Shown here: positions 1 to 56,521 of the stretch, one piece after another | How positions within the stretch are numbered: the stretch's first letter is position 1 | How the letters are laid out: the number at the start of each line of letters is the position of its first letter | Origin: a virus | Taxonomy: Duplodnaviria; Caudoviricetes | IMG/VR virus record: IMGVR_UViG_3300020152_000005 | Location: 1 to 56,521 of that record | DNA: 56,521 nt | Strand: one strand, 5' to 3' | Notes under the pieces: model-generated | The model's input: the letters and a program-made list of their open reading frames with translations, nothing else | Databases searched by the model: none | Told to the model about the DNA's origin: nothing | Made by a program: the position numbers and the translations under genes

Positions 1-127
1 GCGGCGGCGTACGGATCGAAGAGCTCGCCGCCGGTGCTTCTGCCCTCGAGCACGCGCACGGTTCTGCCGGGCAGCCACTGCCGCGCCTTCGCGGCCCATT
101 GCAGCTTCACGCTGGCCGGGCAGAGCA
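1..127. repeat. Terminal direct repeat, left copy (circular assembly overlap)
   Basis: 1-127 is identical to 56395-56521 and the helicase frame runs through it; 127 is a common assembler k-mer size. Confidence 0.95.
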
Positions 128-899
128 CGACCGCGGGGAAAGCCTGCTCGAGCTGCAGGAACGCGAGCGCCTGCATCGTCTTGCCGAGGCCCTGCTCGTC
201 GGCGATAAACGTCCGCCGTGCGATCTGCGCGTAGCGTACGCCGGCGCGCTGAAACGGCATGAGCTCGCCGCCGAGGCCGGCGATCGGCTCGAGCGGGTAG
301 TCGAGCGCAGTGCTGAGCTCGAAGAGCTCGCGCTTGCCCTGCCGCTCGCGCTCGAAGACGCTCAGGCGCTCGAGCGCGGCCGCGGTCCACTCGAGGCCGT
401 GCTTCTCGGCGAACGCCTGCAGCGCGTCGACCGCCTCGAGCGCGGCGCGCACGAGGTTCAGCTTCCGCTGACCGTCCCAACGCCTGCCGGGAATGCGCCG
501 CACGTCAGCGACCGCGACCGGATCGAAAGGGGAAACGAGCTCGAAGCGATCTTCGGCCGGGTCGTAGCGCACTTCCTTGACCGGCGAGTAGCTCGGGGCG
601 GCAGCGATCGGGATGACCTGCGGGTCCGGCGGCTCTGGGATCTGCGAGTAGACGATGCCGTTCGCGAGCAGCTGCGCCTTGTATTTCCGCAGCAGCTTCC
701 AGACTGCGCGCTTCTGGCGCGGCGTCCAGTTGGCCTCGCCGAGCTCGGCCATCGCGCGGCCGAATGCAGCGTCGTACGCGTTGAAGCCGTGACCGTCGCG
801 CGCGTGCGCGCCATCGCACGCGGCCGCGAGCGCGGCGCACGCGTTGCCGAGCGTCGGCCTGATCGTGAAGCCGGCTGCAGCGAGCTCCTGCGGGTTCAC
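1..899 (-). CDS. SNF2-family helicase, N-terminal part (joins 55170-56394; about 707 aa in total)
   Basis: GTG at 899 overlaps the upstream stop. Reads MNPQELAA...LMPFQRAGVRY...FIADEQGLGKTMQAL...VLCPASVKLQW (Q motif, Walker A), in frame with ORF 55170-56504. Confidence 0.9.
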   Translation of the reverse strand, partial: MNPQELAAAGFTIRPTLGNACAALAAACDGAHARDGHGFNAYDAAFGRAMAELGEANWTPRQKRAVWKLLRKYKAQLLANGIVYSQIPEPPDPQVIPIAAAPSYSPVKEVRYDPAEDRFELVSPFDPVAVADVRRIPGRRWDGQRKLNLVRAALEAVDALQAFAEKHGLEWTAAALERLSVFERERQGKRELFELSTALDYPLEPIAGLGGELMPFQRAGVRYAQIARRTFIADEQGLGKTMQALAFLQLEQAFPAVVLCPASVKLQWAAKARQWLPGRTVRVLEGRSTGGELFDPYAA

Positions 900-1516
900 C
901 TGCGCCGCGGCCGAGGCCCGACGAGCTCGGCCTCGCTCAGGTCCGCGATCGAGAGCTCGCCGCGCGCCATCTGACCGAGCAGCGAGCTCCCTGCCTGCTT
1001 TCCTGCTTCGTACGCTTCCTCGAGCGCGTCGAGGATCAGCTGATCGAGCGCACGAAACGCGGCCGCGGCTTCCGGCGTCATGATCGTCGCGAAAAGCTCG
1101 CCGCCCGGCACGGTGCCCCAATCCGTCAGGCCGTCGTACTTGGCAGTCGGCCGGCCGTGTTCGTTCAGCCGCTCGAGCAGCGGCTCGCTGTCAGGCTGTC
1201 GGTGCGTGCGCTCGCCGACGTTCTCGACGAGAAACGCGAACGCGTGACCGATCGCGCGCGTCGTTTCGGTGCTCAGGCCGTTGCGCCCGTAGTAGTGCGG
1301 GTTCCAGTGCGAATGCCGGACGCCGTTGTGCAGGTAGCTGCCAACCTGCGCGCGCCGGTCGCGTTCCTCGAGCACCTTCGCCGCACGCGCCATCTGATCG
1401 CGGCACTTCCTGCAGACCGCGCCCTTCGGATGCGCGCGCTCGTCGTCGCCGCACTCGCTGCAGGCGTCGTACGTGAAGCCTGCCGGTGCGCGGCGCGTAC
1501 GCTGTCTCGTGCTCAT
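896..1516 (-). CDS. Hypothetical protein with N-terminal CxxC...CxxC zinc ribbon
   Basis: MSTRQRT start overlaps the upstream stop; CSEC and CRKC. Confidence 0.7.
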   Translation of the reverse strand: MSTRQRTRRAPAGFTYDACSECGDDERAHPKGAVCRKCRDQMARAAKVLEERDRRAQVGSYLHNGVRHSHWNPHYYGRNGLSTETTRAIGHAFAFLVENVGERTHRQPDSEPLLERLNEHGRPTAKYDGLTDWGTVPGGELFATIMTPEAAAAFRALDQLILDALEEAYEAGKQAGSSLLGQMARGELSIADLSEAELVGPRPRRR

Positions 1517-1839
1517 CGGTCGCGGAAGTAAAGGGTGCACGTGTGGCCGGCGAGCGGGATCTCGCGCCAGCCGGGGGTAACGCTCTCGATCGGTCGCAGG
1601 TGCGGCAAGGCCGCGACCGGCAGCACGCCGAGCCTGCGCGTCGCCGGGTTCCACCGGCTGACCTCGATCCTGAGCTCGCCGCGGTCGGCGCTGAGCTCGC
1701 GGAACGCGTCGAAGGCGTCTTTCGCCGCGACGACGCCGATCAGGTGCTTAGGCCGCCAGCCCTGCAGGCTGAGCTCGAGCTCGTGCACCGCGTACGGCCG
1801 GTTGCTCGTGCGCTTCTTGTCGTGCCAGAGCATCGGCAT
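1513..1839 (-). CDS. Hypothetical protein
   Basis: MPMLWHDKK start; stop/start overlaps at both ends. Confidence 0.6.
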   Translation of the reverse strand: MPMLWHDKKRTSNRPYAVHELELSLQGWRPKHLIGVVAAKDAFDAFRELSADRGELRIEVSRWNPATRRLGVLPVAALPHLRPIESVTPGWREIPLAGHTCTLYFRDR

Positions 1840-2060
1840 CAGCGCCTCGCGGGGAAGAAGGTCTGACGGACCGCCTCGTTTTCGTCCGGCGAGCTCTCGC
1901 CGGCGCACGCGATCGCGATCGCGACCTCGCGCCGAAACTGCAGCCGATCGAGCGCGTCGAGCGTCGGCCGCTCGAGCCTGATCCAAGCCTCGAGCACTTC
2001 GACGTCGACGTCGCTGCCGAGCTCGTCGCGAAGCTCGCCGATGATCGTGCCGTAGCTCAT
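1839..2060 (-). CDS. Hypothetical protein
   Basis: 73 aa ORF coupled to its neighbours. Confidence 0.65.
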   Translation of the reverse strand: MSYGTIIGELRDELGSDVDVEVLEAWIRLERPTLDALDRLQFRREVAIAIACAGESSPDENEAVRQTFFPARR

Positions 2061-2296
2061 CGGACGTTCGCGCAGCAGGCGTGCACGTTGACGTCGGCGA
2101 CGGTCCAGTCGGTGTCTTCCGGCACGAGCGCCGCGGCCGCCTGCTGCGCGTTCTCTGCGTCGATCTTCCAGCTACCGCCGTCGTGCCGGTCGCAGTCGCG
2201 CGCGATGCCGCGGCAGTCGGGGTCGTGCACCGCGCCTAGCTGGAAACGCTCGCCGGCGCGGACGCTCTGATACTGAATCAGCAGGTAGGTCTTCAT
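2057..2296 (-). CDS. Hypothetical protein
   Basis: MKTYLLIQ start, ATGA overlap, GAGG upstream. Confidence 0.65.
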   Translation of the reverse strand: MKTYLLIQYQSVRAGERFQLGAVHDPDCRGIARDCDRHDGGSWKIDAENAQQAAAALVPEDTDWTVADVNVHACCANVR

Positions 2297-2559
2297 GCGG
2301 CCCTCGCGGAAGTGATCGCGCCGCTCTCGAAGAGCTCGCGCAGCGCGTCGGTGACGTGCACGTAACCGGCGCGACGCCGGCACGTTGCGGAGTAGTAGCC
2401 GTCGCTGTCGGCGCTGTCGACGTCGAGCACGTAGTCGAAGCGGCCGAGCGCGGCCTCGGTCTGCTGCAGTGCAGGCCCGCAGGCGAGCACGCGGAAGCGC
2501 ACGATCGCGTCGGGATGCAGCTTTGCCGACGCGTCTGCGACGCGGACGCCGCGGCTCAC
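2293..2559 (-). CDS. Hypothetical protein
   Basis: GTGA overlap with the upstream stop. Confidence 0.6.
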   Translation of the reverse strand: MSRGVRVADASAKLHPDAIVRFRVLACGPALQQTEAALGRFDYVLDVDSADSDGYYSATCRRRAGYVHVTDALRELFESGAITSARAA

Positions 2560-2792
2560 GCGAGCACCTTCAGTTGCTCGAGGCGGTACTCGTTGACCGC
2601 GTCCTGCAGGCGCTCGGTATCCTCGAGCAGCGCCTCGCCGGCGCTCGTATGGTCGCAGTCCTGCTCGAGGATGTACGCGACCTCGAGCACGCCCTGCTCG
2701 TCGGCGGTCAGGCTCAGGTGCACCTCTGCGAACGGCGCGCGGCGGCCGCACGCGAGGCAGGGGAAGCTCTGCTGAAAAGTGACCTTGCTCAC
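2556..2792 (-). CDS. Hypothetical protein
   Basis: GTG start with GGAG RBS, first gene after the promoter at 2833-2861. Confidence 0.6.
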   Translation of the reverse strand: MSKVTFQQSFPCLACGRRAPFAEVHLSLTADEQGVLEVAYILEQDCDHTSAGEALLEDTERLQDAVNEYRLEQLKVLA

Positions 2793-2814
2793 TGTCGGGC
2801 TCCGGTACGGGTCA

Positions 2815-2862
2815 GTGCTGCTCTCGAGGTACAAGGTAAGCCCTTCCGCTTGCGCCCGCAAG
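2815..2862 (-). promoter_or_regulatory. sigma70-like promoter with GAGAGCAGCAC leader
   Basis: TTGCGG(2861-2856)-N17-TACCTT(2838-2833)-N7-GAGAGCAGCAC; inverted repeat CTTGCG-CC-CGCAAG at 2849-2862. Confidence 0.75.
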
Positions 2863-2881
2863 GGGCAAGAAAAAGCCCGGC
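2815..2881. repeat. 67-bp terminator/promoter cassette, copy 1
   Basis: 66/67 identical to 49676-49742. Confidence 0.9.
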
Positions 2882-2910
2882 GGGGACGGGTCCCGCCGGG
2901 CCGGGCTTTT
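2870..2910 (-). terminator. Rho-independent terminator, possibly bidirectional
   Basis: GCCCGGCGG...CCGCCGGGC stem with an A run on the left and a T run on the right. Confidence 0.75.
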
Positions 2911-2925
2911 GCCGACGTCGCGCTC

Positions 2926-3189
2926 CTAGACGAGGCTGCGACTGACGGTGTACGCCTTCGCCTTCTTCCCTGCGGCCGCACGCTCGGCGTCTCTCCGCTT
3001 CGCGGCGGCCGCGGCTTCGACCTTCGCCGTCAGCGCGCCGATCGCCGGCAGCGATGCCGGGCCGTTGAAGCCGCGGCGGTTGCCCTCGCGGTGCGCGACG
3101 CCCGCGGTTGAGATCCGCAGCACGTGCACGCCTTCGGCCGTCTCGACGCGCACTTCGATGACGCGTGCGCCGCTCACTCTGATTGCCAT
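2926..3189 (-). CDS. Hypothetical basic protein
   Basis: 87 aa; CCGGAGAACGG RBS. Confidence 0.65.
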   Translation of the reverse strand: MAIRVSGARVIEVRVETAEGVHVLRISTAGVAHREGNRRGFNGPASLPAIGALTAKVEAAAAAKRRDAERAAAGKKAKAYTVSRSLV

Positions 3190-3383
3190 GTTCCGTTCTC
3201 CGGTTCGGGTTGTCCGTGCTCTCTCTCGTATCGCTCTGCGCGCTGCGCGCGGTGCTGCGGGCAGTTGCAGAGGTGCGGCGCGTGCCGGTGCAGATGCGGC
3301 TCGTCGTTCTCGAGCTCCGGTGCTGCTGCCCGGTGAATCCGGGCAGCAGCCTCGAGTAGCCGCTTCGTCGCGCGCCGCTTCAC
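3174..3383 (-). CDS. Hypothetical His-rich protein
   Basis: 69 aa, GTGA overlap. Confidence 0.45.
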   Translation of the reverse strand: MKRRATKRLLEAAARIHRAAAPELENDEPHLHRHAPHLCNCPQHRAQRAERYEREHGQPEPENGTWQSE

Positions 3384-3694
3384 GACGCCGCGACCGCGGC
3401 GCGCAGGTAGATCGCGCTCATCGTCTGCAGGCCCTCGGCCTCGCTCGCGACCGTCACGTGCCCGAAGGGGTGATGCTTGACGACGCTCGCCTCGACGATC
3501 GTCTGCCCGCCGGTGCCGGGCTTTACGTACGTGACCTTGTCGCCGACCGCGAAGAGCGTCGAGCGCATCGCCGCCTGCTCGACGATGAGCTCGGGGCAGC
3601 GCATCGCAACGTGCGCGATCTCGCGCGCGTCGAGCTCGCGAAGCTGCTCGAGGATCTTGTCGGTCGCTTCCGTCTGCCGTGCGTGCATGTTCAT
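3380..3694 (-). CDS. Hypothetical protein
   Basis: MNMHARQTE start after GAGAGC; VGDKVTY suggests an SH3-like tail. Confidence 0.6.
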   Translation of the reverse strand: MNMHARQTEATDKILEQLRELDAREIAHVAMRCPELIVEQAAMRSTLFAVGDKVTYVKPGTGGQTIVEASVVKHHPFGHVTVASEAEGLQTMSAIYLRAAVAAS

Positions 3695-3698
3695 GCTC

Positions 3699-3884
3699 TC
3701 AGGAAAGGGTTGAAGCAAGCGCCTCGGCGAGCTCTCGCTCGAGGTGCGGGTCGACGTCGCGCGAGCGCTCCTGCTCACGCGCGTCGTACTGCTGCTGCGC
3801 ACGCTCGATCGCGTGCTGCAGCGCGTCGGGCTGCTCGTGGAAGTAGCGACGCCCGCGGATCGTCAGCGGCAGGCGCGCCTTCAC
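3699..3884 (-). CDS. Hypothetical protein
   Basis: 61 aa, GTGA overlap. Confidence 0.55.
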   Translation of the reverse strand: MKARLPLTIRGRRYFHEQPDALQHAIERAQQQYDAREQERSRDVDPHLERELAEALASTLS

Positions 3885-4141
3885 TGCTCGATCTCGCGGA
3901 CGTAGTCACGTACCGCGTTGAACGCCGCGGCGCTCAGGTGCGGCCGCGCGTCGACGAGGATCTCGCGAAGCTCGCGCGCCGCGTGCGTGCCGACGCCGCG
4001 CTCTGCGCCGCTGATCCAGTGAATCAGGCTGAACGCGACGCCGAGGTCGCCGCCGACGTTGCGAGCGACGAGCGCTTCGATCGCCTTACGCGCTGCCTGC
4101 TGCCGGTGCTCGTGCTGGCTGAGACGGTCACTGCGGGCCAT
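3881..4141 (-). CDS. Hypothetical protein
   Basis: MARSDRL start with GGGAG RBS, first gene after the promoter. Confidence 0.65.
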   Translation of the reverse strand: MARSDRLSQHEHRQQAARKAIEALVARNVGGDLGVAFSLIHWISGAERGVGTHAARELREILVDARPHLSAAAFNAVRDYVREIEQ

Positions 4142-4160
4142 GCGGCTGCTCCCTGCTCGA

Positions 4161-4213
4161 GGTTCGGTGCTGCTCTCGAGGGGAAGTATACTGCGCTTGC
4201 GCGCGCAAGTCAA
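4161..4213 (-). promoter_or_regulatory. Near-consensus sigma70-like promoter with operator-like palindrome
   Basis: TTGACT(4213-4208)-N17-TATACT(4190-4185)-N7-GAGAGCAGCACCGAACC; perfect palindrome CTTGCGCGCGCAAG at 4196-4209. Confidence 0.85.
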
Positions 4214-4245
4214 TGCGCGCGGAAAGCCTTGTGCCGCAACGGGTG

Positions 4246-4890
4246 CTAGAAGAGGTCGAACGCGCGTTTCACATGAAACAACGCGCGCCGGTCGAGCGGG
4301 TGCAGCGTCGCGGCCGCGGTCCATCCACGCGCGCGGCCGGGGTCCCACGTCAGCTCGAGCGGGATCTCGAGACGTCGCTCGAGCGCGTCGTCTTCGTACG
4401 CGAGCAGCAGCGCCGGGCCGATCGAGATCCACGCGTGACCGAGACGCTGCTCGTCGCAGACGACGCCCGCGCCGGTGATCGTCAGGCGACCGCTGCAGCG
4501 CGACGCGTCGAAGCTCTCGCCGATCGGCGTATGCCCGCCGCTGTCGCTCGGCTCGGCGCGCGTCAGCTCGAGCTCGCCGCTGAACGGATCGAGCTCAGCC
4601 CAGAGCACGACGCGCACGGTGTCGACGCGGATGATCGTGTCGTAGACGATGCGCGGCTCGGCTGGCTCGAGCACGCTGACGCCGGCGAGGCGGTTGCGAG
4701 CTCGAGCCAGCAGGTCTACGTCGCGCGCACGCGCCTCGAGCTCGGCGATGCGCGCGGCCGCGCTGTCGAAGGCAGCGGCGCTTCCCTCGCGGATCGTGAT
4801 CGTCTTCGGCTCGGGTCGCAGCAGCCAGACGAGCAGCGCGCCGAGCAGCGCGCCGGCGACGACGAGCGCGGCGATCGTCTTCCAGCTCAT
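4246..4890 (-). CDS. Membrane-anchored lysis-cassette protein (spanin candidate)
   Basis: N-terminal TM helix, short coiled coil, beta-rich C-terminus ending in Phe; directly downstream of the endolysin. Confidence 0.6.
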   Translation of the reverse strand: MSWKTIAALVVAGALLGALLVWLLRPEPKTITIREGSAAAFDSAAARIAELEARARDVDLLARARNRLAGVSVLEPAEPRIVYDTIIRVDTVRVVLWAELDPFSGELELTRAEPSDSGGHTPIGESFDASRCSGRLTITGAGVVCDEQRLGHAWISIGPALLLAYEDDALERRLEIPLELTWDPGRARGWTAAATLHPLDRRALFHVKRAFDLF

Positions 4891-5762
4891 CCGACGAGCT
4901 CGAGGTCGCACGCCTCGGCGAGCTCTTCCCACGGAAAGAGCGGATGCACGTCGCTCTTGTCGCTGCGGACGTGCGCGTGACCGAGCACGCCCTTGAACGT
5001 GCGCAGGTCAGCGTTGAAGGCCCACGGATCGCGCGGCATCCGGCGCGGCACGCTCGGGAAGCGATCGAGCAGCTCGCGCACGGTCGCGATGCACGTCTCG
5101 AGCTGCTTCGGGTTGTACGCGTCGAAGTAACGGTAGCCGCGCCACTCTCGGCCGAGGTCAACGTGCGGCTCGGTCGCCGGCTTGTAGCGTCCGGTCTTCG
5201 GATTCTTGAAGACGGTCACGATGCCGTTGTCGACCTTCAGCAGCGGCCCCTCGCTCGCGAGCTCGATCTGAATCGCGCGGCGGTCGTGCTCGTAGTTGTT
5301 GGCCGCGCCGCCGTTCGCGCCCGGACCGAGCGCCCACGCCCAATGCTCGAGCGGGAAGTGCAGGAAGCGCCGGCCGTCGCGCTCGAGGCCGATCGCGGTG
5401 CCGACGCGTTCCTTGTTTGCAAGCCACCATCCGACGCTCGAGGCCATCGAGCCGCCGACCGTGTGATGCAGCACGATCAGCGTCTTCTCCTGCGGCTCGT
5501 CGACGTACTGCGTCGGCGGCAGGGGCAGGCTCAGGTCCCACGCCGGCGCGAGGTGCACCGCGGGTGCCTCGATCGGGGCCGGTGCCGGCGCAGCCGGCCG
5601 AGCCTGCTCGACGTCGGGCTCGACGACGTCGACGGGCTGGCCGAGCGGCTGACCGGGCAGCTGCGGGTCCGCCGCAGGCGGCGTAGAAGGCTGCTGAGGC
5701 GGTCTGGCGGCCGCTAGGCGGGCCGCCAGAGCCCGCAGCGCCCGGATCAGCGCGGACAGCAT
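4887..5762 (-). CDS. Endolysin, N-acetylmuramoyl-L-alanine amidase (Amidase_2 type)
   Basis: IVLHHTVG, AIQIELAS and GVLGHAHVRSDKSD Zn-amidase motifs. Confidence 0.9.
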   Translation of the reverse strand: MLSALIRALRALAARLAAARPPQQPSTPPAADPQLPGQPLGQPVDVVEPDVEQARPAAPAPAPIEAPAVHLAPAWDLSLPLPPTQYVDEPQEKTLIVLHHTVGGSMASSVGWWLANKERVGTAIGLERDGRRFLHFPLEHWAWALGPGANGGAANNYEHDRRAIQIELASEGPLLKVDNGIVTVFKNPKTGRYKPATEPHVDLGREWRGYRYFDAYNPKQLETCIATVRELLDRFPSVPRRMPRDPWAFNADLRTFKGVLGHAHVRSDKSDVHPLFPWEELAEACDLELVG

Positions 5763-6097
5763 CAGGCGAGGCGCAGAACGACGAGGCCGAGCTCGAAGGC
5801 GAGCAGCAGCAGCATCGCAGGAATCAGGGCCAGCACGAGCAGCAGCGGCGGGGTGCCGGACGTAACGGTGCGCGTGGCGGACGGGTCGTTGCCGACCTGC
5901 ACCGGCTGCGTCGTCTTCAGGCGCAGCGCGATGTTCACGAAACCGAGCAGCGCGAGCGCGCGCTCATTCCACGGCGACGGAAGCAGGTTCTCGGTCGTCA
6001 CCGCCTCGATCAGCATCGCGATGATGCTCAGCAGGTTGACCCAGAACGTCCAGCTCTGCCAGAGCGGCTTTGCGGGTACATCGAGCGTGCGTGCCAT
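5762..6097 (-). CDS. Holin
   Basis: KPLWQSWTFWVN...NIALRLKTTQPV pattern, 2-3 TM segments, upstream of the endolysin. Confidence 0.7.
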   Translation of the reverse strand: MARTLDVPAKPLWQSWTFWVNLLSIIAMLIEAVTTENLLPSPWNERALALLGFVNIALRLKTTQPVQVGNDPSATRTVTSGTPPLLLVLALIPAMLLLLAFELGLVVLRLA

Positions 6098-6585
6098 CAG
6101 TGCCCCCTCTCTCTTTCGGTTTGACGCCTTTCGAGCGCCTCGAGACGTCGCGCGATCTCGGCGTTCGTTGCCGTGACCGCGGCGAGCGTTTCCCCCTGTT
6201 TCTGCATCTGCCGGCCGACCTCCTGCAACGTGTCCGCGATCGGCCGCCACTTCAGACGATCAGCCTGCTCGAGCTTCACGGTCCGCTCGCTGGTTTCGGC
6301 TGCCTTTTCCATCGCAGCCGCTGCGAGATGCGTCGCGCTCGACGCGATCCCGCTGACGCCCTGAATGTCTTTCAGAAGTGCCTCGTGCTCTCGCTCGGCG
6401 TCTTCCTTCGTCATGAACGTCTCGCGCAGGCTTTCGTTGCGCGCGTTCCGCAGCAGCTTCGCGAGGAATCCACTGCCGAGCAGACCGACGACGATCGAGA
6501 CGGTCGCTGCAATTGCCGCGATGCTCCAAACCGGCCGCTCCTGCTCCTGCTGCAGCAGTGCGACAATGACGGCACTCAGATCCAC
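6097..6585 (-). CDS. Membrane protein with C-terminal coiled coil (lysis-associated)
   Basis: TM WSIAAIAATVSIVVGLLGSGF then heptad repeats. Confidence 0.65.
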   Translation of the reverse strand: MDLSAVIVALLQQEQERPVWSIAAIAATVSIVVGLLGSGFLAKLLRNARNESLRETFMTKEDAEREHEALLKDIQGVSGIASSATHLAAAAMEKAAETSERTVKLEQADRLKWRPIADTLQEVGRQMQKQGETLAAVTATNAEIARRLEALERRQTERERGH

Positions 6586-6685
6586 CTTTCCCCCGGCTCC
6601 GGTGATCCTGTCAGCGATCAGAAGCCGGCGGCGATGCGCTCGGCTCTCGAAACGTATCCGCGCTGCGCGGCCGACGACAAGGCCC

Positions 6686-7057
6686 TTACTCTGCCGCCGC
6701 CGGGTCCTCGATCGACGTCCGCGCCGCGAGCTCTTCGTCGAGCTCCTGCGGTGTCAGCAGGCGCAGCTGCTTCCGCTGCGCCTTCGTGAATTTCGCGCGG
6801 CGCTCGAGCGTGACGTCGAAGCCTTGCGCGACGAGCTCGTCGCCGGTGCTCGGAAACTCCTGCATCGGCGCGTTCCTCGTGAAGATGAACGTGACGTGCA
6901 TCGCCGAGAGCCCTTCCCAACCGAGCTCCTGCTCGATCCGCCGCAGCTCCGCGTCCGGCGCGCTCAGCTTGACGATGCCGCCCGGCCGCATCTCGTGCAG
7001 CTGATTCTTCTGCACGACGGTCGTCGCCTTCACCTTCTGCGTCTTCTTCGGTGCCAT
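6686..7057 (-). CDS. Hypothetical protein
   Basis: 123 aa, GGAG RBS. Confidence 0.7.
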   Translation of the reverse strand: MAPKKTQKVKATTVVQKNQLHEMRPGGIVKLSAPDAELRRIEQELGWEGLSAMHVTFIFTRNAPMQEFPSTGDELVAQGFDVTLERRAKFTKAQRKQLRLLTPQELDEELAARTSIEDPAAAE

Positions 7058-7060
7058 AAC

Positions 7061-7447
7061 CTACGCTCCCTCGATTGCCTTGTAGCCGTTGACGATGTCC
7101 GCTGACGCGCCGACCGCCTGAAAGACGCGCCACCGCTTGACGACGCCGAGCCGCACCGCGCGACCGAGGCAGCCGTCGCAAATGAAAACCGCTTCCACGT
7201 TCCGAATGCCCGCGCGCGTCAGGTAGTCGACGCGCGTCGCTCGTGCGATCGGCCGAATGTCGAGCAGGCAGTCCGCCGGCCGCGGCCGGTTGCAGCACGG
7301 CGCGTAGATCGTCGGGTTCGTTCCGTCGCCCTCGAGCGCGACGCGCACGCCGCGCCAGACGACCTCGAGCTCGTCATCGAGCCTGTCGCGGATGCGCTGC
7401 TTCTGCTCAGGCGTCGCATTCTGCCAGATCGTTTTTAGCGTGTTCAT
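7061..7447 (-). CDS. Hypothetical Cys-containing protein
   Basis: 128 aa coupled to the tail gene; PCC...C...CDGC. Confidence 0.7.
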   Translation of the reverse strand: MNTLKTIWQNATPEQKQRIRDRLDDELEVVWRGVRVALEGDGTNPTIYAPCCNRPRPADCLLDIRPIARATRVDYLTRAGIRNVEAVFICDGCLGRAVRLGVVKRWRVFQAVGASADIVNGYKAIEGA

Positions 7448-10400
7448 GCGCCGGGTGTCCCTGCCTCGAAAGCCGAATACTCTGCCTTGTCCGTCGCGTC
7501 GGGGAACATCGGCACGCGCTGCTCGGTTCCGGCCGACGTCGTAAACTCGAATTCGTTGGAATGAGTCGACGACGCCGTGACGCGTCGGTAGGTGTCGCCG
7601 ACGCCGTCCGTGCCGGTGCCCTCAGCTCGCTTTACTCGAATGCGAATGTACGCGCCGGTCGTCGCGAGCGCCGCGCTGATCTGCGCGTTCACGTTGTAGA
7701 CGTGGCTCCCGGCCATGCCTTCCATGTTGCCGCTGTAGGTGTACGACTGGCTCCAGCGCTCGGTCCACGGTCCGTCAGAATCCGGTGACGTATCGACGGC
7801 AACCTCGATCGTGCTCCAATACTGAATGTGAGGCTTGAAAGAATCGAAGCCCGACCCGACGCGCACGGTGAAGCGCACGGTGTACGTGCCGTCGTACGCG
7901 ACGCTCGGCGGTGCTGGCGTGAAGGTCGAAAGCGCTCCGCTGTCCTTTACGCCAGACGCGCCCGTTGACACTTCATTCAACGTAAACGTGCCGACGCTCT
8001 TGCCGTGCGTCGTCAGCGTCGTCGTCTTCTGATAGAGCTCAGCAAAAAGCCGAAAGCCGTCGAGATCGATGTCACGCGCGACGAGCCGCTGATAGACGCG
8101 CTTCGTCGCGTCGAATGCGCCCCAGAGCGCCGCTGGTACCTGCACCGCGCCGAGCTGCTCGGGCCGTACAACCGGCGCGACGTTGAACGGCTGATCGAAG
8201 ACGAGATCGATGCCGCCGACCGGGATCGGGCCGAAGCAGAAGCCCGTCTGCAGGCCCTTGTTCAGCAGCTTGCCGCCCTGCTTTACAGCTGGCGCGAGGT
8301 CGCCGGGAATCTCGGACAGATCCCCGCTGAACGCCTGCACGCTGAAGTTGTCGAACCACCATGCGCCGTTGCCGGAAGACGGCGTCGACAGATCAAGGCG
8401 CGCGAGCTCGGCGTCTGCAGGCACGACGACGTCGAGCCGCACCTGATTCCAGACGCCAGCGTTCGCCGCGAGCACGCTCGTCGTCGCGCTGTTGCCGACA
8501 CTCGTGCCGTCCGCTGCGTACCACCGGAAGTAGGCGAGCCCGGTGTAGTCAGGCAGCCCGCCGACCTTCCCGCGCATGTAGCCGACCGCGACGAGCCTCG
8601 ATCCGGGTCGTACCGGCATAAAATCCGAGAGCACGTCCGGCCCGCCGGTGCCGGTATACATCTGCAGGACGTAGCCGGTACCGCCGTGCGCGTCCGCGCC
8701 GGCGTTGACGATCGACGCGTTCGTCGCCTGTCCCCAACCGTCGAAGCCGCCCGTCTCGAAGCCGCCGTTCTTCAGCAGCCCGCCGCCGGCTGGCGCGTCC
8801 GCGATCGCCTGCAGCGCGCCCATCGGTCGACTGTTCACGGTCGCAGTCGGCTTGACCGTGCCGCCGAATCCGTCCGTCAGCAGGCCGCGCGTTTCCATCG
8901 TGTCTTCGGCTTCGTCGACAGCGAGCGCGCGCTTCGTGTCAGCGCCCGGCTCGGATTCGATCGTCGCGCCGTCGAAACGCTTGATTGCGCTCGGCAGGTT
9001 GCCCGCGGGAAGGTTCGCGGCTGTCTCTCGATCGACGCGGAACGGCGGCTGCTCGAAAGGCAGCGCGATCGGACCGCGGTTGAACATGAAGTAGCGCGCG
9101 TTGATCTGCACCGCTCCCGTCACGTTCTCAAACTGAACGCGCACGTGATCCGTACCGGCCGGCACTTCGACGTTTTCGATGACGTGCCGCGTGTAGCCGG
9201 TCGCCGCGCTCGCCGTCGACGTGTGCGTCGCGATCGTCGTACTGCTCGCGTTGCGGAAGTTGATGTAGAGCCGACCGCTGCCGCCGCCTGCAGTCGCTCG
9301 AATCTCAGCCGAGAATGAAACCTTGTCGCCGGCCGCCAGCGCGAGCGGCGTGATGCTGATCTGTTCCTTCAGCGTGACGCCCGCGGACGCTCGAGTAAGC
9401 ACCGCCTCTGCGCCCGGCCCCATCAGGTTCTGGCTCGGCGAGCCGACCTGCTTTTCGATCAGATCGAGCGCGCGGCCGTTCAGCGTAGCCGATCCCTTCA
9501 CCACGCCGCCGGGGCTCAGCGCGTCGAGCGCGCGGTCGGTGCCCTCGTTGACCGTCTCGCCGTCCAGATCGACGCCGAGCGTCGCGTCGCGCAGCTTGAT
9601 CGGGCGGAAGTTGACGTCGACGTGCGTCGGTGCGACAAAGGTCTTCGTCGCACCGCCGACGACGTCGTCGGCTGTCTCGCGGTTCGGCCGCAGCGGCGGT
9701 TCCTCGAAGGGGAGCGCGATCGGCCCGCGGTTCAGCATGACATTGCGCGCGTAGACCGTGTCGCCTGATCCCGGCGTCGAGACGACGCGGTAAAGGCGCA
9801 TGCGCACTGCGCCCGCGGGGATCGTTCGGCCCTCGAAGTAGACGCGCGTCGGCGTCGTCACGTTCGCGAGCGACGACGAGTTGACGAGGCCGCCGACCTG
9901 AGCACCTACCGCATCGAGAAACTGGACGCGCAGGTGCATGCCTGACGACGTTCCGAGCGTGCTCCAAATCTCACCGCTCCATGAAATCTCGTCGCCTTCC
10001 TTCAGGCCGAGCTTGCTGAGCAGGGTGCCGGCAATCCCATTGTCGTTAGGCAGATAGTAAGTCTGGCCGCCCGCCGCCTGCGGCCCGGCGTTCGGGCCGA
10101 GCAAGTTCTGCGACGGTGCGCTCGCCTGCTTCCGCAGCTTGTCTGCAGGAAGACCATCGACGAGCGCGGTCGACAGCACTTCCGTCTTCAGCTTGCCGTT
10201 CAGATCGAGGCCGGTCGCAGCCCGGTCGGTGTCGACCTTCAGCGTGTTCGCGTTCTTGCCGGCGATCGTCGCCGTCGTCTTCACGCTGCCGTCGAAGCCG
10301 TCGCTCTTCACGCCGCGCAGCTCCATCTCGTCGACCGATTCGTCGACCGCGAGGTCGGCCTTCGTCTGCGCGCCCGGAACGTCCTCGAGGTACGTGCCCT

Positions 10401-13400
10401 CGGACAGCTGGACGCCCTTCTTGACCTTCCCGAAATCGTCGAGCGATTCCGCCCACTGGCGCAGCACGAAACCGCGGACGCCGCTCGAGCGGCCGCCCGC
10501 GGTGACGAATTCGACGTAGACATACTTCGTCTCAGTCGGCCGGGATAGCACGTTCTGCATCGCAGTGTGCGTCGAGCTCGGCACGACGCGCAGGCCAGAT
10601 CCGGCCGCGATCGCGATCGACGCGTCGGGCGGGTCCGTCTCGGGATCGCGCGAGGCGTAGCCGCTCTTGTTGCTCCAAATCTTGAGCGTCCCGCCCTGCG
10701 TCGCGCCGCCGAGGTGCACCGCAAAGCTAGTCTGCCAGTTCGTGAGGCCCGGTATCTGTTTGAAGATGCCCGCGGTCGGCGCGACGACGTCGAGCTCTTC
10801 CTCGATGTCGCCTACCTCTTCGCCCCGGATCGCGTCGAGCGCGGCCTGCAGCGCCTCGCTGAAATCGCCGAGCTCGGTCTGATACGTCGCGAAGGCGCTG
10901 TCGACTGCGGCCGCCTCGACTGGCGTCGCTGCGCCGTCCGCGATCGCGGTCGTGATCGTGCTGACGAGCGAATCGTGCGCTGCGTCGAAAGCGCCGTACG
11001 CGCTCGTCAGGTCGGACGCCGGCGTGCCGATCAGCTTCGGGTTCGCGATGACGACCGCGTACGACGCGTCGATGCTGGCACGCTCGGCGTTCAGCTGTCG
11101 CAGGTTCGCGTTGATCGCGGTCGCCTCGGCCTCGCTGATGACTTGATCGTGAAAGGCGTTGTCGACGTACGCGTTCAGCGCCGCGAGCTCGTCGGTCAGG
11201 TCGTCGATATCCTGCGTCAGCGCAGCGTCGAGCGCTGCGATGTCGGCGTTCTTGATCGCGTTGACCGCGTTCTCGAAGGCAGTCGCGATTTCGCCGGTGC
11301 GCGTCCGGTACGTCGTGAAGGCGCTTTCGACCGTCGCGATCTCGCCCGGCGTCGCCTCGCCGTCTGCGATCGCGGTCGTGATCGCGTTGACGAGCGCAGT
11401 GTGCGCGCTGTTCAGGTTCGCCTTCGCGGTATTCAGCGCGGTCTTCGTCGTGCCCGTCAGCGACGCGTTGTTGTAGACCGCGGTGTAGCGCGCGTCGAGG
11501 TCAGCCTTCTCTGCGTTCAGTTGCCGCAGGTTCGCCTCGATCGCCGCGGCCTCGGCTGCGTTGATCAGGTTGTCGGCGAAAGCGCCGTCGACGTACGTCT
11601 CGAGGTCGCCGAGCTCGCCGGTCAGCGTCGCGATGTCGGCTTCAATCGCGGCGAGCTCAGCGTCGTAGTCGCGCGGGTTGCGGTACGTCGCCTCGAACGG
11701 CTCGCCCGGCACGCCGGACGCGTCGAGCGGCGTGATCTGGTAGTGCAGGTCGCTGTCGTCGGGGATCGTCAGCGCCGTGAAGGTGCCCTGCCGGTCGGTG
11801 ATCGTCTGCGTCGCAGCCGCGGGCCACGCGGCGACGATGTCCGTCTTCGTCCGCAGCTCGAGCGTCGCGACGAGCTCGTTGCCGAGCACGTCGAGGAAGA
11901 GCTCTTCGGTGTCCCTGACCCAATTCTCGCCGACCTGCAGCACGAGCGGCCGCACCGCGCCGAGGCGTCCGACGCTCTTCCTGCCGCCGCGGCGCTGCAC
12001 GCTCGGCCGCCAGACGTCCCAGATCCGCTCGCGCGCGTCGACCGCGATCGTGACCGACGTCGCCGAGGCGTCTAGCAGGTCCTCGCTGATCTCGACGATG
12101 CGCTGATCGACGTTGCCGAGGTCCGGGTGCCGCACGCGGACCGTGTCGCCGAGATCGAGCCGATCGAAGGGGAAAGCAGTCGGGTCCGCAGCGTTCAGGT
12201 CGGCGACGACGACGCGGTACTCTGCGCGCGCGTTCTTCGACCGCTGCAGCTCGGCCCACGTGTCCGCCCAGAGCGCGTGCGCGGCGTCGCCGGGGTAAAA
12301 CTCGCCGAGCGTCTCGCCGGTCGTCGGCGAGGCCATGACGGTGTCGAGGTAAAACTCCGCAGCCGCGCCGTGCGCGAGGATCTCGAGGTAGCCGGTACCG
12401 GCGGGCAGCGGCTGCGTCGAGACTGGCGTCGCGGCGAGCGTGATGTAGACGCCGACGCCCTCGCTGCCCTGCTGCTCGGTCAGCGGGTAGACCTTGCCGT
12501 TCGAATGGCGCAGCTGCAGCCGCACGCGGCCGCTGATGACGGTCAGGCCGGCAGCGATGCCGAGGTAGGGCCGATCGCTGTCGCCGGTCGGAATCGTGAA
12601 GCTCGGCGTGCGGATGCCCTGATCCTTCGCGGCCGCCTGCACGCGCGCGGCCGAGCCGCCTGTCTTCGCGTAGAGCGAGCTCGAGCTCTGCGTGATCGTC
12701 GGCGCACCGACCGCAGCGAAGCCAGTCGGCACCGCGCCGCCCCACGCGCTCAGCATCGGGTTGCTGATCAGGTTCTCGACGCGCGGAATGTCCGGCAGGT
12801 CTAGCGTGCCGACGCGCGGCCCGAAGAGCGCCGCGCCGCTCGGGCTCTGAATCCAGAGCGCGCGCGTGCCGATCGCATCCTCTGCGATCCAGCCCTTGTC
12901 GCCGACGACGAGCAGCGGCTTCGCGCTGTCGTTGACCGTGATCTCGGCGTCGACGTGATCGTGCGCCGTGATCGGGTAGGTGCCCTTGCCCGGCACGTGA
13001 AACCATAGGCCGACGAGCGCGTCCGCCTCGCCGTGCAGCGCGTCGTTGTGCAGGGAAATGACGCGAGCGCCGGCGACGCCGGCGACTGCGTCGACGTTCC
13101 AACGCGCGTCGCCGAGGTTCAGCCCATCCGCGCCCCACGCGTAGATACGCGTGACGACCTGCGTCTCGTCGACGACGCGCTCGACGCCGCGCAGGTTCTT
13201 CCGATAGCGCAGCTCCGCGCTGCCGGACGCGTTGCCGACGCGCACGAGCAGGTCGACGAGGTACGCCGTCCCTGCAGCGTTCAGGCGGAATTGCAGCTCG
13301 CCGCCGGTCTTTTCCTCGAGCAGCCGCAGCGCCTCGAGCGGGCTCGTGCGGTTGAAATCGAGGTCGACCGGGTCGACGAGCTCGACGGTGCCGGTGCTGA

Positions 13401-13854
13401 ACGTGATCCCGCTGCCGTCGAAGCCGGGCAGGATGTAGTCGGTGATCCACTGCGCCGGCGTCAGGCCGAGCAGGCCGAATTCCACGAAAGCCGCGCCGCC
13501 GGCCAGCTTCTGCAGCACCATCCCATGCCGCAGGTCCGTCCAGAGCGCCTCGGCGTGCACGACCGCGGCGCGCGCGCCGCTCTCATCCTGCCGGCGAGAC
13601 GGCTGCGCGACGCGCCAGAGCGAACGCGTCGCGACCGCGGGCAGGCTGCCGCTCGGCTTGACCGGCTCGACGAGCCGCAGGACCGCACCCTCGACGAGCG
13701 CGACCGCGGCCGGATCGTCGAGCGGCAGGCCGACCGTCAGCGTCTCTTCGCCGAGCAGCGTACGCGTACGCTGCAGCGACGCCGGGCCGCGCGCGACCGC
13801 GAGCAGCTGCGTGTTCGTGCTGTTCCAAATCTCGAGCTGGTACTTTCTCGGCAT
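7444..13854 (-). CDS. Large tail tip / receptor-binding protein (Tal-like N-terminus, helical repeats, CBM-like modules)
   Basis: 2136 aa after Dit. LRYRKNLRGVERVVD..VVTRIYAWG and LDLGDTVRV tail-tip motifs; LLKNGGFETG..GW CBM-like module. Confidence 0.85.
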   Translation of the reverse strand: MPRKYQLEIWNSTNTQLLAVARGPASLQRTRTLLGEETLTVGLPLDDPAAVALVEGAVLRLVEPVKPSGSLPAVATRSLWRVAQPSRRQDESGARAAVVHAEALWTDLRHGMVLQKLAGGAAFVEFGLLGLTPAQWITDYILPGFDGSGITFSTGTVELVDPVDLDFNRTSPLEALRLLEEKTGGELQFRLNAAGTAYLVDLLVRVGNASGSAELRYRKNLRGVERVVDETQVVTRIYAWGADGLNLGDARWNVDAVAGVAGARVISLHNDALHGEADALVGLWFHVPGKGTYPITAHDHVDAEITVNDSAKPLLVVGDKGWIAEDAIGTRALWIQSPSGAALFGPRVGTLDLPDIPRVENLISNPMLSAWGGAVPTGFAAVGAPTITQSSSSLYAKTGGSAARVQAAAKDQGIRTPSFTIPTGDSDRPYLGIAAGLTVISGRVRLQLRHSNGKVYPLTEQQGSEGVGVYITLAATPVSTQPLPAGTGYLEILAHGAAAEFYLDTVMASPTTGETLGEFYPGDAAHALWADTWAELQRSKNARAEYRVVVADLNAADPTAFPFDRLDLGDTVRVRHPDLGNVDQRIVEISEDLLDASATSVTIAVDARERIWDVWRPSVQRRGGRKSVGRLGAVRPLVLQVGENWVRDTEELFLDVLGNELVATLELRTKTDIVAAWPAAATQTITDRQGTFTALTIPDDSDLHYQITPLDASGVPGEPFEATYRNPRDYDAELAAIEADIATLTGELGDLETYVDGAFADNLINAAEAAAIEANLRQLNAEKADLDARYTAVYNNASLTGTTKTALNTAKANLNSAHTALVNAITTAIADGEATPGEIATVESAFTTYRTRTGEIATAFENAVNAIKNADIAALDAALTQDIDDLTDELAALNAYVDNAFHDQVISEAEATAINANLRQLNAERASIDASYAVVIANPKLIGTPASDLTSAYGAFDAAHDSLVSTITTAIADGAATPVEAAAVDSAFATYQTELGDFSEALQAALDAIRGEEVGDIEEELDVVAPTAGIFKQIPGLTNWQTSFAVHLGGATQGGTLKIWSNKSGYASRDPETDPPDASIAIAAGSGLRVVPSSTHTAMQNVLSRPTETKYVYVEFVTAGGRSSGVRGFVLRQWAESLDDFGKVKKGVQLSEGTYLEDVPGAQTKADLAVDESVDEMELRGVKSDGFDGSVKTTATIAGKNANTLKVDTDRAATGLDLNGKLKTEVLSTALVDGLPADKLRKQASAPSQNLLGPNAGPQAAGGQTYYLPNDNGIAGTLLSKLGLKEGDEISWSGEIWSTLGTSSGMHLRVQFLDAVGAQVGGLVNSSSLANVTTPTRVYFEGRTIPAGAVRMRLYRVVSTPGSGDTVYARNVMLNRGPIALPFEEPPLRPNRETADDVVGGATKTFVAPTHVDVNFRPIKLRDATLGVDLDGETVNEGTDRALDALSPGGVVKGSATLNGRALDLIEKQVGSPSQNLMGPGAEAVLTRASAGVTLKEQISITPLALAAGDKVSFSAEIRATAGGGSGRLYINFRNASSTTIATHTSTASAATGYTRHVIENVEVPAGTDHVRVQFENVTGAVQINARYFMFNRGPIALPFEQPPFRVDRETAANLPAGNLPSAIKRFDGATIESEPGADTKRALAVDEAEDTMETRGLLTDGFGGTVKPTATVNSRPMGALQAIADAPAGGGLLKNGGFETGGFDGWGQATNASIVNAGADAHGGTGYVLQMYTGTGGPDVLSDFMPVRPGSRLVAVGYMRGKVGGLPDYTGLAYFRWYAADGTSVGNSATTSVLAANAGVWNQVRLDVVVPADAELARLDLSTPSSGNGAWWFDNFSVQAFSGDLSEIPGDLAPAVKQGGKLLNKGLQTGFCFGPIPVGGIDLVFDQPFNVAPVVRPEQLGAVQVPAALWGAFDATKRVYQRLVARDIDLDGFRLFAELYQKTTTLTTHGKSVGTFTLNEVSTGASGVKDSGALSTFTPAPPSVAYDGTYTVRFTVRVGSGFDSFKPHIQYWSTIEVAVDTSPDSDGPWTERWSQSYTYSGNMEGMAGSHVYNVNAQISAALATTGAYIRIRVKRAEGTGTDGVGDTYRRVTASSTHSNEFEFTTSAGTEQRVPMFPDATDKAEYSAFEAGTPGA

Positions 13855-13863
13855 GCTCTGCGC

Positions 13864-14655
13864 TCAGAAGTAGCGGCGACGCCAGCGGGTCTGCAGCGTG
13901 CGCCCGGTGCCGCCCGTTACTGCGATCTCGAGGTAGTCGTCGCCCTCGCGCGGGTCCGCGATCGGAAACTCGCTCGCGCTCGTCAGGCCGCCGATCGCGT
14001 TCGCGCCGTTGTTCGTGACGCTGAACGTCTCGCTGTCGATAACGAGCGCCTGCGAGAGCGCGACGACGCCGTCCCATTGCAGCGTCCGCTTGATCGTACC
14101 TGCTGCGCCGCCGTCCCGCACGCGTACGACGACGCGCGTGATCGTGCTGGTCGCCGCGTTCGTGACCGTGATCCGAAACGGGTTCGGCGCGGTGCCGATG
14201 CCCGCGGTCAGCAGGTTGATCCCGCCGGAAGTGCTCGTCAGCTCGACGACGTCGCGTGCCGGGCCGAGCACCTGAAACTCGATCGAGAGCTCGGCGATCC
14301 GCTGCAGCCACTGCGGCGCGATCTCGAGCGCCCGCCCGCCCTGCTGCAGGTAGCCCTGCCACTCGCGCGCGGTGACGTCGCTCGGCCGAATGCTCAGCGG
14401 CGACGACGGCAGCGCGTTCAGCACCCCGGCGATCGCGTCGAGCTTCGTCTGCAGGTCCGCGTGCGACGTGCCCCGGACGTAGCCGTGAAACGCGAGCCGG
14501 TCAGAGACGTACGCGCCGCCCATCCGGCGCGGAAAGACGCTGCCCGGAATGTCGGTCACGACGCTGCGCTCGCCGCCGAGCCGCGGCAGCTCGCGGCTGC
14601 GGCCGATGACGCCGTACGTCGCGCCGCCGAGGTCCGTTCCGTTGACGACGAGCAT
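13864..14655 (-). CDS. Distal tail protein (Dit)
   Basis: Position after the tape measure gene; beta-rich, ends WRRRYF. Confidence 0.8.
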   Translation of the reverse strand: MLVVNGTDLGGATYGVIGRSRELPRLGGERSVVTDIPGSVFPRRMGGAYVSDRLAFHGYVRGTSHADLQTKLDAIAGVLNALPSSPLSIRPSDVTAREWQGYLQQGGRALEIAPQWLQRIAELSIEFQVLGPARDVVELTSTSGGINLLTAGIGTAPNPFRITVTNAATSTITRVVVRVRDGGAAGTIKRTLQWDGVVALSQALVIDSETFSVTNNGANAIGGLTSASEFPIADPREGDDYLEIAVTGGTGRTLQTRWRRRYF

Positions 14656-14656
14656 G

Positions 14657-17600
14657 CTACTTCTCCCCCTTCGTTCCCGGTCGGAAGAACGGCCGCCCGG
14701 TGCCGCCGGCGGCCCGGTGCCTCGAGCTGATCCTGCGGCTGAATTCCTCTGCCATCAGCGCGCCGGCCTTCGGCGCGGCCGCAACGAGGCTCTTGCCGTC
14801 GCCGCCCGGTGCTTCGACAGTGACCTGCAGGCTCTCGATCGTGATCCCGCCGCCCGCGCCGAGCGTCGCCGGCAGCGGTGCAGCGATCGAGGTCGGTTCC
14901 GGTGCCCTCGAGCCGCTCAGCAGCGCGTGAATCGCCGCGAGGTGATAGACCTGCGTCGAGCCTAGCGCGATCAGTTGCGAGCCCTGCGCTTCGGTCAGGT
15001 TCACGGCCAGCCGCGCGACGTTGTCGCCGCCGCCGCCGATGACGCCGCCGCCTTCCTCGAGCAGCCGCTGCGTCTCTTCGAGCACGCGCTGCGCCTGCTC
15101 GGCCGTCATGCCCTCGAAGATGCCGCCCGCAGCGAAGAGGCTCTGATCGCCGGACGCGAGACGCTCGACGAGCCCGTCGATAAACGCGTCCGCGCCGCCG
15201 GCCGCCATCGCCGCCTGCAGCGCCTGCCCGAACGCCTGAGCGCCCTTCGTGTTCAGCAGGATGTCGACGAGCTCCTGCAGCTGCGCAGCCGCGTCGCCCG
15301 CCTCGTCGCCGAGCAGGCCGAATTTCCAGTTGAGCCCGTCGATCCGGCCCTCGAGCGTGTCGCCGAAGACGCCGATGCCCATCTCTTCGAGCTTGTCGAG
15401 CGCCGCCTCGAATTCGGCGCGCATGACCTTGTTGCCGTCTTCGATAAACGTGATGCCGGTCGCTTCCTGCAGGCGCATGAGCTCGGCGAGCTCTTCGGCG
15501 TCGCGCACGCGCAGCGATCGAAACTCGAGGCCGAGCGGGTTCTCGTCGGCTGCGGCGAAACGCTCCTGCATTCGCTGGCCGGCCGCGAGCGCGCGCTCGC
15601 GCTCGCCCGCCGTCATGTCCGTCACGACTGCGCCGGTCAGCTCTTCGAGCGCACGAATGAGCTGAGCCTCTGACGTGATCCGCTCGTAGTGCCTGCGCCG
15701 TCGCTCGCGCTCTTCGTCCTTGTTGCTGAAGAGCGAGCCGACCGTCTGCGCGATGCCGCCGATCAGTCCGGGGATCGCGGTCACGTCGCCTGCCGCGACG
15801 CGCGCCGCGTTCGCGCCGACCTGAATCAGGCCCTCGATCGCCCGCGCCGCGTTCGAATCGATCAGGCCGAGCGCCTCAGCCAGTTGCAGCGCCGCGCGCG
15901 CGTTCTCTTCGATCGTCCGCGCCGTGTCGCGCAGGTTGTTGATCGTTTCCTGATTCGCGAGCGCCTGCATCTCGCGCCGCGCGTCCTTCGCCGCCTCGCT
16001 CTGTTCGTTCAGCGCGCCGGCGACGCTCTCCGCGCGCTCGTCGATTTCCTTCAGCAGCTGGCTCGCGTCCTCGTGCGCCGTCGTGCCTTCCTCGAGCGTC
16101 TCGATGTACCGCTCGAGGCTGCCGTAGAGCATCTGCAGCTCGTTGAGCGCGAAGTCGCTAACCTCGTCGCCGAGCTCTTCGAATGACCGCTGATACATCT
16201 CGAGCGCGCCCGTCGAGCTGATCTGCCGCTCGAGCGCCTCGAAGGCTGCCAGCACGTCGGCCGGGATCTCGCGGCCTGCTGCCTCGAAGGTTTCTTCAGC
16301 GTCGCGGCGAAGCTGCTCGAGCGCGTTGCGCAGGTCGTCGGTCGCGGTCGCGGTCAGGGCCGTAAGCCGGCCGATGATGTCGCGCTGCATCTCGTCGGCG
16401 CGATCGCGCGCCTTCTGCAGGCGCTCTTCGGCGTCCGCGTCGACCGTCTCTGCCGCCTCAGCGGTGCCGTCCGTGATCAGACCGAGCGCGCGCCTGATAC
16501 CGTCTGCCTCGGCCTCGAGCTGCGCGACGCGCGCGTTGCTCGCGACGCTCTGCACTTCGTTCAGTTGCAGGATCTCGGCTTCGATCTCTTCGAGGCGGCT
16601 GCGCTGCTCGCTGCGCGAAATCGCTTCCTCGAGCGCCTGCTCGTTTGCCGTCGTCGCTCGAATCAGCTGCGTACGACGTTCCTCGAGCGCGATGATCTCG
16701 CTGAGGTGCGCTAGGTACTCGGCCGCTGCCGTCGCTCGCATCGAATCGCCAGCACGCGTAGCCTCGGCGAGCTCTTCGTTTGCCTCGGCGCGCATTGCGC
16801 GCAGGCGGCTGAGGCTTACGTCGCCGACCGCTTCGCGGCCGCGTGCCCCGCCCCCGCTCATACCGCCTGCCGTCCTGCCGACCTGCTTCTCGCGCAGGAA
16901 TTCGATCTGCGTTGCGAGGTCTTCGGCTTCCTCTCGCGCCTCTTTCATGCGCTGCATCAGCTCGAGCGGCAGCACGTGCTCGGCAGCGACGCCAGCCTGC
17001 TGCAGCTTCACCGCGAGCTGCTCGAGCGGATCGAGAAATCGAGAGACGAGGCCGGTCAGCATGTCGACCGCGCTCGCGAGCGGACCCTCGAGCTTCTGCG
17101 CGAGGTTCACGGTCGCCGGGATCGTGTAAGCGCCGATCTCTTCGCGCGCCGCCTGCAGGCGGTTCCGCCAGCTCTGCAGCCCGCCGAGGTTGCCCTCGAG
17201 CTGCCTCTGATACTCGCCCTGCACGCGCGCACCGGCGGTGATGATCGCGTTGAGTAGCGCCTGCTTCTTCTCGAGGTCGCTCATCGAAGCTGCCGTCTTG
17301 CCGTTCGCCCGCGCCCACTCTTCGTAAATCTGGCTCGGGTTCATCTGCAGCAGCTTGTCCGTACCTTCGTCGAGCCCGCGCATCGTCTGCTCGAGCGCGA
17401 CGTTCACTTCGGCCGCGCTCATGCCCTGCGCAGCGCCGAGATCGAGCGCGCGCGTCAGCAGCTCCTGCGACCGGGTCGCGTCGCCGGCCTTCGACGCCAT
17501 CTTCGCGACCTGTACCGCGATTTCGTTCGCCGCGGTCGCGGTCATCTGAAACTCGCGGCGGCCGCGCTGCGCGAGCTCGATCAGTAGCTGCTGGTCGACG

Positions 17601-17950
17601 CCGAAGAGCTTTGCCGCCGAGCTCAGGCGCAGGTAGCTCCTGATCAGGTTCTCGGCGTGCGTGACCTGCGCGCCGAAGAAGCGCACGGCGGCCGCGGTGC
17701 CGCGTGCCATTGCGCCGACGATCTGCACGAGGAAGAAGCCCGCGATCGCTGCGCCGACCGCCTTGAAGAGGCCGTTCAGCTTGCCGAGGTTCTTCCGCCA
17801 GCCGGCGACGTGCTGATCGCTGGCTTCCTCGCCGGCCTTCTTCGCCCGCTTCTTCACGCCGTCGAGGTCGCGCTCGAGCTGATCCATGCGCGCGCTGACC
17901 CATACGGCGAGGTCGCCTGCGTTGATTGTCTCAGTCGGTCCGGCGGCCAT
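14657..17950 (-). CDS. Tape measure protein
   Basis: 1097 aa, Ala/Leu/Glu-rich helical, with a hydrophobic segment near the N-terminus. Confidence 0.9.
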   Translation of the reverse strand: MAAGPTETINAGDLAVWVSARMDQLERDLDGVKKRAKKAGEEASDQHVAGWRKNLGKLNGLFKAVGAAIAGFFLVQIVGAMARGTAAAVRFFGAQVTHAENLIRSYLRLSSAAKLFGVDQQLLIELAQRGRREFQMTATAANEIAVQVAKMASKAGDATRSQELLTRALDLGAAQGMSAAEVNVALEQTMRGLDEGTDKLLQMNPSQIYEEWARANGKTAASMSDLEKKQALLNAIITAGARVQGEYQRQLEGNLGGLQSWRNRLQAAREEIGAYTIPATVNLAQKLEGPLASAVDMLTGLVSRFLDPLEQLAVKLQQAGVAAEHVLPLELMQRMKEAREEAEDLATQIEFLREKQVGRTAGGMSGGGARGREAVGDVSLSRLRAMRAEANEELAEATRAGDSMRATAAAEYLAHLSEIIALEERRTQLIRATTANEQALEEAISRSEQRSRLEEIEAEILQLNEVQSVASNARVAQLEAEADGIRRALGLITDGTAEAAETVDADAEERLQKARDRADEMQRDIIGRLTALTATATDDLRNALEQLRRDAEETFEAAGREIPADVLAAFEALERQISSTGALEMYQRSFEELGDEVSDFALNELQMLYGSLERYIETLEEGTTAHEDASQLLKEIDERAESVAGALNEQSEAAKDARREMQALANQETINNLRDTARTIEENARAALQLAEALGLIDSNAARAIEGLIQVGANAARVAAGDVTAIPGLIGGIAQTVGSLFSNKDEERERRRRHYERITSEAQLIRALEELTGAVVTDMTAGERERALAAGQRMQERFAAADENPLGLEFRSLRVRDAEELAELMRLQEATGITFIEDGNKVMRAEFEAALDKLEEMGIGVFGDTLEGRIDGLNWKFGLLGDEAGDAAAQLQELVDILLNTKGAQAFGQALQAAMAAGGADAFIDGLVERLASGDQSLFAAGGIFEGMTAEQAQRVLEETQRLLEEGGGVIGGGGDNVARLAVNLTEAQGSQLIALGSTQVYHLAAIHALLSGSRAPEPTSIAAPLPATLGAGGGITIESLQVTVEAPGGDGKSLVAAAPKAGALMAEEFSRRISSRHRAAGGTGRPFFRPGTKGEK

Positions 17951-18089
17951 CTCGCTCTCTCCGCGTCGCTCGTCTGCGCCAGAGCCGCCGCTTCAGCTGC
18001 TCCGGTAGGTGTCGCTTCCAGCCTCGCTGCCAGCGCGCGTACGCGCGCGCGAGCTCGAGGTGCTGCCGGATCTCGCGCTCGAGGATCAT
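17931..18089 (-). CDS. Small Arg-rich protein (52 aa)
   Basis: MILEREIRQHLELARAYARWQRGWKRHLPEQ...; ATGA overlap fills the gap; below the ORF-track cutoff. Confidence 0.4.
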   Translation of the reverse strand: MILEREIRQHLELARAYARWQRGWKRHLPEQLKRRLWRRRATRRERDGRRTD

Positions 18090-18985
18090 TCGCGGACCGG
18101 CTCAGGCGGTGCGCCCGCGCGCGACCATGCGAGCAGGCGGTAGAGGTCGTCGTTGTAGAGCTGCGCCGGCTCCATGTTAGCACCTCGCTCGAGCCCGCTG
18201 AAGAACGACGCCCAACCGCCGATATCCGGGTCCTCGAATTCGACGTCGCTCTTGCGCTCAGGCGGAGCGCCGAGCCGCTGCAGCCGCTCAGGTCCCGCCT
18301 CGTGCACTGCGCGGAAGAGCGCCGCGTCCCAGATCGGATCGATCTCGTCGACCCATGCGGGTGCGTCAGCGAAGCTGCGCGCCGGCGCGCCGGTCGGCGT
18401 CAGCACGTGCGCGTAGATCGCTCGGCGGTGCAGCGACGCCTCGACGAGCAGCAGCCGGTAGACGTCGCCGATCCTGCGCAGGCGACGTCGCAGCTTGCCG
18501 CGGCCGCGTCGCCAGCGCGGCCAGTGCTCGAGCTCGGCGGCCGCGGCCGCGTGCAGCCGATCGGCCTGCTGCAGGTCGCGCTCGAGCTCGCGCAGCCGGC
18601 TCGCGTGCGCCGCGATCTCGGCGAGCGCGTTGTAGCTGCGGCCGGTCACTTCGACGATGCGCGCCCCCAGACGTACGCGTACCGGCTCGCGCCGCAGCAG
18701 CTGCCGCGCGGCTTCCTGCTTCTCTCCATCGCGGTCCTGCGCCGCGACGAGCCCTTCGTTCCTGACCCGGTAGCAGTGCTTCAGCAGCGCCCAACGCTTC
18801 AACGCTCGTGGAAGCGTAGAAGGCTCGAGGCTCGTCAGCTCCTTCTCGACGCGATCCTCGAGCCTTCCGTCCGGCTCCTGAAGCCGCAGCGTCTTCTCGA
18901 GCTTCGCGCACCACTTCTGCAGGTCCGCGAGGCTGACGCTTTCCGGGTCGGCGGGCTCCTGCTCCTGCCGCCCGATCTCGATCAC
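18086..18985 (-). CDS. Probable tail assembly chaperone
   Basis: Position between the tail tube and tape measure genes. Confidence 0.55.
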   Translation of the reverse strand: MIEIGRQEQEPADPESVSLADLQKWCAKLEKTLRLQEPDGRLEDRVEKELTSLEPSTLPRALKRWALLKHCYRVRNEGLVAAQDRDGEKQEAARQLLRREPVRVRLGARIVEVTGRSYNALAEIAAHASRLRELERDLQQADRLHAAAAAELEHWPRWRRGRGKLRRRLRRIGDVYRLLLVEASLHRRAIYAHVLTPTGAPARSFADAPAWVDEIDPIWDAALFRAVHEAGPERLQRLGAPPERKSDVEFEDPDIGGWASFFSGLERGANMEPAQLYNDDLYRLLAWSRAGAPPEPVRE

Positions 18986-19329
18986 TTGCTGCCGCTCTTA
19001 CCGCTCGTGCTCGGGGAGCTGGCAGCCAGCTCGGCGGCCGACGTCGGCGTGCCGGTCACGGCCGGCGCGTTCGTCGTCGCCGCCATCGCCTCGTCGGCCG
19101 CCTTCTGCGCGTCCGTCGCGGCGCTCGTGTAGATCGCGGTGCCCGCCTCGCGCGCGGCCGCCTCTTCGTCGGCGCTCAGGATCTGCACCTTCGGCGGCTT
19201 CGTCGCGGCGAGCTCTTTCGCCTTGCCCGCGTCCACTTCGGCGAGGTCGCCGGGGAAGAGCCGGCGGTAGTGCCCGGCGATCTTCGTGATCCTCAGCGCT
19301 CGCACGACCTTCATGCCCTTCGTTGCCAT
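18982..19329 (-). CDS. Hypothetical tail-region protein
   Basis: 115 aa with a low-complexity C-terminus. Confidence 0.6.
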   Translation of the reverse strand: MATKGMKVVRALRITKIAGHYRRLFPGDLAEVDAGKAKELAATKPPKVQILSADEEAAAREAGTAIYTSAATDAQKAADEAMAATTNAPAVTGTPTSAAELAASSPSTSGKSGSK

Positions 19330-19460
19330 CGCTCGTCTGCTCCCGGTCGGGGTCCACTGCTCAGAACGGCCGCCAGCGGCCGCCGCTTGCGTCCTGCGCG
19401 TTACGGGGAGCTCGAGACGGCTACCGGGTCAGGCAGCCGCCTCGAGGCTCCTGCGGCCGC

Positions 19461-19982
19461 CTAGATCGCGTCCGTGATCGTGACCGCCGCCCCGGACGAC
19501 GGCCGCAGCGCGGCCCACGTCGCCTCGAGGATGACGTGCCCGTCCTTCTGGACGTCGATCGAGAGGCCCGCGCGCAGCTTCGTGCGCGCGAAATCGTAGC
19601 GCCGGTCGCCCGCCGGTCCCGGCGATTCGACGTAGAGCGCGTCCTCGCGCTGGCCGAGCGCGTTCTCGGCGATCGCGAGCACCTCGGGCGTCGGGACGGC
19701 TTCCTGCAGGTCGCCGGTCAGCGCGCTGTCCGGCAGGCCGAGCGCTTCCTTCATGTTCAGCAGGTCCGCGTAGATCAGCCGGACCGTGATGTCGACCCGG
19801 TCGGCCGTGCGGAAGATGTCTTCGAGCCAGTTGCTCTGACCGCTGTCGACCTCGTGATCGGTACCGCTGAACGCGATCGTCACGCCGTTCGGTGCGGTCC
19901 GCCCGAAAGGCACGTCGACGGTCGCGCGGATCGCGCCGACCTCGCTGATGCCCTGAATGACTGTCTTCCGTTCGTTCGCCAT
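19461..19982 (-). CDS. Major tail (tube) protein
   Basis: FGRTAPNGVTI resembles the GxTxxGV tube motif; strong AAGGAG RBS; synteny. Confidence 0.75.
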   Translation of the reverse strand: MANERKTVIQGISEVGAIRATVDVPFGRTAPNGVTIAFSGTDHEVDSGQSNWLEDIFRTADRVDITVRLIYADLLNMKEALGLPDSALTGDLQEAVPTPEVLAIAENALGQREDALYVESPGPAGDRRYDFARTKLRAGLSIDVQKDGHVILEATWAALRPSSGAAVTITDAI

Positions 19983-20018
19983 CGCTGCTTCTCCTTTCGG
20001 TGCCGCTCAGCGCGGCGG

Positions 20019-20438
20019 TCAGTCTACCTTGATCAGGTAGTCTCGCGATCGCCTGAGCGGCGGTGTCGCGTCCTCGTCGCGCGCGCCGAGCGCGCGGCTG
20101 TAGAACCTCTGCCCTGCGTACGTCCAGACCTTCTCGTCGAAGAGCTCGAGCAGCCGTGCGTCGATCGCCTCGAGCGCCGCGTCGTTCAGCCAGACGAAAA
20201 TATCGACCTGCACGCGGATCTCGCCGACCGGCCCCGCGATCACCTCGTCAGCCGGGAACGTCAGCGCAACCCTCGGAAAGTAGTCTTCCTTCGGCTGCTC
20301 GGATAGCAGATCGTCCGTCCAGCCGCGCTCGACGCGCGGCCGCGTGTTCGCCGGCGGGTCCTCGAAGCCGACGAGCAGCAGCAGCGCGGCGTCGCTCGCG
20401 GCGCGCTGGTAGAATCCGCGCTTCGCGTCTGCGTTCAT
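20019..20438 (-). CDS. Tail terminator/completion protein
   Basis: FPRVAL, RVQVDIFVW; synteny. Confidence 0.7.
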   Translation of the reverse strand: MNADAKRGFYQRAASDAALLLLVGFEDPPANTRPRVERGWTDDLLSEQPKEDYFPRVALTFPADEVIAGPVGEIRVQVDIFVWLNDAALEAIDARLLELFDEKVWTYAGQRFYSRALGARDEDATPPLRRSRDYLIKVD

Positions 20439-20872
20439 CCGGTCCTCAGAATCCGCTTCACCTTCGGCTTCGCCTTCGTCATCGCCGGTCGCACGTGCGG
20501 CCGCGGCGCGAGCCCTCGCTTCGTGCCGTACTCGAGCAGCTCGCCGAGCGAATGCGCGCCGACGCGCCGGTTCGTGAAGGCGGCCGCCATGACTGCGTTG
20601 CCGAGCTCGACGGCCGGCGTGCCGTGCCAGCTCGAGACGTAGAGGCCCTCGCGGATCGCCGGCGGCTCGCCCGGTGCGCTGGCGCGGTACGTCGCGCCGG
20701 TGCCGGGGATGCGGTACGTGCGCCCGGTCGGGTCGCTGTCGTTGATCGTCGTCACGATCTCGTCGCGCACGACGAGCGCGGCCGCCTCGAGCCGCGGCTT
20801 CAGCAGATCCTTCAGCCGTTCGATCGCGGCGTCGCTCTTGTCGACGTACGTCACCTTCGGGCTGCTGCTCAT
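20435..20872 (-). CDS. HK97 gp10-like neck protein
   Basis: ASAPGEPPAIREG, LEYGT..LAPRPHVRPA. Confidence 0.85.
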   Translation of the reverse strand: MSSSPKVTYVDKSDAAIERLKDLLKPRLEAAALVVRDEIVTTINDSDPTGRTYRIPGTGATYRASAPGEPPAIREGLYVSSWHGTPAVELGNAVMAAAFTNRRVGAHSLGELLEYGTKRGLAPRPHVRPAMTKAKPKVKRILRTG

Positions 20873-21273
20873 TCGAGCGCGATCTCCGCTTCGCTCAGGT
20901 CCGCCTCGAGGCCCATGCCCCAATCCCAGACGCGGCCGACCGCGAAGCGCTCTCGGCTGCGCGGCCCGCTCGTGATCTTCAGGTAGTCACCTTCCCGCAC
21001 GTCGACGCCGCTCTCGAAGACCGCCGCGAGCTCGCTGACACTCTCCTGCCCGGCCGCCGTCGCGCGCGTCATGGCGCTTCGCAGGCCGATCGAGCAGGGT
21101 AGGCCCTCGCGCACGACGACCGGCTTCCTCGTGTCGCTCTGGACGTCGCCGCCGCCGCCCTCGCGCCCGAAGCTCGAGCGGGCTTCCTCGCCGCCGCCTG
21201 CGCCCGCGCCCGCCGGTGCAGCGATCGAGCTGCGCCGGTAGACCGTCACGTGATGCAGCGCGCCGCCGCTCAT
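20869..21273 (-). CDS. Head closure / head-tail adaptor
   Basis: HHVTVYR, LPCSI, DVREGDYL; synteny. Confidence 0.7.
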   Translation of the reverse strand: MSGGALHHVTVYRRSSIAAPAGAGAGGGEEARSSFGREGGGGDVQSDTRKPVVVREGLPCSIGLRSAMTRATAAGQESVSELAAVFESGVDVREGDYLKITSGPRSRERFAVGRVWDWGMGLEADLSEAEIALE

Positions 21274-21632
21274 CCTCGTACGCTGCGCACGTTCGCGTAG
21301 CGGTCGCCGCCAGCCGCCGCGGTGATCAGCAGCTGAGCGCCTCGGTAGGCGAGCGCGTCGATCGGCAGCACGCCCTCGCGAAAGCTCTTCGAGAACGGTC
21401 CGCGGCTCTCGCTGTAGATCGTGCTCAGGTCGTGCGGGCTCGCGACGAGCAAGTTGACCTGCCGCGCGACGTAGCGATTCGCCGCCTCGAGCTCGTCGCC
21501 GGCGAGCGTCGCGTCGAGCTCGCGCAGCTCGAGCGCGTCGATCGCGAGCTTCTGCAACGCCTCGAGCTCAGGCGCGCTCTTCGCCTTCGCCTGCTCGCTC
21601 AGCAGCGCGTGTGCGGTGACGTCGATCGGCAT
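21270..21632 (-). CDS. Head-tail connector
   Basis: 120 aa, SESRGPFSKSF; synteny. Confidence 0.65.
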   Translation of the reverse strand: MPIDVTAHALLSEQAKAKSAPELEALQKLAIDALELRELDATLAGDELEAANRYVARQVNLLVASPHDLSTIYSESRGPFSKSFREGVLPIDALAYRGAQLLITAAAGGDRYANVRSVRG

Positions 21633-21775
21633 CCGTGCCCTCGTCTCAGGTTGAGGCGCGGGTCGGGAGCTGAGCGGTCAGCGGGTGCGAGGCGCTGCCG
21701 CTCAAACTCCCTTCCCTCGGCCGGTGCTCGGGCTGCATGGCTCAGCCCTGCGCGCGGCCTTCTCCGCTGCTCCGC

Positions 21776-22246
21776 TTACTCGCCGCCGCCGCCCGCGGCG
21801 TCGCCGATCGCCTCGAGACGCGCGTCGTAGATCCGCTGCGCGCCCGCGCGGCTGTCGCGGCTCTTGACCGCGAGCACCTGCTCGGCGCTCAGGCCCGCGA
21901 CCGCGTCCTCGAGGCCGTTGCGGATCGGCAGCTTCGCGATCGCGTCGGCGTCGAAGGTCCCGTCGCCGGCAGGCGTGCCGCCGGTGACCGCCGGGCCGGT
22001 CCGCGCCGCGCCCGGTGCGACCGCCGCGCCCGGTGCGACCTGCACCGTGCCGCGATCGCCGTCGCCGCCGAGCGCGCGCAGCGGCTCGACGTCGTCGCCG
22101 GCAGGCGTGAACGCGCCCTGCTTCGTCAGGTGCTCGAGCTGCGAGCTCGTCATGACCTCTTCCAGCTCGTCTTCCTGACCCGGCAGGTACGTCCGATCGC
22201 CGATCGAAACGGCCTGCCGCAGTGCCTGCTGCTTCTTCCTCGCCAT
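21776..22246 (-). CDS. Hypothetical protein downstream of the capsid gene
   Basis: 156 aa, AGGAG RBS. Confidence 0.7.
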   Translation of the reverse strand: MARKKQQALRQAVSIGDRTYLPGQEDELEEVMTSSQLEHLTKQGAFTPAGDDVEPLRALGGDGDRGTVQVAPGAAVAPGAARTGPAVTGGTPAGDGTFDADAIAKLPIRNGLEDAVAGLSAEQVLAVKSRDSRAGAQRIYDARLEAIGDAAGGGGE

Positions 22247-22273
22247 CTGAATTGCTCCTGCGTTCGGTCCGTG

Positions 22274-22314
22274 AAAGAAACCGGGCGGAAGGCGGTCTGC
22301 CCGCCCCCGCCCGG
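22274..22314 (-). terminator. Rho-independent terminator after the major capsid gene
   Basis: CCGGGCGG..GGCGG/CCGCC..CCGCCCGG followed by TTTCTTT. Confidence 0.8.
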
Positions 22315-22352
22315 AATCGTCTTCTGCGCTACGCTGCCCCTCGCGTGCTTCG

Positions 22353-23393
22353 TTAGAAGCCCGCGTTGACGACGTAGACGGCCTGCTCGATCGGCATCGG
22401 GATCGCGTTCAGCTGCGCCTCTTCCTCGAGCGTCTTCCCGTTGTTCTGCGGGTTGAGGAAGAGAGCCACGTCGTTGCGATTCACGCGCCGGTCCTTCGAC
22501 GCGTACTCGAATGCCCGCGCGACCGGCGCGAAGTGCGTCGCACCGACGACGCCCGAAGGCGGCTGGAAGAGCACGCGCCCGGTCGGCACGTACTTCGTCG
22601 GGGACGTGACGAGCGGGTTCGTCGTCGGCTTGTCGTACGTGCGCTCATCGATGATGACGCGCACCTCGCCGTAGCCTTCCTGCTCGAGAACCTGCTCGAT
22701 GTTGCCGGCGGTCACGCGCGGAATCGCGGTGCTCGTCGGCGCGGTCGCGACGACCGTATTCAGCGTCGCGCGGCGCATCCGAATCGCACCCACGCCGCCG
22801 AGCATGTCCTGCGCAGCGTCGAGGTGATAGACGAGACGCGCGTACGCGCCGCCGGTGACGACGTTCCACGCCTCGCCCTCGGCGACGTACCGCGCCGCGT
22901 CCAGACCGAGCGAGACGACGGTCGCTTCCTTCGTGACCGGATCGAGCACCGTGATCTGACCGAGCGCCCACGCCTCGAAGGCGTCGACCTCGATCTGCCG
23001 GTACGCCGCTCCGGCGAGGATGCTCGCCCACTCGTCGACGTCCTTCATGATGATCCCTGCCGCGACGCTGTCGACGCCTTCCGTGCGCTCCGTCAGAAGC
23101 TGCAGGTAGTGCTCGTCGAACGTGTGCTTCGGGTTGATCGGGATCATCTCGAAGTCCCGGCGAGGCGGCAGCACATCCGGGATCTCGTGGCCCTGCGCGT
23201 TCCACTCGCGCCGCAGACCGATCGGGCGGAATTCCCGCTGCGTGATCTCGCTGATGCGAATCGACCGCGTCTCGCGACGCGGGAAAATCGCCTGCCAGCG
23301 CAGCTGGTCCGGGTTGCTCGCGAGCCTCGTCTGCTCGCGCAGCGTGAGGTTCCGCCCCTGCAGCGCCTCGAGCGCGGGGAGCTGGTATCGCAT
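22353..23393 (-). CDS. Major capsid protein (lambda gpE-like)
   Basis: 346 aa after scaffold and decoration genes; IFPRRE, AIPMP motifs; followed by a terminator. Confidence 0.85.
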   Translation of the reverse strand: MRYQLPALEALQGRNLTLREQTRLASNPDQLRWQAIFPRRETRSIRISEITQREFRPIGLRREWNAQGHEIPDVLPPRRDFEMIPINPKHTFDEHYLQLLTERTEGVDSVAAGIIMKDVDEWASILAGAAYRQIEVDAFEAWALGQITVLDPVTKEATVVSLGLDAARYVAEGEAWNVVTGGAYARLVYHLDAAQDMLGGVGAIRMRRATLNTVVATAPTSTAIPRVTAGNIEQVLEQEGYGEVRVIIDERTYDKPTTNPLVTSPTKYVPTGRVLFQPPSGVVGATHFAPVARAFEYASKDRRVNRNDVALFLNPQNNGKTLEEEAQLNAIPMPIEQAVYVVNAGF

Positions 23394-23417
23394 GTTGGCT
23401 CTCTCCTGAGCTCGAGG

Positions 23418-23798
23418 TTAGATGAGGCGCAGGCCCGGCGTCGCCGCGATGCTGGCGAGCTCGTCTGCGGTGAGTACGCGACCGAGATTCGCCTCGATCG
23501 CCTGCCGGCTGAAGACGCCGGCGAAAAAGGCGTTGACCGTGTGATCGGCCGCACCGATTCGCACCGGCTCCGGTCCGACGAGCACGACGTCGCCCTGTCC
23601 TGCGCCGGTGATCGGCGCGCCGATCGCGCCCGTCGTGCGCAGCGGCGTACCCGGCTTCAGGTACCCGTCTGCATCGACGTTCGCGCCGAGCTCGCTGATG
23701 TCGGCCTTGATCTGGTGCACGGTGAAGTCGCCGCCACCGACGCGAATGTCGATGTAGCTCTTGTCTCCCGCCGTGCTCGATACGCGAAGCGGTGCCAT
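23418..23798 (-). CDS. Head decoration protein
   Basis: GYLKPGTPL motif; directly upstream of the capsid gene. Confidence 0.7.
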   Translation of the reverse strand: MAPLRVSSTAGDKSYIDIRVGGGDFTVHQIKADISELGANVDADGYLKPGTPLRTTGAIGAPITGAGQGDVVLVGPEPVRIGAADHTVNAFFAGVFSRQAIEANLGRVLTADELASIAATPGLRLI

Positions 23799-23841
23799 CG
23801 CGTTGCTCCTAGAGGTTCCGGTCTACTGTTTCGCGCGCCTG

Positions 23842-24564
23842 CTACCTGAACGCGAGATCGCTGTCGGCGTTCTTCTTCTGCGCCTCGGCGCGCGCCTGTC
23901 CGTCCTTGACCGGGTCGTACCCGCCTGCGCCGCCGCTTGCCGCGTTCGTCGCGCCTGCGCCTCGATCGCCGTTCGACGTCTTGAAGTTCGCCGGAGTAGC
24001 GCCGGCCAGCTCCTGCACGAAAGCGTCGAGCGCGTCCGTGCCGTCTTCGGCAGCGATCGGGATGTCCTTCCCGGCCTGCAGGATCGAGAGCTTCCCGTCC
24101 TTGTCCAGCTTCAGACGGTCGCGGTTCGCCTGTCGCTCGAGCAGCACCTCGGCGTAGGCCGGATCGACGTCCGCTGCGACGAGCTTCGCGATCGCCTTCT
24201 CGCGATACGTCTGCAGTTGCACGTCGACGACCTTCGTCTCGAGCGCCTTCTTCTCGAGCTTGTGCTTCTCCTTCAGGTCCGCGATCTCCTGCTGAAACTG
24301 CTCAGTGACCTTCGCGACGTCCGGCGAGCCCTCTTCGAGCTTCTTCGCCTTCGCTTCCGCCTTCGTCGCCTTCTCTTCGGCTGCCTCGAGCTGCGCCTCG
24401 ACTGCTTCCTTCTCGGCCGTCAGCTTCTCGGTCGCCTGAGAATGCCCGCGGTTGAAAATCTCCTGATAGATCGGCTGCGCGTGCTTCTGCAGAGCCTTCG
24501 CTACCGTCTTCGCGTCCGCGGTGCTCGGGTCCTTCAACGCCTCGAGCAGTTGCTCTCTGTCCAT
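23842..24564 (-). CDS. Capsid scaffolding protein
   Basis: Lys/Glu coiled coil with Gly-rich tail; synteny. Confidence 0.8.
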   Translation of the reverse strand: MDREQLLEALKDPSTADAKTVAKALQKHAQPIYQEIFNRGHSQATEKLTAEKEAVEAQLEAAEEKATKAEAKAKKLEEGSPDVAKVTEQFQQEIADLKEKHKLEKKALETKVVDVQLQTYREKAIAKLVAADVDPAYAEVLLERQANRDRLKLDKDGKLSILQAGKDIPIAAEDGTDALDAFVQELAGATPANFKTSNGDRGAGATNAASGGAGGYDPVKDGQARAEAQKKNADSDLAFR

Positions 24565-24709
24565 GCTTCCTCTTTAGCGGCTGGAGCTCCGGTGCGCTGC
24601 CGTCGAGCGCCGGCTCATTGACTACTTCGGCGAGCCGTGGAAACCGAAAACTGACGGCCTATGCACGTAACGGTATCAGCAAGCCTCGCGCGCGCACAAG
24701 AGCCGCGCG

Positions 24710-24973
24710 TCAGGGCTGCTCGGTCGGCCGGGTCCTGAGCCCGTCGAGCTCGTCGCCGAGATCGATCGCTTCCTGCAGGTCCGCGATCTGATCGTCGGTC
24801 GCTTTCTCGTACCCCTGCCAGCTCTCGTCTTCCTCGTCTCGAGCCCAGAGCAGCGGGTCGTCGTCGGTTACGATGCCGACGTAGACGCCGTCGCCGTACT
24901 CGGCGCGCATCGCCTCGAGCTCGAGGCGCAGGTGCTCGCGCTGCTCTGCGTTCAGCGGGTCGCGTCCGCTCAT
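24710..24973 (-). CDS. Small acidic protein, candidate immunity protein
   Basis: 87 aa, Asp/Glu-rich, ATGA-coupled to the MuF gene. Confidence 0.55.
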   Translation of the reverse strand: MSGRDPLNAEQREHLRLELEAMRAEYGDGVYVGIVTDDDPLLWARDEEDESWQGYEKATDDQIADLQEAIDLGDELDGLRTRPTEQP

Positions 24974-27900
24974 CTCGCCCTCTCGACCTTCATGACCTTG
25001 TCGAAGCCGAAGACCCACCACTCGTGCTCGTGCTCGTACCCGCCCGCGTGCCACCAGTACGAGCGCATGACGTCGTCCCAATCGAATTCAGCTTCGAATT
25101 CGTGCGAGCCGCCGTAGCTGCCGCGCACCGACGTCCATCCGGTTACGCCGTTGTGCCTGAAGACGCCGACCGTGCCGCTCGCCGGCTCTGGGATCTGCTG
25201 ATGCTGGAAGTAGTGCGAGACGCGCCGCCAGAGCTTCACCTTCGGCACCTGCAGCACCTCTTCGCCCATCGCTCGGTTGAAAGCGCGCTCAGCGCGCAGC
25301 GCGGTGATGACGTCCTCTTCCTTGAAGCGCCCGCCGCCCGTCAGCGCGTTGCGACCTGCCGCGAGAAACTGCTGCTGCTTGACCGGATCGAGGTTGATGT
25401 AGCCATTCCAGTACGTGTTGACCGCGCCGGCGTCGACGACGCCGAAAAACTTGAGGCCCATCGCCGCGTCGCTCTGCGCGCTGCCCTGCCAGCTGCGGTA
25501 CATGGCTTCGATGTGCTGCTCGATCGCGCGCGCCGTCGAGTTCTTCACGCCGCGCGCCTCGAGCTCGGCGATGACGAAACGCTGCCGCACGTCGCTCGCT
25601 CGCTTGCGTGCCGCCATCGCGTTCCGCGCGCCGTGGCCCTTCCCCTGCGCGATCGCCGCCTTCAGCTCGGTGACGTCGGACGCGACGAGCGTCTGCTGCA
25701 CGTGCGCGACCGCGCGCGCGACCTGCGCCTTCTCTTCCGGCGTACGCGCGGCCGCGCGCTTCAGCTTCGTCTTCTCGAGCAGATCCTTCATCTCGCGCTC
25801 GAGCCGGATCTTCTCAGCCGCGTAGTTGCGGATGTCGTCGCGCTTCTTCGCGAGCAGTTTCGACCGCGCCGCGAGCATGTCGACGATCTTCTTCCGGTCG
25901 GCGACGTCCCACTCTGGGAAGCTGCCGCGCACGTACGCGTCCCAACCGCCGAGCGCCTTCTCGAGCGCGAGGATCTGATCGATCTGCGCGATCAGGCGGT
26001 CGCCCATGTCGCCCGGCGTCAGGCCCGCCTTGCTGAAGACCGAGCTGTACGCCGGGTTCTTCGACATGAACGCGTCGTACTCGGTCAGCTGCTGCAGCAG
26101 GCTCTCCTGCTTCCGCCCGGCCTTCGCGCGCATCAGGAACGTGCCGCCCTGATCGATGCGCGCGATCCTGCCGTTCGCGAGCACGACGACGTTGTCGAGG
26201 CTCATGCCGACCGCGTCCCAATTCGCGGTAAGCATGTCGGCACCGAAGCCGTCGAGGATCTTGTCGGCGAGATCCTTCGTCAGGCCGAGGTCTTTCACGG
26301 TGCCCTTCACGTCGAGCAGCGGCGTCGCGTGCGCCCATTTGCCGTTGTGCTCGAAGACGACGCTCTCGGGTGCCTCGAGGCCGAGCCGGCGGTAGAGATC
26401 GTTCGCGAGCGCCTCGCCTCGAGCCTGCGCCGGGTCGTCGTAAAACTTTACGTACCGCCGAACGCCGTCCGTGCCCTCGTAGATCCCGCCGGGGTTCGAT
26501 CCGCTCTGGGGTCCGACCTGCTTTCCGAGGATCGTCTTCGCGTCGCCGGCGACGATCGGCCGCGGTGCGCCCGCGTCGACGGCGGCCGCCTTCACCTTCT
26601 TGCCCTTCACCTTCTGCACGGTCGCCTGCGCAGCGTTGACGCCCGCCGCCTGCGCTGGCGTCTGCGCGACATTCTGCGCGACGGCCGCCTTCAGGCCCGC
26701 CGGCGTCTGCGCGGCCTGCACGAGCAGTTGCACTTCCTGATCGAATACGCTCTTCGCCGCGAGCTCGGCCGCCGCGACGTCGCCGGTGTCGTCGAGCGTC
26801 TTCAGGTATGCCGCGTACTGCTTCTCGAGCGCGCTCTTGATGACCTGCACGCGCTCGTCATGCGTGAGCGTCTTCAGGTGCTTCGCCACTTCCGGCCCGA
26901 ACGTCTTGCCGGGCAGCGTCTTGCTCTTCGCGATCTTCTCGGCTTCCTGCAGCGCGAGGTCGAGCTTCTTCTTCGCTGCAAACTTCGCCGATGCCTTCTT
27001 GTTCGCGCCCTGCTTCGCAGCGATCGCCTTCTCGACGTTCGCGATCAGCGTCGCGATCGCCGCGTCGTACGTGTTCCCGCCGAGCTGCAGGTCTACCTCG
27101 AGCACCGCGCCCTGCTGCAGGTCTTCCAGCTTCGCGAGCATCGCCTTCAGCTCGGGCAGGCTGTTCTTCGCTGCAGCGATCTTCGACGCGTCGGCGATGT
27201 CCGCGGCCTGCGCGATCGCCGCGGTGCCCTTCTCTTTCAGCAGGTGCTCGAGCGTGTGCTTCGTGTCGTTGTACGACTGCAGCAGCTTCTGCGACCGCTG
27301 CTGCAGCAGCAGGCTGCCGCTCTTCGCCGTCTCGACGATCGCCTGCGACCATTTCGGGTCGCTCTTGAGCAGCTTCAGCTCGTTGAGGTCGCTCGCGTTG
27401 ACGACCTTCTGCTCGAGCTCGTCGAGCAGCTGCGCCGCGAGCTTCGCGGCCGCGGTCTTCTCGGCAATGACAGCCTGCAGCGACGTCTTTGCCGTCGTCA
27501 GCTTCGCGATCAGGTCGTCGAGGCCCGCCTTCTTCGCGAGCGCGATCGCGTCGTCGAGCTCGAGGCCGAACGCGTCCGCCTCGTCGATCGAGCCGACGAG
27601 CACCTTGCCCGCCTGCTCGAGCAGGCCCTTCGCCTTCGCCTGCGCGGCTTCCTTCGCGGCCGCCAGCGCCTTAGCCGCGGCGCTGTTCTTCGCGGAAAAC
27701 TTCTGCGATGCCGCCTTATTCGCGGCGCGGCGTGCGGCGAGGTTCTTCGTCGCGAGCTCGAGCGCTTCCTCGGCGACGTGCTGCGCGCCGGTCGCACCGG
27801 CCGCCTTCGCCTTGTCGATCGCGGCCTGAGCCTGCGCGATCGCGGCCTTCATCTTCGCGATGACGAGCTTCTCGGCCGCGGCCGCCTCGAGCGCCGCCTG

Positions 27901-29031
27901 CGCGGCCGCCATCGCTTCTTGCTGCTGCGCGAGCTGCGCGGCCGCGAGGCCCGCCAGCGGGTCAGGGCCGACCGCGCCCGGTGCCTTCCTGACGCGCGCG
28001 ACAGCCATCGCCCGGTTCAGCTGCACGAGCTGGCTCGGCGAGAGGTTGAAGAGCTCCTGCACGTGCCCCGGCGACCATTGCACCTTCGGCGGCCGCGGCA
28101 GATCCTGCCCCCACTCTTCCTCGGGTCGCAGGACGTGCACGTGCGGGCAGAGGCAGCGCGGGTGCGGCCGCGGCGGCACGCGGCGCTTGTCGAAGACGCC
28201 CGGACCGAGGCCGTGATGATCCGCCTTCGCGAAGACGTCGCAGACGTCGGTACGCGGGTGCCGGTTGCTCAGCAGCCAGCGGATCGCCGAGACGACCGGG
28301 CTCGCCTCGGCCGCGGCGATCGCGGCCTCGTGCTCGGCGTTCGCCATCTCGGTCCGCGCGATCAGTTGCGCGGCGTTCGCGACGCGTCCGGCGCGGGTGC
28401 GGAAGTGCCGCAGGTTCGCCGGCGTCGGGTCGACGCCGAGCTTCTCGAGCGCCGCCTTCGTGATCCGCCGGCGATCGAGCAGCAGCTCGTCGGGAATGTC
28501 CTCGCTGCCGACGACGGTCAGGCGCAGCTGCCGCGCGAGGTCCGTGCTCGAGGTGCCGGTCGCGGCCGCGTTGATCAGGGTGCGGTCGACGTCGCGCACG
28601 AGGTCGCCGCGGATCGTCTTGAACGCCGCGCTCAGCTCCGGGCGGCTCAGCATCGCCTGCGCGGCCGCCACGTCGACGCCAGCGAAGACGCCGGCGACGC
28701 TCAGGCCGCTGCCGACGTCCTGCAGCAGCCGGGCGGTCGCGAGCGCGTGCTTCTCAACGACGGCGCGCGCGGTGATCCCGATGCCCGTCGCGACGCTCTG
28801 CTCGAGCTCCTGCGTCAGCTCGGCGATCAGCCCGCGCGCGAGGCCCCGGAACGCCTCGGCGCGGTTGAACGTGCCCGGCTTGATCCGGGCCGTCATGTCG
28901 TCGAGGAAGTCCTGCAGGCTCAGCAGCAGCTTGCGCGTCTGCGCCTCGCCCATCGCGAGGCCGATGCGCCGCGCGCCCGCGAGCTCGCGCGCGTAGCGGC
29001 TGCGCCCGCGGCCCTGCGGCTCAGCAGGCAC
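24970..29031 (-). CDS. MuF (SPP1 gp7-like) head protein fused to kinase-like and ADP-ribosyltransferase-like domains
   Basis: LIARTE...C...PHPRCLC MuF motif after the portal gene; GSNPGG/YVK/NWDAVG..DN/RIDQG; LWRR..GWTS..EHE. Confidence 0.85.
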   Translation of the reverse strand: MPAEPQGRGRSRYARELAGARRIGLAMGEAQTRKLLLSLQDFLDDMTARIKPGTFNRAEAFRGLARGLIAELTQELEQSVATGIGITARAVVEKHALATARLLQDVGSGLSVAGVFAGVDVAAAQAMLSRPELSAAFKTIRGDLVRDVDRTLINAAATGTSSTDLARQLRLTVVGSEDIPDELLLDRRRITKAALEKLGVDPTPANLRHFRTRAGRVANAAQLIARTEMANAEHEAAIAAAEASPVVSAIRWLLSNRHPRTDVCDVFAKADHHGLGPGVFDKRRVPPRPHPRCLCPHVHVLRPEEEWGQDLPRPPKVQWSPGHVQELFNLSPSQLVQLNRAMAVARVRKAPGAVGPDPLAGLAAAQLAQQQEAMAAAQAALEAAAAEKLVIAKMKAAIAQAQAAIDKAKAAGATGAQHVAEEALELATKNLAARRAANKAASQKFSAKNSAAAKALAAAKEAAQAKAKGLLEQAGKVLVGSIDEADAFGLELDDAIALAKKAGLDDLIAKLTTAKTSLQAVIAEKTAAAKLAAQLLDELEQKVVNASDLNELKLLKSDPKWSQAIVETAKSGSLLLQQRSQKLLQSYNDTKHTLEHLLKEKGTAAIAQAADIADASKIAAAKNSLPELKAMLAKLEDLQQGAVLEVDLQLGGNTYDAAIATLIANVEKAIAAKQGANKKASAKFAAKKKLDLALQEAEKIAKSKTLPGKTFGPEVAKHLKTLTHDERVQVIKSALEKQYAAYLKTLDDTGDVAAAELAAKSVFDQEVQLLVQAAQTPAGLKAAVAQNVAQTPAQAAGVNAAQATVQKVKGKKVKAAAVDAGAPRPIVAGDAKTILGKQVGPQSGSNPGGIYEGTDGVRRYVKFYDDPAQARGEALANDLYRRLGLEAPESVVFEHNGKWAHATPLLDVKGTVKDLGLTKDLADKILDGFGADMLTANWDAVGMSLDNVVVLANGRIARIDQGGTFLMRAKAGRKQESLLQQLTEYDAFMSKNPAYSSVFSKAGLTPGDMGDRLIAQIDQILALEKALGGWDAYVRGSFPEWDVADRKKIVDMLAARSKLLAKKRDDIRNYAAEKIRLEREMKDLLEKTKLKRAAARTPEEKAQVARAVAHVQQTLVASDVTELKAAIAQGKGHGARNAMAARKRASDVRQRFVIAELEARGVKNSTARAIEQHIEAMYRSWQGSAQSDAAMGLKFFGVVDAGAVNTYWNGYINLDPVKQQQFLAAGRNALTGGGRFKEEDVITALRAERAFNRAMGEEVLQVPKVKLWRRVSHYFQHQQIPEPASGTVGVFRHNGVTGWTSVRGSYGGSHEFEAEFDWDDVMRSYWWHAGGYEHEHEWWVFGFDKVMKVERAR

Positions 29032-29037
29032 GCGCCG

Positions 29038-30825
29038 CTATTCCTCGATCTCGCCGGTCGGGTCGCCGCCCTCGCCCTTCCTCAGCGCGTCCTGCGCGGC
29101 CTGCCGCTCGGCCTCTTCCTGCTCTTTCTCGAGGTCGTTCGCCTCGACGGCATCGAGGTACTCGTCTTCGACCTTCTCGAGCTCGGCGTCGTCGGTGATG
29201 ACGCGCTTCTCGCGTGCGAGCAGCTTCAGCGCGCGCGCGGTCGCGGTCGGCGACGAGACGCCGGACGTCATCTGCGCCTCGAGGAACGCGACGAGGTCGT
29301 CGGCGACCGGCACGAGGTCAAACTCGCGCGGCCAGCGCGCCGAGCCGCTCGGCTGGCCGCTCTTCACGGTGCCGAATCGCAGCTCGAGGAAGTAGATCGC
29401 CGTGTTCTGGGCTTCCTCGAGGTTCGCCGCCATCAGCGCGAGCCGCGGGCTCTTCGCCTCGCTGAAGCCGGCTTCCTTCGACGCGCCGGAGCTGTCCGGC
29501 GTCGAGCTCGCTTCGTTCATCATGACGCGCTCGACGACGTCGAGCTTCGACGCGAGCCGGCGGTCGAAGACGTCGGCCGTCACTGCGCCGGTGCTGCCGT
29601 CCTGAATGCTGACGCTGTCCGTGCTCGCGCCGCCGAGCTTCGCCTGACCGCTCGACGGCACCGGGATGTAGCGGTTGCCGCCGGCGACCTTCGCCATCGC
29701 CGTGTTGAACGCTTCCGGGTCGACGCCGACGAGCCACGTGATCGACGTCGCCGCGTCCCACGCGTCGAAGTCGGCCGCGCTGTCGAGGTTCATGTAGCTG
29801 ACCGCGATCTGCCCCATCTCGGTCAGGCCCGGCCTCGAGATCGCGGGCCGTTCCTTCGTGCCCTTGTCGCGCTCGTAGAAGAGCGGAAAGAGCGGGATCT
29901 GCCCGCGCGTCTTCGTCCAGTCGCCGAAGCCGATCAGCTCCTTCTCGGCGGTAAACTTGTACCAGCCGCCGCGCGGGATCAGTGGCTGGAATCCGCGGTA
30001 GCTGTCGGCGACGAGCAGCAGGAAGCCGTCTTCGCTCGCGTTGCCGACGAGCTTGCCGTCGACGAGGCGCGGGTTGCGAATCGGCACGCGCACGATCGCG
30101 AACGCGAGCTGACCGTTCTCGTAGTGCCAGTTGATGACGTCGAGCGGCGAGAATTCGACGAGGTACGGCCGCAGGCCCCTCAGCTCGTCGGCGAACGTCC
30201 GCGGCTGCGCCTCGGGTGCGTCGACGAAAATCCAGCGGTGCCCGGTCGCAGCTGCGCGCTTCGTGACGTCGGCCCAGAACGCGTCCCACTGGCTGCCGTC
30301 CTGCCCGGTGCCGGTCGCGTTGTAGTAGACGAGCTCGGCGCGCGTCGGCTCCGCGCCCGCGCGATCGCGTCGCACCTCGCCGAGCGTGCCGAAGCTCAGG
30401 CCCTTGCCGGGCTGCGGTGCCTCGCGGAAGAGGTGCCCGACGAGCGTCGACGCAAACTGCTCGGGGAAGTTGACGTAGCTCGCCTGCGCCTGCCGCGCAC
30501 GGTACGCGGCCCCGGTCGCACGTTCCCAATCGAACGGCCGCAGCTCGTCGAGCACTTCGTCGCCGCCGCGCAGCCGGCGCTCGTTGCGCTGCCACGCGCT
30601 GAATTCCGCCTGCGCGAAGATGCTGCCGACGAGCGCGAGCTCGCCGAGCGGTGACGTGTCGCCGTCGAGGCGGTTGCCCTCTCGCGTCGCCGGCGCGCTG
30701 TCCTCGGCCCATGCGACGTAGACCGGGTGCTTCTCGTCGAGGAACGCGAGCTGCTCCTTCGACACTGTGGGCCGACCGCTCTCTGCGTTCTCGGCGTCGC
30801 CTGCGTACGTGACCGTCTCTGCCAT
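29038..30825 (-). CDS. Portal protein
   Basis: 595 aa after TerL; WIFVDAP, RPYLVEFSPLDVINW. Confidence 0.9.
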   Translation of the reverse strand: MAETVTYAGDAENAESGRPTVSKEQLAFLDEKHPVYVAWAEDSAPATREGNRLDGDTSPLGELALVGSIFAQAEFSAWQRNERRLRGGDEVLDELRPFDWERATGAAYRARQAQASYVNFPEQFASTLVGHLFREAPQPGKGLSFGTLGEVRRDRAGAEPTRAELVYYNATGTGQDGSQWDAFWADVTKRAAATGHRWIFVDAPEAQPRTFADELRGLRPYLVEFSPLDVINWHYENGQLAFAIVRVPIRNPRLVDGKLVGNASEDGFLLLVADSYRGFQPLIPRGGWYKFTAEKELIGFGDWTKTRGQIPLFPLFYERDKGTKERPAISRPGLTEMGQIAVSYMNLDSAADFDAWDAATSITWLVGVDPEAFNTAMAKVAGGNRYIPVPSSGQAKLGGASTDSVSIQDGSTGAVTADVFDRRLASKLDVVERVMMNEASSTPDSSGASKEAGFSEAKSPRLALMAANLEEAQNTAIYFLELRFGTVKSGQPSGSARWPREFDLVPVADDLVAFLEAQMTSGVSSPTATARALKLLAREKRVITDDAELEKVEDEYLDAVEANDLEKEQEEAERQAAQDALRKGEGGDPTGEIEE

Positions 30826-30835
30826 CGGTGCTCTC

Positions 30836-32242
30836 CTATCGCCTGCTGTCCGCGTACGCGTCCGGGTCCGCGACCGGCACGCCGTTCAACCGAATGAGCG
30901 CCTGCGTCATGCTGTCGACCTGATCGTCGTGCTGCCCGTTCGGGAACGCTGCAGCCTCAGCGACGAAATCGTGAATCCACGGTGCGAGCTCTGGGCTCGG
31001 CAGGAAGATGTTGCCGCTCTCCTGCAGCGGGCTGACCGCTCGAGCTCGTGCAACCTTATCGCCCATCGGGTTGACTGGCACGAGGCCCGGTACGCTGCGC
31101 GCGAGCTCAGCGATGATCGCCGGCCCGTTCGCCTTGTCCTCGACGAGCTTCAGCGCCGCGTACGGATGCTTCGCGCTGAACGTGCGGACGGTGAGCTTCG
31201 TTGCCGGGAAGTTTAGCTGAGCGCGAACCTGATCAACAAGATAGAAGTCGCCGCCGAGCTTCCCCCAGACCTGACCGACGACGTAGCTCGGGTCCTTGCC
31301 TTTGTCGTCGAAACTCATGTCCCACGAGACGACGAATAGCTCGAAGCGGAAGAGGTCAGGCAGCTTCGAGTAGAAGCGCCACGCGTCGCGCTTGAAGATG
31401 TCGCCGCTCTCCGGTGCAGGCCGCTCCTGAAAGAGCGCGTCGAAGTAGTAGCTGCCGATCGCGGTCTTGATGTTCAGCAGCTGCTCTTCGCTGCGGCGTT
31501 CAGGCCAGAGCGCCTCGCCGATCCTGCGGCCGAGCGGGTCGTCGACGTCGTCGGCGAGCGCCGGCAGCCTGATGACGTGCCACGGTTCGCCGCCCTCGTC
31601 GCCGAAGCGCTCGAGCCGGCCGGCGAGGTCGTCCTCGTGCCATCGCGCCATCGTCAGCAGCGCGACGCCTTCGCGGCCGTCTCGGAAGGGTTCGATGCGC
31701 GTGTACGCGGTCGACTGCCACCACTCCCAGACCTTGTCGCGGTAGAGCTGGCTGTTCGCCTGATCCGCGTTCTTGAAGGGGTCGTCGATCAGGAAGAGGT
31801 TTGCGCCCCATCCGGTGATCGGTCCGCCGACGCCGGCGGTCAGCATGCCGCCGCCGGCGGTCGTGTCCCACTGATTCGCCGCCGAGCTCTTCCTCGAGAC
31901 GCGCACGTTCAGCTCGCGGCCGTTCGTCTGAATCGTGTCGCGCACGGTGCGGCCCCAACGCGACGCGAAGCGCGCTTCGTACGACGTCAGGATGATGCGC
32001 ATCCACGGCCAGAGCTCGAGCGCCCAGACCGGCAGCCAGTGCGATGCGAGCTCGCTCTTTCCGTGTCGGGGCGGCACGCTGAGGATGACGCGCTTGTGCC
32101 GGCCGACGAGCAGCGCGACGAGCACCTGCGCAATGAAAAGCAGGTGACGTGCGGGAATCCAGCGGCCGCGGCTGAGCCGCTGCGCGAGCGTCGCCGGCGT
32201 CGCGCGCCAGAGCAGCTCGGGCCTAACGACCGCGGGCAGCAT
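30836..32242 (-). CDS. terL: Terminase large subunit
   Basis: VPPRHGKS (Walker A), LIDDP (Walker B), SWD and HDDQVD nuclease motifs. Confidence 0.97.
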   Translation of the reverse strand: MLPAVVRPELLWRATPATLAQRLSRGRWIPARHLLFIAQVLVALLVGRHKRVILSVPPRHGKSELASHWLPVWALELWPWMRIILTSYEARFASRWGRTVRDTIQTNGRELNVRVSRKSSAANQWDTTAGGGMLTAGVGGPITGWGANLFLIDDPFKNADQANSQLYRDKVWEWWQSTAYTRIEPFRDGREGVALLTMARWHEDDLAGRLERFGDEGGEPWHVIRLPALADDVDDPLGRRIGEALWPERRSEEQLLNIKTAIGSYYFDALFQERPAPESGDIFKRDAWRFYSKLPDLFRFELFVVSWDMSFDDKGKDPSYVVGQVWGKLGGDFYLVDQVRAQLNFPATKLTVRTFSAKHPYAALKLVEDKANGPAIIAELARSVPGLVPVNPMGDKVARARAVSPLQESGNIFLPSPELAPWIHDFVAEAAAFPNGQHDDQVDSMTQALIRLNGVPVADPDAYADSRR

Positions 32243-32882
32243 TCAGCTTCAGCGCGAGCTCCTGCGCCATCTCGAGCGCTTCCGGGTCCTCGAGCAGCGC
32301 GCGCAGTGCCGGGTCTTCGTCATGCCCGGCCGAGCCGCCGCCGTCGCGCAGGTCGACGATCGTCTCAGGTTCGCCGCGGTTCAGGCGCTCGAGCTTCGAG
32401 CCCTCGACGATCGCGCGGATCATGGCGTGCGGGCTGATCTTCTCCGGTGACGTGCGCAGCACGTTCAGCACGTTCGCGCCGAGCGTCTGCAGCGCGGTCG
32501 CGAGGCCGATCTGCCGGCGCGCCATCTCCTGCACCTCTTCCTTCTCGGCTTCCTCGCGCCAGCGCCTGCGCTGCTCGTCGACGTGACCGTCCCACGCGGC
32601 CGCGCGTTCGGGCCATCCGTTCTTCGAGCTCCAACGCCCGAAGTAGCCGGGTGCGCGCTCGCCTCGAGGCAGCTTCCGCCCGGTCGCAACCTCGTACGCC
32701 TTGTCGATCGAGCGGTCCTGCGGCAGCAGGTCGCGGTAGGCGACGAATCCGACGAATTGCTGAGCCGTCTCGCCGGGCTGCAGCTCCCACGGCTGCGCGA
32801 CGCGCGGCGTCGCCTTCGGCGCGGCCTTCTTCACGCGCGCCTTCTTCGTGCTCGTCGCCTTCGCCCTCTTCGGCTTCGTCAT
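32223..32882 (-). CDS. terS: Terminase small subunit
   Basis: PWELQPGET..F..Y, WSSKNGWPERAAAWD; directly upstream of TerL. Confidence 0.8.
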   Translation of the reverse strand: MTKPKRAKATSTKKARVKKAAPKATPRVAQPWELQPGETAQQFVGFVAYRDLLPQDRSIDKAYEVATGRKLPRGERAPGYFGRWSSKNGWPERAAAWDGHVDEQRRRWREEAEKEEVQEMARRQIGLATALQTLGANVLNVLRTSPEKISPHAMIRAIVEGSKLERLNRGEPETIVDLRDGGGSAGHDEDPALRALLEDPEALEMAQELALKLNAARGR

Positions 32883-34363
32883 CGGCGCGCCTTCTTCTTC
32901 CGAGGCTTCGCGTCCTCGAGCTCAGGCTCGAGGCCGAGGCGCTCGAGCTGCTCGAGCGTCGCTGCGACCGCGCCCGGTGCGTAGTCGATCGAGCAGCTGA
33001 GCCGTCCGGTCTGCTCCGCTGCGACCGCAACAAAGCCGCCGCCGGCGAAGAGATCGAGCACGACGTCGCCCGGTGCGGTGCTGTTCACGATGCCTCGAGC
33101 GGCGAGCGCTGCAGGCTTCTGCGTCGGGTGCAGGTAGTCGTCGCGCGGGTCGCGCTGAATCTCCCAGAGGTCAGACGTGCCGGGGTTCGGGATCAGCAGC
33201 AGGCTGCCCTTCTCGGGGAACGTCACGCGGCGGATCTTCGCCTTGTCAGGGACCTTCGCGCTCAGGAAAACCTCGACGCCCTCGTCGAGCAGGACCGCGA
33301 GCCCTGCGATGTTGTCGAGCGCGATCGGCGTCGTCGCGCCCTTGCCGCGGCGCGGCGTGATGCGCCAGACCGTCGACTGTGTCCGGTCGCCGTAGTGCTT
33401 CGGCGAGACGCCCGCGCGGCCGCCGTAGAATGCCGCCTCGTGCTGATAGTGGAACGTCGACCGACCGAGCACGAAACTCTCTTTCGCCCAGATCAGGTAC
33501 TGACGCTCCTGAAAGCCTGCGTTCTCGAGCGCGCGCTCGAAGGCGCGGCGGCCGTCCTTGTCAGCGTGCCAGACGTAGACGGCAGCGTCCTGCGCGAGGT
33601 GCGGGCTACCGGCGCGCAGCGCGAGCTCGAGCAGCTCCTGCAGCGCTCGGCCGTGCAGGTCGTCGTTCTGGACGCGCTTGTGCTTCGGGCTCGCCTCGTA
33701 CTCGACGCCGTACGGCGGGTCGGTGAAGAGCAGCTGCGCCGTCGTGCCGTTCATGACGCGCGCGACGAGCTCCGGGTCGCGGCTGTCGCCGCAGCCGATG
33801 CGGTGCGCGGCTCCCGGCGTCGTGATGCTCGGGACCGTCCAGAGCTGGCCGCGGTCGGTGCCCCACTTCTGCACGAGCCGGTCGGCGACGGCTTCCCACG
33901 GATCGTCGCTTACCTCGCTGACGTCCGCGGTGAAGCTGCTCAGGTCGGCGAGCAGTTGATCGAGGTCGTCAGCGTCGTAGCCGGTGCCGCTGAGGCTGCT
34001 CGTCTGCTCGAGGATCTCGGCGAGCACCTGCGCGAGGCGCTCGTCGCTGTACGTGCCGAGGTCGGCGATCCGGTTGTCGGCGATCAGAATCCTGAGCGCG
34101 GTCGCGTCGTCGACGTCGAGGATCTCGGCAGGCACTGAGCTCTCGCCGCGGTGCGCGGCCGCGAGGTAGCGGTGATTGCCGGCGAGGATGTATCCGGTCC
34201 GCTTCTGCACGAGGATGCGACCGTACCATCCGTTGACGTCGATCGATTCGACGATCGCGCCGACGTCGCCCTGCTTCGGGTTCTTCGGGTGCGGCCGCAC
34301 TTCGTCGAGCGCGACGTCGCGCAGCTCGCTCTTCACGCGTCGCATGTTGCCGGTCTTCGTCAT
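32879..34363 (-). CDS. ParB-N domain fused to an N4-C/N6-A DNA methyltransferase (beta class)
   Basis: PHPKNP, ILAGNHRY, IADNR; TDPPY precedes HPTQKP and DLFAGGG. Confidence 0.92.
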   Translation of the reverse strand: MTKTGNMRRVKSELRDVALDEVRPHPKNPKQGDVGAIVESIDVNGWYGRILVQKRTGYILAGNHRYLAAAHRGESSVPAEILDVDDATALRILIADNRIADLGTYSDERLAQVLAEILEQTSSLSGTGYDADDLDQLLADLSSFTADVSEVSDDPWEAVADRLVQKWGTDRGQLWTVPSITTPGAAHRIGCGDSRDPELVARVMNGTTAQLLFTDPPYGVEYEASPKHKRVQNDDLHGRALQELLELALRAGSPHLAQDAAVYVWHADKDGRRAFERALENAGFQERQYLIWAKESFVLGRSTFHYQHEAAFYGGRAGVSPKHYGDRTQSTVWRITPRRGKGATTPIALDNIAGLAVLLDEGVEVFLSAKVPDKAKIRRVTFPEKGSLLLIPNPGTSDLWEIQRDPRDDYLHPTQKPAALAARGIVNSTAPGDVVLDLFAGGGFVAVAAEQTGRLSCSIDYAPGAVAATLEQLERLGLEPELEDAKPRKKKARR

Positions 34364-34593
34364 CCCTGCTGCTCTGCTCGGTAGCGTTCGATCTTCGCTT
34401 CAGCGTCCGGGTCGCCGGTCCACCTGAGCACCATCGCGTTGAGCTCGACGTCGCACGGTATGCAGATCGGCCGCCAGACGTTCCCGTCCGCGCAAATCTG
34501 CCACTGATGCCGCGCGCGGTTCTTCCTGCAGCGGTAGCACTTCAGCCGCGTGATGCCCGCCGACGTGTACGGCTTCCTGCGCGGCCGCGTCAT
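34360..34593 (-). CDS. Small Cys-rich protein
   Basis: CYRC..C..CIPC; ATGA overlaps. Confidence 0.65.
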   Translation of the reverse strand: MTRPRRKPYTSAGITRLKCYRCRKNRARHQWQICADGNVWRPICIPCDVELNAMVLRWTGDPDAEAKIERYRAEQQG

Positions 34594-35033
34594 CGGATCT
34601 CGATCGTCCAGTTGTCGCGCGCGAGCACGGCCGCGGTGCTCGTGCCCATGCGCTCGAGCAGCGCGTCGAGGTGCGGCTGCAGGAAGCGCTCGAGCGTCTC
34701 GCTGCGGCCGCCGACCGTCAGCGCCAGCTTCGGCGCGTCGAGCTCGTCGCAGACAAACGTAACGCCGAGCGCAGTCGCGATCGCCTCGAGCAGGTCGTTG
34801 CCGATCCTGTCGAGCTCGCAGCGCACGCTCGAGCTGCGGTGCACTTCGACCGTGCCCTCGCCGTCCGAGATCGTCGCTCGATCGACCTGCAGGCGCTGAC
34901 GCGTCTCGTCGCGGCAGCCGTCCGCGCAGCGCTTGTCCGGCGTCGGGCTCTCGCGGCCGCAGGTGCGGCAGAGGAAAAGCTGCTTCCCGCTCGGCGTCGT
35001 GCGCTCGAGCCTGATCCACCTGCTCGCCGTCAT
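34590..35033 (-). CDS. Hypothetical protein with N-terminal Cys motif
   Basis: CRTC..C...C; coupled ORF. Confidence 0.65.
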   Translation of the reverse strand: MTASRWIRLERTTPSGKQLFLCRTCGRESPTPDKRCADGCRDETRQRLQVDRATISDGEGTVEVHRSSSVRCELDRIGNDLLEAIATALGVTFVCDELDAPKLALTVGGRSETLERFLQPHLDALLERMGTSTAAVLARDNWTIEIR

Positions 35034-35239
35034 CGCTGCTTCCTCGGCTTCCGGCCCTTCGCTCGGTTCGGCTTCTTCTTCGGCGCGGTGCGCGCGCTGT
35101 ACGGCTTCCCGCCGCGGCGTCGCTCGCGGTGCGGCGGCTGCGGTGCGATGTCCACCTCGAGCGGCACGTGCACGTCCGGCCCGCCGATCGCCAGCACTGC
35201 CAGAGACGCGAGCAGGTGCCCGCGCGGTCTGAAGCTCAT
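35030..35239 (-). CDS. Small basic protein
   Basis: 69 aa, coupled. Confidence 0.55.
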   Translation of the reverse strand: MSFRPRGHLLASLAVLAIGGPDVHVPLEVDIAPQPPHRERRRGGKPYSARTAPKKKPNRAKGRKPRKQR

Positions 35240-35508
35240 TTCGGAATCCAGTGCTCGAGGATGACGCGCTCTTCGTCGTCGCGCGCGTAGATGACAGTCG
35301 CGAGCAGCTTCTTCGGCGCGACCGCGTTGCTGAGGTCCCGGTGCAGCTGCACGGCCGAGCGCAGCCCGCCCTCGCTCTCGATCGTGACGGTCTGGCCCGC
35401 CTTCAGCTTCGTGACGAGGCGCGTGAATCCCGGCCCGCGCTGCTCTGCGGGGTCGTGGCAGTCTTCGCTCATGATCGTGCAGCGGCAGAAGGGGTGCGGC
35501 CGTCTCAT
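35236..35508 (-). CDS. Hypothetical protein starting with PHPFCRC
   Basis: ATGA overlap start at 35508. Confidence 0.55.
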   Translation of the reverse strand: MRRPHPFCRCTIMSEDCHDPAEQRGPGFTRLVTKLKAGQTVTIESEGGLRSAVQLHRDLSNAVAPKKLLATVIYARDDEERVILEHWIPK

Positions 35509-36068
35509 CGCAGGCCCGGCTCTTCGGCGGTGCGCGGCAGGCGGCCCTCGAGGTAGTCGATCAGGATCGCCTCGAGCTCTTCGAGGTTGTGATAGACGCG
35601 GCAGCAGTAGCCCTGCTCGCGCACGCGCTGCTGCCAGTCGCGCTGCGCCGGCGTCAGGCTCGTCTTCACCATGCGGACCTTCCCGCCGACCGGCCGCCGC
35701 TCGTGAATCTTCGTCTCGAGGTAGAGCCCGGCGAAGCCGCAGCGCGGCACCGGCAGAAAGAGGTCCCAGACGCCCGCCTTCAGGCCCTCGGCGAGCAGAC
35801 GGCCGCGCTCGCGCTTCGTCCGGCGTGCGGCGTTCGGGATCGCGTGCAGCAGCTCGAGCTCGGGGTAGCGGCCGGTGCGCAACGCGACCCACTGAATCGC
35901 GAGGCACTGCAGCTGATGCTCGGGGTCGTCACGCCGGCGTCGAGGCTTCGCGGCGTCGCGCTTCGCGTCGGCCTCGAGCTGCATCGCCCGCAGGGCCGTC
36001 TGCAGCCGCTCGGCCGCCGGGCTGGCGGGTCGGCCTCGTCGCCGCCCGCCGGTCCGGTCGCCGGTCAC
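35505..36068 (-). CDS. VRR-NUC (PD-D/ExK) endonuclease
   Basis: EHQLQ, HAIPN, GLKAGVWDL, LYLETK, TPAQRDW. Confidence 0.9.
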   Translation of the reverse strand: MTGDRTGGRRRGRPASPAAERLQTALRAMQLEADAKRDAAKPRRRRDDPEHQLQCLAIQWVALRTGRYPELELLHAIPNAARRTKRERGRLLAEGLKAGVWDLFLPVPRCGFAGLYLETKIHERRPVGGKVRMVKTSLTPAQRDWQQRVREQGYCCRVYHNLEELEAILIDYLEGRLPRTAEEPGLR

Positions 36069-36484
36069 GCTGCCTTGCGCTTCATGGTGCCCTCGCGTCG
36101 GGTTCGCCCTGCAGGTCGCTGAATCCTACGCCCCTGCCCTGACGCGTGTCGAGGCCCCTTTCTTCGTCCTGCGCGATTCTGGGCCTGTTTCTGGGCCTTC
36201 CTGCGTGCCCGGTCGCGTGCGTTTCTCCGGTCCTTCCGGGCTCGCTCGAGCTCGGCCCGCGCCTTCCGGGTCGCGGCCGCCTTCCGCCGAGCCTCGGCGA
36301 GGCGCGCCTTCTTCGCCTCGGCCTCGGTCAGCAGGGACGCCCGGACGTCGCCGGGTCCGTCGCCTCGAGCCCGGTCCGCCTCGATCGAGCGCCAGCCGGG
36401 GAAGCCAGAGCAGGCGAGCCTGAGCTCGTCGAGGTCGTCGGGTCCGTCAACCGGCTCGAGGTCCGGGTCCCATCGGTACGACAT
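36065..36484 (-). CDS. Hypothetical basic protein
   Basis: Coupled ORF with atypical codon use. Confidence 0.55.
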   Translation of the reverse strand: MSYRWDPDLEPVDGPDDLDELRLACSGFPGWRSIEADRARGDGPGDVRASLLTEAEAKKARLAEARRKAAATRKARAELERARKDRRNARDRARRKAQKQAQNRAGRRKGPRHASGQGRRIQRPAGRTRREGTMKRKAA

Positions 36485-37305
36485 CACTCGAGCTCGAGCT
36501 CGAGCAGCAGCGGCCGGTGCTCGAGGAAGGCCGCGACGTCGTCGAGCACGCTATCGACCTTCCCCGGCTGCGGCATGACCGTGTCGTCAGGCTGCGGTAC
36601 GCCCGCGGCGATGGCAGCCGCACGGTGCGCGAACGGCCGCCGGATCTTGTCGAGCGCCTCGATTGCGCCGCCGGCGGTGATCCGCTCGCCGTTGTGCTGC
36701 CAGACCGCGAACGGTCGACGTCCGGTGCCGCCGCAATCCGTGCACGTCAGGAAGTGCCAGCCGTCGCACTTGCCGGGGATGCCGACGTCGTCGGCCGCCT
36801 CGCAGCTCTCGCGGTGCGCGCGCTTCCACGCGTCGAGCACGTCGCCGCCGGCTTCGATCGCGGCGTCGTAGCTGACCGGCACGACGCCCATGCCCTCGCA
36901 CTGGCCCTTGCAGACGGTCGCCAGCCGCGGCCGCGGCCGCCCGGTCGCGCTGTAGCGATCGACGAATTCGATGCCGTCGCCGCCGAGCTCGACGCGCGGC
37001 TGCTCGCTGAACGCCCTCGGGTGCGCGAGGTCGTCGGTCTTCTCGAGGCCGAGCTTCTCGCCGAGCTCGTCGAGGCTGTTCACCTGCAGCGTCGTGCCGA
37101 GCAGCTCGAGGCCCTCGGCTTCGTCCGGCGTCAGCTCGCGCTTCGGGGCGAGCTCGTCGTCGATCGCTCGGTTCGCGTCGATCAGCTTCTCGGTCCCTTC
37201 CTTCAGGCCCTGCGTCGCGCGACGGATCGCCTCAGCCGCCTCGTGCTGCGGTCCGCGTCCGTGCTCGAGCCTGCTCGTCTCGTACGTCTCGCTCCGGTCG
37301 ATCAT
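36484..37305 (-). CDS. Hypothetical protein with CxxCxGxG-like zinc motifs
   Basis: CKGQCEGMG...CTDCGGTG. Confidence 0.7.
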   Translation of the reverse strand: MIDRSETYETSRLEHGRGPQHEAAEAIRRATQGLKEGTEKLIDANRAIDDELAPKRELTPDEAEGLELLGTTLQVNSLDELGEKLGLEKTDDLAHPRAFSEQPRVELGGDGIEFVDRYSATGRPRPRLATVCKGQCEGMGVVPVSYDAAIEAGGDVLDAWKRAHRESCEAADDVGIPGKCDGWHFLTCTDCGGTGRRPFAVWQHNGERITAGGAIEALDKIRRPFAHRAAAIAAGVPQPDDTVMPQPGKVDSVLDDVAAFLEHRPLLLELELE

Positions 37306-37499
37306 GGTGCCGCTCTCTCGGTTCGGGTGATCTCAGCGCCGCACTTGCAGCGCGTGCCTACCGTGCCGGCCTTCAGTCTCTTGAAGCAGAACGGGCAGCG
37401 CCATGCCACCTGTCGCCCTGTCACGAGGTCTGCGCCCTGCTCGGAATCGTTGCGCCGCAGTATCGGCCGCGGCAGTCCGTGCGTGTTGCTAGTGCCCAT
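37302..37499 (-). CDS. Small zinc-ribbon protein
   Basis: CPFC...CKC. Confidence 0.55.
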   Translation of the reverse strand: MGTSNTHGLPRPILRRNDSEQGADLVTGRQVAWRCPFCFKRLKAGTVGTRCKCGAEITRTERAAP

Positions 37500-37710
37500 C
37501 CGCGTCGCCCTCTCGTCGATCGACTGCTGCCGCGAGCTCGCGTATCGTGCGCGCCTGCCACGCGAGCGCTGCAGCGCAGCTTCTGTCGTAGTCGTCTCGG
37601 TCCCGCTCTTCCGGGTACTTGTGCTTCCTCGGCGGCGGCAGCAGCAGCGCGAGCGTCTGCACTTCCACCATGCGCACCTCGAGCTCGTCGAGGATCTTCT
37701 GCGTGTCCAT
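37489..37710 (-). CDS. Hypothetical protein
   Basis: MDTQKIL start, TGATG overlap. Confidence 0.55.
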   Translation of the reverse strand: MDTQKILDELEVRMVEVQTLALLLPPPRKHKYPEERDRDDYDRSCAAALAWQARTIRELAAAVDRREGDADGH

Positions 37711-38009
37711 CAGCCCTCTTCGCGTAGCAGTTTCGCGATCAGACGTCCGAGCTCGTTGTCGCCGCTCGTCGACGTCGGCTCGCGTAGCTCGAGCACGGCC
37801 TGCCTGAGCCATGCGAGCTCGTCTGGGGTCAGCGCCTCGAGCGCGGCGCGATCGGCCGCGGCGATCCCGGCGTGAAAAGACCGCTCGAGCCGGTTGATCA
37901 GGTACCGCGTCGGGTCGCGGGTGCCGAGCGTGCGCGCCTCGCTGCAGCTCTGCCCTTCCGGGCTCTGCAGCCACTTCCGCCACGCGACGACGATCTCGCG
38001 CCGGGTCAC
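37710..38009 (-). CDS. Hypothetical protein
   Basis: GTGA overlap. Confidence 0.6.
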   Translation of the reverse strand: MTRREIVVAWRKWLQSPEGQSCSEARTLGTRDPTRYLINRLERSFHAGIAAADRAALEALTPDELAWLRQAVLELREPTSTSGDNELGRLIAKLLREEG

Positions 38010-38548
38010 AGCGCCTCGAGCGCCGCGGTGCGCGGCAGGTAGAGCGGGTGCCGCGGGTTGCCGCCGTTCGTCGGCGGGCCGAGCCTCATCGGCCGGAAGC
38101 CGCCGCGCTTCTTCAGCAGCGCGAGCACGTCGCGGCCGCGGAAGTGCAGCGCGCCGCCGGTGCCCCACGCGCAGATGACGGTGCCGTCGCCTCGAGCGGC
38201 CGCGGCGAGGATCTGCTCGTCGTTCCCCGGCCCGATCGGGTCGTCAGCGTCGAGCAGCGCGGTCGGGTCCGTCGAGCGCAGCGCGAAGAGGTTGACGACG
38301 ATCAGGCCGCCGTAGCCGAGCGTCTGCGCGAAGCCGCGGCACCTGCGGATCGTCGGGTCGTCCTGCGACGCGTCCGCGGTGCTCGGGTTCAGCATGCAGA
38401 AAACGGCCGGCACCTTCGACGGGTCCCAGATGCGCTCGAGCGTGTAGCGGTACCGGCCGTCGTCGCTGATCGCGGCCGCCTTCGCCTCGCCGGGCGGCCG
38501 CAGGCTGTCGACGAGCGCGGCCATCAGGTCTAGCTGCTCGCGCGCCAT
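38006..38548 (-). CDS. DUF1643 family protein
   Basis: YRYTLERIW, MLNPSTAD..DDPTIRRC, NLFALRSTDP, AWG, PRHPLY. Confidence 0.9.
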   Translation of the reverse strand: MAREQLDLMAALVDSLRPPGEAKAAAISDDGRYRYTLERIWDPSKVPAVFCMLNPSTADASQDDPTIRRCRGFAQTLGYGGLIVVNLFALRSTDPTALLDADDPIGPGNDEQILAAAARGDGTVICAWGTGGALHFRGRDVLALLKKRGGFRPMRLGPPTNGGNPRHPLYLPRTAALEAL

Positions 38549-38796
38549 CAGACGCCGACGCGCTCGAGCAGGACGTCGACGCGCTCTGCCGGCGATCCGT
38601 CGCGGTCGCTGACGCGCACGTAGTCGAGCAGGTGATCGCGCACGCTCTGCTCGCGGTCGGCCGGGTCGCTCGGCAGGTTCTCCGGGTCGGCGTCGAGGAT
38701 CAGCTGCGTAGCCTCGTCGTAGATCGCGTCTTCCTGCGCCGTCAGCTCGTCGAGCCGGGTGTAGAGCTCGATCAGGCGTGCTCTCGGGTTGCTCAT
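38548..38796 (-). CDS. Hypothetical acidic protein
   Basis: Coupled ORF. Confidence 0.6.
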   Translation of the reverse strand: MSNPRARLIELYTRLDELTAQEDAIYDEATQLILDADPENLPSDPADREQSVRDHLLDYVRVSDRDGSPAERVDVLLERVGV

Positions 38797-39059
38797 TCGT
38801 CGTCTAGCTCCGGTGTCGGGTTCTCGCCGGCGTCGCAAAGCGCCCACGCGATCGCGCTGCGCTCGCGCCTCGAGCGGCCGAGGTAGCGTGCGATCGCGCC
38901 AGCCTCAGACGCCTTCAGGTGCCGGTCGCCGTTCTCTGTCTCAGTGATCCGCGGTCGCGCGAGCCCGATCGCGTCGCCGAGCTCTTCCTGCGTCAGTCCG
39001 TGTTCCTCGCGTAGCTCGCGCAGCGCGCGACCGATCGCCCGCCTCGTCGACCTGTTCAT
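38793..39059 (-). CDS. XRE-family HTH regulator
   Basis: LRELREEHGLTQEELGDAIGLARPRITETENG. Confidence 0.9.
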   Translation of the reverse strand: MNRSTRRAIGRALRELREEHGLTQEELGDAIGLARPRITETENGDRHLKASEAGAIARYLGRSRRERSAIAWALCDAGENPTPELDDE

Positions 39060-39367
39060 GAGATCCGCACCCATGCGCGGTAGTGCCCGCACCGCGGGCA
39101 GGGTTCGTCGCTCGGTCGGTTCTTCGCCTCGAAAACGCGGCCGCAATCGAAGCAGTAGCCGCTTTCCGGCCCGGCCTCGACGATCGCCTCGATCTGACCG
39201 ACCGCGCTCTGGGCCTCGTCGGCGGTGCGCACGATCGACCGGATCGCCTCGAGCGCGTTCTGCCGGTGCCTCAGCGCGCGAGCGTCGGCCTGCAGTCGCT
39301 CGCGGTACTCGACGAGCGCGTTGTTGATCCGCCGCGCGCTCGAGGCTGCTTCGCTCGTGTTGCTCAT
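39056..39367 (-). CDS. Coiled coil plus zinc-ribbon protein
   Basis: CFDC...CPRC. Confidence 0.7.
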   Translation of the reverse strand: MSNTSEAASSARRINNALVEYRERLQADARALRHRQNALEAIRSIVRTADEAQSAVGQIEAIVEAGPESGYCFDCGRVFEAKNRPSDEPCPRCGHYRAWVRIS

Positions 39368-39576
39368 GCTCCCTCGTCGTCTTTCGGCCGCAGGCCGAGG
39401 TGAAAGCGTCCGGCCTTCTGCGGGCAGGGCCAGAGCTCGTACTTACGCGTCGCCGAGCTGCGCAGCAGCCGCGCGTGAATCCGCGTCGCGACGTCTTCGG
39501 GCAGCGCGAGCTTGCCGCACGGCTCGCAACGCGTGCCGATCATCTTCGTGCCCTTCTTCCGCCGCTTGCCGCTCAT
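39364..39576 (-). CDS. Small Cys/His protein
   Basis: CEPCGK...WPCP..FHL. Confidence 0.65.
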   Translation of the reverse strand: MSGKRRKKGTKMIGTRCEPCGKLALPEDVATRIHARLLRSSATRKYELWPCPQKAGRFHLGLRPKDDEGA

Positions 39577-40631
39577 CCGTGCCTGCCGCCGCGCAGCCCT
39601 CGAGGCTTCTCGGCGAGCCAGCGCGCCTGCAGCTCTACGCGATCGGGTCGCGTCTCGGCGGGCCAGATCGGCACGCCGCACGCCTGCGGCTCATTCGGGT
39701 CGGCCGGGTAGAGGAAGAGCGCCTGCGTCGGCTTCAGGTGCTCGAGCTGGCGCACGTTCTCGATCCGGCTAATGCGGCGATCGCGTGACCAGTCGAGGTG
39801 CGCGAGCACCGGCCCGCTGAGCTCGTAGCCGCCGCGGTTGTACGGTGGCTCTGCCGGCTTCGGTGCAGGCTGGCACCGCGGGCAGGCCATCGCAATAAAC
39901 GGCACCGGCAGGATCTTGCGCCCGCTCGGCGTGATCCAGTTGCGCTCGGTCGCGTTCTTCACGTCGACGCCGGGGCGACGCGGCCCCTCGCATCCGTCCT
40001 CGAGCAGGAAAGTGAGCTCGAAGCCGCACGACGGCTGCACCGGCGGCGGCGCGGGCTCTTCCGGCGCAGGCTTCCGCACCTCTCGCTGCTCGCCGGTGCA
40101 GCGGTAGACCATCTCGTAGTAGAACGTGCGGACGTCCGCGCCTTCCGGCAGCGCCGGCGCGCGCAGGCCGAGCAGGTCGTAGCGCACCTTCTGCAGGAAC
40201 GCCTCGAGCAGCGCGTAGTGCGTGCCGATCGCGGCGTGCTCGATCCGCTCGCCGACGCTGTTCCTGCAGGCGTGAATGAGCACGTCGAGCTCGGTCAGTA
40301 GACGCTGCTGCTGCCGCAGGTCGGTGCGCTGCGTAACCGTGTCGAGGCTGTCGGGCATCCTCATCGGCCGGCTCGCGAAGTAGCAGCAGCCCGGACCGTC
40401 GACCTTCGAGACTGCGCTCAGGTTCGTGCCCTGCGGGTACGCCTGCGCGAGCTCGCTCATAAACATCTGCGTCAGCATGACGGTCGCGAGGATGCCGTTC
40501 ACGTCGGGATCGGCCGCGACGCGCCGCTGCCAGTGCTGCTGACACCAAAGCTCGAGCGGCTGCCCCTGCTGACCGTCGATCATCGGTCCCTTCTTCTCGC
40601 GCTCAGCGCGCCTTCTGTCTCTCCGGTTCAC
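39573..40631 (-). CDS. Hypothetical Cys-rich protein
   Basis: About 352 aa, GTGA overlap, NRRDRR start. Confidence 0.7.
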   Translation of the reverse strand: MNRRDRRRAEREKKGPMIDGQQGQPLELWCQQHWQRRVAADPDVNGILATVMLTQMFMSELAQAYPQGTNLSAVSKVDGPGCCYFASRPMRMPDSLDTVTQRTDLRQQQRLLTELDVLIHACRNSVGERIEHAAIGTHYALLEAFLQKVRYDLLGLRAPALPEGADVRTFYYEMVYRCTGEQREVRKPAPEEPAPPPVQPSCGFELTFLLEDGCEGPRRPGVDVKNATERNWITPSGRKILPVPFIAMACPRCQPAPKPAEPPYNRGGYELSGPVLAHLDWSRDRRISRIENVRQLEHLKPTQALFLYPADPNEPQACGVPIWPAETRPDRVELQARWLAEKPRGLRGGRHG

Positions 40632-41125
40632 GGTGCTCTCATCCTCAGTGTGCGCTGGCGGTCTTTCGCGGCGCGGACGCGCTCGCGGACCTGCGCAGCG
40701 GTTCGTTCGTCGAGCGTGAAGAGGCCCTGCCTGCCGCGACACCATACGGGCTCGATCAGGACCGCGTCGCTCATCCGCCAGCCGAAGCGGCCGGGCTCAA
40801 AGTTGCCGAAGGCGCGTTCGCGCTTCGTCAGCAACGCCCTGCTCTTCATCAGTACCTCGGTCGGGTCTACGCGCTCGAGGAACGCGTAGCCGACGATCGA
40901 GCCACGGTGCAGCTGCAGCGGCGGACGCCCGCCGGCGTTCAGCAGCAGCAGCGTGCTGTAGAACGGTTCCGTCCGGGTCAGCGCCTCGAGCTCGCCGTCC
41001 CACTTTTGCGCGGCGTGAATCGCGATCGGCCCGCGGTGATACGTCTGCCAGCCTCGCGTTTCGTATTCCTTCATGCCGCTCGCGAGCAACGTCGCCCACG
41101 GCTGCCAGAGGCTGAGCGCTTTCAT
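40628..41125 (-). CDS. ASCH domain protein
   Basis: ALSLWQPWATL...GMKEYETRGW..HRGPIAIHAA...RGRQGLF. Confidence 0.92.
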   Translation of the reverse strand: MKALSLWQPWATLLASGMKEYETRGWQTYHRGPIAIHAAQKWDGELEALTRTEPFYSTLLLLNAGGRPPLQLHRGSIVGYAFLERVDPTEVLMKSRALLTKRERAFGNFEPGRFGWRMSDAVLIEPVWCRGRQGLFTLDERTAAQVRERVRAAKDRQRTLRMRAP

Positions 41126-41316
41126 CCGCGCGTCTCGGTCGCGAGCATGTTCTCGTACTTACGCGTCACGTCGAGCGGGTTCTCGGTCGTCACCTTATAC
41201 GGCAACTGCAGCGCTCGAGCGCCAGCGACGAGCACGAGCACGTCGTCGTCGTCGTGCACGAGCCACTGCTGCTTCTTGCCGTCTGCCTGCGTGATCTCAA
41301 CGGTCGTCGTGCTCAT
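41122..41316 (-). CDS. Hypothetical protein
   Basis: 64 aa, coupled. Confidence 0.55.
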   Translation of the reverse strand: MSTTTVEITQADGKKQQWLVHDDDDVLVLVAGARALQLPYKVTTENPLDVTRKYENMLATETRG

Positions 41317-41756
41317 CAGTCCGTCTCCCATCGAAGTTTGTTCTGCAGCGGGTGCGCGTCGACGCGCGGCCGCGTTGCCGTGTCCCAGCTCCTGCCCTTC
41401 ACCTCGCCGACGATCCGCCAGCCTGCAGCGCGCAGCGACGTGCCGGGCTCGCTGGCGAGCGTGTACGTGATGCACTTCCGGTAGCCCATCGCCTTCGCCG
41501 CCCGCCACGCCGCGCCGTAGAGCATGCTGCAGGCGTTCCTCGAGCCGTCCGTCGCGACGCGCGTCACTTCGGCCGTAAAGCCGTCGTCGAGGCCCCGCGC
41601 GACCGGCCTGCCGACGACGGCCACGCCGACGAGCTCGCTGCCGCGCGCGACGCCGATCGCGAATTTGCCGCCGCGGCTCGGCTTGTGGTGCCGGTGCAGC
41701 CGTTCGATAAACGCGTGCGCGTCGCGCAGCGTGACCGGCACGAGCTCGAGGCTCAT
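41316..41756 (-). CDS. XF1762-family protein (Mom-like GNAT fold)
   Basis: HRHHKP, GVAVVGRPVAR..DDG..EVTR, NACSMLYGA, ITYTLASEPGTSLRAAGW. Confidence 0.8.
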   Translation of the reverse strand: MSLELVPVTLRDAHAFIERLHRHHKPSRGGKFAIGVARGSELVGVAVVGRPVARGLDDGFTAEVTRVATDGSRNACSMLYGAAWRAAKAMGYRKCITYTLASEPGTSLRAAGWRIVGEVKGRSWDTATRPRVDAHPLQNKLRWETD

Positions 41757-42676
41757 CCGTGCTCGCCTGCGAAGAGCGTCAGCGTACCGCCGCGCGCGGC
41801 CGCGGTCGGGCTGATCCAGAGCACCTCGGTACGCCACGGCCCCGCGACGCTGTCCGACGACTGCCGGCGCGCGTCTGCGTACGCCTTCCTCGTGACGCGC
41901 TTCCAGTCGGGGTAGAGCTCTTCGTCGTAGAGCTCGCTCGCGTAGCCTGAGATGACGACCGCCGCCTCTGTCGATCGAGCCCACGCCGCGAGCTCGCGGT
42001 GATCGTCGTCGCTCATCTCGTGACGGTAGCCGTTGCGGTCCGCTGAGGTGCGCGTCGAATGCACGTACGGCGGATCGAGGTAGAAGAGCGTGTCGGGCTT
42101 GTCGAAGAGCCTGATGACGTCGAGCGCCGGCCTGCACTCGATCGCGACGCCGCGAAGGCGAGCCACGAAAGCCGGCACCTGCTCAGGCCACTTCGACCAG
42201 TCGCGCGCCGGGTGCGCGCCGTTCTGATTCCGGTTCAGGCGGAAGCCGGTCGTGCCCGCGTGCTTCTCGCGATTCGTCGAGACGGCCAGCCGCATGCCAC
42301 GCGGGCCGGGCCGGTGCACCGCGTCTGAGCCGAATCCCATGTACGCCTTGACGAGCGTCCTGCGCGCCTGTTCGACCGGGTCCGGGCTCGGCTCGAATGC
42401 GAGCTCGAGCTCGCGCCGCGCGAACGGCGTCAGCTCGAGCAGCTCGCGCAGCTGCGCCGCTGTCGTCGGATCGCGCAGCACGCGGAAGAAGGCGACGATC
42501 TCTTCGTCGACGTCGTTGTAGACCTCGGCGAAGCTGCGCGGCTTCTGCAGCAGAACGGACGCCGCGCCGCCGTACGGCTCGACGTAGATCCGGTGCGGCG
42601 GGAAGTGCGCGGCGATCCAGTCAGCCGCGCGAAACTTCCCGCCGTGATACCTGAGCGCCGGTCGCGTCGGCTTCAT
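41753..42676 (-). CDS. D12-class (Dam-like) DNA adenine methyltransferase
   Basis: YHGGK, YVEPYGGAASV, EVYND, FYLDPPY, ISGY, TEVLW. Confidence 0.93.
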   Translation of the reverse strand: MKPTRPALRYHGGKFRAADWIAAHFPPHRIYVEPYGGAASVLLQKPRSFAEVYNDVDEEIVAFFRVLRDPTTAAQLRELLELTPFARRELELAFEPSPDPVEQARRTLVKAYMGFGSDAVHRPGPRGMRLAVSTNREKHAGTTGFRLNRNQNGAHPARDWSKWPEQVPAFVARLRGVAIECRPALDVIRLFDKPDTLFYLDPPYVHSTRTSADRNGYRHEMSDDDHRELAAWARSTEAAVVISGYASELYDEELYPDWKRVTRKAYADARRQSSDSVAGPWRTEVLWISPTAAARGGTLTLFAGEHG

Positions 42677-43563
42677 CAGTCGACGTCGATCAGCGGGTCG
42701 GTCCGCTCGTCGAGCGCCGGCGGGTTGCCGGGGTCGCCGTCGCCCTGCGCCTGCGCCGGGAACGTGCGGCCGCGATCGCGCGCCTGCGCCTCGTGCAGCT
42801 TCACCATCGCGCGCTTCACGGCCGGGTTGTCGCCTTCCTCGAGGCCGTGCTCCTGCAGGTGCTTCCGCCGGCGCTCGATCCGGTCGATCTCGGCCGCGAC
42901 CATCGCGCCGGCCTTCTGCAGGTTCCTGAGCGGGTCGTCGCTCGGCTTCCACCAATCGAGGCCCCACGCGCTCGGCCAGAGCTCGGCGACCATGCCCTGC
43001 AGTCGGGTCGTGTCCTCGAGGCCCAGACGTCCGCCGACGCGCTCCTGCTCGCGCGCGAAAGCCACGTACGCGGCCGCGGCCGCGGCGAGCTCGCCGTTCT
43101 CGTGCAGGTCGTCGTGCTCAGGCGTCCAGCCTTCCTCGGTCAGCTGCCGCGAGCGTTCCTGCGCGATCGCCACGACGCCCGGCCGCAGCGCGTCCGGCAT
43201 GAGCTCGAGGATGCAGTGCTCGCGCACGTGACCCTCGAGGCTGCGCAGCGCCTGCAGCGTCAGGGCCGGCTCGAGCGCGTTCAGCAGAAGCTCGCACTCC
43301 TGCCGCGTCCGCGCGTTCAGGATGCGCGCGCGGATCTGCTCGGCGGTCGCGTTCGGCGGCAGGTCGTCGACGAGCTCGAGCTGCCGATCGTCGCGCTTGA
43401 GCGGCACCGGCGGCGGCTCGGCCGCGCGGCGCTGCTCGTCGAGCACCTGCAGCGTGATCGTCTTCGCTCGGAATTCGACCGCCTCGAGGATCGCGGCGGC
43501 GATCTGCTCGGCGTTCGCGCGCGGGTTGTCGAGCGCCGCGATCATTCTCTGTCTCGGGTCCAT
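42676..43563 (-). CDS. Conserved phage protein
   Basis: ERxRQ..EGWTPEHDD..GELA.AA..Y...WWKP..RNL.KAGA...AEI.R pattern. Confidence 0.75.
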   Translation of the reverse strand: MDPRQRMIAALDNPRANAEQIAAAILEAVEFRAKTITLQVLDEQRRAAEPPPVPLKRDDRQLELVDDLPPNATAEQIRARILNARTRQECELLLNALEPALTLQALRSLEGHVREHCILELMPDALRPGVVAIAQERSRQLTEEGWTPEHDDLHENGELAAAAAAYVAFAREQERVGGRLGLEDTTRLQGMVAELWPSAWGLDWWKPSDDPLRNLQKAGAMVAAEIDRIERRRKHLQEHGLEEGDNPAVKRAMVKLHEAQARDRGRTFPAQAQGDGDPGNPPALDERTDPLIDVD

Positions 43564-43572
43564 GTTTTCCTC

Positions 43573-45009
43573 TCAGCCGCCGAAGGAAGCGTCGGCACTC
43601 GGCCCGGCCGCGATCGGCTCGAGCGGTGCGATCGGTGTAGAGCTCGCGAGCGCGTAGACCTCGGCGTCGTGCCCCGGACCGTCGTCGAGCAGGCGCAGGG
43701 GCATGACGAGCGCGTAGTGCAGATCCTGCGGCGCGTCCGTCTCAGTGATCTGCGGCTCGAGGCGAATCGCGCGCTCCGGTGTCGTCGCCTGCAGTCGCAC
43801 GCGCGGCGTCGGCAGCAGCCGCAGCAGCGCGCTGATGTACGTCAGGTTCAGGCCGAAGACGATCGGGTTGCCCTCGCGCTCGCACTCGATCGACGACGTC
43901 GCCGCAGCCTCGAAGCTCGAGCACGCGAGCACGATGCGCTTCTCTTCAATCCTGACCGCTGTCCGGTACGTGTTGTCGTTCGCCGCCGGCGCGATCTGGC
44001 GCAGCCGCTCGAGCGCTGCCTGCTTATCGAAGTAGACGACCGACGCTTCACTGCTCGGCAGGTTCTTCGGCAGCACCTGCTCGTATGCCGGGTACGGTCC
44101 CTCGATCGCGTCGCACGAGATCGACGCGCCCGGTCCGTCGATCCTGATCCGCGGCCGCGCGCGCGTCAGCACCTCGCGCTCGATCTGCGGCGGCTGCGCC
44201 TCGCCGGGCTGCCCTTCCTTCGGCGGCACCTTCGTACGCGGCAGCGGCTCCCTATCGCTCGGGCTCGCGTAGAAGCGCAGCGGCGTGCCCGGCTCGCGCC
44301 AGATGGAGAGCGCCGCCTTGATCAGGTCCGGCGGTACAATGAGCTCCTGCTGCTCGGGTACGCTCAGGTCGGCCGTCTCGACGAGATAGAGCCGGTGCCC
44401 ATTCGTGCCGCAGATCGCCGCGAGCCCGACGCCGGTGCGCTTCAGGCAGACGCCGTTCAGGATCGGCCGGCTGATCTCATCGCTCGCGCACGAGATCGGC
44501 CCGGCGAAGACCTGCGCGAGGCGGTTGCGCGAGATCCGGGTATCGATGCCGCCTTTCTCCGGTACCGTCGCCGTCCACTTCTCGTACTGCTCGGCGACGT
44601 CCTGCCCCGCTGTCATCTCGGCGAGCGCGATCGCGGACGTCGAGCTGCGCAGCACGAGGAACGGCCGGTGCTCGCTCGTGCCGAGCTTCAGGTCGCCGCG
44701 CTCGAGCTCGAGCTCGTCGTCGCTCTGGCTCTTCACTGCTGCCTCGAGCTCGGCGAGGCCGATCAGCGCGCGGCCCGGCGTCGTCGTCTTGACCGTGTCG
44801 AGCTCGACGCTGATGCCGGCGCACCACCTGCCGAGGTTGAAGCCGCGCAGCTCGAGGTATTCCCTGTCGCCGGTCGCGGTCGCGCGTACGCGCGTCGTGA
44901 CCTGCAGCGTGCGCTCCATCGGCAGCGTCAGCCGAGCCGGTGTCTTGATCAGCGTGCGAAGCTGCCGCAGCGCCTCGCGTAGCGCTTTCCTGTTGACGGT
45001 GATCTGCAT
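43573..45009 (-). CDS. dnaN: DNA polymerase III beta sliding clamp homolog
   Basis: SRPILNGV, GTNGHRL, IEGPYPAYEQVLP, FGLNLTYI, LVMPLRL. Confidence 0.9.
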   Translation of the reverse strand: MQITVNRKALREALRQLRTLIKTPARLTLPMERTLQVTTRVRATATGDREYLELRGFNLGRWCAGISVELDTVKTTTPGRALIGLAELEAAVKSQSDDELELERGDLKLGTSEHRPFLVLRSSTSAIALAEMTAGQDVAEQYEKWTATVPEKGGIDTRISRNRLAQVFAGPISCASDEISRPILNGVCLKRTGVGLAAICGTNGHRLYLVETADLSVPEQQELIVPPDLIKAALSIWREPGTPLRFYASPSDREPLPRTKVPPKEGQPGEAQPPQIEREVLTRARPRIRIDGPGASISCDAIEGPYPAYEQVLPKNLPSSEASVVYFDKQAALERLRQIAPAANDNTYRTAVRIEEKRIVLACSSFEAAATSSIECEREGNPIVFGLNLTYISALLRLLPTPRVRLQATTPERAIRLEPQITETDAPQDLHYALVMPLRLLDDGPGHDAEVYALASSTPIAPLEPIAAGPSADASFGG

Positions 45010-45033
45010 TGCGTGCTCTCTCGTGCTCTCGGG

Positions 45034-45321
45034 TTAGTGCTTCGGTACGTGCGGGTAGTCGGCTGCAACCGGGAATCGCAGCATGCCTTCGACCGGCAGC
45101 CAGCGGCCGCGGCGAGCCCAACGCTTGCGCGTCGGGTCCCAGAGCGTGACGAATCCCTCAGTGCCTCGCCACGTGCGCACGGTGCTGCCTGCGCCGGCGT
45201 GTCTGACCGCGGCGAGCCGCGGCGGTGTCACGACGACGCCCCAGACGCCGCTGCGTCGCTTCGGGATCGTGACGATGACAAGCTGCTGATCGTTCAGCGC
45301 CTCGAATTCCTTTCGCGTCAT
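45034..45321 (-). CDS. Hypothetical protein
   Basis: 95 aa, GGAGAG RBS. Confidence 0.6.
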   Translation of the reverse strand: MTRKEFEALNDQQLVIVTIPKRRSGVWGVVVTPPRLAAVRHAGAGSTVRTWRGTEGFVTLWDPTRKRWARRGRWLPVEGMLRFPVAADYPHVPKH

Positions 45322-45497
45322 GTTCTCTCCGGTTGAATGCTCAGCCAGCCGACGTCGCGAGCGTCGCCGACCGGCAACGGCTGCTGCTCGAGCCGAGCGC
45401 GCAGCTGCTCGCGCGCGACGCCCGCAAGCTGCTCGCGCCCTTCCTTCGTCGACGGCTCTTCGTGCGTGTGCAGCGTGACGATCAGCTCTACGCGCAT
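45318..45497 (-). CDS. Hypothetical protein
   Basis: 59 aa, overlaps at both ends. Confidence 0.5.
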   Translation of the reverse strand: MRVELIVTLHTHEEPSTKEGREQLAGVAREQLRARLEQQPLPVGDARDVGWLSIQPERT

Positions 45498-45754
45498 CAG
45501 GCTTCCACCTTCGCCGGCTGCTTCAGTCGAAAGAGCCAGAGCCCGCCGGCAAACTGCTCGCTCTCGTGCTCGATCCCCTGCGCCTTCAGGTCGTGCAGCC
45601 GCGCGCTGTAGCGCCAGCCGCCGAGCTCCTGCAGGACGGTGCTCGGGACCCATCCGTCTTTGATCTCGTGAATGACGCCCTTCACGCGCACGCGGTACGT
45701 GCGGCCGCGCGCCGCGCGCTTGAGCTCGAGGTGAATCCGCTCGGCCTTCGTCAT
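45497..45754 (-). CDS. Winged-helix-like protein
   Basis: GGWRYSARLHDLKAQG. Confidence 0.65.
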   Translation of the reverse strand: MTKAERIHLELKRAARGRTYRVRVKGVIHEIKDGWVPSTVLQELGGWRYSARLHDLKAQGIEHESEQFAGGLWLFRLKQPAKVEA

Positions 45755-46023
45755 CGATTCTCCGGGTTCGCGTTGCCCTCTGCGCGCCGCGCCTCGAGCT
45801 CGGCCTGACGCGCGCGTTCCTTCGGTAGCTCTGCCTGCCACGCCTCGAGGTGCGCACGCGTCGCGCGGTCGATCCTGATCCGCGCCGCGAGCCTGCTGTC
45901 GAGGTTGTTCGCCGGGTACGGCTGCTCGAGCAGCTGCGCGTACGCTCGCGTCGCCTGCTGGAATTCCCAGAGCGTCGTATCCGGGTGCGGCGGTGCCGGC
46001 TTCGCCGGCGTGCGCTTCTTCAT
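45751..46023 (-). CDS. Hypothetical protein
   Basis: 90 aa, coupled. Confidence 0.6.
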   Translation of the reverse strand: MKKRTPAKPAPPHPDTTLWEFQQATRAYAQLLEQPYPANNLDSRLAARIRIDRATRAHLEAWQAELPKERARQAELEARRAEGNANPENR

Positions 46024-46118
46024 CGCCGGCGCAGCCGCCTGAGCAGCCGGGTGATCAGGTCTGCCGACAACGCGCCGACGAATCCGGCAGCGAACGCGCC
46101 CCAGAGCGTGCAGGTCAT
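46020..46118 (-). CDS. Small membrane peptide (32 aa)
   Basis: MTCTLWGAFAAGFVGALSADLITRLLRRLRRR; ATGA overlaps at both ends. Confidence 0.5.
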   Translation of the reverse strand: MTCTLWGAFAAGFVGALSADLITRLLRRLRRR

Positions 46119-46261
46119 CGGATCGCGTCGACGAAAAGCAGCAGACCGAGCACGAGCCAGCCGACCGGCTCGCCCCAGAGGTGCCCCGCCGCGATCGACG
46201 CGATCGCGATCCCTGCGACGCCGCTGCAGCCGCTGGCGTCCACCTTTGGCCGCTCGCTCAT
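46115..46261 (-). CDS. Small membrane protein (48 aa)
   Basis: Two hydrophobic segments; ATGA overlaps. Confidence 0.55.
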   Translation of the reverse strand: MSERPKVDASGCSGVAGIAIASIAAGHLWGEPVGWLVLGLLLFVDAIR

Positions 46262-46761
46262 CGCGTCGTCGGCGTTGGCACGCCGTAGCCCATCTGCTGC
46301 GCGCGCTCTCCGTCCATGCGCCACTGCGCCTCGAGCTGCGGGTCGTTGACCTGCCAGAGGTGAAGGCAGAACGGGTGCAGGCTCAGCCACCACGCGCGCG
46401 GCGGGTGCGGGATGCAGAGCACGACGTCAGCCGGCAGCAGCGCGTCGCGCACGGCTCGGATCTCATCCCAGAGCGGCAGCCGGGTCGGGTGCGAAATGCT
46501 CAAGTGCCAGCGGCGCTCGCCGCGGCCGAGCTCGAGCGGCTCGAAGGCGCGGATCGCCTTCAGGTTACTCTTCGCCGGTGCCCATGTCTCGTACGGTGCG
46601 ACGTCGTTCGGCATCGCCGTACGCGCCGGCTGCAGGCCGCGCAGCGCGAGCCGCGCGTCGAGCGTGTTGCCGTTGACGACGATCCAGCCCGCCTCGAGTA
46701 GCTCGCGCACGGTCGGCGTGCCCTCGGGAAACTGCAGCGGCTTCTTCGCCCTCGAGCTCAT
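46258..46761 (-). CDS. Conserved phage protein
   Basis: WHLSISH..RLP.WDE...HP......HPFCLHLW pattern. Confidence 0.75.
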   Translation of the reverse strand: MSSRAKKPLQFPEGTPTVRELLEAGWIVVNGNTLDARLALRGLQPARTAMPNDVAPYETWAPAKSNLKAIRAFEPLELGRGERRWHLSISHPTRLPLWDEIRAVRDALLPADVVLCIPHPPRAWWLSLHPFCLHLWQVNDPQLEAQWRMDGERAQQMGYGVPTPTTR

Positions 46762-47186
46762 TCCATCTCCAGATCCAGAAGTGAAACGTCGACCGCGCTC
46801 AGCGGCGGGTCGTGATCGAAGAAGCCCGGCGGCGGATCGAAGTTGTATCTGCTCGGGTTCTCGTGACGATGCTGTAGCCGCAGCATCGCGCCCCAGACGT
46901 CGAGGTAGGCGTCGTGCCGGTCCTGCGCCTGCACGCTCGCCTTGAAGTTGTCGTAGTCGATCCGGTCGACCGCGCGCAGCATCGCGGCCGCGAGCCTCGA
47001 GCGCGTGACCGTTGCGCGGAAGAGGTAGTCAGCCTGCGGCGTCTTCCGCGCACGGATGCGCGGCCCGCGCGTGCCCGCGAAGGCGCGTTCGATATCGCCC
47101 TTCACGCGAGCGCGCACGAGCAGCTTCTCGCTGTCGTCGCGGTCCGCGACGATCGAGATCATCGCGTCGTTCAGGAAAACCCACAT
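46758..47186 (-). CDS. Conserved phage protein
   Basis: MWVF..SIV..LLVRAR..DY.FR..IDYDNFK pattern. Confidence 0.75.
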   Translation of the reverse strand: MWVFLNDAMISIVADRDDSEKLLVRARVKGDIERAFAGTRGPRIRARKTPQADYLFRATVTRSRLAAAMLRAVDRIDYDNFKASVQAQDRHDAYLDVWGAMLRLQHRHENPSRYNFDPPPGFFDHDPPLSAVDVSLLDLEME

Positions 47187-48028
47187 CAGAGCGCCTCGGG
47201 TGAAAAGGTGCTGACGACCATCCGGTCTTCGGCGACGTCGCCGCTGCTCGGAATGTCGGCGTCGAGCAGCACGAGCTGCTCGAGGATCATCGTCAGGTCG
47301 CCGGCGAATTCGTCGTAGCCGGGTCCGGCCGCGCTGAGCTCGTTGCGCGCGAGCGCCAGCAGCTGCCGCGCTCGAGCTCCGGGCCGCTGGCTGATGTCGA
47401 TCAGGCCCTCGGGTACGGGCTCCGGTTCGCGCGCGAGCTCGCGCACGTGCGCCGCGGTGATCGACGCCTGCTGCTCGCGTGCAAGCTGCTGCTGCTTCCG
47501 CTTCGGCAGGCGCGCCGCCTTGAACGCTACGCCCGGTGCCATCAGGCCGGTCGCGAGCCTGAAGCGCAGATCCTCGACGAGCCCGGTCAGGCGCAGCAGC
47601 TTCTTCAGGCGCTTGCCGTCGACGCCTAGCTGCTCGCCGATGTCGCGCAGCGTGATGCCCGGCACCTTCAGCAGGCGCTCGGCCGCCTCGAGCTCGTCGA
47701 CGATGTTCCTCTCACGCGTCAGGTTCTCGCTCATTGCGATCGCCTTCGCGACGTCGTCGCTCGTGCCCGGCGGCAGCACGAGCGACGGCACGGCCTTCCA
47801 GCCGAGCTCGCGCGCGCAGCGAATGCGGTGCTTCCCTGCGTCGATCCGGTAGCCGCCCTCGCGCTCGGTCAGCACGACGTTCTGCAGCATGATCCCGGTC
47901 GACTGCAGGTTGCGCAGCAGCGACGCGCGCAGGTCGACGTGATCCGTCGACGCGATCAGATCGAGCGGTACGTCGCGGCGCTCGCCGGCGATCGGCCCTT
48001 CAGCGAAGAGCAGCGTCTGCTCGCTCAT
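47186..48028 (-). CDS. ParB/Spo0J-like protein
   Basis: YRIDAGKHRIRC..LGW..VP, MSENLTRE, followed by an HTH. Confidence 0.85.
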   Translation of the reverse strand: MSEQTLLFAEGPIAGERRDVPLDLIASTDHVDLRASLLRNLQSTGIMLQNVVLTEREGGYRIDAGKHRIRCARELGWKAVPSLVLPPGTSDDVAKAIAMSENLTRERNIVDELEAAERLLKVPGITLRDIGEQLGVDGKRLKKLLRLTGLVEDLRFRLATGLMAPGVAFKAARLPKRKQQQLAREQQASITAAHVRELAREPEPVPEGLIDISQRPGARARQLLALARNELSAAGPGYDEFAGDLTMILEQLVLLDADIPSSGDVAEDRMVVSTFSPEAL

Positions 48029-48255
48029 CGCGGGTCCCGCAGGCTCTCGGTTGGTGCGACCGGCGGCGTCCATGCTTCGTAGCCGGCGCGCTCGATCGAG
48101 AGGCCCGCCTTCGTCGCGTCGTTCAGCCGGGCCGTGTGCGTCGCGACCGGACGCCCGGTGCCGACCGAGCTCTTGCACTGCTCGCCGATGGCTGCGCCGC
48201 AGCGCCTGCAGGCGACGGGGAAGGCTCGACGGTACTCGAGGCTGCTGCTGCTCAT
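48025..48255 (-). CDS. Zinc-finger protein
   Basis: CRRCGAAIGEQC...HTAR. Confidence 0.7.
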   Translation of the reverse strand: MSSSSLEYRRAFPVACRRCGAAIGEQCKSSVGTGRPVATHTARLNDATKAGLSIERAGYEAWTPPVAPTESLRDPR

Positions 48256-48464
48256 GCGTCTCGCTCCTGCGCGAAGAGCTCGCGCGCTGCAGTGATCGCC
48301 GAGCCCTCGACGACGAGACGGTGCCCGCCGCGGTCGGTCGGCTCAGTGCGGTAGTCGATACCGTGCGCAGCCAGTTGCTGCGCGACGCGCTCGCGCGCGG
48401 CGAGATCGCCGACGACGCCGAGCGCGAGGTACGTCGGTCGCGCGATCGGGGTGCCGTCGATCAT
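48252..48464 (-). CDS. Hypothetical protein
   Basis: 70 aa, coupled. Confidence 0.6.
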   Translation of the reverse strand: MIDGTPIARPTYLALGVVGDLAARERVAQQLAAHGIDYRTEPTDRGGHRLVVEGSAITAARELFAQERDA

Positions 48465-48643
48465 CGCAGCCTGTCCTGCTCGCGGTGATCCGCGGCGTAC
48501 CGGCGCACCGCGCCGATGCTCGAGCAGCCGGCGTTCAGGTGCTGCGCGAGCTCGTGCGCGTCAGCCTCGGTCGGCTGGCGCTTGAAGACCGCGAGGAAGA
48601 GCTCGCGCGTGCTGCTGTCGAGGTAGCTCGCCGCGGTCGTCAT
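48461..48643 (-). CDS. Hypothetical protein
   Basis: 60 aa, coupled. Confidence 0.55.
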   Translation of the reverse strand: MTTAASYLDSSTRELFLAVFKRQPTEADAHELAQHLNAGCSSIGAVRRYAADHREQDRLR

Positions 48644-49023
48644 ACGCCCTGCGAGAGCAGCGACGGCTGCTTCGTGACGCGCGCAGCAAGCTCAGCCGCG
48701 ATCGTATCGACCGCGCCCGCGAGCTCGTCGGTCTGCGTCATCAGGTTGACGTACCAGCTTTTCACTTGGCGCACCTTCTTGTCGGCGGTGCGCAGCTTTA
48801 GCTCAGCGGTTGCCTGCTGGAAGTTGTAGCTGAGCGTCAGCGTCGCCGCGATCGCCGGCACGCCGGTCGTGCCGCGCGCGCCCGCCTTGATCTCGTGAAA
48901 GAAGAGCGTGCCGATGTTGCTGGCGCTGCGGCTGTCGCTCGCCGCGAAGCCAGCGTCGCGCGCGCGGTCGACGATCGCGTCGAGCACGTGCTCCTGCAGG
49001 GACGGAATCGAGGTCTTGGGCAT
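48640..49023 (-). CDS. Hypothetical protein
   Basis: 127 aa, CCGGAGAACC RBS after a promoter. Confidence 0.7.
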   Translation of the reverse strand: MPKTSIPSLQEHVLDAIVDRARDAGFAASDSRSASNIGTLFFHEIKAGARGTTGVPAIAATLTLSYNFQQATAELKLRTADKKVRQVKSWYVNLMTQTDELAGAVDTIAAELAARVTKQPSLLSQGV

Positions 49024-49035
49024 CTGAGGTTCTCC

Positions 49036-49101
49036 GGTTCGGTGCTGCTCTCGGGTACGAAAATGCGACCGACCGGGCTCGAAAGCAAGCCCGGTCGGTT
49101 C
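49036..49101 (-). promoter_or_regulatory. Promoter with GAGAGCAGCAC leader, overlapping a hairpin
   Basis: TTGCTT-N17-CATTTT-N7-GAGAGCAGCACCGAACC; stem CCGACCGGGCT/AGCCCGGTCGG. Confidence 0.55.
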
Positions 49102-49107
49102 GGGGGT

Positions 49108-49650
49108 TCAGAAGCTCGGGTTCCGCTCGTCGCGGCGGCCGCGCACGAGGCCCCACGTGCGACCGTAGAGCCACGCGCCAGACTTCCGGCGACGCCAGAA
49201 GACGACCGTCTTGCCCTGCGCGTCCTGCGCTTCGATCCGGCGGTAGCTGTCGCTGATCTTCGTGATGCGACCCGCCGGGTAGTAGTCGCCGTTGAAGCCG
49301 TAGCTGACCTCGTCGCCGACCTGCGGCGCTTCGATGACGTCGAAGCGCGGCGAGCGGCCCTGCGTGTCCGTCGCGAGGTAGCGGACCGGCACGTCTTCCG
49401 GCGTCGGCGTCGCGGCTGCCGTGCGGATCAGGTCGAGCGTGCTCGGGCGGTACGTCCAGTCGATCTCGGCCGCCATGACGCGAGCGTAGAGCTCGTCGGC
49501 CTGCTTCGCGAGCTCCTGCGCCTGCTCGAGCGTCTTCAGGTCGTTGCGCGTGACGACGGTCGCGCCGAGCGCCGCCGCGATGTCACGAGCCTCGGTGTAG
49601 TCGGTCGTCGTGTGGTCGACGCGGTTGCTGCGGGTCAGGAAGTAGGTCAT
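49108..49650 (-). CDS. Hypothetical protein
   Basis: MTYFLTR start with CCGGAGAACGG RBS. Confidence 0.75.
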   Translation of the reverse strand: MTYFLTRSNRVDHTTTDYTEARDIAAALGATVVTRNDLKTLEQAQELAKQADELYARVMAAEIDWTYRPSTLDLIRTAAATPTPEDVPVRYLATDTQGRSPRFDVIEAPQVGDEVSYGFNGDYYPAGRITKISDSYRRIEAQDAQGKTVVFWRRRKSGAWLYGRTWGLVRGRRDERNPSF

Positions 49651-49675
49651 TTGCCGTTCTCCGGTTCGGGGTTCC

Positions 49676-49742
49676 GTGCTGCTCTCGAGGTACAAGGTAA
49701 ACCCTTCCGCTTGCGCCCGCAAGGGGCAAGAAAAAGCCCGGC
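49676..49742 (-). promoter_or_regulatory. 67-bp terminator/promoter cassette, copy 2
   Basis: TTGCGG-N17-TACCTT-N7-GAGAGCAGCAC; 66/67 identical to 2815-2881. Confidence 0.8.
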
Positions 49743-49753
49743 CGAGGCCGGGC
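49729..49753 (-). terminator. Rho-independent terminator after the lipoprotein gene
   Basis: GCCCGGC-CTCG-GCCGGGC-TTTTT. Confidence 0.8.
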
Positions 49754-49786
49754 TCTCTCTCCCCGCTTTGGCCCGCCGCGCCGGGG

Positions 49787-50869
49787 TTACGGCCGAGCGG
49801 CGAGCCGGAAGACGTCGCCCTGCCGATACGAGCCATTGCAGAGCGGGCCGCTCGAGACGTACGCCTGCTCGGCCTCGAGCCACTCGAGCACGTGCCCGGC
49901 CGAGCTCAGTCGGTCCGGCACAAGCTGCCGGCCGCTCTCGAGCTCGTGAGACTCGAAGGGGATCGTCGCCGTGTCGCCCGCTTCCCACGTAAGCGCGGTC
50001 AGGTTCTGCACGAATTTGATGTCGCGATCGGGCAACGCGGACGGGCTCGGCGACGCCCAATACTCGACGGTAACGGTGCCGGTGACGTAGATCGAATCAG
50101 CAGCCGACGCGCGCACCGCGTCGAAGCAGCGATACGCGACGTCGAAGGTGATCGCGCTCAGGTCGCGGTACGAGCTCGCCGGCACCTGCCGCTGCACACT
50201 GCCGACCGTCACGACGATGCGGCCGGTGTCTTCCGTCGCGACGTCGAGCGTGCCCGCGTCGATCGAGACGGTGAAGCTGTCCAGAGCGTTGCCGTGCTCG
50301 TCGCGTACGTTCGTGACGAGGCTCGCGAGCGTGCTCGGATCGGTGCCCGCGACGACGTCGACGCGCGCCGGGAAATCGAACGTCGCCGGCGCGCCCGGCA
50401 GCGCGGTCGCGAAGAACGTGTCGAAGACCATCGGCGCACCTGTCTCGGGATCGACCGCGCGCGCTTCCATGCGGCACTCTCCCGCGCGGCCGCCGAGCTC
50501 CCAGAGATCCTTCGCGCGCCCGATCGTGTCGGTCACTGCAGAGCCGGCGAACGGACGGCCGCAGCCTTCCTCGACGACGACGAAATTCACGACGACGCCG
50601 GGGACCGGGTCTTCGTTCACCATCAGGCTCGCCTGCGGGCCGACCATGCGCAGCGCGCCGGTGATCTCATTCTGCACGACCTGCACGCCGAGCGGGTCCG
50701 GCAGCGTCGTCTCGACGTAGCCGATCTGGCCCTGCCCTTCGATGATCGACATGCTGAGCACGCCGTCGACGGGCTCGACGGGCGGCTCGGTCGGGCCACC
50801 CTCGCCGCAGGCGCTCAGCGCCAGCACGAGCAGGACGGCCGCGGTGCGGCGGGTGTAGGTGCGCGTCAT
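49787..50869 (-). CDS. Lipoprotein with Ig-like domain
   Basis: Lipobox LSA-C; GQGQIGYVETTLPDPLGVQV, PVPGVVVNF, AVTDTIGRA..WELG. Confidence 0.85.
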   Translation of the reverse strand: MTRTYTRRTAAVLLVLALSACGEGGPTEPPVEPVDGVLSMSIIEGQGQIGYVETTLPDPLGVQVVQNEITGALRMVGPQASLMVNEDPVPGVVVNFVVVEEGCGRPFAGSAVTDTIGRAKDLWELGGRAGECRMEARAVDPETGAPMVFDTFFATALPGAPATFDFPARVDVVAGTDPSTLASLVTNVRDEHGNALDSFTVSIDAGTLDVATEDTGRIVVTVGSVQRQVPASSYRDLSAITFDVAYRCFDAVRASAADSIYVTGTVTVEYWASPSPSALPDRDIKFVQNLTALTWEAGDTATIPFESHELESGRQLVPDRLSSAGHVLEWLEAEQAYVSSGPLCNGSYRQGDVFRLAARP

Positions 50870-50950
50870 CTTCTCTCTCTCCGGGCTCTCAGGTAGTCGG
50901 GTACTGCGCGTTCTCGACCATCGCCTATTCCACTTTCCAGCGCAAGGCCC

Positions 50951-51967
50951 TTACTGCAGGCGCAAGCGGCGGTCCGGGCCAGTCAGCTCGACGAGCTGCG
51001 CGTTCTTCGCCAGCCTCGAGAGCACGCGGTCGATCGCCCATCCGGCTTCGCTGTCCTGCAGCGCCTGCTCGCGCAGCTCGGCGAGCCTGAAGTTGCTCGT
51101 GACGACGGTCGCGCGACCGGCGCGCTCTTCGGCGATCGTCGCCATCGTCTCGATCGTGAATTCGGTCCAGCGCGTTGTACCGAGGTCGTCGAGCACGAGC
51201 ACGTCGGGTGCGGTGCAGCGGCGCACGATGTCAAGCGCGCTCTCGTCGCTGCTGTCGCTGAACGTCGCGCGGATCTCGAGCAGCAGCTTCGGCGCGTAGA
51301 CGTAGCGCACGTCGCGACCGGGCTCGAGGCCGTCGAGCAGCAGCTGCCGCACGATCGATACTGCGAGGTGCGTCTTGCCGTTGCCCGGCGCGATCCGCTG
51401 GCCGGGTCGCCGGCTGCTCAGGTAGAGCCGGCGGTTACGATCGCCGGACCTGATCGCGTTGACGAATGCGACCGCGGCGTCGTACGCGTGCCGGTCGTGC
51501 TCGAGGCTGAAGCTCTCGAAGGCTGCGCTGCCGTACTCGTCGACGTTCACGCCGGCGAGCTCGAGCAGCTCGAGGATGCGCGCGGGTCGATTCGCAAGGT
51601 GCGCGCGGCGTTCCTGCTCGGCTTCCTCGCGCGCGAGCTGCTCGAGCTCGCGACGCTCGGCGACGATCTCGCGCTGGCACTCGTCGCACGGATGCGCCGC
51701 GTGCAGCTTGCCGTCGATCAGGTACGCGCCGACCGTGTTCGGTCGCTCGCGTTTCCGCAGCTCGCACTGCGGGCAGGTTACGCGGCCGTCGCACGTGTTC
51801 GGCTCGCGCGGCCCGATCTCAGCCTTTGCCTGCTCCTGCAGCGCCGGCGGAAGGTCCGCCAGTGTCGACGCTGAGCTCGTCGAAGGGGCTGCTCCCGCCT
51901 CGCGTCCTGTTCGTTCCCTGTAGCGTCGCGCCAGCTCGGCGACGTCGACCTTCTCCGGTTCGCTCAT
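50951..51967 (-). CDS. DnaC/IstB-like helicase loader ATPase
   Basis: CxxC pairs, PGNGKTHLA, LVLDDLG, VTSN, DRVLSRL, GPDRR. Confidence 0.92.
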   Translation of the reverse strand: MSEPEKVDVAELARRYRERTGREAGAAPSTSSASTLADLPPALQEQAKAEIGPREPNTCDGRVTCPQCELRKRERPNTVGAYLIDGKLHAAHPCDECQREIVAERRELEQLAREEAEQERRAHLANRPARILELLELAGVNVDEYGSAAFESFSLEHDRHAYDAAVAFVNAIRSGDRNRRLYLSSRRPGQRIAPGNGKTHLAVSIVRQLLLDGLEPGRDVRYVYAPKLLLEIRATFSDSSDESALDIVRRCTAPDVLVLDDLGTTRWTEFTIETMATIAEERAGRATVVTSNFRLAELREQALQDSEAGWAIDRVLSRLAKNAQLVELTGPDRRLRLQ

Positions 51968-52673
51968 CCGTGCTCTCTCCTGTTGCATCGCGTGCGGCCG
52001 TCTCGACGAATCGCCGGAAGAATCGGCCGTTGTAGTCGTGCCCTTCAGCTGCGTACCTCTGCAGCGCGGTCGCCATCGCCTGCGGTCGCTTTTCAGCCGG
52101 CAGGCTGCCCCACGCTCGCGCGTCGGTGCCGTTCGGTCCGTAGAGGCCATGCAGCCCGACGAGCGTCGTGTCGCTCGCGCCGCAGGCCGTCGTGAAGAGC
52201 TCGAGCGCCGCCCGGCCATCCTCGCCGAGCCACGTCTCGAAAGCCCTCGCGCGGTCTGATGCGCTGATCGGTTCCGTTCGGGTTCCCTTACGGTTCATGG
52301 GGTCCCGCTGCGGGACGGCAGGGGTCCCGGCGCGGGACGGTAGGGGTCCCGCTGCGGGACGGGGGGGTCCCGCTCTGGGACCCTCGTCGGTCACGAGCTC
52401 GAGCTGCTCGAGCGCCGTGATCGTGTAGCTCGTCGACGTCTGCTGCCCGCCGTCGCGGAAGCGCTGCTGCCGAGCGATGACGCCGTCGCGCTCGAGCTCG
52501 TCGAGGTAGCGGAGTATCGTCGACCGGCCGAGGCAGGTCATCTTCTGCAGCCGGCGCAGGCTCGGCCAGCAGACGTGATCGTGATTCGCTGCGTCTGCGA
52601 GCGCGACGAGCAGCAGCTTCTTCCCGCTCGGAAGCTCCTGCTCGAAGGCCCACGTTATCGCTTGAAGGCTCAT
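51819..52673 (-). CDS. Replication initiator with N-terminal HTH (lambda O-like position)
   Basis: KLLLVALAD...CWPSLRRL...STILRYLDELE; contains iterons; precedes the loader. Confidence 0.88.
   Translation of the reverse strand: MSLQAITWAFEQELPSGKKLLLVALADAANHDHVCWPSLRRLQKMTCLGRSTILRYLDELERDGVIARQQRFRDGGQQTSTSYTITALEQLELVTDEGPRAGPPRPAAGPLPSRAGTPAVPQRDPMNRKGTRTEPISASDRARAFETWLGEDGRAALELFTTACGASDTTLVGLHGLYGPNGTDARAWGSLPAEKRPQAMATALQRYAAEGHDYNGRFFRRFVETAARDATGESTDERTGEGRRRRAGATLQGTNRTRGGSSPFDELSVDTGGPSAGAAGAGKG
52299..52383. repeat. Four palindromic iterons, probable replication origin
   Basis: GGGGTCCCG-N3-CGGGAC units at 52299, 52321, 52343 and 52364 (last imperfect); spacing 22/22/21. Confidence 0.85.
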
Positions 52674-52897
52674 GCTCTCGGGGTAGTGCTCTCGGTTGCT
52701 GCGGCGGCTTGCGCAGCTGCGCCGTCGAACGCGCGCAGCGACTGCTCGAGCCGCTTCTCAGCATCGCGCGCCTCGTGTACGACGGCAAGCGCCGCCGCGC
52801 CGAAGCCTACTGCGGCCGCGATCGCGGCCGTGATCGCCCAGAAGCCGGCACCGATCAGCACGGCTTCCCAGAGCGCGTAGCACCTGTCAGGCTCCAT
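52670..52897 (-). CDS. Small membrane protein
   Basis: 75 aa with a long hydrophobic segment; GAGG RBS. Confidence 0.6.
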   Translation of the reverse strand: MEPDRCYALWEAVLIGAGFWAITAAIAAAVGFGAAALAVVHEARDAEKRLEQSLRAFDGAAAQAAAATESTTPRA

Positions 52898-52910
52898 CGC
52901 CTCTCTTCTC

Positions 52911-52939
52911 TTGCGTCGGGGATCTGGCGGTCCTATCCT
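52911..52939 (+). promoter_or_regulatory. Antisense sigma70-like promoter
   Basis: TTGCGT(52911-16)-N17-TATCCT(52934-39) in an intergenic gap. Confidence 0.6.
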
Positions 52940-52945
52940 TTCACC

Positions 52946-53033
52946 TCAGCCGCAGTACCGCTCTCCGGCGGTAGGTGCGTGCTCTCCTGAACGGCCTGCG
53001 GCGCTTCGGCGTCCGCAGGCCGTCTCAGTTTCT
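52946..53033 (+). ncRNA. Predicted small regulatory RNA (about 85 nt)
   Basis: Lies between that promoter and a + strand terminator; stem TACCGC/GCGGTA with a CUCC loop, then GUGCGUGCUCUCC. Confidence 0.5.
52987..53033 (+). terminator. Plus-strand terminator hairpin
   Basis: ACGGCCTGCGG/CCGCAGGCCGT stem with C-UUCG-G loop, then TTTCT. Confidence 0.65.
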
Positions 53034-53036
53034 GCC

Positions 53037-53720
53037 CTACTTGATCGAGAGCCGCACGCCGCGGTCGTTCAGCTTCGCGAACGGCAGAACCTCGCCGGCC
53101 TCGAGCGCGGCGCGCACGCGCGCCTTGTCGATCTCCTGCTCGACTGCGTACGCCTCGCACGCCGGCGCGACGTAGCTCTCGACGATGTCGAGCAGCGTCG
53201 CGTTCGGTGCGGAGATCGTGATCGTGACCTTGCGGAAGCGCAGCGGGACGTCGGTCGCCGCCGTGCCCTCGACGATCTCGAGCGGCTGCTTCCCGCCGTT
53301 GCCGACGACGCTCGTGCGGTAGCGCAGGCCCTCGATCGTCTTCTTGCCGAATGCCTGCATGAAGACGAGCAGCCGCTCGGTCAGCTTCTTCGCGGCGTTC
53401 TCGTCGACGCGCGCGCGGTCGGCGATCCGCTGCGCTTCGTTCGCGCGCACCGCTGCTCGAGCTCGCAGCTCCTGAATCAGCGACGCGTAGCGATCGACCT
53501 TCTCGCTCAGGTCGCCCTGCGTGTCGCGCAGCCAGCCGTCGAGGATCGTCTCGATCTGCTCGTCGGTGACGTCGCCGCCCTGCTCGACGAGCAGATCCTC
53601 GAGCGCGAGCAGATCCTCGCCGATCTCGAAGAGCGTGCGGTTGCGCGGCCGCGCGGCGAGCTCTTCCGCCGTCGCAGCGGGTACGCCGGCGGTGCCGGTC
53701 TTCGTCGTCGTCTTCGTCAT
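53037..53720 (-). CDS. Siphovirus Gp157-family protein
   Basis: TLFEI, EKVDRYASLI, NEAQRI, EIDKARVRAALEAG, RLSIK. Confidence 0.85.
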   Translation of the reverse strand: MTKTTTKTGTAGVPAATAEELAARPRNRTLFEIGEDLLALEDLLVEQGGDVTDEQIETILDGWLRDTQGDLSEKVDRYASLIQELRARAAVRANEAQRIADRARVDENAAKKLTERLLVFMQAFGKKTIEGLRYRTSVVGNGGKQPLEIVEGTAATDVPLRFRKVTITISAPNATLLDIVESYVAPACEAYAVEQEIDKARVRAALEAGEVLPFAKLNDRGVRLSIK

Positions 53721-54007
53721 GCCTCTCTCCGTTGTGGTGCTCTCGTCGGCTCGTCGAAAAGGCGAGCGTGCGGAATGCCGATCGCCTTCGCTACCGCGCG
53801 CTCGAGCCGGTCACTGCGCGCGGTCCCTCTGATCACCTGCCGTACGGCCTGCGGGCTGACGCCCTCGCGGTCGGCGAGCGCGGCCGCGTTCAGCTTCGCG
53901 AGCTTCACGATCGCGATGCGCTTGTCGGCGAGCGTTAGGCCCTCGGCGTCGAGGATCGCCTGCACGGACGCGTCCGGCAGCCGGTGCTTCTTCGGTCTGG
54001 GGCTCAT
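53717..54007 (-). CDS. Ner/Cro-like HTH regulator
   Basis: AALADREGVSPQAVRQVI...ERAVAKAIGIP..LF. Confidence 0.75.
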   Translation of the reverse strand: MSPRPKKHRLPDASVQAILDAEGLTLADKRIAIVKLAKLNAAALADREGVSPQAVRQVIRGTARSDRLERAVAKAIGIPHARLFDEPTRAPQRREA

Positions 54008-55110
54008 CAGTCGATCCCTTCGTCGTAGTCTCGGTCGTCGCCTAGCGTCTCTTCCGCTTCGGCGTTGTAGCGCTCGGCGAGCTCGCGGTTCTCGAGCTTC
54101 TGCACGAGCTCGTCGTAGAGGTCCCGCGGCACGTCTCGCGAATGCGCGATCGGCGGCTGCGCCTCGCTCAGAAGCAGCTTGACCGCGTCGTGCGTCCATC
54201 CGGCCTTCGTCGCGATGGCCCAGAGCCGCTTCTCCTGCGCCGGGCTGATCGGCCGCTCGTCGCCGCCGCGGCCCTGCGGCTCGCCGCGGCCGCGGGGCTG
54301 CGGCTGCCCGCCCGGACCGGCGTTCGCGCGTCCTGCGCGATCCTGCGAGCTCTGGCGGCCCTTCTCGCCGCCCGCCTGACCCTGTCGAGCCTGCAGAGCG
54401 TCGTAGAGCGCCTTCGCGGCGTCGCGCGCGTAGTCCTCGAAGCTGTTGCTCTTCTTCCGGGTCGTCTCGTCGGCGAAGAAGCGCGTCGCCTTCCACCGGC
54501 GGCCGCGGAATTCGAGCTCGAGGTCGTCGGGGAAGCCGGCATTGACGAGCGGGCTCAGGTAGTCGAGCGCCTTCTGATGCGCCGGGCTGCGCTGCTTCTG
54601 TCCGCCGCCGCTCGAGCGCTGCTGCCCGCCGCCGCCCTGCCGGCGCTGTTGCTGCCCGCCGCCACCACCGCCGCCACCGCTCGAGCGCTCCGGGTCGTCG
54701 CCGGTCGAGATCAGCAGGTTCTTCAGGTAGAAGTATTTGATCCCGCCGGTCATCGCCTTGTAGACGCCCTTGTCCTGCCCATCCTGCCCCTGACCGAGCC
54801 AGCTGCCCTGCAGCTCGAATCCCGTCTCGAGGTCGATCAGCCGCCAGCCGAGCTCGAGCGTCGTGATGCCGCTCTCGCCGTTCTTGCCGGCGGGTCGATA
54901 GCTCTCGCTGCGCGCTTCCCAGATCATCGCGAGGCCGTACTGCGCGAGCTTCGAGCGCAGGTGCGTGACGAGGTCTTCCTCTTTCACGTAGTTGTAGCGG
55001 AAGTGCTCGTTGTAGCCGGCCTTTGCGATCGGCTCGAGGCTGTCGATCAGGTTTGAAAACTTCGTCGCGAGCTGCTGTCGCAGCTCGAGCTCTGTCGCCT
55101 GCGCGGTCAT
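54007..55110 (-). CDS. ERF-family single-strand annealing protein
   Basis: KAGYN..RYNY, GQDGQDKGVYKAMTGGIKY, ISTGDDPE; Gly/Gln-rich linker. Confidence 0.9.
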   Translation of the reverse strand: MTAQATELELRQQLATKFSNLIDSLEPIAKAGYNEHFRYNYVKEEDLVTHLRSKLAQYGLAMIWEARSESYRPAGKNGESGITTLELGWRLIDLETGFELQGSWLGQGQDGQDKGVYKAMTGGIKYFYLKNLLISTGDDPERSSGGGGGGGGQQQRRQGGGGQQRSSGGGQKQRSPAHQKALDYLSPLVNAGFPDDLELEFRGRRWKATRFFADETTRKKSNSFEDYARDAAKALYDALQARQGQAGGEKGRQSSQDRAGRANAGPGGQPQPRGRGEPQGRGGDERPISPAQEKRLWAIATKAGWTHDAVKLLLSEAQPPIAHSRDVPRDLYDELVQKLENRELAERYNAEAEETLGDDRDYDEGID

Positions 55111-55133
55111 CTGGGGTGCTCTCCGGGGTGCAA

Positions 55134-55186
55134 GGTTCGGTGCTGCTCTCGGGTGCTACTATCGCGGGCTCAGCTTTCGCCCGCAA
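55134..55186 (-). promoter_or_regulatory. Promoter with GAGAGCAGCAC leader
   Basis: TTGCGG-N17-GATAGT-N7-GAGAGCAGCACCGAACC. Confidence 0.65.
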
Positions 55187-56521
55187 GCCCATACTTTGCG
55201 ACGAGCCGGTCGGCGAGCGCGTTCAGGATGCTGACGTTCGCCGTCACCTCGCGGCCGTCCAGTGTCGCCGCGCTGATCGCGCGCTTGCTCTCGATCAGCT
55301 CGACGAGCTCTTCGTCGATCGTGCCGCTCGCGAGCATGTACCACGCGGTCACGCTGTCGGCCTGTCCGATCCGGTGCAGACGGTCTTCCGCCTGATCGTG
55401 CGTCGCCGGGTTCCACGCGAGCTCGAGGAAGAGGCTGTTGCTCGCCGCGCCCTGCAGGCCGTCAACGCCAGTGCCGCCGCTCTTGATGTTCGCGACGAGG
55501 ATGCGCGCGCTCTCGTCGCGGTTGAAGCGCTCGACGGCAGCGACGCGGTCTTTCAGGCTGACGTCGCCGTAGATCAGCGGCGCGTTGTCGAACGTCGACG
55601 CGATCGCCGTCACGATCTCCTGATGCCACGCGAAGACGACGAGCTTCTCGGCCGCGACGAAATCGCGAATCCACGCCTTCGCCTGCGCCAGCTTTCCCCG
55701 CGCCGCGAGCTTCTTCAGCGCGTTGAACCTGACGAGCTGCTCAGCGGCGCGCGCTCTCATCTCGGCGCTCATCGCGCGCTCGCGCTTGCGCTGCTCCTGC
55801 TCGTCTGCCGGCAGGCCCGCGATCTCGAGCAGGAAGGCGCGGTCGGCGGCCGCCTGCTCGCCGCACCATCTCGCGACGTCGGCCTCGGCGCGGTCGTACT
55901 CGTCGCGGTTGTCGATCTCGACGCTGAACGGCTCGCGCACCTTCGCCGGCAGCTGCGGCATCGCGTCGGCCTTCAGACGCCGCACGTAGCACCGCTCGCG
56001 CAGTAGCGCGTTCAGCTCGAGCAGGCGCTTGTTGCCCTCGGCCTTCGCGACGTACGCGTACCGGCCCTTGAATTCCGAGCGGCCGCCGAAATCGTCGATC
56101 CGACCGAGAAACTCGAGCTGCGTCGCGAGGTCGGCGACGCGGTTCACGAGCACGGTGCCGCTGAGGCCGAGCCTGAGCTCGACGGGCTCGCCGATCGTTC
56201 GGGCAACCTCGCCCTCGCCCTTCTTCTTCGGCTCGAGCACGCCGCTCGCGAGCGCCAGCGCGTACCGCGTGCGCAGCGTCTTCGGGTTGCCGATGTTGTG
56301 AATCTCGTCAGCGACGATCGCGCGCAGCTTGACGCGCGACGCGATCGCCTCGGCGTGTGCGTAGACGATGTCCCAATTCAGCACGAGCAGGTCGGCGGCG
56401 GCGTACGGATCGAAGAGCTCGCCGCCGGTGCTTCTGCCCTCGAGCACGCGCACGGTTCTGCCGGGCAGCCACTGCCGCGCCTTCGCGGCCCATTGCAGCT
56501 TCACGCTGGCCGGGCAGAGCA
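55170..56521 (-). CDS. SNF2-family helicase, C-terminal part (begins at 899 across the junction)
   Basis: IVADEIH, LSGT..N, RRLK, KLVVFA, GTGVDGLQ, WNP..QAEDRLHRIGQ. Confidence 0.93.
   Translation of the reverse strand, partial: LCPASVKLQWAAKARQWLPGRTVRVLEGRSTGGELFDPYAAADLLVLNWDIVYAHAEAIASRVKLRAIVADEIHNIGNPKTLRTRYALALASGVLEPKKKGEGEVARTIGEPVELRLGLSGTVLVNRVADLATQLEFLGRIDDFGGRSEFKGRYAYVAKAEGNKRLLELNALLRERCYVRRLKADAMPQLPAKVREPFSVEIDNRDEYDRAEADVARWCGEQAAADRAFLLEIAGLPADEQEQRKRERAMSAEMRARAAEQLVRFNALKKLAARGKLAQAKAWIRDFVAAEKLVVFAWHQEIVTAIASTFDNAPLIYGDVSLKDRVAAVERFNRDESARILVANIKSGGTGVDGLQGAASNSLFLELAWNPATHDQAEDRLHRIGQADSVTAWYMLASGTIDEELVELIESKRAISAATLDGREVTANVSILNALADRLVAKYGLAGES
56395..56521. repeat. 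Terminal direct repeat, right copy
   Basis: Identical to 1-127. Confidence 0.95.

Follow-up and report, generated by a model that had tools for sequence, protein, structure and literature searches.

A predicted plus-strand RNA unit before the replication module of a one-strand soil phage: a candidate counterpart of lambda OOP/pO

What does a promoter-like sequence on the plus strand signify in a phage whose genes all run on the other strand? The question is raised by a 139-nt gap in an IMG/VR virus record, complete at 56,521 bp (69% G+C) and analysed over its whole length (the window). A rough gene call of 56 genes, with 3 more added by hand, placed 59 of 59 on the minus strand, as an earlier note on this DNA had stated; the same note read the gap as a lone + strand unit whose RNA could act as a master regulator of the phage. 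The 127-bp terminal repeat of the record looks like the assembly overlap of a circular or permuted genome. A blastn search against 50,697 phage records returned zero matches, the large terminase (TerL) is at most 44% identical to any of these records, and a scan of 27 proteins showed no integrase. This is an uncultured, high-G+C, one-strand soil phage without a close cultured relative.

The gene order on the minus strand near the gap is helicase, ERF, HTH protein, Gam, the 139-nt gap, a 75-aa gene, an O-like gene and a DnaC-like loader gene, with the following coordinates.

54007-55110, minus strand: ERF recombinase
53717-53950, minus strand: 77-aa HTH protein (phrog_769 'transcriptional repressor', E 1e-7)
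53037-53720, minus strand: Gam / Sipho_Gp157-like gene, the upstream neighbour of the RNA unit (phrog_253, E 5.8e-20)
52670-52897, minus strand: 75-aa gene (gp75), N-terminal half hydrophobic
51819-52673, minus strand: O-like replication initiator (12 PHROG replication-initiator families, best E 2.7e-18; HTH_36)
52299-52381, unstranded: four iterons of 18 nt, at 22-nt spacing, within the O-like gene (repeat families D2/D4)
50951-51967, minus strand: DnaC-like helicase loader (phrog_50, E 1.5e-41), start codon picked by ribosome binding site (RBS)

The Gam assignment is accompanied by PF05565, found on 19 of 19 Gam homologues. The 75-aa gene, whose stop and the O-like gene's start overlap, has neither a Pfam nor a PHROG match. 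The iteron word also occurs inside the O-like genes of five other viral contigs, and the array at 52299-52381 is the probable origin of replication.

Within and beside the gap, the + strand carries these predicted elements.

52911-52916, plus strand: -35 hexamer TTGCGT, preceded by C as in the family's CTTGCG
52934-52939, plus strand: -10 hexamer TATCCT, 17 nt past the -35
52948-53033, plus strand: predicted RNA of ~86 nt, its start inferred from the distance to the -10 and its end from the T-run
52948-52983, plus strand: stem-loop 1 of the predicted fold, with a CUCC loop at 52963-52966 and the first GCUCUCC at 52960-52966
52974-52986, plus strand: the 'seed' GGUGCGUGCUCUC, mostly the 3' arm of stem-loop 1 plus a 3-nt linker, overlapping the second GCUCUCC (52981-52987)
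52987-53028, plus strand: G+C-rich hairpin with a UUCG loop at 53005-53008, the terminator stem (-32.4 kcal/mol)
53029-53033, plus strand: T-run TTTCT directly after the extended stem

The sequence TTGCGT-N17-TATCCT, on which the proposed + strand promoter was based, is present at 52911-52939. It can be compared with five minus-strand promoters of the phage, in which a shared leader lies ~7 nt past a -10-like hexamer and a (C)TTG... -35 lies at 17-nt spacing; aligned by eye, all six hold TTG...N17...nAnnnT in one register. A weight matrix was trained on two blocks of these five promoters, the -35 region and the -10 with its discriminator, and applied to both strands. The + strand site (52910) scored 20.3 bits, the next untrained site among ~113,000 positions on both strands scored 10.2, and the five training promoters score 23-26 bits on their own matrix, which is trained on five sites only, two of them nearly identical. 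In leave-out runs the + strand site was the top untrained site in 4 of 4 (15.6-21.0 bits), whereas held-out true promoters scored poorly, only 1.9-8.4 bits, a sign of how few the training sites are. Directly after the + strand -10, TTCACCTC (52940-52947) resembles the family's TGTACCTC / TCCCCTC. The spacer agrees with that of the most similar family promoter at only 7 of 17 positions (by eye), and the similarity is limited to the -35, the -10 and the discriminator. This restriction to functional blocks argues for function and against recent duplication. The match of the predicted + strand promoter is well beyond chance; on the minus strand of the gap, the matrix scan gave no family-type promoter. 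A built-in promoter and terminator scan of 50000-56521 detected nothing; its consensus rules are too strict for a phage of 69% G+C. As in a lambda pO/oop-type unit, a sigma-70-type promoter of the unit's own is predicted in silico opposite the early operon.

The predicted RNA, folded at lengths of 86-91 nt, forms two hairpins with a stability of -53.9 kcal/mol (z = -5.3; none of 200 shuffles reached this stability), and z becomes -6.75 if 52948 is taken as the first base. The CUCC loop, which the earlier note had described as displayed by the first stem-loop, is predicted to be open, with an unpaired probability above 0.9. The UUCG hairpin followed by TTTCT is likewise present as described (52987-53033), and its stem contains an 11-bp perfect inverted repeat (I16). 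In a custom search of both strands for single hairpins followed by a T-run, the hairpin at 52987-53028 was the strongest of 28 such sites genome-wide (22 minus, 6 plus). The minus-strand side of the stem ends in GAGAGC without a T-run; the clear minus-strand terminators of this phage, at 49734, 2873 and 22280, bear T-runs. The + strand T-run is short, with 4 T in 8, and misses the stricter built-in rule of 5 T in 8. At less than 100 nt and with an intrinsic terminator of its own, the RNA has in silico the form of a pO/oop-type unit, save under that stricter rule. The two + strand open reading frames across the region (52975-53175 and 52911-54182) have no Pfam match. Taken together, these features suggest that the gap probably holds a genuine + strand promoter-RNA-terminator unit. 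To this extent the lone + strand unit stands, its promoter, fold and terminator being supported in silico; the genome-wide regulatory role attached to it finds no such support, for reasons given below.

The reading that we favour, at a probability of about 0.5, is that the unit is an OOP/pO-like, cis-antisense and convergent-transcription brake on lambda-like replication genes. From the promoter, fold, terminator and synteny found in silico, we infer the following course of events. The unit would point against the early operon (ERF, HTH protein and Gam), directly upstream of the replication module. The early transcript, started at the promoter at 55187, would read through the Gam-gp75 spacer into the replication genes; their dependence on such read-through is plausible because the gap has no family minus-strand promoter and its hairpin lacks a minus-strand T-run. 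The + strand RNA, being perfectly complementary to the read-through spacer, could form a duplex of ~86 bp with it, and cutting of this duplex by double-strand RNases would uncouple the replication genes or lower their expression. The convergent promoter might also, simply by firing, damp transcription running into the origin region.

A single metatranscriptome, available as contigs at 2-4x depth, covered 15 of 30 bins and included eight pieces of the 7-kb early region. One RNA contig spans 52680-52928 over the 75-aa gene, and there is no contig at 52948-53033. Small RNAs are usually lost from such libraries, and the missing contig over the 86-nt RNA is therefore silent either way. The strain in DNA run X2 carries 17 substitutions over 49713-54573 (4.9 kb), with 0 in the gap against ~0.5 expected, an uninformative difference. 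It is the one close relative of the phage; in Gam, the identity of all the others is at most 47%.

The minus strand has features of its own. The ribosome-site word GAGAGCAC is found at 12 minus-strand and 2 plus-strand sites, for the most part just ahead of start codons or within 5' leaders; the minus-strand excess is about tenfold (12 against roughly 1 by a composition estimate). The last three letters of GAGAGCAC have no known pairing partner in the usual 16S 3' tail. GGAGAG has 21 copies on the minus strand against a single one on the plus strand. Five exact copies of the leader, GAGAGCAGCAC, lie on the minus strand at 2815, 4167, 49042, 49676 and 55140; the earlier note had all five copies, with three of the positions wrong by one. 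The minus strand carries eight of the nine one-mismatch matches to leader-like words. Within the gap, it shows the full leader layout of word, 7-nt spacer and GGAGAG, and contains two orphan GGAGAGC words (52987 and 52966), with a start codon absent after both.

These features could mean that the gap acts on the minus strand only, with no functional + strand RNA and a + strand promoter match that is coincidental. This is the main rival explanation, and we consider it unlikely. The hairpin would then end or stabilise the ERF-HTH-Gam transcript or serve as a processing site, and the leader-like word GAGAGCACGCACC with its 7-nt spacer and GGAGAG would belong to the 5' untranslated region of the 75-aa, O and loader genes, as a standby ribosome site, a CsrA-type protein site or a decayed leader-RBS cassette. 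The layout of the gap is that of the five true leaders (word, 5-14 nt, GGAG), and such words are overwhelmingly on the minus strand, both as one-mismatch matches (8 of 9) and as GAGAGCAC (12 against 2). The gap is structured on its minus strand too (z = -3.8), and at 49089 a hairpin likewise lies directly before a leader copy. A CsrA-type leader would have A(N)GGA motifs in number, with some of them in loops of hairpins and over the ribosome site; the predicted minus-strand fold shows GGA in a loop (GGAGAG) and in unpaired stretches. A very weak hint comes from the RNA contig end at 52928, just downstream of a possible extended -10, TGaAAGGAT (52943-52935). What a minus-strand role leaves unexplained is a 20.3-bit + strand promoter with the correct 17-nt spacing and a T-run on the + side of the hairpin, since the phage's minus-strand terminators bear T-runs. 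Nor does it account for orphan GGAGAG words without a start codon behind them or for a gap without a family-type minus-strand promoter.

Distant relatives lend the minus-strand explanation some further support. Scans of viral contigs with the single Gam and O-like proteins found no relatives. An alignment of 11 Gam sequences was too diverse for searching; one of 4 sequences recovered loci at 28-49% identity throughout, 10 of them viral, 7 from metagenomes and 3 from genomes. Twelve Gam loci were considered, among which the frame of L002 was untraceable and L020 was dropped as lying on the same contig as L003. By eye, L003, L004, L007 and L009/L010 have a hairpin after Gam with its T-run on the gene strand, that is, a same-strand terminator; five of the 12 have no gap after Gam, and no opposite-strand unit was seen in these distant Gam relatives. 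At five O-like loci found through the iteron word (29-36% identical), a coding gene lies upstream of O with no gap. The unit is therefore not one that is old and widely shared. The seed 19-mer had 0 exact matches in viral contigs. The leader 17-mer had 19, which were treated as unrelated because none of the five records tested (0/5) holds a Gam homologue.

The reading put forward in the earlier note was that the RNA acts in trans, its GCUCUCC motifs and GGUGCGUGCUCUC pairing with the shared leader and with many RBSs and silencing phage transcripts globally. The individual matches behind it are real. The segment GGTGCGTGCTCTC (52974-52986) pairs with the leader GAGAGCAGCACC by way of one bulged G, as proposed, with a duplex energy of -20.7 kcal/mol, and the seed duplex with the clamp 11-mer reaches -21.0 kcal/mol. 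All of the matches reported before start codons were recovered (clamp 11 nt, portal 10, ERF 9, loader 9, capsid 9), and ERF, O, loader, clamp and portal have perfect matches of 8-11 nt in their start regions. One anti-SD motif lies in the open CUCC loop and another partly in the linker, and the roughly tenfold over-representation of GAGAGCAC on the minus strand also fits the proposal.

Whether these matches exceed expectation depends on the control. Over the 59 start regions, 0 of 300 plain shuffles reached the RNA's number of matches of at least 8 or at least 9 nt. When the shuffles instead retained both GCTCTCC / GGAGAGC motifs (SD-keeping shuffles, n = 300), the fraction that did as well by exact match was 3.3% for at least 8 nt, 9.7% for at least 9, 7.7% for at least 10 and 25% for at least 11. 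Among the phage's own 59 upstream regions, 12-37% share as many words with other start regions. Accessibility entered the target scan only by approximation, through duplex energies and opening costs. Energy counts at -16 and -18 kcal/mol were saturated (57/58 and 56/58), which left the top-10 mean and the leader scores as usable measures; duplexes of the whole 86-nt RNA with 50-nt start regions were unrealistic (-50 to -60 kcal/mol) and were dropped, except for the leader against plain shuffles. Among 400 SD-keeping shuffles, 274 matched the RNA's top-10 duplex energy to start regions. Pairing with the leader fared better: 3 of the 400 did as well on the 12-mer, and on the mean over the five 17-nt leaders 9 of the 400 did, as did 4 of 58 antisense controls drawn from actual upstream regions. 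The leader pairing signal beyond the SD-keeping controls is marginal.

The complementarity to RBSs arises because the minus strand of the gap bears two ribosome-site words (GGAGAGC / GAGAGCAC), and by definition such complementarity amounts to the gap holding another same-strand copy of the word. The leader match is equally well one more same-strand copy, because the clamp start region holds the identical 11-mer GAGAGCACGCA and the gap shows the full leader layout. Moreover, opening the seed, most of which is buried at the foot of stem-loop 1, would cost 9.8 kcal/mol, and the putative targets mix early and late genes without a pattern. A role in RNA-based immunity lacks an obvious setting, because no integrase was seen in 27 proteins and the phage has an HTH regulator with palindromic sites. 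A missing repressor is a weak premise: the gene for the 77-aa HTH protein is only two genes off, and in 4 of the 5 minus-strand promoters the -35 is overlapped by a 14-bp palindrome. Complementarity to many RBSs is accordingly nothing special to this RNA, and the step to a master regulator is left unsupported: RBS pairing no better than SD-keeping controls had been set beforehand as its refutation, and the leader pairing comes close to the same outcome. Overall we judge global silencing in trans to be distinctly improbable. More broadly, claims that an RNA is 'complementary to many RBSs' need controls that retain the phage's own ribosome-site word.

A variant would make the RNA a phage-wide translational timer, in which the CUCC loop and GUGCUCUCC pair with GAGAGCAC(G/C) in many RBSs and with the leader GAGAGCAGCACC. 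If this very unlikely scheme were true, the extended ribosome-site word would be the RNA's address label, and an 86-nt RNA would tune early and late genes together.

Least credible is a switch by promoter competition, in which polymerase binding at the + strand -10 (TATCCT) and at the minus-strand extended -10 (TGaAAGGAT) would be mutually exclusive because both occupy the same A+T patch, leaving the RNA product unimportant: the gap's only A+T-rich patch (52931-52943) does read as a -10 both ways, and the RNA contig over the 75-aa gene stops at 52928, ~7 nt past the minus-strand hexamer, but the minus-strand candidate has no -35 and was missed by the family matrix, contig ends at 2-4x depth cannot reveal RNA starts, and the strong fold and terminator suggest an RNA made to last.

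The OOP/pO-like brake can also be set beside known RNAs. An Rfam search found no family at its gathering score in the window. The best permissive match was RF02424 (Burkholderia sRNA candidate Bp2_287) in the hairpin region, at 26.7 bits against a gathering score of 70; with less flank it fell to 16.1 bits over the hairpin alone, a likeness at the level of the hairpin only, and this identity was rejected. The P1/P7 c4 family (RF01695, gathering score 45 bits) had 0 matches in the window, and control genomes likewise gave none. The c4 RNA reportedly has 77 bases and is cut out of a longer transcript, going by the title of the 1992 paper of Citron and Schuster. One account describes it as repressing phage protein synthesis by base pairing (PMC8546580). 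The predicted RNA is a phage RNA of similar size. Unlike c4, which is processed from a longer transcript, it has a predicted promoter of its own, and the immunity setting is absent here. A second comparison is with staphylococcal RsaE-type sRNAs, which mask Shine-Dalgarno sequences with C-rich loops. Here too the CUCC loop and a second CUCUCC in the linker could pair with GGAG-type ribosome sites; the pairing with start regions differs in being no better than SD-keeping controls.

Lambda OOP, mentioned by the earlier note as a side remark, proves the closest analogy. RNase III-dependent cleavage of the cII-O mRNA by oop was reportedly described by Krinke and Wulff in 1987 and 1990, to go by their titles. 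As described in PMC5869508, transcription of oop proceeds leftward from its promoter pO, which lies in the start of O, and stops at the tO hairpin; the RNA shares 52 nt with cII. Convergent pO is stated to reduce transcription from pR and to affect replication from ori-lambda (PMC3985674). In the lambda record J02459, O begins at 38686, four 18-bp iterons occupy 39034-39118, and cII lies just upstream. The unit in the gap resembles this arrangement in being a short RNA with its own promoter and terminator hairpin, both predicted, and in being directed against the early operon and away from the origin. Its place is likewise between an upstream early gene and an O-type initiator with four 18-nt iterons, followed by a loader gene, except that one 75-aa gene intervenes. 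The lambda oop region, when computed, also folds as a 5' stem-loop plus a terminator.

There are also differences. Whereas lambda oop covers 52 nt of cII, the RNA here is wholly intergenic: it is predicted to end at 53033, 3 nt short of the Gam stop codon (53037-53039), with no overlap of the 3' coding end of the upstream gene. It does not cover the gp75 ribosome site and overlaps no coding sequence. The extra 75-aa gene separates it from the O-like gene, the upstream gene is Gam-like and no lysogeny regulator, and, unlike in lambda, all genes lie on one strand and integrase is absent among the 27 proteins scanned. A two-sequence alignment of lambda oop with the predicted RNA gave 30 identical columns as a raw count, with no evident likeness in sequence. 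If the RNA is made, the lambda solution, in which a small convergent antisense unit guards the way into a replication module of O, iterons and loader, would recur without sequence homology in an unrelated soil phage of high G+C whose genes lie on one strand. That would speak for a functional requirement of such origins and not for an accident of lambdoid history.

The −35 elements of four of the five minus-strand promoters that share one leader are overlapped by the palindrome CTTGCG-NN-CGCAAG, which is exact in three cases and carries a single mismatch in the other. This palindrome looks like the operator of a dimeric regulator, and a 77-aa HTH protein (53717-53950) is a candidate for that role. 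It is missing both from the + strand promoter of the predicted ~86-nt RNA gene and from the promoter at 49089.

Palindrome, 14 bp, overlapping the −35 of minus-strand promoters: 2849-2862, 4196-4209, 49710-49723 and 55174-55187
Predicted promoter/terminator fusion, minus strand, with TTTT after a perfect 11-bp inverted repeat: 49063-49110

The perfect inverted repeat encloses the −35 region of the promoter at 49089, and the subsequent TTTT overlaps that promoter's −10 (CATTTT). As read from its sequence, this predicted promoter is merged with a terminator into a single element immediately ahead of a leader copy. At the + strand unit (52928-52943), the −10 and a possible minus-strand extended −10 (TGaAAGGAT) occupy one A+T patch. 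An RNA contig from a metatranscriptome run spans 52680-52928 and ends ~7 nt past the possible extended −10, an endpoint that at this metatranscriptome depth proves nothing.

The extended ribosome-site/leader word GAGAGCAC is present in 12 copies on the minus strand and two on the plus strand of the whole window, versus ~1 expected; the letters past GGAG have no known complement in the usual 16S 3′ tail. The cassette CCGAACCGGAGAAC recurs ahead of several start codons (49650, 49023 and 3189). Outside this phage, among the loci L022-L040, the 17-nt leader pattern occurs once per record in 13 complete, similarly named viral records of 54-61 kb. None of the five records tested carries a Gam homologue, so the pattern there probably marks a site conserved within an unrelated group of phages.

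Additional features concern the coding content and the record ends.

DNA methyltransferase whose N-terminal domain is ParB-like: 32879-34135
ParB-like protein, distinct from the methyltransferase: 47186-48028
Apparent direct terminal repeat: 1-127 and 56395-56521

The 478-aa sliding-clamp-like protein (43573-45009) matches phrog_947 across residues 1-440 and a RusA-like resolvase family across residues 175-323, and the latter match could mean that a domain has been inserted or that a fused ORF was mis-called. The terminal repeat measures exactly 127 bp, a size that points to an overlap left by the assembler on a circular or permuted genome rather than to true physical ends; a helicase ORF continues off the right end of the window.

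Four 18-nt iterons, GGGGTCCCGC..GGGAC at 22-nt spacing, within the O-like replication initiator gene: 52299-52381

Each iteron is an inverted repeat. Five other viral contigs (L043, L050, L060, L062 and L065) also carry the iteron word within their O-like genes, and in two of them it occurs twice at 22-nt spacing. The array is a probable lambda-style origin.
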